Shown piece by piece: positions 1 to 25,321 of a DNA stretch of 25,321 bases. The stretch lies in assembly GCF_006345805.1 (NCBI RefSeq), contig NW_021836053.1, positions 1 to 25,321 of the forward strand, given 5' to 3'. This stretch comes from Octopus sinensis. Its lineage: Eukaryota. The notes below the pieces were generated by a model. That model searched no databases. It saw only the letters and a program-made list of their open reading frames with translations, and was not told the DNA's origin. The position numbers and the translations under genes were made by a program. Each line of letters starts with the position of its first letter. Position 1 is the first letter of the stretch.

Positions 1-136
1 GTTCGGCAAAAGAGACCGATAGAATAAGTACTGGGCTTACAAAAGAATAATCCCGGGGTCGAGTTGCTCGATTAAAGGCGGTGCTCCAGCATGGCCGCAG
101 TCAAAATGACTGAAACAAGGAAAAAGAAAAAGAAAA
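1..136 (+). mobile_element. 3' part of SINE family A (cut by window edge)
   Basis: Closely matches 13900-14035 (gatagaataagtact...ggggtcga...gcggtgctccagcatggcc-cagtcaaaatgactgaaacaag), followed by an A-rich tail. Confidence 0.85.
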
Positions 137-214
137 TATATATATATATGTGTGTGTGTGTGCTCGTGTGTGTATGTGTGTGTACATATATATGTATGTT
201 TATATATATATAGG

Positions 215-380
215 TGTTGTGTATACGTCCTTATCTCTGTGTTTATGCATGCCCCAATTAAAAAACCAGTATTATCTATATCACGTTTTTCATACTCTAT
301 AACGTAGCAGTTCGACAAACAGAACCGGTTAAAGAAAGTAGCAGTTGGTGCCTGAGCATGGCTGCGGTCTAATGACTGCA
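215..380 (+). mobile_element. Highly decayed SINE family A tail
   Basis: taacgtagcagttcgacaaacagaaccg...gcatggctgcggtctaatgactg resembles the family A tail at 13890-14015. Confidence 0.55.
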
Positions 381-1037
381 GCCTGTACGATGCTGCCGTG
401 GAATCATATACGGCACACGCAAAACCTCACCATCTCGTATATAATAACGAAATAGGAGGAAAGCCAGTTGTTTATATAAACCATTGCAGCCACTTTTAAA
501 TCCGTTAGCATTAACAAATCACTTTGTTCTCACTCTCAGTTAATGCAACACGAAAAATGCACTTTACGAATTCATCTGGGGAAAACGAAAGATGAGGGAA
601 GAACACGGAAATTAAACGCTACATCCTGCATCAAACGACAAGTTTACAAACTGCTTGATGCCTCATAGAATCAAGCCCCACCACGACCACCACCACAGAC
701 ACACACGGACACACACGGACATAAATATAAATATATACATACATATGCACACACATACACGTACATAGGTTTTAGTCAATCCACGTGAAATGTAGTATAA
801 TATAGTATAGTATAGTGCTTGGAATTTTATGCATCTATCCGTTTTCCCAACCAGCAACTAGCTATTTCCTACTTACAAACGTCCAGGTACAAGATGGCTA
901 CCAACCTATTTTGCTAGCTAGATATTCGTTAATAATATACATACTCACACATATATACGTATATATGTATGCATATGTATACATATATATATATATACAC
1001 TTTTATATATACATGTATATATATATATATATATATA

Positions 1038-1128
1038 GTTAATCCAAACAAGAAAACAAAAAACACAATAACGCAAGGTCGTGGAACAAATAAAGTATTA
1101 TTGGACGCCCAGGAAAGAACGGAAGAAA
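1038..1128 (-). mobile_element. Fragment of Penelope-like pseudo-LTR tail
   Basis: Similar to 23030-23115 (aacaaa..aagtatta.ttggac...aggaaa), which lies next to a hammerhead-like motif. Embedded in (TA)n. Confidence 0.4.
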
Positions 1129-1167
1129 TATATATATATATATAATATATATATATATATAATATTC

Positions 1168-1220
<53 letters not shown>

Positions 1221-1231
1221 TGTGTGTGTGT

Positions 1232-1341
1232 ATGAATAGAAATGGCTTTTCTGATAGCTTTTCCACTTTAATAATTAGATGTTTATATAAACATCTAATT
1301 ATTAAAGTGGAAAAATTATCAGAATAACCATTTCTATTCAT
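1232..1341. repeat. 110-bp loopless palindrome
   Basis: Centre gtttat|ataaac at 1286/1287. Perfect arms 1259-1286 and 1287-1314, extending to 1232-1341 with 4 mismatches. Confidence 0.95.
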
Positions 1342-1437
1342 TTTTTCAAATATATAATACTTTACCAAGGAATTTCTATTTTATATTCTACTGTGTGTGT
1401 GTGTGTGTGTGTAGGTGTGATTCCTTGATATACGTAA

Positions 1438-1957
1438 GCGCAAGTATGGCTGTGTGGTAAGAAGTTTGCTTTCCAGCCGCAGGATTCTAGGTTCTGGCCT
1501 ACAGCGCAGTAACTTCGGCGAATGTCTTCTACTATAGTCCCGGGTTAAACCAGAGCCTTGTGAGTAGAGTTGGTAGATGGAAACTGCGTACACACACATA
1601 TACAAATATGCGAAAAGATTCTACGCAATTTAAATATATATATGTGAATGTGTGTGTGCCCGTGTGTGTATGCGTGGGCATGTGTGCCCGCGCGAGCGTG
1701 TGTGTATGTGTGTACGTATGTTTGCATGTGTGTGTGTTTTTGTGTCTGTAACTTTCACCCCACCACTTGACAACAAATGTTGGTTTATTTACGTCCTCGT
1801 ATCTTAGTGGTTCTGCAAAACAGACCGACGGAATAAGTACAAGACTTAACAAAAATATAAAATAAAATAAACAAGTACAGGCATCGATTTGTTCGACTAA
1901 ACCCATCCAGGGGGTGCCCTAATATGGACGTAGTCCAGTGACTGAGACAAGCAAAGA
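1438..1957 (+). mobile_element. Diverged full-length SINE family A with internal (TA)/(TG) microsatellite
   Basis: Head tggctgtgtggtaagaag, body tgtcttctactatag...gccttgtgagt...tggtagatggaaactg and tail all align to 13561-14035. Confidence 0.85.
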
Positions 1958-2287
1958 CACATTTCGTGTGAAAGGAAAGCTAAACCATGGACATACACAT
2001 CTATTGAATTCTAATCGTTACTAAACCATTAATAACATTTACCATTACTAAAATAAATAACCAATATACAATTGAACGGTTATTGAACAGAACAATATGG
2101 CGGCGGTATCAGACACGAAGAGCCATCAACGGAACTATCAGGATGACAAACAGATTTAACGATTCCTCGGTGAATTCGCCATTAGTCTATAAGCGAGAAA
2201 GTAATTGATTACTATTTCTCCCTCCAATTTTATGGAGAAGTTATGCATGTCGCAGACAGACAGGTATGCATTTGTATCTATATACAC

Positions 2288-2418
2288 ATGTATGTATGTA
2301 TGTATGTATGTATGTATGTATGTATGTATGTATGTATGTTTGTATGTATGTATGTATGTTTGTATGTATGTATGTATGTATGTATATATATATATATATA
2401 TACACTCATATATATGTA

Positions 2419-2452
<34 letters not shown>
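2288..2452. repeat. (TATG)n then (TA)n microsatellite
   Basis: Direct reading. Confidence 0.95.
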
Positions 2453-2453
<1 letters not shown>

Positions 2454-2736
2454 GCGAGAATGAAGCAACAAGAATGGATAGGTTTTTAGTACAATCGTTT
2501 CATACAAGGACAGGCTTTATTAAAAGTTGTAAAAATTACAGCATATAAACGTGTCCCGTACTCATCAGCTAAAACATGTGAGTTCTCTAGACATCCTAGT
2601 GGTTGAGGCTATACTCATGAAGTAAAGTAGATAATTAAGTAACATAACAGATTTCCAAAGTTCATTAAAGTTCTTTAAAGATGATGTACAGTCTTATCAC
2701 AGAATTTTAAAAAAGTTCTAATAGCATCACAGAGAA
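2454..2736 (-). repeat. Left arm of ~285-bp inverted repeat
   Basis: Reverse complement of 3891-4176, with 2 substitutions and 3 nt of indels seen by eye. Confidence 0.97.
2484..2574 (-). ncRNA. Type I hammerhead ribozyme (minus strand)
   Basis: Minus strand reads ttttag-CTGATGA-gtacgggaca...tgtccttgtat-GAAAC-gatt-GTA^ctaaaa. Predicted cleavage between 2490 and 2489. Confidence 0.82.
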
Positions 2737-3007
2737 GGTGACCTAATCCATAGAGCACATATGAATTTCCAGCGATATGATGAGGGATTATATACTCACA
2801 GAAGACAAATTTATCCATTGTTAATCACAACGAGGTGGGTCTCAATTCCTGCTTATTAGCATTACAGAGAGGTGAATAATCCTTGTATAGATGCACAATT
2901 CCAATGGTGTAGATGTAAGTTTCCAGAGAAATGAAGAGGAATTTCATATTCACAGGCGATAAATTTATCAATGGTTGAACACAATGAGGTATGTATCAAT
3001 TCTTGTT
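2721..3007. repeat. Diverged tandem duplication of ~140-150 bp
   Basis: tagcat.acagaga.ggtga...tttccag.ga.atga.gagg.att..ata.tcacag..ga.aaatttatc.at.gtt.a.cacaa.gaggt occurs at ~2721-2853 and ~2857-3007. Confidence 0.8.
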
Positions 3008-3890
3008 ATATGATTAGGTATGTTGCCACATTAATCACATTACTGCTATTTACAAGAGGCTGTAGCTATTTAACTTTTAAAGGCTGAAGGGCTTTCTAGA
3101 GAGGCCAAGAATAGAAAGGGAAGGGAATAGAAGAAAAGAGAGAAAATATAGGAGGAGGGAGCAAAAAAAGGGGGGGGAAGGGGACTAAAGAAAGAGAAAG
3201 AAAAAAGAAAAAAGAGAATAAGAAGAAAAACAAAAAAAGAGAAAAGAGAAAGAAATAGGGAAGAAGGGAAAAAATAAAATAAAAAAGAGGGTTCTAGTTA
3301 TACAGAAGAATTAGTAGACGGCAAGTCTGTTTTAATTTACAGGCATCTAGGAACTAGAGGAGAATATTATTCTATGGCCAGTAAAACAGCTAATTTATTG
3401 CTGTTGAAATCAGCTATGATTTAAAGAGAATCTAAAGAGATAACACAGTCAGGGGTTAGGGGTCAGATGCTAAAATCAAAAGAAAATACATTAGGAAAAT
3501 CTAAGATAATCTTATCAAAAAGTCAATAAAACTTACTTATTTAATTTATTCATTTTATTGTCTTAAGGAGTTGCCGTTATTATTCATACATTTACGGACT
3601 ACAGGTCAAATCTTAGAAGATCATTCAAGGTGTTAGGGGATTGTCTATCATAATGAAGATAATCATATTATCACCGAGGGGGTAGCCTTATTTATTTAAT
3701 TTTGAAATAGAATTATGGGGCTATAGTATCTCATTTTATTTTATTAGAGTTATGCTACTTAGATTAGATTAAGTTAGGAATTAAAATTAAAAATTACAAT
3801 TAAGATTTAAAATTAAGAATTTAAAAATTATGAGTTTGAAATTAAATAAAGCCTCAATTAAGCAGCGTATAAGTACTATTCATTTCCCTG

Positions 3891-4176
3891 TTCTCTGTGA
3901 TGCTATTAGAACTTTTTTAAAATTCTGTGATAAGACTGTACATCATCTTTAAAGAACTTTAATGAACTTTGGAAATCTGTTTATGTTACTTAATTATCTA
4001 CTTTACTTCATGAGTATAGCCTCAACCACTAGGATGTCTAGAGAACTCACATGTATTTTAGCTGATGAGTACGGGACACGTTTATATGCTGTAATTTTTA
4101 CAACTTTTAATAAGGCCTGTCCTTGTATGAAACGATTGTACTAAAAACCTATCCATTCTTGTTGCTTCTTTCTCGC
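3891..4176 (+). repeat. Right arm of ~285-bp inverted repeat
   Basis: Reverse complement of 2454-2736. Confidence 0.97.
4056..4146 (+). ncRNA. Type I hammerhead ribozyme (plus strand)
   Basis: Stem I ttttag(4056-61)/ctaaaa(4141-46); core CTGATGA 4062-68; stem II gtacgggaca/tgtccttgtat enclosing 4069-4128; GAAAC 4129-33; loop gatt; NUH triplet GTA 4138-40. Confidence 0.82.
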
Positions 4177-4291
4177 TTATAATCACCCCACATTACTGTT
4201 GTTAAACAGTATAGTTTTTTTTGGTGCATCTAAGTTGGTACCATATTCAAGTAAATTCATTTAAATTAACTTGAATCTTTATTGCTTTTTG

Positions 4292-4571
4292 TATATATAT
4301 AATATATATATAGATACATACATATATACATACATATACATACATTTATACATACATACATAATACACACTACGTGCATACTGAGCATATGCATGAAAGA
4401 AAGAAATGCTGTATACAAGAGACCAAGCACAGACATTTCTTTCTTTCTTTCTTTGTGGGTATATATATATATTATATATATATAATATATTATATATATG
4501 TATGTATATATATATATGTATATATGTATATATATGTATATATATGTATATATGTGTATATATGTATATAC

Positions 4572-4617
<46 letters not shown>

Positions 4618-4690
4618 CATGCACAAACGCATAATTTGAACACACCAACAAATTCACACACACACACAAACATACACGCACACACAAACA
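4292..4690. repeat. Compound (TA)/(CATA)/(CA) microsatellite region
   Basis: Direct reading. Confidence 0.9.
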
Positions 4691-4924
4691 AAGACACAGA
4701 GACATATTTTCTACTGTCATAGAAGGCTATACAAGAAAGCTGCTTATATCAATGAATGAATCAATCAATCAATCAAGGTCAATGTTGCTATGTGGAGTAG
4801 CCCAGACACCTCGTTACTGGTTATCAGTCAGAGATCTCGATATACAGAGAGAACATCTGACAAAAAAAAGGCATATTTCAGCTGTCAATAGACCAATTGA
4901 ATAGTGGTTACTTTGCTGAAGGTA

Positions 4925-5920
4925 ATGCAACACATGCAAACACTGTTCACATATATAGGACAGCTGTTGTTACATATATAGATAACACAATTCAAATATC
5001 TGGAGCAAATATCTAGGACAGTGACACTACTGTTGCATGCACAAGGGTCGCAAATCTGACGTAGTATTGCTGTTGTTGCATCCAAACTCACAAACACTGG
5101 AACATATCTAGAACCATGCAACTGCTGTTAAAATGGACGGTGGCATGGTGCAGACATATCTAGGACAGTACTGCGGATGTTACATCTGGACAAATACTGC
5201 TGACATATCTGGGACAATGTTCCTGAAGTTACCTGCACAGTGTCACATATCTGGGACAGTGCTGCAGATGTTCGATGCACAAACACTGCGATATGCTAGG
5301 GACAGTGTAACTGCAGTTATATGTACAGTTGCCACACTCTAGGACAGTGCTCCTAAAGTTACATGCACAAATGCTGATCGCATACCTTACACAGTGTTAC
5401 TGCCATCACATGCATTGTGGTCACAAATCTAGAATAGTCTTCCTACAGTTACATGAACAATCACTGTTCACATACTTAGGACAGTGTAACTACCATCACA
5501 TGCATTGCGGCCACAGAACAAAGATAGCGTTCCTGAAATTACATGCACAAACACCGCTCACAAATCTAAGACAGTGTTGTGCTTGTTACATTGTTCATTT
5601 ATCTAGGCCAATGCTATTTCAATTATATGTATTCACATATATCTAGTACAGAATTTCTGCTGTTACATGCAGAATGGTTATATATTTGGGACAGTAATGC
5701 AGGTATTACACGCACAAAAGTTCTTGAAATTTGATTTTTGTTGTTGTTGTTGTTGCTGCTATTGTTAATGTCAGTGTTGTTACTGTTACATGCACAAACA
5801 TATCTAGGACACTGCTGTTGATGTTTTATATACAGTGGTCACACATAAAACACCCGAAACTATTCTCGGACAATATTACCGTTATTGCTGTCGCTGTTAC
5901 ATGCACAAATATCCTCGACC
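4925..5920. repeat. Degenerate minisatellite, ~40-50-bp monomers with a local 90-bp dimer
   Basis: Recurrent acatatctaggacagtg...gttacatgcacaaa. ccatcacatgcattg occurs at 5403 and 5493. Confidence 0.85.
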
Positions 5921-6019
5921 ACAATTAACTAGACTTCACCAACGTTTTTCAATCGTGAGGCATCTCACACACATTGTTTCGCCCCTCTACTTTTATACTG
6001 TTATGATAATGGTCTCTCT

Positions 6020-6200
6020 TCTTATCAACCAGCAGCCTTCGTTTTACTGTCGCTGCGGTCGAGTCGCTGCATTGGCTTCACAACTTCCTATCTTCCCATC
6101 TGTGTTTCATTTCCATGAAACACTGCACTGTGTTAAGCACTTTGTTCGCTCGTTCTTCCCTACAATTACCATCCACCGGAATTTTGTCATTATCCAAAGG
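6020..6200 (+). mobile_element. Possible very old LINE (CR1/L2-like) 3' remnant
   Basis: Frame reads ...[15 protein letters not shown], reminiscent of the SFFPRT..WN C-terminal motif. Otherwise weak. Confidence 0.25.
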
Positions 6201-6339
6201 TAAATGAGTATACACAAGATCTATTTATCTATCTGGCTGTTTGCCTGTCTGTCTGTCTGCATCTGTGTATGTATATGCAAAAACAAAGGAAGAAGTCAAC
6301 CAGACCAGTAGACACAACACTTACAAGTAAACGCACATT

Positions 6340-6592
6340 CATATACATATATAGACGCATTATATATATATGTATTTATGTATATATATATATATATATA
6401 TATAGTATATATATATATATATTATATATATATATATATATATCTATATATATATATATATATATAATATATATATATATATATAATATATATATATATA
6501 TATACATATACATACGTAGGAATGAAACACAGATGGAAGATGTGTATGTATATATATATACGTGTGTGTGTGTGTGTATGTATATATATATA
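6340..6592. repeat. (TA)n-rich microsatellite
   Basis: Direct reading. Confidence 0.9.
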
Positions 6593-6922
6593 ATTTGTTT
6601 ATAGAAAATTTATTTCTCATGCATTGACTTTTTCATACAAAAAAAATTAATAAAAAAATCAATAACAAAAAATATAATGAAATAAAAGCTAACCATAAAA
6701 TAAAAATTAAATATGTTAAAATCGGAAAATTGATCTCAAAATGTTATTCTTTTACCTCCATTTTTATTTATTTTATTTATTTATTTATATGTTTATTATT
6801 GTAATAATTACTCTTCAATTTTTACTGATTTCCATATAATGCCAGGCCTCTCCCGCCGCCAAACCGGACCTCCTTTGTGACGACATTTTTCTGTCCTTTG
6901 AGAACGAATAAATGCTTGTTGG

Positions 6923-7490
6923 TTTTTCCCCCCTTGATCCCTCTGTCTGAATGTCTATCTCTCTGCTTCTCTTTCTCCATATCTCTCCTTGTCTCTCCCT
7001 AACTCCCCCTTGCTCCGTCTTCCTCTCTCTCTATTTCCCTTTCTCTTTCCCTGTCTCTCTTTCTCTCGTCTCTATCTCTCTCTCACTCCCCTCTCTTTTG
7101 CCCCCCTCTCTCTCCGCCATTCTCCTTACCTTTCTTCCTCTCTCTTCTCCTTTACCCCTCTCTCTGACACATTTCCATGTTTCTTTTTTTTTCTATCTTC
7201 TTTTCTCTCACTCTCTTAATCTTGCTCTCTCTCTCTCTCTGTTACTCTTACTCTATCTTTCCCTCCATTTTCTCCTTCCATTTTTCTCTCCTTCTTTCCC
7301 CCTTCTCTCCACTTCTTCTTCCCCCTCTTCTTTTCTCTCTCTGTACCTTTCTCTCTTTCTCCCTGACATATTTCCACGTGGCTTTCCCTCTCTCAATTCT
7401 AGCTGCTCTTATCTTAAACTTGCTCACACTCTCCTATTCTTTCTCACTTTCTTACTCTCTCTCTCTCTTTCTCTCCCTCTCCTTCCCCAT
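6923..7490. repeat. Polypyrimidine (CT-rich) low-complexity tract
   Basis: ~570 bp almost entirely C/T on the plus strand. Confidence 0.9.
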
Positions 7491-7633
7491 TTATAAGATA
7501 AATTTCAAAATACAAAACCTCGCTTTCATAAAACAAATCGTGATTTAATGATGATGATGTCAACAAATTTTGATTTCTTTTGTCACTCACCGCACTCGCC
7601 AAATTTTTTCCTACATTTATTCTCCTCGTCGCT

Positions 7634-7647
7634 ATCATCATCGTCAC

Positions 7648-7686
<39 letters not shown>

Positions 7687-8029
7687 TATCATCATCATCA
7701 TCGTCGTCGTCGTCGTCATCATCGTCGTCATCATCATCGTCATCATCATCGTCGTCATCATCATCATTGTCATCATCATCATCATCATCGTCAACATCAT
7801 TATCATCGTCGTCATCATCATCGTCATCATCATCATCGTCATCATAGTCATCATCATCATCATCATCATCGTCATCATCGTCATCATCATCATCATCATC
7901 ATCGTCATCATCGTCATCATCATCATCATCGTCGTCGTCATCATCGTCATCATCATCATCGTCATCATCATCGTCATCATCAGCGTCATCGTCATCGTCG
8001 TCATCATCATCATCATCATCATCATCACT

Positions 8030-8062
<33 letters not shown>

Positions 8063-8111
8063 GTCGTCGTCGTCGTCGTCGTCATCATCATCATCATCGT
8101 CGTCGTCGTCG

Positions 8112-8142
<31 letters not shown>

Positions 8143-8460
8143 AACCATCATACCACTACCGTCATTATCATCACAGCCATCACGAGCGTTATGCCGACCT
8201 TCATCGTTGCCGTGATGGTCCCCATCATCCCTGCCATCGCCATCCCCATCGCCTCAATAAAGATCACCATCATCATCACCAACACCATGATCATCATTAC
8301 CATTTTGGTCGTCGACGTCGTCGTCGTCGTCATCGCCATCATCACCATCACCGACGTCATCATTATCATTAGCGCCTCTACCAAAACCACCGCCACCACC
8401 ATAATCACCACTATCATCATCATCATCATCATCATTACCATCACAGTCATCATCATGATC
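7634..8460. repeat. (CAT)n/(CGT)n trinucleotide array, decaying to CAC/CAT variants at the 3' end
   Basis: Direct reading. Source of the spurious poly-His/Met/Ile/Ser ORFs. Confidence 0.97.
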
Positions 8461-9339
8461 TTCATATTTATTTATTTTTGTAATGTGTTTTTTCCTTCTG
8501 TTATTTACTGCATATCATTATCATCATCTTATCTCAACACGGATTTTCTGTTACCACTCATCACACCCCACCACCACCACCACCACCCATCGCCACCCGC
8601 CACTGCACCCAACCCTCCCCCCGCCGTTTTCGTAATTAAGATAAAGAACACGATTGATTTATCTTATTTACAACTTTATTTCTTAGAAACTTTTCAGACC
8701 TTTCTTTATTATATCTTCAGATTGTTGTTGTTGGTATTATCGTTATTTAATAATCATGTTCTTATTGTTGTCTTTTCTTTTTTGTGTTTTTGAAAACATA
8801 ATTTTTGTTGTTATTGTTGTTGTTGTTGTTGTAGCTGTTGTTAATGTTATTTTATAATTATGTAGTCGTTATTGTTGTTGTTATTATTGTTGCTGTTCTC
8901 TGCTTCAGTTTGTGATTTTAAATCCAATTATTCTATTATTATTTAAAAAAAATAATAATATCGACAAATATATTATAGGTGATCATTGATTGGATTATTG
9001 CATATAGAAATTATACACACATACATATACACATACCCTCACGCGTACACATACGTACACCTACAGTGAAAAACACAACACACAAACATTCATATAAAAG
9101 CAAAAAATAAAAGACAAAAGCAAAAAAAAAACATTGCACTTGAAAGAAAGAAAAACAATTAATCCGATAATAACCTTTAACAGGAATTGAACCATGAAAC
9201 TCTTGTTACAGATGTCAAGTTCAACTCTTGGTAGTGATTAGAAAAAGTTTTCTTTCAATGTTAATGGTTATAATTATGTTAATATATGCATATTGGAGTG
9301 TGTGAGTGTATGTATGTGTGTATGCAATTATGTACGCAA

Positions 9340-9475
9340 GTATGTATGTATGTATGTATGTATGTATGTATGTATGTATGTATGTATGTATGTATGTATG
9401 TATGTATGTATGTATGTATGGATAGATGGCTGCATGCATGCATGTATGTATGCATGTATGTATGCATGTGTATAT
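9340..9475. repeat. (TATG)n microsatellite
   Basis: Direct reading. Confidence 0.95.
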
Positions 9476-10079
9476 GTGTGAGGAAATGTGTGACTATGTA
9501 TAACTAATTAGTAAATTGTACGGACAGGATCAGTGTGTAGTTAATTGAAAATACCTTTAAAGCCCGATATATACAACATACCCAATAGTTTAGTTACTGG
9601 AACCAGAACAGTTCTGCTCCATTATCAAAATACGTTCAGTAGTTAAGAGATATAGAGGTAAAAGCAACCTACAAAAAAAAAATGATGTATCGCGTTAAAT
9701 AAAGACCAACATCTTTTGTACAAATTGTACTCTGTTTGCAACTAAAAATCTCATAATATTAACAATACACCACAACATAAAAAATATGAAAATAGAAATA
9801 CTTTATTTATATTAAAAAACAATTCAAATTTCTGTCACTCAAACATATTCCTCAGTCAGGGTCTCATTTGTCTTGCAAACCGGTGAATATATAAATAAAA
9901 TTCTGTATTAGGAATGCGAAATATCAAACTTGGCATAATAAAATCTAATGTTTTATTCAAAAATATTTTGAAACTTGAAAATTTGGAATTGAAAGAAAGA
10001 AACAGGGGATGTTCTGTGAGAAATTTCTACCGAAAACACGATTTTCATCCTTGGATAACAACCAAGAAGGTTTGAAAAA

Positions 10080-10295
10080 TGGCTATTTCTTGTTTCCTTC
10101 AAACTTTGCTTTTGCTACATTTATTCAAACCCCAAAGAATCCCTCTCAACATATGGCTATCATGTTCCCCCACGACTCCTGCTCATGATCAGAGATGCAC
10201 ATATTGTCAGCCGCTAAGGGACATGCTCAGTTAGTTAAGGACAAGTAACTGACAAACAAATGTATGGTATTGAGCAGAATATTTGCTATAACAAT
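10080..10295. mobile_element. Probable interspersed repeat fragment, class unknown
   Basis: Composition shift. ccccaaagaatccctctcaac...gatcagagatgcacatat..tcagcc.ctaagggacatgctc resembles a repeat I recall from octopus DNA, which I cannot verify here. Confidence 0.4.
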
Positions 10296-11009
10296 ATTCC
10301 TACTTCAGCAACTCAGTGCTGAATCTGTGTGAAATGTAATGGAAAATAGGTCAGCTTCAAAATATTGATGTCTGGGTCGCGAAAACAAAGTTTGAAGGGA
10401 ATAGCAGTCATTTCCTTTAATTTCTAGATTGAAGCAAATACTGACAAAAGTCAAAAACCATAAGTTTTGTTACACAATGTAATTGATATTTCTTGTCGCG
10501 AATTTACGATCTTAACCTGAAATTTATATTCTCAAGTAATTTATGCATAGTATACACAGAATATAAACATATTGTAGGATATCCAAAGAAATGTTTTGGA
10601 ACCCGAACACTTTTAAAATGATTTTTGTTTCATAGCAGAAAATTTATCGTCTGCGGTAATTTGTATGTTCGGAAACTCAAAGCAACTTTCATTCAAAGAT
10701 ATTAAGTATAATAAACAATTATAATCTTGAATGTGAACAGAAAAATTTTTCTCTTGTTTCACGTGTGTATATTTATATACGTATGCATGTACGCATGCAT
10801 GTATGTATGTATTTATGTCTGTATAAATATATGTAGATGTATAAATTTAATGCACAATACGGGCATGTAAAATAAGTTATCATCTATTTATTACGCATTT
10901 AAACTGAGTTATAAGGTAGAGGTTGCGAAAAGATCGTTGTAATATGGGTGTCAAATGGTGAAATAAATATATTTATCATATACCTCTTCTCTTTGTATTT
11001 TATGTATAA

Positions 11010-11030
11010 TTATATATATAAAAGAGAGTT

Positions 11031-11062
<32 letters not shown>

Positions 11063-11140
11063 CCTTATGCATTCGAAAACTGAGTTGCCGATTTTGACGT
11101 ATGGGGTATTAAAAAATTCAGTAATCTTTCGGCCTCCAAA
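11010..11140 (+). mobile_element. Possible 5' end of an old non-autonomous Helitron
   Basis: Architecture tatatataaaa..agtt-(GT)n-...ccgattttgacg parallels the 5' end of the 23664-24030 Helitron (ccgattctgatg). No clear CTAG 3' end found. Confidence 0.35.
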
Positions 11141-11390
11141 TAAACTTTATTTTCATTTACATATTTTCTACGTTATCTCAACAACCATCTATGATTATTT
11201 GAAAAAAAACCCCAAAAAAACCGTGCACTACAACGACCAGGTTTCGATAGAAAGTGAAAATAGTTTCACACTTGCAATTTGAACCAACGATACAAAGTGT
11301 TGCATTACGCGAGTGACGATGTGTGAATAATGAAAGTAATGTTTCTCTGAATTACTCACATCAATGCAATAATAAAGAAAGCAGCTTATC

Positions 11391-11496
<106 letters not shown>

Positions 11497-12223
11497 AAGC
11501 TAACAAATAAATTATGTTTTAGGCACAAAAACTCATTTTACTACTAAAATAATCTCGGAAACGAGGCAGGGTCGCACACTTTTGAGGTCATTTTCGGGCA
11601 ATATTTTGATTTGCTTCTTATGTTTCACTTTCCTCTGATTTTCACGCATGCATAGAATTCTACTCAGATAAACGTTTATGAAAATGTACACGTATATATT
11701 GTATTAAAATAAGCCACAACCCCCAAAATTCATTAAAAGACATCCATTTCTCTATATGTTATAAGGAAATACGGTCACTCACTCTCTCTCTCTCTTTCAC
11801 ATGCACACACACATACATGCATACAAAAAGATGTGTGTATATGTATTTATGTACGTGTATATGAAAGATAATGTGTGTGAGAGAGAAAGTGCCACTTACA
11901 CATAGATGCAAAATATACATACATGACAACACACCTTCACCCACTCACTCACTCACTTACTCTCTCTCTCTCTCTCTTGGTAAAATTTCTGTACCAATTA
12001 TGTTATTTTTTGCAGCTAAAACCAATTGAAATGATCTTTTTTTATTCTATGATTCGTGTTTGTAATGAGCGTATTTAAAAACCTGATCTTTGATATAAAT
12101 TTAAAAGGAAGTCTTCCCAGAAAACCTGTCCCTTACCTGTTGTTTCTGACATGTCCAAGGTAACATTTGTGTCCCCACCTTATTTTTTCCTAAATCTCTT
12201 CTTTTTCCTATGTTTTCAATACA

Positions 12224-12825
12224 GGAGTTTAGGATTTCGCCCAAAACACACGTTCTAAATATTTTGACTTTCTCCTTCCCCCACCCCAAATTTCTTCATT
12301 TTTACTTTTTTCCAAATTTTTTTCTTGGTAATCTACGGAGAATTTCTTGAAACACTAAAATCTCCTTCCCAAACATCCACTCATCATTACCTGACCACTT
12401 TCAAAACGCTACAAGCGCCTAATATTTCACTTTTAGCTTTTTGGAAAGCGGAGAAGTTTCTTCAGAAATAATGTTGTTTACCTGTTATTTCTAGCATGTC
12501 AGGTTTTCTGGTGGTGATCTGATATTTTTTACGTCTGCTAATTCAGTAGGCATGCATGAAACATCAGAAGAAAGTGAAAGATTGGGAGATTTTAGCTTTT
12601 TGAAAGCGGGTAGGTCTTGAGTGTGCGAGGTGGAGCGAAGGGGAATTGAGTGTTTCTTTAAAAGAAATTAAACTTTAAAAAAAATATACTTCCCAGATTC
12701 GTAATCTCTGTATTTTTCTATATGAGTAAAAAAACAAAATTTGAAAAAGTTACAAATTAAGAATTTGCAATGGGTCAAATTAAAATTTTGAAAACGTGAT
12801 TTCTGGGCAAAATCGTATTAACTCC
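12224..12825. mobile_element. Old foldback/MITE-like element with long degenerate inverted arms
   Basis: Reverse complement of 12224-12325 aligns with 12728-12825, and that of 12340-12431 aligns with 12573-12669. Confidence 0.65.
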
Positions 12826-12949
12826 CTTTTATTCGATGAAACAATACATAGTTTGTGATCCTTCTTAAGAAGAGAAGACACCTACATGCAAACCCGTGCA
12901 AATTGTACCCTTCTCCTTCACCTTTGAATAAACAATAACTTCCATTACG

Positions 12950-13080
12950 TTTTCCTCGACGAAATCCACTCATAAGGCTTTGGTCGTTTCAAGAGTATGG
13001 TAAAAGATACATGCCAAAAGTGCCGCGCAGTGGATTTGAGCCCGAAACCAGGTGGTCTAAGAGGAAACGTTTTGCCACAC

Positions 13081-13086
<6 letters not shown>
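12950..13086 (-). mobile_element. Head of SINE family A
   Basis: Reverse complement aligns to 13565-13700 (ctgtgtgg.aa...ggtt..ggg.tca..cc.ctgcg.ggc.c.tt.ggca.gt.tctt...gaccaaag.ctt.tgagtggattt). Confidence 0.8.
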
Positions 13087-13170
<84 letters not shown>

Positions 13171-13252
13171 TGTGTGTGTGTGTGTTGTGTGTGTGTGTTG
13201 TGTGTGTGTGTGTGCGTGCGTGTGCATGTGTATGTAAGTGTGTGTGTGTATG
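13087..13252. repeat. (TA)n(TG)n microsatellite
   Basis: Direct reading. Confidence 0.95.
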
Positions 13253-13560
13253 TACTTCAAATATGATTCTAAACGCTGCTACTTGTGTCTGAAGATTACA
13301 TGAAGGAAATTAGAACTCGAAATGTCTGAAGAATGAATTCTCAAAGACTCAGTCTGACTGTAATAGAGCAAGTAAGTTGTTCTGTTGACTAAACAACTAG
13401 AATGGGCATTTGTTTATCTATTTATTTATTTATTTACTTCGTCTTCCTTTGCTAAATTACAATTGTGATGGGATTTAGGAGGATTAACACACAATTAACT
13501 GTGTATAGTGCCCACATTAGTGAGTTTGATCTCAGAGCCCTAAAATAAAGTACCACACCA

Positions 13561-13746
13561 GGCGAGGCTGTGTGGTAAGAAGCCTGTGTGCCAACCACAT
13601 GGTTCTGGGTTCAGTCCAACTGCGTGGCGCCTTGGGCAAGTGTCTTCTACTATAACCTCGGACTGACCAAAGTCTTGTGAGTGGATTTGGTAGACGGAAA
13701 CTGAAAAAAGCCTGTCGTATATATGTGTATATATATATATATTATA

Positions 13747-13789
<43 letters not shown>

Positions 13790-14035
13790 TGTGTGTGTGT
13801 GTGTGGTGTGTGTGTGTGCATATGTTTGTGTGTTTGTGTTTGTCCCCCCAACATCGCTTGGCAACCGATGCTGTTGTGTTTACGTCCCCGTAACTTAGCG
13901 GTTTGGCAAAAAGAGGCCGATAGAATAAGTACTAGGCTTAGAAAGAATAAGTCCTGGGGTCGATTTGCTCGACTAAAAGCGGTGCTCCAGCATGGCCACA
14001 GTCAAAATGACTGAAACAAGTTAAAGAGTAAAAAG
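13561..14035 (+). mobile_element. Full-length tRNA-derived SINE family A (CORE-like ccttgggcaagt) with internal (TA)n(TG)n
   Basis: A-box-like ggctgtgtggtaag, B-box-like ggttcagtcc, conserved tail shared with several copies in this window. Confidence 0.9.
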
Positions 14036-14044
14036 AAGAGTGCA

Positions 14045-14180
14045 GTGTTCTACTAATTTATCAATCCTGAACAGATAAGGGGCTAAACCTACCTCGACGG
14101 GAATTGAACTTAAATCCTAAAGTGACATAAAAAAATATAGTACTGCATTTTATTCGGCGCTATACAGATTTTCTCTAGAT
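14045..14180 (-). mobile_element. Decayed SINE family B fragment
   Basis: tactaatttatcaatcctgaa...acctcgacgggaattgaact aligns with 21074-21135. Confidence 0.65.
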
Positions 14181-14282
14181 CCATCGCTTTAACAATGAGT
14201 GCTAATATAATAAAACAAAAGACTTTAATATTTAATGGCAGTGGTGGAGATGCGGGCAGGTGGGTGTAGATTCGTAGCAGGA

Positions 14283-14405
14283 GCAATCGATTAAATCAAA
14301 CACCCCCTACTCCTAAATAACTACTTATTTTATCGACCCCGAAATGATGAAAGGCAAAATAGACTCCGCTGAGATTTGAACTTGGAATATAATGGCAGGC
14401 AACTA
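14283..14405 (-). mobile_element. Decayed SINE family B fragment
   Basis: tacttattttatcgaccccgaaatgatgaaaggcaaaatagactccg..gagatttgaact matches 21075-21135. Confidence 0.75.
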
Positions 14406-14452
14406 AATATTGATCAATGGCGTAGACTCGAGGCCACTTGGGATGAGAATAT

Positions 14453-14500
14453 AGTACTTGACTGGCGCTTTATTTTATCAACCCTGAAACGATAAAAGGC
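14453..14500 (-). mobile_element. Short SINE family B core fragment
   Basis: actggcgctttattttatcaaccctgaaacgataaaaggc matches 21070-21108. Confidence 0.6.
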
Positions 14501-15124
14501 TCGTTAGCTCGTTCTCCTGTGGTTGTTTATAATGGAAGTAACAGTGGTTTATGGCAGCCATATTAAACCATACATTTTCTGTCATTCTCAGCTTCAGTTT
14601 TATTTTTATTTACTTTTGTGGTAAAATTGTAATGGCAGTTGACATTACTGCTTTATTGTTGGTGAGAACACGCGAACGATGTTGTGTCAGTTTCTCATTC
14701 GTTATCAGCAGAATGTCCACATAAAAGTAACATTTCAAACCCAAGCTTTTTTTTTTGTGAGACTCTCTTCTTCGTTTGCAGCATCAGTACTCAGCAACGA
14801 GATTAATCAGATGAAATAAACGGTAGTTAATGACGCTTATAGGAATAAAATAGAGAATATCTACAACAGTATAAAATCATATTCAATATCTTAAATACAA
14901 TGGACACAGCAGTGAGTAGAATAAAACAAAATGCGTATAAAGTATATTATATGAAACAAATATAATAGCATCACAACATATAAATACATCGTCGAACAAA
15001 CCCTTAAACAGAACTCAACATGCATTGCACCCAATAATAAAAAAAAAATAATATTAAAATATGCTACAAAAACGCGATTACTAAAAGTCTCTTCATCAGA
15101 AACAATCCAATAGCTGAGTTCGTC

Positions 15125-15206
<82 letters not shown>

Positions 15207-15768
15207 ACAAACATATTACTTTTATTTTGATTCAGTCTCTTGTCATTCTGAGTTTCGCCTGTGGGAACGCAAGTTTCCTGTGCATCCACCGGCAAAAGCT
15301 AGACTAACAAGAGGTGGACTTCACCACAATATACAAAACAAAAAGCATTATGAACCTCTAATCTAATATCGAGAACTCTTCCTTCTAACAGTCAACACTA
15401 AACAGATATATATATATATATATATTTAAACACACACACACACATATATATATATATTATTTACGTGTGTGTATATACATATATATTCATAAATGCATAT
15501 ACGAATATATATATGTAATCTACGAATATAAATATACATATATAAAGAAATGAATACAATACACACACACACACACACATATATATATGTATAATCTATG
15601 TACATATAACATTATGTATATATATATATATATATGTCTATGTACACACATATACACATATATACACACATATACATAGTGCAAAGATATTAACACGAAA
15701 CATACTTTAGATGTGTACCTATGTATATGTATATGTGCGTGTGTATATATATATATATATATATATAA

Positions 15769-15990
15769 AGTGGTGAGCTGGTAAAATCGTTTGTGTGTCG
15801 GACAAAATGCTTAGCGGTAGTTCGTCGTCTTTACGTTCTGGGTTCAAATTCCGCCGTGGTCAACTTTGCTTCGCATCCTTTCGGGATCGATAAAATAAGC
15901 ACCAGAGTTGAGCATTGAGGTAGGGGGTACTGATGTAATTGATTTACCCTCTTCCCCAAAATTGCTGGCCTTGTCTCAAAATTTCAGAAC
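15769..15990 (+). mobile_element. tRNA-derived SINE family B (Meta-domain-like core)
   Basis: gagctgg.a.aa.cgtt...ggttcaaattccgccg.ggtc.actttgc...catcctttcggg.tcgataaa.taag; reverse complement of 21040-21202 with a different tail. Confidence 0.85.
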
Positions 15991-16630
15991 GATATATATT
16001 ATATATTTACATAGGTATATATACACACTTTCAGACAATAGATTTCTACCAAGTGTCCCTATGTCGAAAAATTCCTTTTAAGTCATTAGAAAGTACAAGT
16101 TACCGTCACCAGACTAGCCCTGTCCGCCTACTTTTACACACCTGAGCGCCCTCTTAACTTTTTACCTTCTTCATTCACATTTTCTCTATTTTTATACTTC
16201 GCACATATAAGGATGGAAACGCAGAATTATGTATTCCGATGTGAGCACTAAGATCCTGTTAATAGATTGTATAAAGTTCATTCATATCTTATACACACAC
16301 TCACCCATACCCACTCCTCGCACACACACACACGCACGGCGACCGGTTGAATAGTGCAACCGGTCATTGAACGATGACAGAAATGTAAGATGGATCCGTC
16401 GCTCGTGTCAGTTCGTGACGTCTGTCTTTCTGGTGTCTGTGGCTGAAGAAAAGATAACCACTCCGGAATGCATGTGTCCAACAGTCTGGTTAGGGAACAC
16501 TGTGAGCTGACTCGGTGTGTTTTGCATCTGTGTGTCTACAGCGGGAAAATTTTCCATGATATAATACACTGAAAAGATTTCTTATGGGTTCGAACATGCC
16601 TCAAGCATATGGGAACTGGTAACAAGTTTC

Positions 16631-16674
<44 letters not shown>

Positions 16675-16689
16675 GCATGTTGTGTGTCT

Positions 16690-16970
16690 TGGCTGGTTAA
16701 TGCCTCGTGAGTGAATTTGATAGATGGAAACTGCATAGAATCCCGTTGTATATGTATATGCGTGGACGTTCAGGTCTTTTGCGTTTGTATATGTCTTCCA
16801 TCGCTTGTGCCAGGCTCTCTTACATACCCGCAACTTAGTGATTCCGCAAAAGTGTCCGATACAATGAGGAGCAAATTTAGAATGAGTACGGGGATCGGCT
16901 TCTTTTTTCGACTAACCCAGCTTGGCAGTGCTCCAGTATGGCCGCAGTTTAATAACTGAAACAGATAAAA
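16690..16970 (+). mobile_element. 5'-truncated diverged SINE family A
   Basis: gtgagtgaatttgatagatggaaactg...aacttag...gtgctccagtatggccgcag...actgaaacag aligns to 13675-14020. Confidence 0.8.
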
Positions 16971-17233
16971 TAATAATAAAGACATAAAACAATGGAGCGA
17001 GCGAGATTGGCACTAAAATAAACTTCACAGCACAGCCTTGAAAATTGGAAAAAATAAATGGATTCTTGTCTTCAAAAAATGTAAAACAAATGTTCCTGAG
17101 TTACAAAGGGGTTGTAATTACACAGAAATGTTACCACCACAATCCAGAAGCTTATACATAAATATTTGACTAAAAGAGGTGCAACCAGCCAAAACGCTTG
17201 ATTAAACATTTAAAACTTACGGAGCTCCAACTT

Positions 17234-17827
17234 TGTACGTCCTTCCAGTATGGCAGCAATAATAATAATAATAATAAAGATATGAAACAATGGAGTGAAT
17301 GAAAGTGGGACTAAAATCAGTGTACACGAGGGTAGGCGTGGAGTCTCAGAGCCTTGGCTAGCAACCCACCTTGTGATGCTGTCACGATGAAAATACTGGT
17401 GACTGCACAACCTTATAAATGCTACCTCTCAATGAGTGATATCAAAATTAAATAATGACTACAATTGCGCTAACGGGACTGGATCTGTTTACAGTGAAGG
17501 TGCCACGCACGGCAGGCAGGGACTATCTGATCAAGTTCTGGCAGGTCGTCATCAAGCTATCGATCAGGACAAAAATCACTGTCAAAAGTGCAAAATAAAA
17601 AGAATGAAATGGGAAAAAGATGCAAACAAAATAGTAAAGAGATTGGAATAGAATGGTCAGTAGAGCTCCTACAGAAAGTTTGTCTCTTAGGGACAGCAAG
17701 GATTATCAGGAGGGTTTTAGGCACTTGAAAGACAGCTAAAGCCTTGTGGATACCTAGGTTTTACAGGTAGTGACCCGCTACCCCCATAAGTCCTACAAGG
17801 AATAAGACCGAACCTGAGCTAAATCAA
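17234..17827 (+). mobile_element. Short internally deleted R4/Dong-type retroelement (5' leader + ORF N-terminus joined to ORF C-terminus + 3'UTR)
   Basis: 17436-17636 reads ...GRHQAIDQ...KRMKWEKDANKIV. 17639-17728 (other frame) reads EIGIEWSVELLQKVCLLGTARIIRRVLGT*, homologous to the C-termini of the two neighbouring R4/Dong ORFs. Ends in (TAA)n. Confidence 0.7.
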
Positions 17828-17906
<79 letters not shown>

Positions 17907-17918
17907 TAATAATAATAA
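17828..17918. repeat. (TAA)n target tract
   Basis: Direct reading. Confidence 0.98.
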
Positions 17919-19389
17919 AGGAGATGGTATACATCATGCTACTATGAAGGAAAAAATAAGAAAGGAATACTATAGGAGAATAAGGCTTGTACTGAAGACT
18001 GAACTCAACTCCAAAAATTGCATTGAGGTCATTAACACCCTGGCACTTCCAGTAGTCCAGTACAGTTTTAACATCATTAACTGGAACCTTACGGAACTCC
18101 AACACTTGGACAGGAAGACAAGAAAGTTACTGACATCCAAGAGCATGCACCACCCTAAGGCAGATGTAGACCGCTTGTACCTACCTAGAAGCAGCGGGGG
18201 GAGAGGAATGATGCAATTAGAGCTGTGCTATAAGACCTCTACTGTAGGAATGAACAGGTACCTATCTAGTACAAAGGACTGGATGCTGCGACTTGTGTGC
18301 GAACACGAAAGCAGCAAAAAGCTACATTCTATTGTCAAGGAAGCTTATAAGTTCGAAAGGGAACTAGACATTAACCTTGAATCAGATGAAGAGCCGGAAA
18401 CCACTGCTACCGAGCAAGCAAAGCGAATCAAGCAGACTGCAAAAAAGAACGGGCAAAATCAAATTGAGAGGCGGTGGAGCCAGAAGCCCCTGCATGGACA
18501 ATATATTCTCCGAAGCCAAAATGCTGATGTAGACCAAGCAACAACCCATCAGTGGCTGAAGAGCTCTGGATTGAAAGCAGAGACTGAAGGCTTCATAATG
18601 GCAGCACAAGATCAAAGCTTGTTTACCAGAAATTACCAGGCTAACGTTCTCCGAAACGGTACTGACCCTAAATGCAGATTCTGCGACACATTTGACGAAA
18701 CGATAGACCATCTCGTTTCGGGATGTCCTGTGCTGACACCAAACGAATACAAAAATCGCCACTATAGGGTAGGACAGTATATACATTGGAAGATATGTAA
18801 ACACTACAAATCCGACACTCCTGCTAACTGGTATGAACACCATCCTCAGCCAGTTGTTGAAGGTAAAGATGTCACCATCCTCTGGGATTTTCAAGTCAAC
18901 ACTGACAGAACGATCAAGGCTAATCGACCAGACATAATTGTTAAAGACAGGGAAGAAAATACCTGCAGACTATTAGAAGTAAGCGTCCCCACTGATAAAA
19001 ATGTATCTGTCAAGGAATTTGACAAACTTAGTAAATATAAGGACCTGGAAATCGAAATACAGAGGATGTGGAATCTTAAAACAAAAACTGTTCCTGTTAT
19101 TGTAGGTGCCCTAGGTATGATAAAAAAGGGATGTCAGAAACACCTAGACAATATCCCTGGAAAACCATGTCTCAAGGAAATCCAAAAGATAGTGCTAACA
19201 AGTACTGCCCACATCCTTAGAAAAACCCTATCAATGTAAATGTTTGTGTTTGTATTACATGGAGATATATCTCTACTTCCCCTCCCCAAGCTTTCAGCTA
19301 TATTTCAACAACTCTTAACCTTCACTTGCCCTAGGGCGCTGGGTGTGCCCCGGCAGGTGATTGCATCAAACATGCAGATTAAAAGTAAA
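17919..19389 (+). mobile_element. 5'-truncated R4/Dong-clade non-LTR retrotransposon inserted in (TAA)n
   Basis: Uninterrupted ORF, 150-bp 3'UTR, (TAA)n on both sides. Confidence 0.92.
17944..19239 (+). CDS. C-terminal half of RLE retrotransposon polyprotein (post-RT thumb/linker, CCHC zinc knuckle, restriction-like endonuclease); RT catalytic core absent
   Basis: HHPKADVDRLYLPRSSGGRG, ETEGFIMAAQDQ, CRFC-x8-H-x4-C, RH..VGQYIHW, NRPDI...EVSVP...KLSKYKDL, VIVGALG. The frame is also open upstream to ~17920. Confidence 0.92.
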   Translation: MKEKIRKEYYRRIRLVLKTELNSKNCIEVINTLALPVVQYSFNIINWNLTELQHLDRKTRKLLTSKSMHHPKADVDRLYLPRSSGGRGMMQLELCYKTSTVGMNRYLSSTKDWMLRLVCEHESSKKLHSIVKEAYKFERELDINLESDEEPETTATEQAKRIKQTAKKNGQNQIERRWSQKPLHGQYILRSQNADVDQATTHQWLKSSGLKAETEGFIMAAQDQSLFTRNYQANVLRNGTDPKCRFCDTFDETIDHLVSGCPVLTPNEYKNRHYRVGQYIHWKICKHYKSDTPANWYEHHPQPVVEGKDVTILWDFQVNTDRTIKANRPDIIVKDREENTCRLLEVSVPTDKNVSVKEFDKLSKYKDLEIEIQRMWNLKTKTVPVIVGALGMIKKGCQKHLDNIPGKPCLKEIQKIVLTSTAHILRKTLSM

Positions 19390-19414
19390 TGACAATGATA
19401 ATAATAATAATAAT

Positions 19415-20201
19415 CCCAGCAATGTTTGAGAAGCTCAGGACTCAAAGCAGAGACTGAAGGATTTTTAATTGCAGCACAAGATCAAAGCACCCCCACCAGA
19501 AATTACCAAAAACATATAATGAAAAGAAACATAACAAGTAACTGCAGAATATGTGGAGATGGACAAGAAACAATAAATCATATTATCTTTGGCTGCCCAG
19601 TCCTGGCTAAGAAGGAATATATTCACAGACACGACAGAGTTGGGACCTACATAGTTTGGAAGCTATGCCAACAATATGGAATAACAACAGAAAAAAGATG
19701 GTATAAGCGCACACCAGAAAAGGTAACAGAAAACGAGAAAGCAACCGTACTGTAGGATATTCCAATACACACAGATAAAGAAATTAAGGCCAATAGGCCA
19801 ATATAGTTGTCAGAGATCATGAAGAAAAAAATGCTTTCTAATTGATGTATCAATACCAGCAGATGACAACGTTTCTCTAAAAGAAATGGAGAACATTTCA
19901 AAATACAGAAACCTGGAAACAGGGGTAACTCGGTGGAATCTAAAAACAGAAACAATTCTTGTCATAGTAGGCGCATTAGGTATGATAAAAAAATATTCAG
20001 ACAAATACATAACAAAACACCAGGACTTACAAATATATATAACTCAGAAAATTGCACTACTGGGCACTGCACACATCCTACGCAAAACACTTTCAATACA
20101 GTAACCATGAGAGCATCACAGCAAACCACAGCACATACCCAAGGCACACACAGCTGCGCTCGGTAGTGAAGTGAAAGCACGCTATAAAAATAAAACTACT
20201 G
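19415..20201 (+). pseudogene. Decayed 5'-truncated R4/Dong element of a different family
   Basis: SSGLKAETEGFLIAAQDQ, CRIC..ETINHI..GC, RHDRVG; stop at 19753-19755 and frameshifts; ends QKIALLGTAHILRKTLSIQ* with a distinct 3'UTR and (TAA)n flanks. Confidence 0.9.
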
Positions 20202-20434
<233 letters not shown>

Positions 20435-20979
20435 TGAAAGTCAGCCAAACAGTTTAAAACATTTAAAAAAATAAAAGTTGTTTCTTGTCAGATTCTTAAA
20501 TTGAAACAATATTAAAAAAATTTCAGAGCGTGATAAAGACTTTTTAAACTACTTCAAAACATTTTCCATGTAATATTTCATAGAACATAAATCGAGTAGA
20601 TTTAGATCGTTAATATCGAGTTATATGTTCTAAAGGCGATCATTCGCTTTAGAACCGACAATAAAATAGAACTAAAGAAGTATGGGTTTTCGCCACAAAA
20701 ATAATTTTAGATGATGGTAAAGCAATGATTTATTTTTTTGCTTTAGATATCTGATTTTTCACCAAAAGTCTTAATCATTTTGTAGCAGAGTCCAGAAACT
20801 GAAATATAATAGATTTTTCACCAATAAAATCATTTATCAGACGAATACTTCGGATAAAGTAATTCTTCTGAGCCAGTTATTCATTATTAATTATCTTCTC
20901 CACAATGTAATATGAGCTCTCGGTCTTTTTTCTTCTTCCATCTTTCTTTTCTTTTTTTTTTTAAATTTATCTTCTACCT

Positions 20980-21200
20980 ATTTCTTTACTACCCACAAGG
21001 GGCTAAACACAGAGAGGACAAACAAGGACAGACAAACGATTAAGTCGATTACATCGATCCCAGTGCGTAACTGGTACTTAATTTATCGACCCCGAAAGGA
21101 TGAAAGGCAAAGTCGACCTCGGCGGAATTTGAACTCAGAACGTAACGGCAGACAAAATACGGCCACGCATTTCGCCCGGGTTGCTAACGTTTCTGCCAGC
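20980..21200 (-). mobile_element. Young SINE family B with 10-bp target-site duplication
   Basis: Intact CpG-rich copy with B-box gagttcaaattcc on the minus strand. tcttctacct occurs at 20970-20979 and 21201-21210. Confidence 0.9.
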
Positions 21201-21210
21201 TCTTCTACCT

Positions 21211-21390
21211 GTTTCAGTCATTAGACTGTAACCATGCTAGGGAGCCACTTTTCAGGGTTTTATCCAAACAAATCGACCCCAGTACTTATTTTTAAATTTT
21301 GTAATTGTCATATCGACCGCTAAGTTAAGGGGACATAAACAAACTAATACCAATTGTTAAACACTGGGGCAAACAAACATAGGCACAAAG
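21211..21390 (-). mobile_element. SINE family A tail
   Basis: gtttcagtcatt.gactg...ccatgct.g...aaatcgaccccagtacttatt...ccgctaagtta.ggggac.taaaca is the reverse complement of the 13875-14018 tail. Confidence 0.8.
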
Positions 21391-21404
21391 AAGCATCGAT
21401 GTAT

Positions 21405-21560
21405 ATAAAGTAGTATTAGAAAGTTCCCAGCCTAGTTATGTTTAATAAAAAATAACTTATTTACCTAAGTTTTAACATCATCTCCTTCGGAATAGTTACC
21501 TTGCGCAGCAATAAACAGGTCCCAGCGTTCCTGTTACATTTGGAATCCAGCCTGAAAGTC
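21405..21560 (-). mobile_element. Mariner transposon 3' remnant (transposase C-terminus + probable TIR)
   Basis: 21560-21465 on the minus strand translates DFQAGFQM*QERWDLFIAAQGNYSEGDDVKT*, matching the mariner C-terminal RW.KC....G.YFE motif. Confidence 0.8.
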
Positions 21561-22250
21561 TGTACGTCTTTCCAGTATGGCAGCAATAATAATAGTTAAG
21601 TTAAGTTAAGTTAAGTTAAGTTTTTGGCTCAAAAAGGAAAAAGCAAGGCCATGTAGGGGGACATGGAGTTATGTACAGGGAGGGTGTTCATGCAAAGAGT
21701 TCAGGCCATTTCTGGTCAAGAGAGACTTTGAACCGAGCGGTCGTCGGCATCTTCACTATCTCGTTCGGCAGCTTATTCCACAGATCCGCAACCCGGACAG
21801 AGAAAGTCCCTCTCCTTCGATTGAGATGAAATCGTTGCAGATAGAGCTTTTCGGAGTGACCCCGCAGCCGACGCTCTGGAGGAGGAGTGAAGAACAGCTC
21901 TTTCGAGAGGTTACACTTTCCGCTTATGATGTTGTGAGCAAGAATAATAAAGATATGAAACAATGGAGTGAGTGAAAGTGGGACTAAAATTAGTGTACAC
22001 GAGGGTAGGCGTGGAGTCTCAGAGCCTTGGCTAGCAACCCACCTTGTGATACTGTCACGATGAAAATACTGGTGACTGCACAACTTTATAAATGTTACCT
22101 CTCAATGAGTGATATCAAAATTAAATAATGACTATAATTGCGCTAACGGGACTGGATCTGTTTACAGTGAAGGTGCCACGCACGGCAGGCAGGGACTATC
22201 TGATCAAGTTCTGGCAGGTCGTCATCAAGCTATCGATCAGGACAAAAATC
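21561..22250 (+). repeat. Second copy of 17234-17577, interrupted by a LINE at 21595-21942
   Basis: Near-identical sequence from tgtacgtc.ttccagtatggcagc to caggacaaaaatc. Confidence 0.95.
21595..21942 (-). mobile_element. 5'-truncated CR1-type LINE 3' end with (TTAAC)n tail
   Basis: RLRGHSEKL...FSVRVADLWNKLP...FKVSLD is the typical CR1 ORF2 C-terminus; stop at 21688; (CTTAA)n tail; aataata flanks both sides; empty site visible in the 17234-17577 copy. Confidence 0.9.
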
Positions 22251-22823
22251 GCCTGTTCAGAAGTTTACTAAAAATATAAACAGTTAAGAAACTATAATTC
22301 TTTGGTTTCATTTTATTGACCAGTCTCATAGTCATTCAAATACGTTTTAATGGCGAATTCCCTCTCATTTTATCGTCGTTAAATTTTCATTGTCGGGGGC
22401 GATTTCAGTTTCATTTTTGTCAGCCATATGTCAAAACAATTTTCACAATCTTCTTTTTAAATGTATTTTTTTCACGCTAAATTTTATTCATTCTCTCTCT
22501 TTCTCTTTCTCTCATTCCCCTTCTTTTTCTCTCACTCCTTCTCTCTTTCCCTAACTTCGATATTATCTAAATGAAAAACATTAAAAAAAAAATAACAAGG
22601 GGGTGTTTATTAAGAAATTCACTCAACTTTTATTTTATTTTAATTTAGTTATTAAAAATCAGAACCTTCAGCTAAAAGTGCTTTCAAAATTTTCAGAGTG
22701 TGAAAAATAATTCTAAACAAGTTTATGCACTGCTTCATGTGTAATCTCGTTGCGCATAAACTGAATAAATTTAGGCCTTTAATTTTTTTAAAAAAATGGA
22801 CAGCAATTTCTTTTTGTATATTA

Positions 22824-22855
<32 letters not shown>

Positions 22856-22972
22856 TTCTCTCTTTCCCACGCACATACTCAAACGCACACACACATACAA
22901 AAAATAAAATGTAAAAATCAGAAAATATAACTTGAAGGACTAATACATTTACACACAATTTTACAAATCCTG

Positions 22973-23019
<47 letters not shown>

Positions 23020-23022
<3 letters not shown>

Positions 23023-23260
23023 TTCAAAATTGTACAAAAACAAAAAGCAAAAGCAAGGACATGCGTAGGAACAACAAACAAAGTGTATTAATTGGACTTT
23101 TAGGAAAAACGAAAGAGTCTTCGACGTTTCGAACCTGCGCTCTTCTACAGAAAGAAATGAGGAGAGAAAACAGGATGGAGGGACGGAAAAAACAGAGAGA
23201 GAAAAAATATGTTAAATCTCAAGATGCAACGATGAAGGAAATGTAGTCGTGTACAGTCAT
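23020..23260 (-). mobile_element. Penelope-like pseudo-LTR remnant
   Basis: CT-rich tract, then a minimal hammerhead-like motif, then a T-rich tail ending in (TA)n on the minus strand. Confidence 0.5.
23118..23155 (-). ncRNA. Minimal hammerhead-like motif with non-canonical core
   Basis: Minus strand: tcttt-CTGTAGA-a-gagc-gcag-gttc-GAAAC-GTC^gaaga. Stems I and II pair, but A6 of CUGANGA is T. Confidence 0.5.
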
Positions 23261-23663
23261 AGTTAACACGTTCGAGTACACTGAGACGTGAGAAGACCTT
23301 CCGCTGCAGAAATAGTCCAGGGAGAAAATTCTACTCCTTGAAGACATGTGTGGAAACACATATTGGAATGTGAGTGACGTCGTTGGATCGTAGGGCGCAC
23401 GCGCTTTGGCGTTCTCTCATGTCGACTATAAACATTAAACCCGTTATTCACAGCCCGATAAGAAAGAATGCATTCCTATTCGAACAGCATACGGTAGGTG
23501 CATGTATGTATGCATATATATGTATATACATACATATATATTGCATGCATATATATAATATATATATATATATATATAATATTATATATATATATATTTC
23601 TATATATTATTATATATATAATATATATATTCATACATATATACAGTATATATATATATAATA

Positions 23664-24030
23664 CTAGCAGTATCGCCCGGCGTTGCTCAGGTTTGTAAGG
23701 AAATAACTATAAAGCATTTTTAGAGAGTTATAGCCAAAAAATAGAAAAAAAATGATGGTAAATTTTTTCCAGAGTTAAAAAAGGTGGAGTTGCCCCCCTA
23801 GACGGTCTGTGGTTTGGGTTTCTGATTCTCGACCCCATGTCGAATTTATCGATTTTTTCAGAACTGGGGGAACTTTTCAAAATTTTCGCTGCGTTAGTTT
23901 TGAATTATGACATTGGGCTTGTGTGTGTCAAGTTTCATCAGAATCGGTTGAAAGCCGTGGTCAGAGTGAGGGTACGAGAAACAGACACACAGAAACACGC
24001 ACGACAAACTGCCGTTTATATAGAGAGAGA
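23664..24030 (-). mobile_element. Complete non-autonomous Helitron (367 bp)
   Basis: Minus strand starts A|TC at 24030 and ends CTAG|T at 23664, with a subterminal GC-rich imperfect hairpin cctgagcaacgccggg (23676-23691) and no TSD. Confidence 0.88.
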
Positions 24031-24089
24031 TATATATTCTCAGAACCCACGTCTTATACTACTTATCTATCTAAATCTCTCTCTCTCTC

Positions 24090-24157
24090 TATATATATAA
24101 TATATATTTATATATGTATATTATATATATATGTATATTATATATATATTACTATAT

Positions 24158-24192
<35 letters not shown>

Positions 24193-24306
24193 GACCGAAA
24201 ATGAACCGAAACCGGTACTGAAATGTTCACTTAAAATTATTTTAGCATTTTCTATTTTTGACTTGTTTTTTCATATATAATATCTATATTATATATATCT
24301 ATATAT

Positions 24307-24366
<60 letters not shown>

Positions 24367-24371
24367 ATATA
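24090..24371. repeat. (TA)n-rich microsatellites
   Basis: Direct reading; interrupted at ~24192-24290. Confidence 0.85.
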
Positions 24372-24644
24372 GTTGGGTAATATTTTTGTTTTATTAGTTT
24401 AGACTTCGGACCTACAAGTTTCACCATTAACGACTTATTCAACCAAAATTTAAAATACGTGTAGATCCGTGTGTCATGTATGTACTGTACACAAATACAC
24501 AGACATGTACACGTACACACAAACACACAGACACACTCACATGCGTATATATGTACTGTACGTATGTTGTTTAACATACCTGGTAAAGCACACCAAAATA
24601 AGAGTATATTTCATTTGTAAGATACGTGGTTATTCACTCTATCA

Positions 24645-25010
24645 CTAGGGCAGCGGACTCGCGGTCATAGGATCGTGGTTTCGATTCCGAGACCGGGCGT
24701 TGTGAGTGTTTATTGAGCGAAAACACCTATAAGCTCCACGAGGCTCCGGCAGGGGATGGTGGTGATCCCTGCTGTACTCTTTCACCATAACTTTCTCTCA
24801 CTCTTACTTCTTGTTTCTGTTGTACCTGTATTTCAAGGGGCCGGCCTTGTCACTCTCTGTGTCACGCTGAATATCCCCGAGACTACGTTAAGTACACTGT
24901 CTGTGGAGTGCTCAGCCACTTACACGTTAATTTCACGAGCAGGCTGTTCTGTTGATTCGGATCAACCGCAACCCTCGTCGTCGTAACCGACGGAGTGCTT
25001 CACAAAAAGA
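24645..25010 (+). mobile_element. tRNA-derived SINE family C (Nin-domain-like)
   Basis: tRNA-like head tagggcagcggactcgcggtc...ggtttcgattcc, GC-rich body with cacttacacgttaa, A-rich end. Confidence 0.7.
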
Positions 25011-25321
25011 AAAATCCCGTTCAATATGATCCTTCACATAACAATGGAGGCCAATTGATTTCTAATATATTTTGGAAGGATCGTATCGAGCTGGAAACTC
25101 TGAATAACGATGGAATGAACAAACTTTGTCTCTGTCTGTCTGTCTCTCTCTCACTCTGTCTCTTTCTCTCACTCTGTTTCTCTCTCCCTCTCTCACTGTT
25201 TCTCTCTCACTCTGTCTCTCTCTCACACACAGACAAAAAGCACACACACACTCTCAAAGGTACATACACATGTGTATATGTATGTGCATTTGTGTGTATG
25301 TATATAACATATTATGTATCA

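Follow-up and report, generated by a model that had tools for sequence, protein, structure and literature searches.

What kind of element carries two hammerhead ribozyme motifs that face outward from a pair of long inverted arms? Such a unit lies at positions 2454 to 4291 of a 25,321-nt stretch of the Octopus sinensis genome (contig NW_021836053.1), the whole of which was analyzed and is referred to here as the window. An earlier sequence-only reading had proposed a young non-autonomous ribozyme element, mobilized by Penelope-like elements and possibly belonging to an undescribed family. We instead conclude with high confidence that the 1.84-kb unit is a pair of 3' ends, each truncated at its 5' side, from a single autonomous Hydra-clade element; the two are arranged head to head within a (TA)n tract and were likely produced by a single target-primed insertion. 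The window feature is a known by-product of Penelope-like retrotransposition with a known insertion architecture, and this ORF-less copy was probably dead on arrival.

Two truncated 3' ends meet at a short microhomology

The inverted arms lie at 2449-2736 (read on the minus strand) and 3891-4181 (plus strand). They are identical in 285 of 291 aligned columns, matching the ~98% first reported, and differ by three substitutions and three gap bases in two gaps. The spacer between them (2737-3890; 1,154 nt) has a longest stop-free frame of 75 codons, and (TA)n repeats flank the unit on the left (2422..2452) and on the right (4292..4312), so the description of an ORF-less spacer of 1.15 kb with TA-repeat flanks holds. 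The unit is asymmetric: the right arm carries an additional tail of 115 nt (4177-4291, plus strand) before the TA repeat.

The unit resolves into two copies. Copy 1 (2454..3895, minus strand; 1.44 kb) is a 5'-truncated 3' untranslated region (UTR) of an autonomous Penelope-like element. It is 96.3% identical to the 3' UTR of L031, a copy that bears the ORF, differs from copy L037 by 24 substitutions over 1,435 aligned nt, and begins about 126 nt past the parent's stop codon (an offset measured in L037). It terminates at a "short" 3' end, 36 nt beyond the hammerhead cut site. Copy 2 (3891..4291, plus strand; 0.40 kb) is inverted, more strongly 5' truncated, and has a "long" 3' end that recurs in 921 genome matches, each followed by TA; it is 98.3% identical to both pseudo-LTR ends of L031. 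The tail separates the short from the long 3' end, and in tandem copies it continues through the ORF's 5' leader to its ATG. The inverted arrangement noted at first is thus one of two 3' ends meeting head to head at TTCTC (3891..3895), a 5-nt microhomology common to both copies (defined as their BLAST overlap), with no TA between them.

Position 2453 is an extra base; read on the element strand, it is a G in place of the T found in tail-bearing arms. Copy 1 also contains two internal 3' UTR repeats of 91 nt (2766-2856 and 2920-3009; 78% identical by self-BLAST). The left flank of the insertion is single-copy, and no empty allele of the site was found in the assembly.

An autonomous element with the spacer in its 3' UTR

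Arm and spacer are both high-copy in the genome at 97 to 99% identity among the best 40 candidates scored; the arm is not single-copy. The proposed young age was right. Other copies run past window position 3895 into a coding region. L031 combines, all on one strand, a pseudo-LTR, a three-piece ORF, and a 3' UTR that corresponds to window positions 3895 to 2454; L033 has an uninterrupted ORF of 947 amino acids (aa) (L033:2246-5089, protein P0121) followed by the same 3' UTR at 88% identity. In L037, the cut-to-cut period is 4,593 nt; the ATG follows the upstream cut site by 210 nt, and the stop codon precedes the downstream one by 1,544 nt. The spacer is therefore ordinary 3' UTR sequence, belonging to an autonomous Penelope-like element of 4.6 kb that encodes reverse transcriptase (RT) and a GIY-YIG domain. 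The suggested Penelope-like origin of the pseudo-LTR hammerheads was correct, and the linkage to an RT and GIY-YIG ORF was found in both L031 and L033. It had also been allowed that the spacer might prove to be the UTR of an already catalogued autonomous Penelope family; this is largely the case, in that the UTR is that of an autonomous element.

These copies weigh heavily against the idea that the unit spreads as a whole, be it as a non-autonomous ribozyme element or as a retrozyme whose terminal arms are inverted. The absence of an ORF and the high copy number of arm and spacer would fit, but the spacer runs on into the RT ORF in other copies, and arm lengths vary from locus to locus with no fixed internal structure. 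A 34-mer spanning the junction has one match in the 2.72-Gb genome, the window itself; therefore, the window unit has not been amplified as a non-autonomous family. Non-LTR retrozymes, moreover, are described as tandem direct repeats in the available part of the source (10.64898/2026.07.22.740005), whereas the window pair is inverted. We regard this explanation as very improbable.

The 947-aa protein has YRDD, RRIRWKT (RWK), ADKTGN (in which DKG is changed to DKT), a C-terminal GIY-YIG-like motif (VIYKC...YIGCT...R...H), a CKCRIKSKC linker (CxCx5C), CQLC (CxxC), and CVH (CxH); by inspection, it has no CCHH in the endonuclease. The 117 homologues that were aligned all share residues C808, C810, and C822. 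A total of 802 homologues of 670 to 2,000 aa were found, most of them ~700 aa long, and two Asn-rich inserts predicted to be disordered (residues 491-568 and 670-803) make the protein about 240 aa longer than these. The predicted structure (from the 117-sequence alignment; mean pLDDT of 80) is confident outside the two inserts, and its best PDB fold matches are telomerase RTs (TERTs). Pfam searches gave no RT or GIY-YIG match for the 947-aa protein and none for the three ORF pieces of L031, nor did a PDB sequence search with the intact ORF, and searching with the protein's alignment added no informative match; the GIY-YIG assignment is based on the motifs and on a Pfam match in the homologue P0001.

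The parent is probably an undescribed, young, and unusually long family, assigned to the Hydra clade by motif criteria and a comparison by eye and set apart from Hydra-1_Obim, also by eye, in its sequence. The window unit itself is no separate non-coding element. We found no description of the parent family in the published literature, although the supplements of an Octopus repeat paper available in part (PMC13282606) may hold it. A sister family (L045 to L047) with ~60% protein identity has open frames of 842 aa and a similarly long 3' UTR.

One short end is paired with one long end

At the genome level, the 3' half of the hammerhead had 2,114 matches. Ends running into TA numbered 1,094 (short) and 921 (long), and 40 tails read through into the ORF leader; the reversed-pattern controls of all these searches gave 0. 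The two 3' ends are fixed, one 36 nt and the other about 155 nt beyond the cut site (the latter being 151 nt in the window copy), and each sits just before a TATA-like word. The extra G seen in the window is common: it replaces the T of tail-bearing arms, just before the TA target, in 78 of the first 100 short ends listed. It may be non-templated or derived from the target.

Outward pairs were frequent. The first 100 hammerhead matches on contig C1 formed 65 clusters, 32 of which had an outward pair; 2 were direct, 31 were single, and none was inward. Sixty loci yielded 30 outward-pair rows, or 24 distinct pairs after the removal of six repeats. All 24 combined one short with one long end and had TA-rich flanks on both sides, and 16 had a junction overlap (by BLAST edges). 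The 5' truncation points and arm lengths differed at every locus. In an ordered sample of exact-match ends (100 short and 48 long), all 26 neighboring pairs were outward and of the short-plus-long type, and no short-plus-short or long-plus-long neighbors occurred within 12 kb. We did not find this pairing rule described in the published literature.

Could such pairs arise from two independent insertions or from a later inverted duplication at the DNA level? TA tracts are insertion hot spots, and only 2 differences separate the window arms over 283 sites. Against this stand the outward orientation of the C1 pairs in the face of no inward ones, the constant pairing of short with long, and the absence of TA between the copies. 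Both arms also carried the same subfamily marker in 18 of 18 pairs, 16 of which belong to one subfamily. Because the family is so young, its variants say little on whether the arms of a pair share a template: one variant was shared versus eight found in a single arm, and substitutions in the main subfamily amounted to 0.22% within pairs versus 0.34% between pairs. We consider either of these origins highly unlikely. Least probable of all is a DNA transposon of the miniature inverted-repeat (MITE) or fold-back type, with long inverted repeats at its termini and a duplicated TA target. Long inverted arms, TA flanks, and the lack of an ORF would suit it, but the unit is asymmetric, with a 115-nt tail on one side only, the inner boundaries of the arms vary among loci, and the arms derive from the 3' end of an RT element with a linked RT and GIY-YIG ORF.

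Returning to target-primed insertion of one element, the 5' ends offer a further view of the process. Several full-ORF copies have a 5' end that joins TA directly, without an inverted partner; therefore, double priming is not obligatory. Among 30 ORF-start loci, 2 could not be parsed, 5 extended at least 1,339 nt upstream, and 23 (including two duplicates) were scored. None of these 23 had its upstream 5' end at the hammerhead cut site, the ends ranging from -1,127 to +118. There is thus no genomic sign that the template owes its 5' end to cleavage, in a small sample and with the proviso that a seamless circle would give the same picture. The spread of 5' ends is compatible with both a long tandem transcript and a circle.

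Hammerhead motifs with a long stem II

In each arm, an outward-facing type I hammerhead motif combines CTGATGA and GAAACGATTGTA, set apart by a stem II region of 60 nt, with a stem I of 6 bp. In the right motif (4056..4146, plus strand; predicted cut after 4140), stem I pairs TTTTAG (4056-4061) with CTAAAA (4141-4146), CTGATGA starts at 4062, and GAAAC starts at 4129; stem III is palindromic. The mirror motif on the left (2484..2574, minus strand; predicted cut after 2490) has CTGATGA from 2568 and A17 at 2490. A motif-plus-pairing scan of both strands of the window found only these two. An Rfam search of the window, which had been suggested as a check, returned 94 matches at E<=1 with no hammerhead family among them, a miss that is probably due to the long stem II.

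The claim of full type I hammerheads stands as far as the core motifs and the paired, covarying stems are concerned. The motifs are not of the compact canonical form, having a 60-nt extension of stem II and a G.U at pair 10.1-11.1, and they are "intact" at the sequence level only. Across 12 sequences (the window and sister subfamilies), 89.7% of cells were paired and seven pairs had changes on both sides; stem I showed A-U to G-C and U-A to C-G switches, and stem III took the form of varying near or perfect palindromes. Covariation was 0.29, compared to 0.19 in shuffled data (0 of 500 shuffles) and at most 0.11 with slid partners, although the relatedness of the 12 sequences can inflate the comparison with shuffles. 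CUGANGA was intact in 104 of 106 arms (chosen by the 3' half of the motif and roughly de-duplicated). The sister family bears a hammerhead of its own, in which stem II is 50 nt long and the palindrome is a different one. Taken together, the stem covariation and the long-stem-II hammerhead of the sister family indicate that the motif is under selection in the parent element.

On its own, the window arm is predicted to favor a competing fold, at -15.5 kcal/mol versus -6.8 kcal/mol for the active-like monomer. Stem III is a self-complementary 8-mer that is unlikely to close within a monomer, and stem III 8-mers are predicted to self-pair at -5.8 to -10.0 kcal/mol. The hammerheads would then likely cleave only as a dimer or with the help of protein, and the modeled folding preference fits the dimer- or protein-assisted cleavage reported in the available parts of PMC4209133 and PMC11167929.

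Two further hammerhead-like sequences were noted. A divergent copy (L048:1950-2110) has GTG at the cleavage triplet and is predicted to be inactive. At L034:2693 (minus strand), a second, compact hammerhead has a 16-nt stem II and a different stem I but the same stem III palindrome; lying ~600 nt past the 3' end of the element, it probably belongs to another element.

Other repeats in the window

Elsewhere in the window, a 444-aa frame at 17905-19239 (plus strand), directly after an (AAT)n tract, is like the C-terminal half of a non-LTR retrotransposon protein and has a weak zf-RVT match (E = 7e-4); we take it to resemble R4/Dong-type elements with a restriction-like endonuclease. A broken related fragment at 19414-20104 (plus strand), 50% identical to this frame over 113 aa, is followed by (AAT)n at 20202-20433. 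The end of a 137-aa frame at 21688-22101 (minus strand) resembles the C terminus of a CR1/L2-type LINE. Degenerate tandem repeats of 88 to 90 bp occupy 5154-5577.

A possible route to asymmetric pairs

By analogy with an Anolis element, we propose a double-nick, double-priming route. The GIY-YIG domain of the element would nick both strands of the self-complementary TA repeat, and each nick would serve as a primer for the telomerase-like RT, which would start inside the element RNA. The priming sites would lie just before a TATA or ATATAT word able to pair with the nicked end, with the short site used on one strand and the long site on the other. Both cDNAs would stop early and then be joined by microhomology. 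The template would be either an uncleaved tandem RNA or a re-ligated circle, because every inserted end spans the cut site, and the hammerheads would travel as passengers of the pseudo-LTR.

The pairing of one short with one long end might even reflect an asymmetric double-priming machine, in which a protein dimer would hold two element RNAs paired through stem III and start at fixed, strand-specific sites. We offer this tentatively and think it rather unlikely; one variant of it would have a single hammerhead-made circle read twice. Were it true, the family, with its roughly one thousand nearly identical insertions and its intact ORF, would offer a clean natural read-out of the role of Penelope hammerheads.

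The locus in the window is unremarkable, being transposon debris of a kind already described. Its parent seems to represent a very young and high-copy lineage of the Hydra clade, undescribed and about double the length of published members, and the elongated stem II is retained among sister families down to ~60% protein identity. With the two 3' ends separated by ~120 nt, it is easy to score which end was used. The one-of-each pairing bears on how Penelope-like elements produce inverted copies and on whether their hammerheads act in vivo. Read-through transcripts of outward pairs would form long fold-back duplexes that may mask the ribozyme.

Comparison with known systems

The cited sources are used here as far as their text was available. 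Hydra-clade elements are characterized by RWK, DKT, CxCx5C, no CCHH, and CxxC plus CxH near the C terminus (PMC8557442, section 11), and the parent shares all of these along with a C-terminal GIY-YIG domain, a type I hammerhead in its 3' end or pseudo-LTR, and a (TA)n target. Among Penelope-like elements in general, inverted copies that lack their 5' part are typical, as is a tail on just one side, and an inverted 5'-truncated copy is described for the Hydra-clade element Penelope-13_HM (PMC8557442). The parent differs in its dimensions. It measures 4.6 kb, compared to 1.1 to 3.0 kb for the Hydra elements tabled in the same source, where a generally short length (<3 kb), which the parent exceeds, is a tendency and not diagnostic. 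Its 947-aa ORF has two Asn-rich disordered inserts, its stop-to-cut distance is 1,544 nt, 60 nt separate its core boxes (versus loops II of 3 to 10 nt on stems of 3 to 7 bp), and its tail is 115 to 119 nt (versus 30 to 40 nt) (PMC8557442). Hydra-1_Obim (2,507 bp, "no pLTR," compact hammerhead; PMC8557442) is clearly different by eye in both protein and hammerhead. When five short motifs of named Hydra elements were compared with 121 proteins, that of Hydra-1_Obim was absent and two others occurred in two proteins each, the motifs being too short to serve as anchors for a tree.

The Anolis Poseidon element PAc (PMC11167929) has two internal RT start sites that define a tail, its protein cuts both strands, and its hammerhead is protein assisted and dispensable in vitro. 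The parent resembles it in having two internal 3' ends downstream of the hammerhead that define the tail and in its AT-rich target. PAc belongs to another clade, however, and its ORF starts inside the hammerhead, whereas the parent's ATG lies 210 nt after the cut. Priming in PAc is reported as non-homologous (PMC11167929), whereas the ends of the parent abut TATA-like words that might base-pair with the target.

Dual hammerheads on opposite strands, 100 to 700 bp apart in truncated Penelope-like elements, were reported in 2014 (PMC4209133). The window shares with these the opposite-strand pair and a palindromic helix III suggesting action as a dimer; its helix II is much longer, and pair 10.1-11.1 is G.U in the window subfamily but a conserved G-C there. 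Non-LTR retrozymes likewise combine a type I hammerhead, a non-coding sequence, and a link to Penelope-like elements. They are, however, described as tandem direct repeats amplified as units, whereas the window holds an inverted, one-off pair of UTR fragments.
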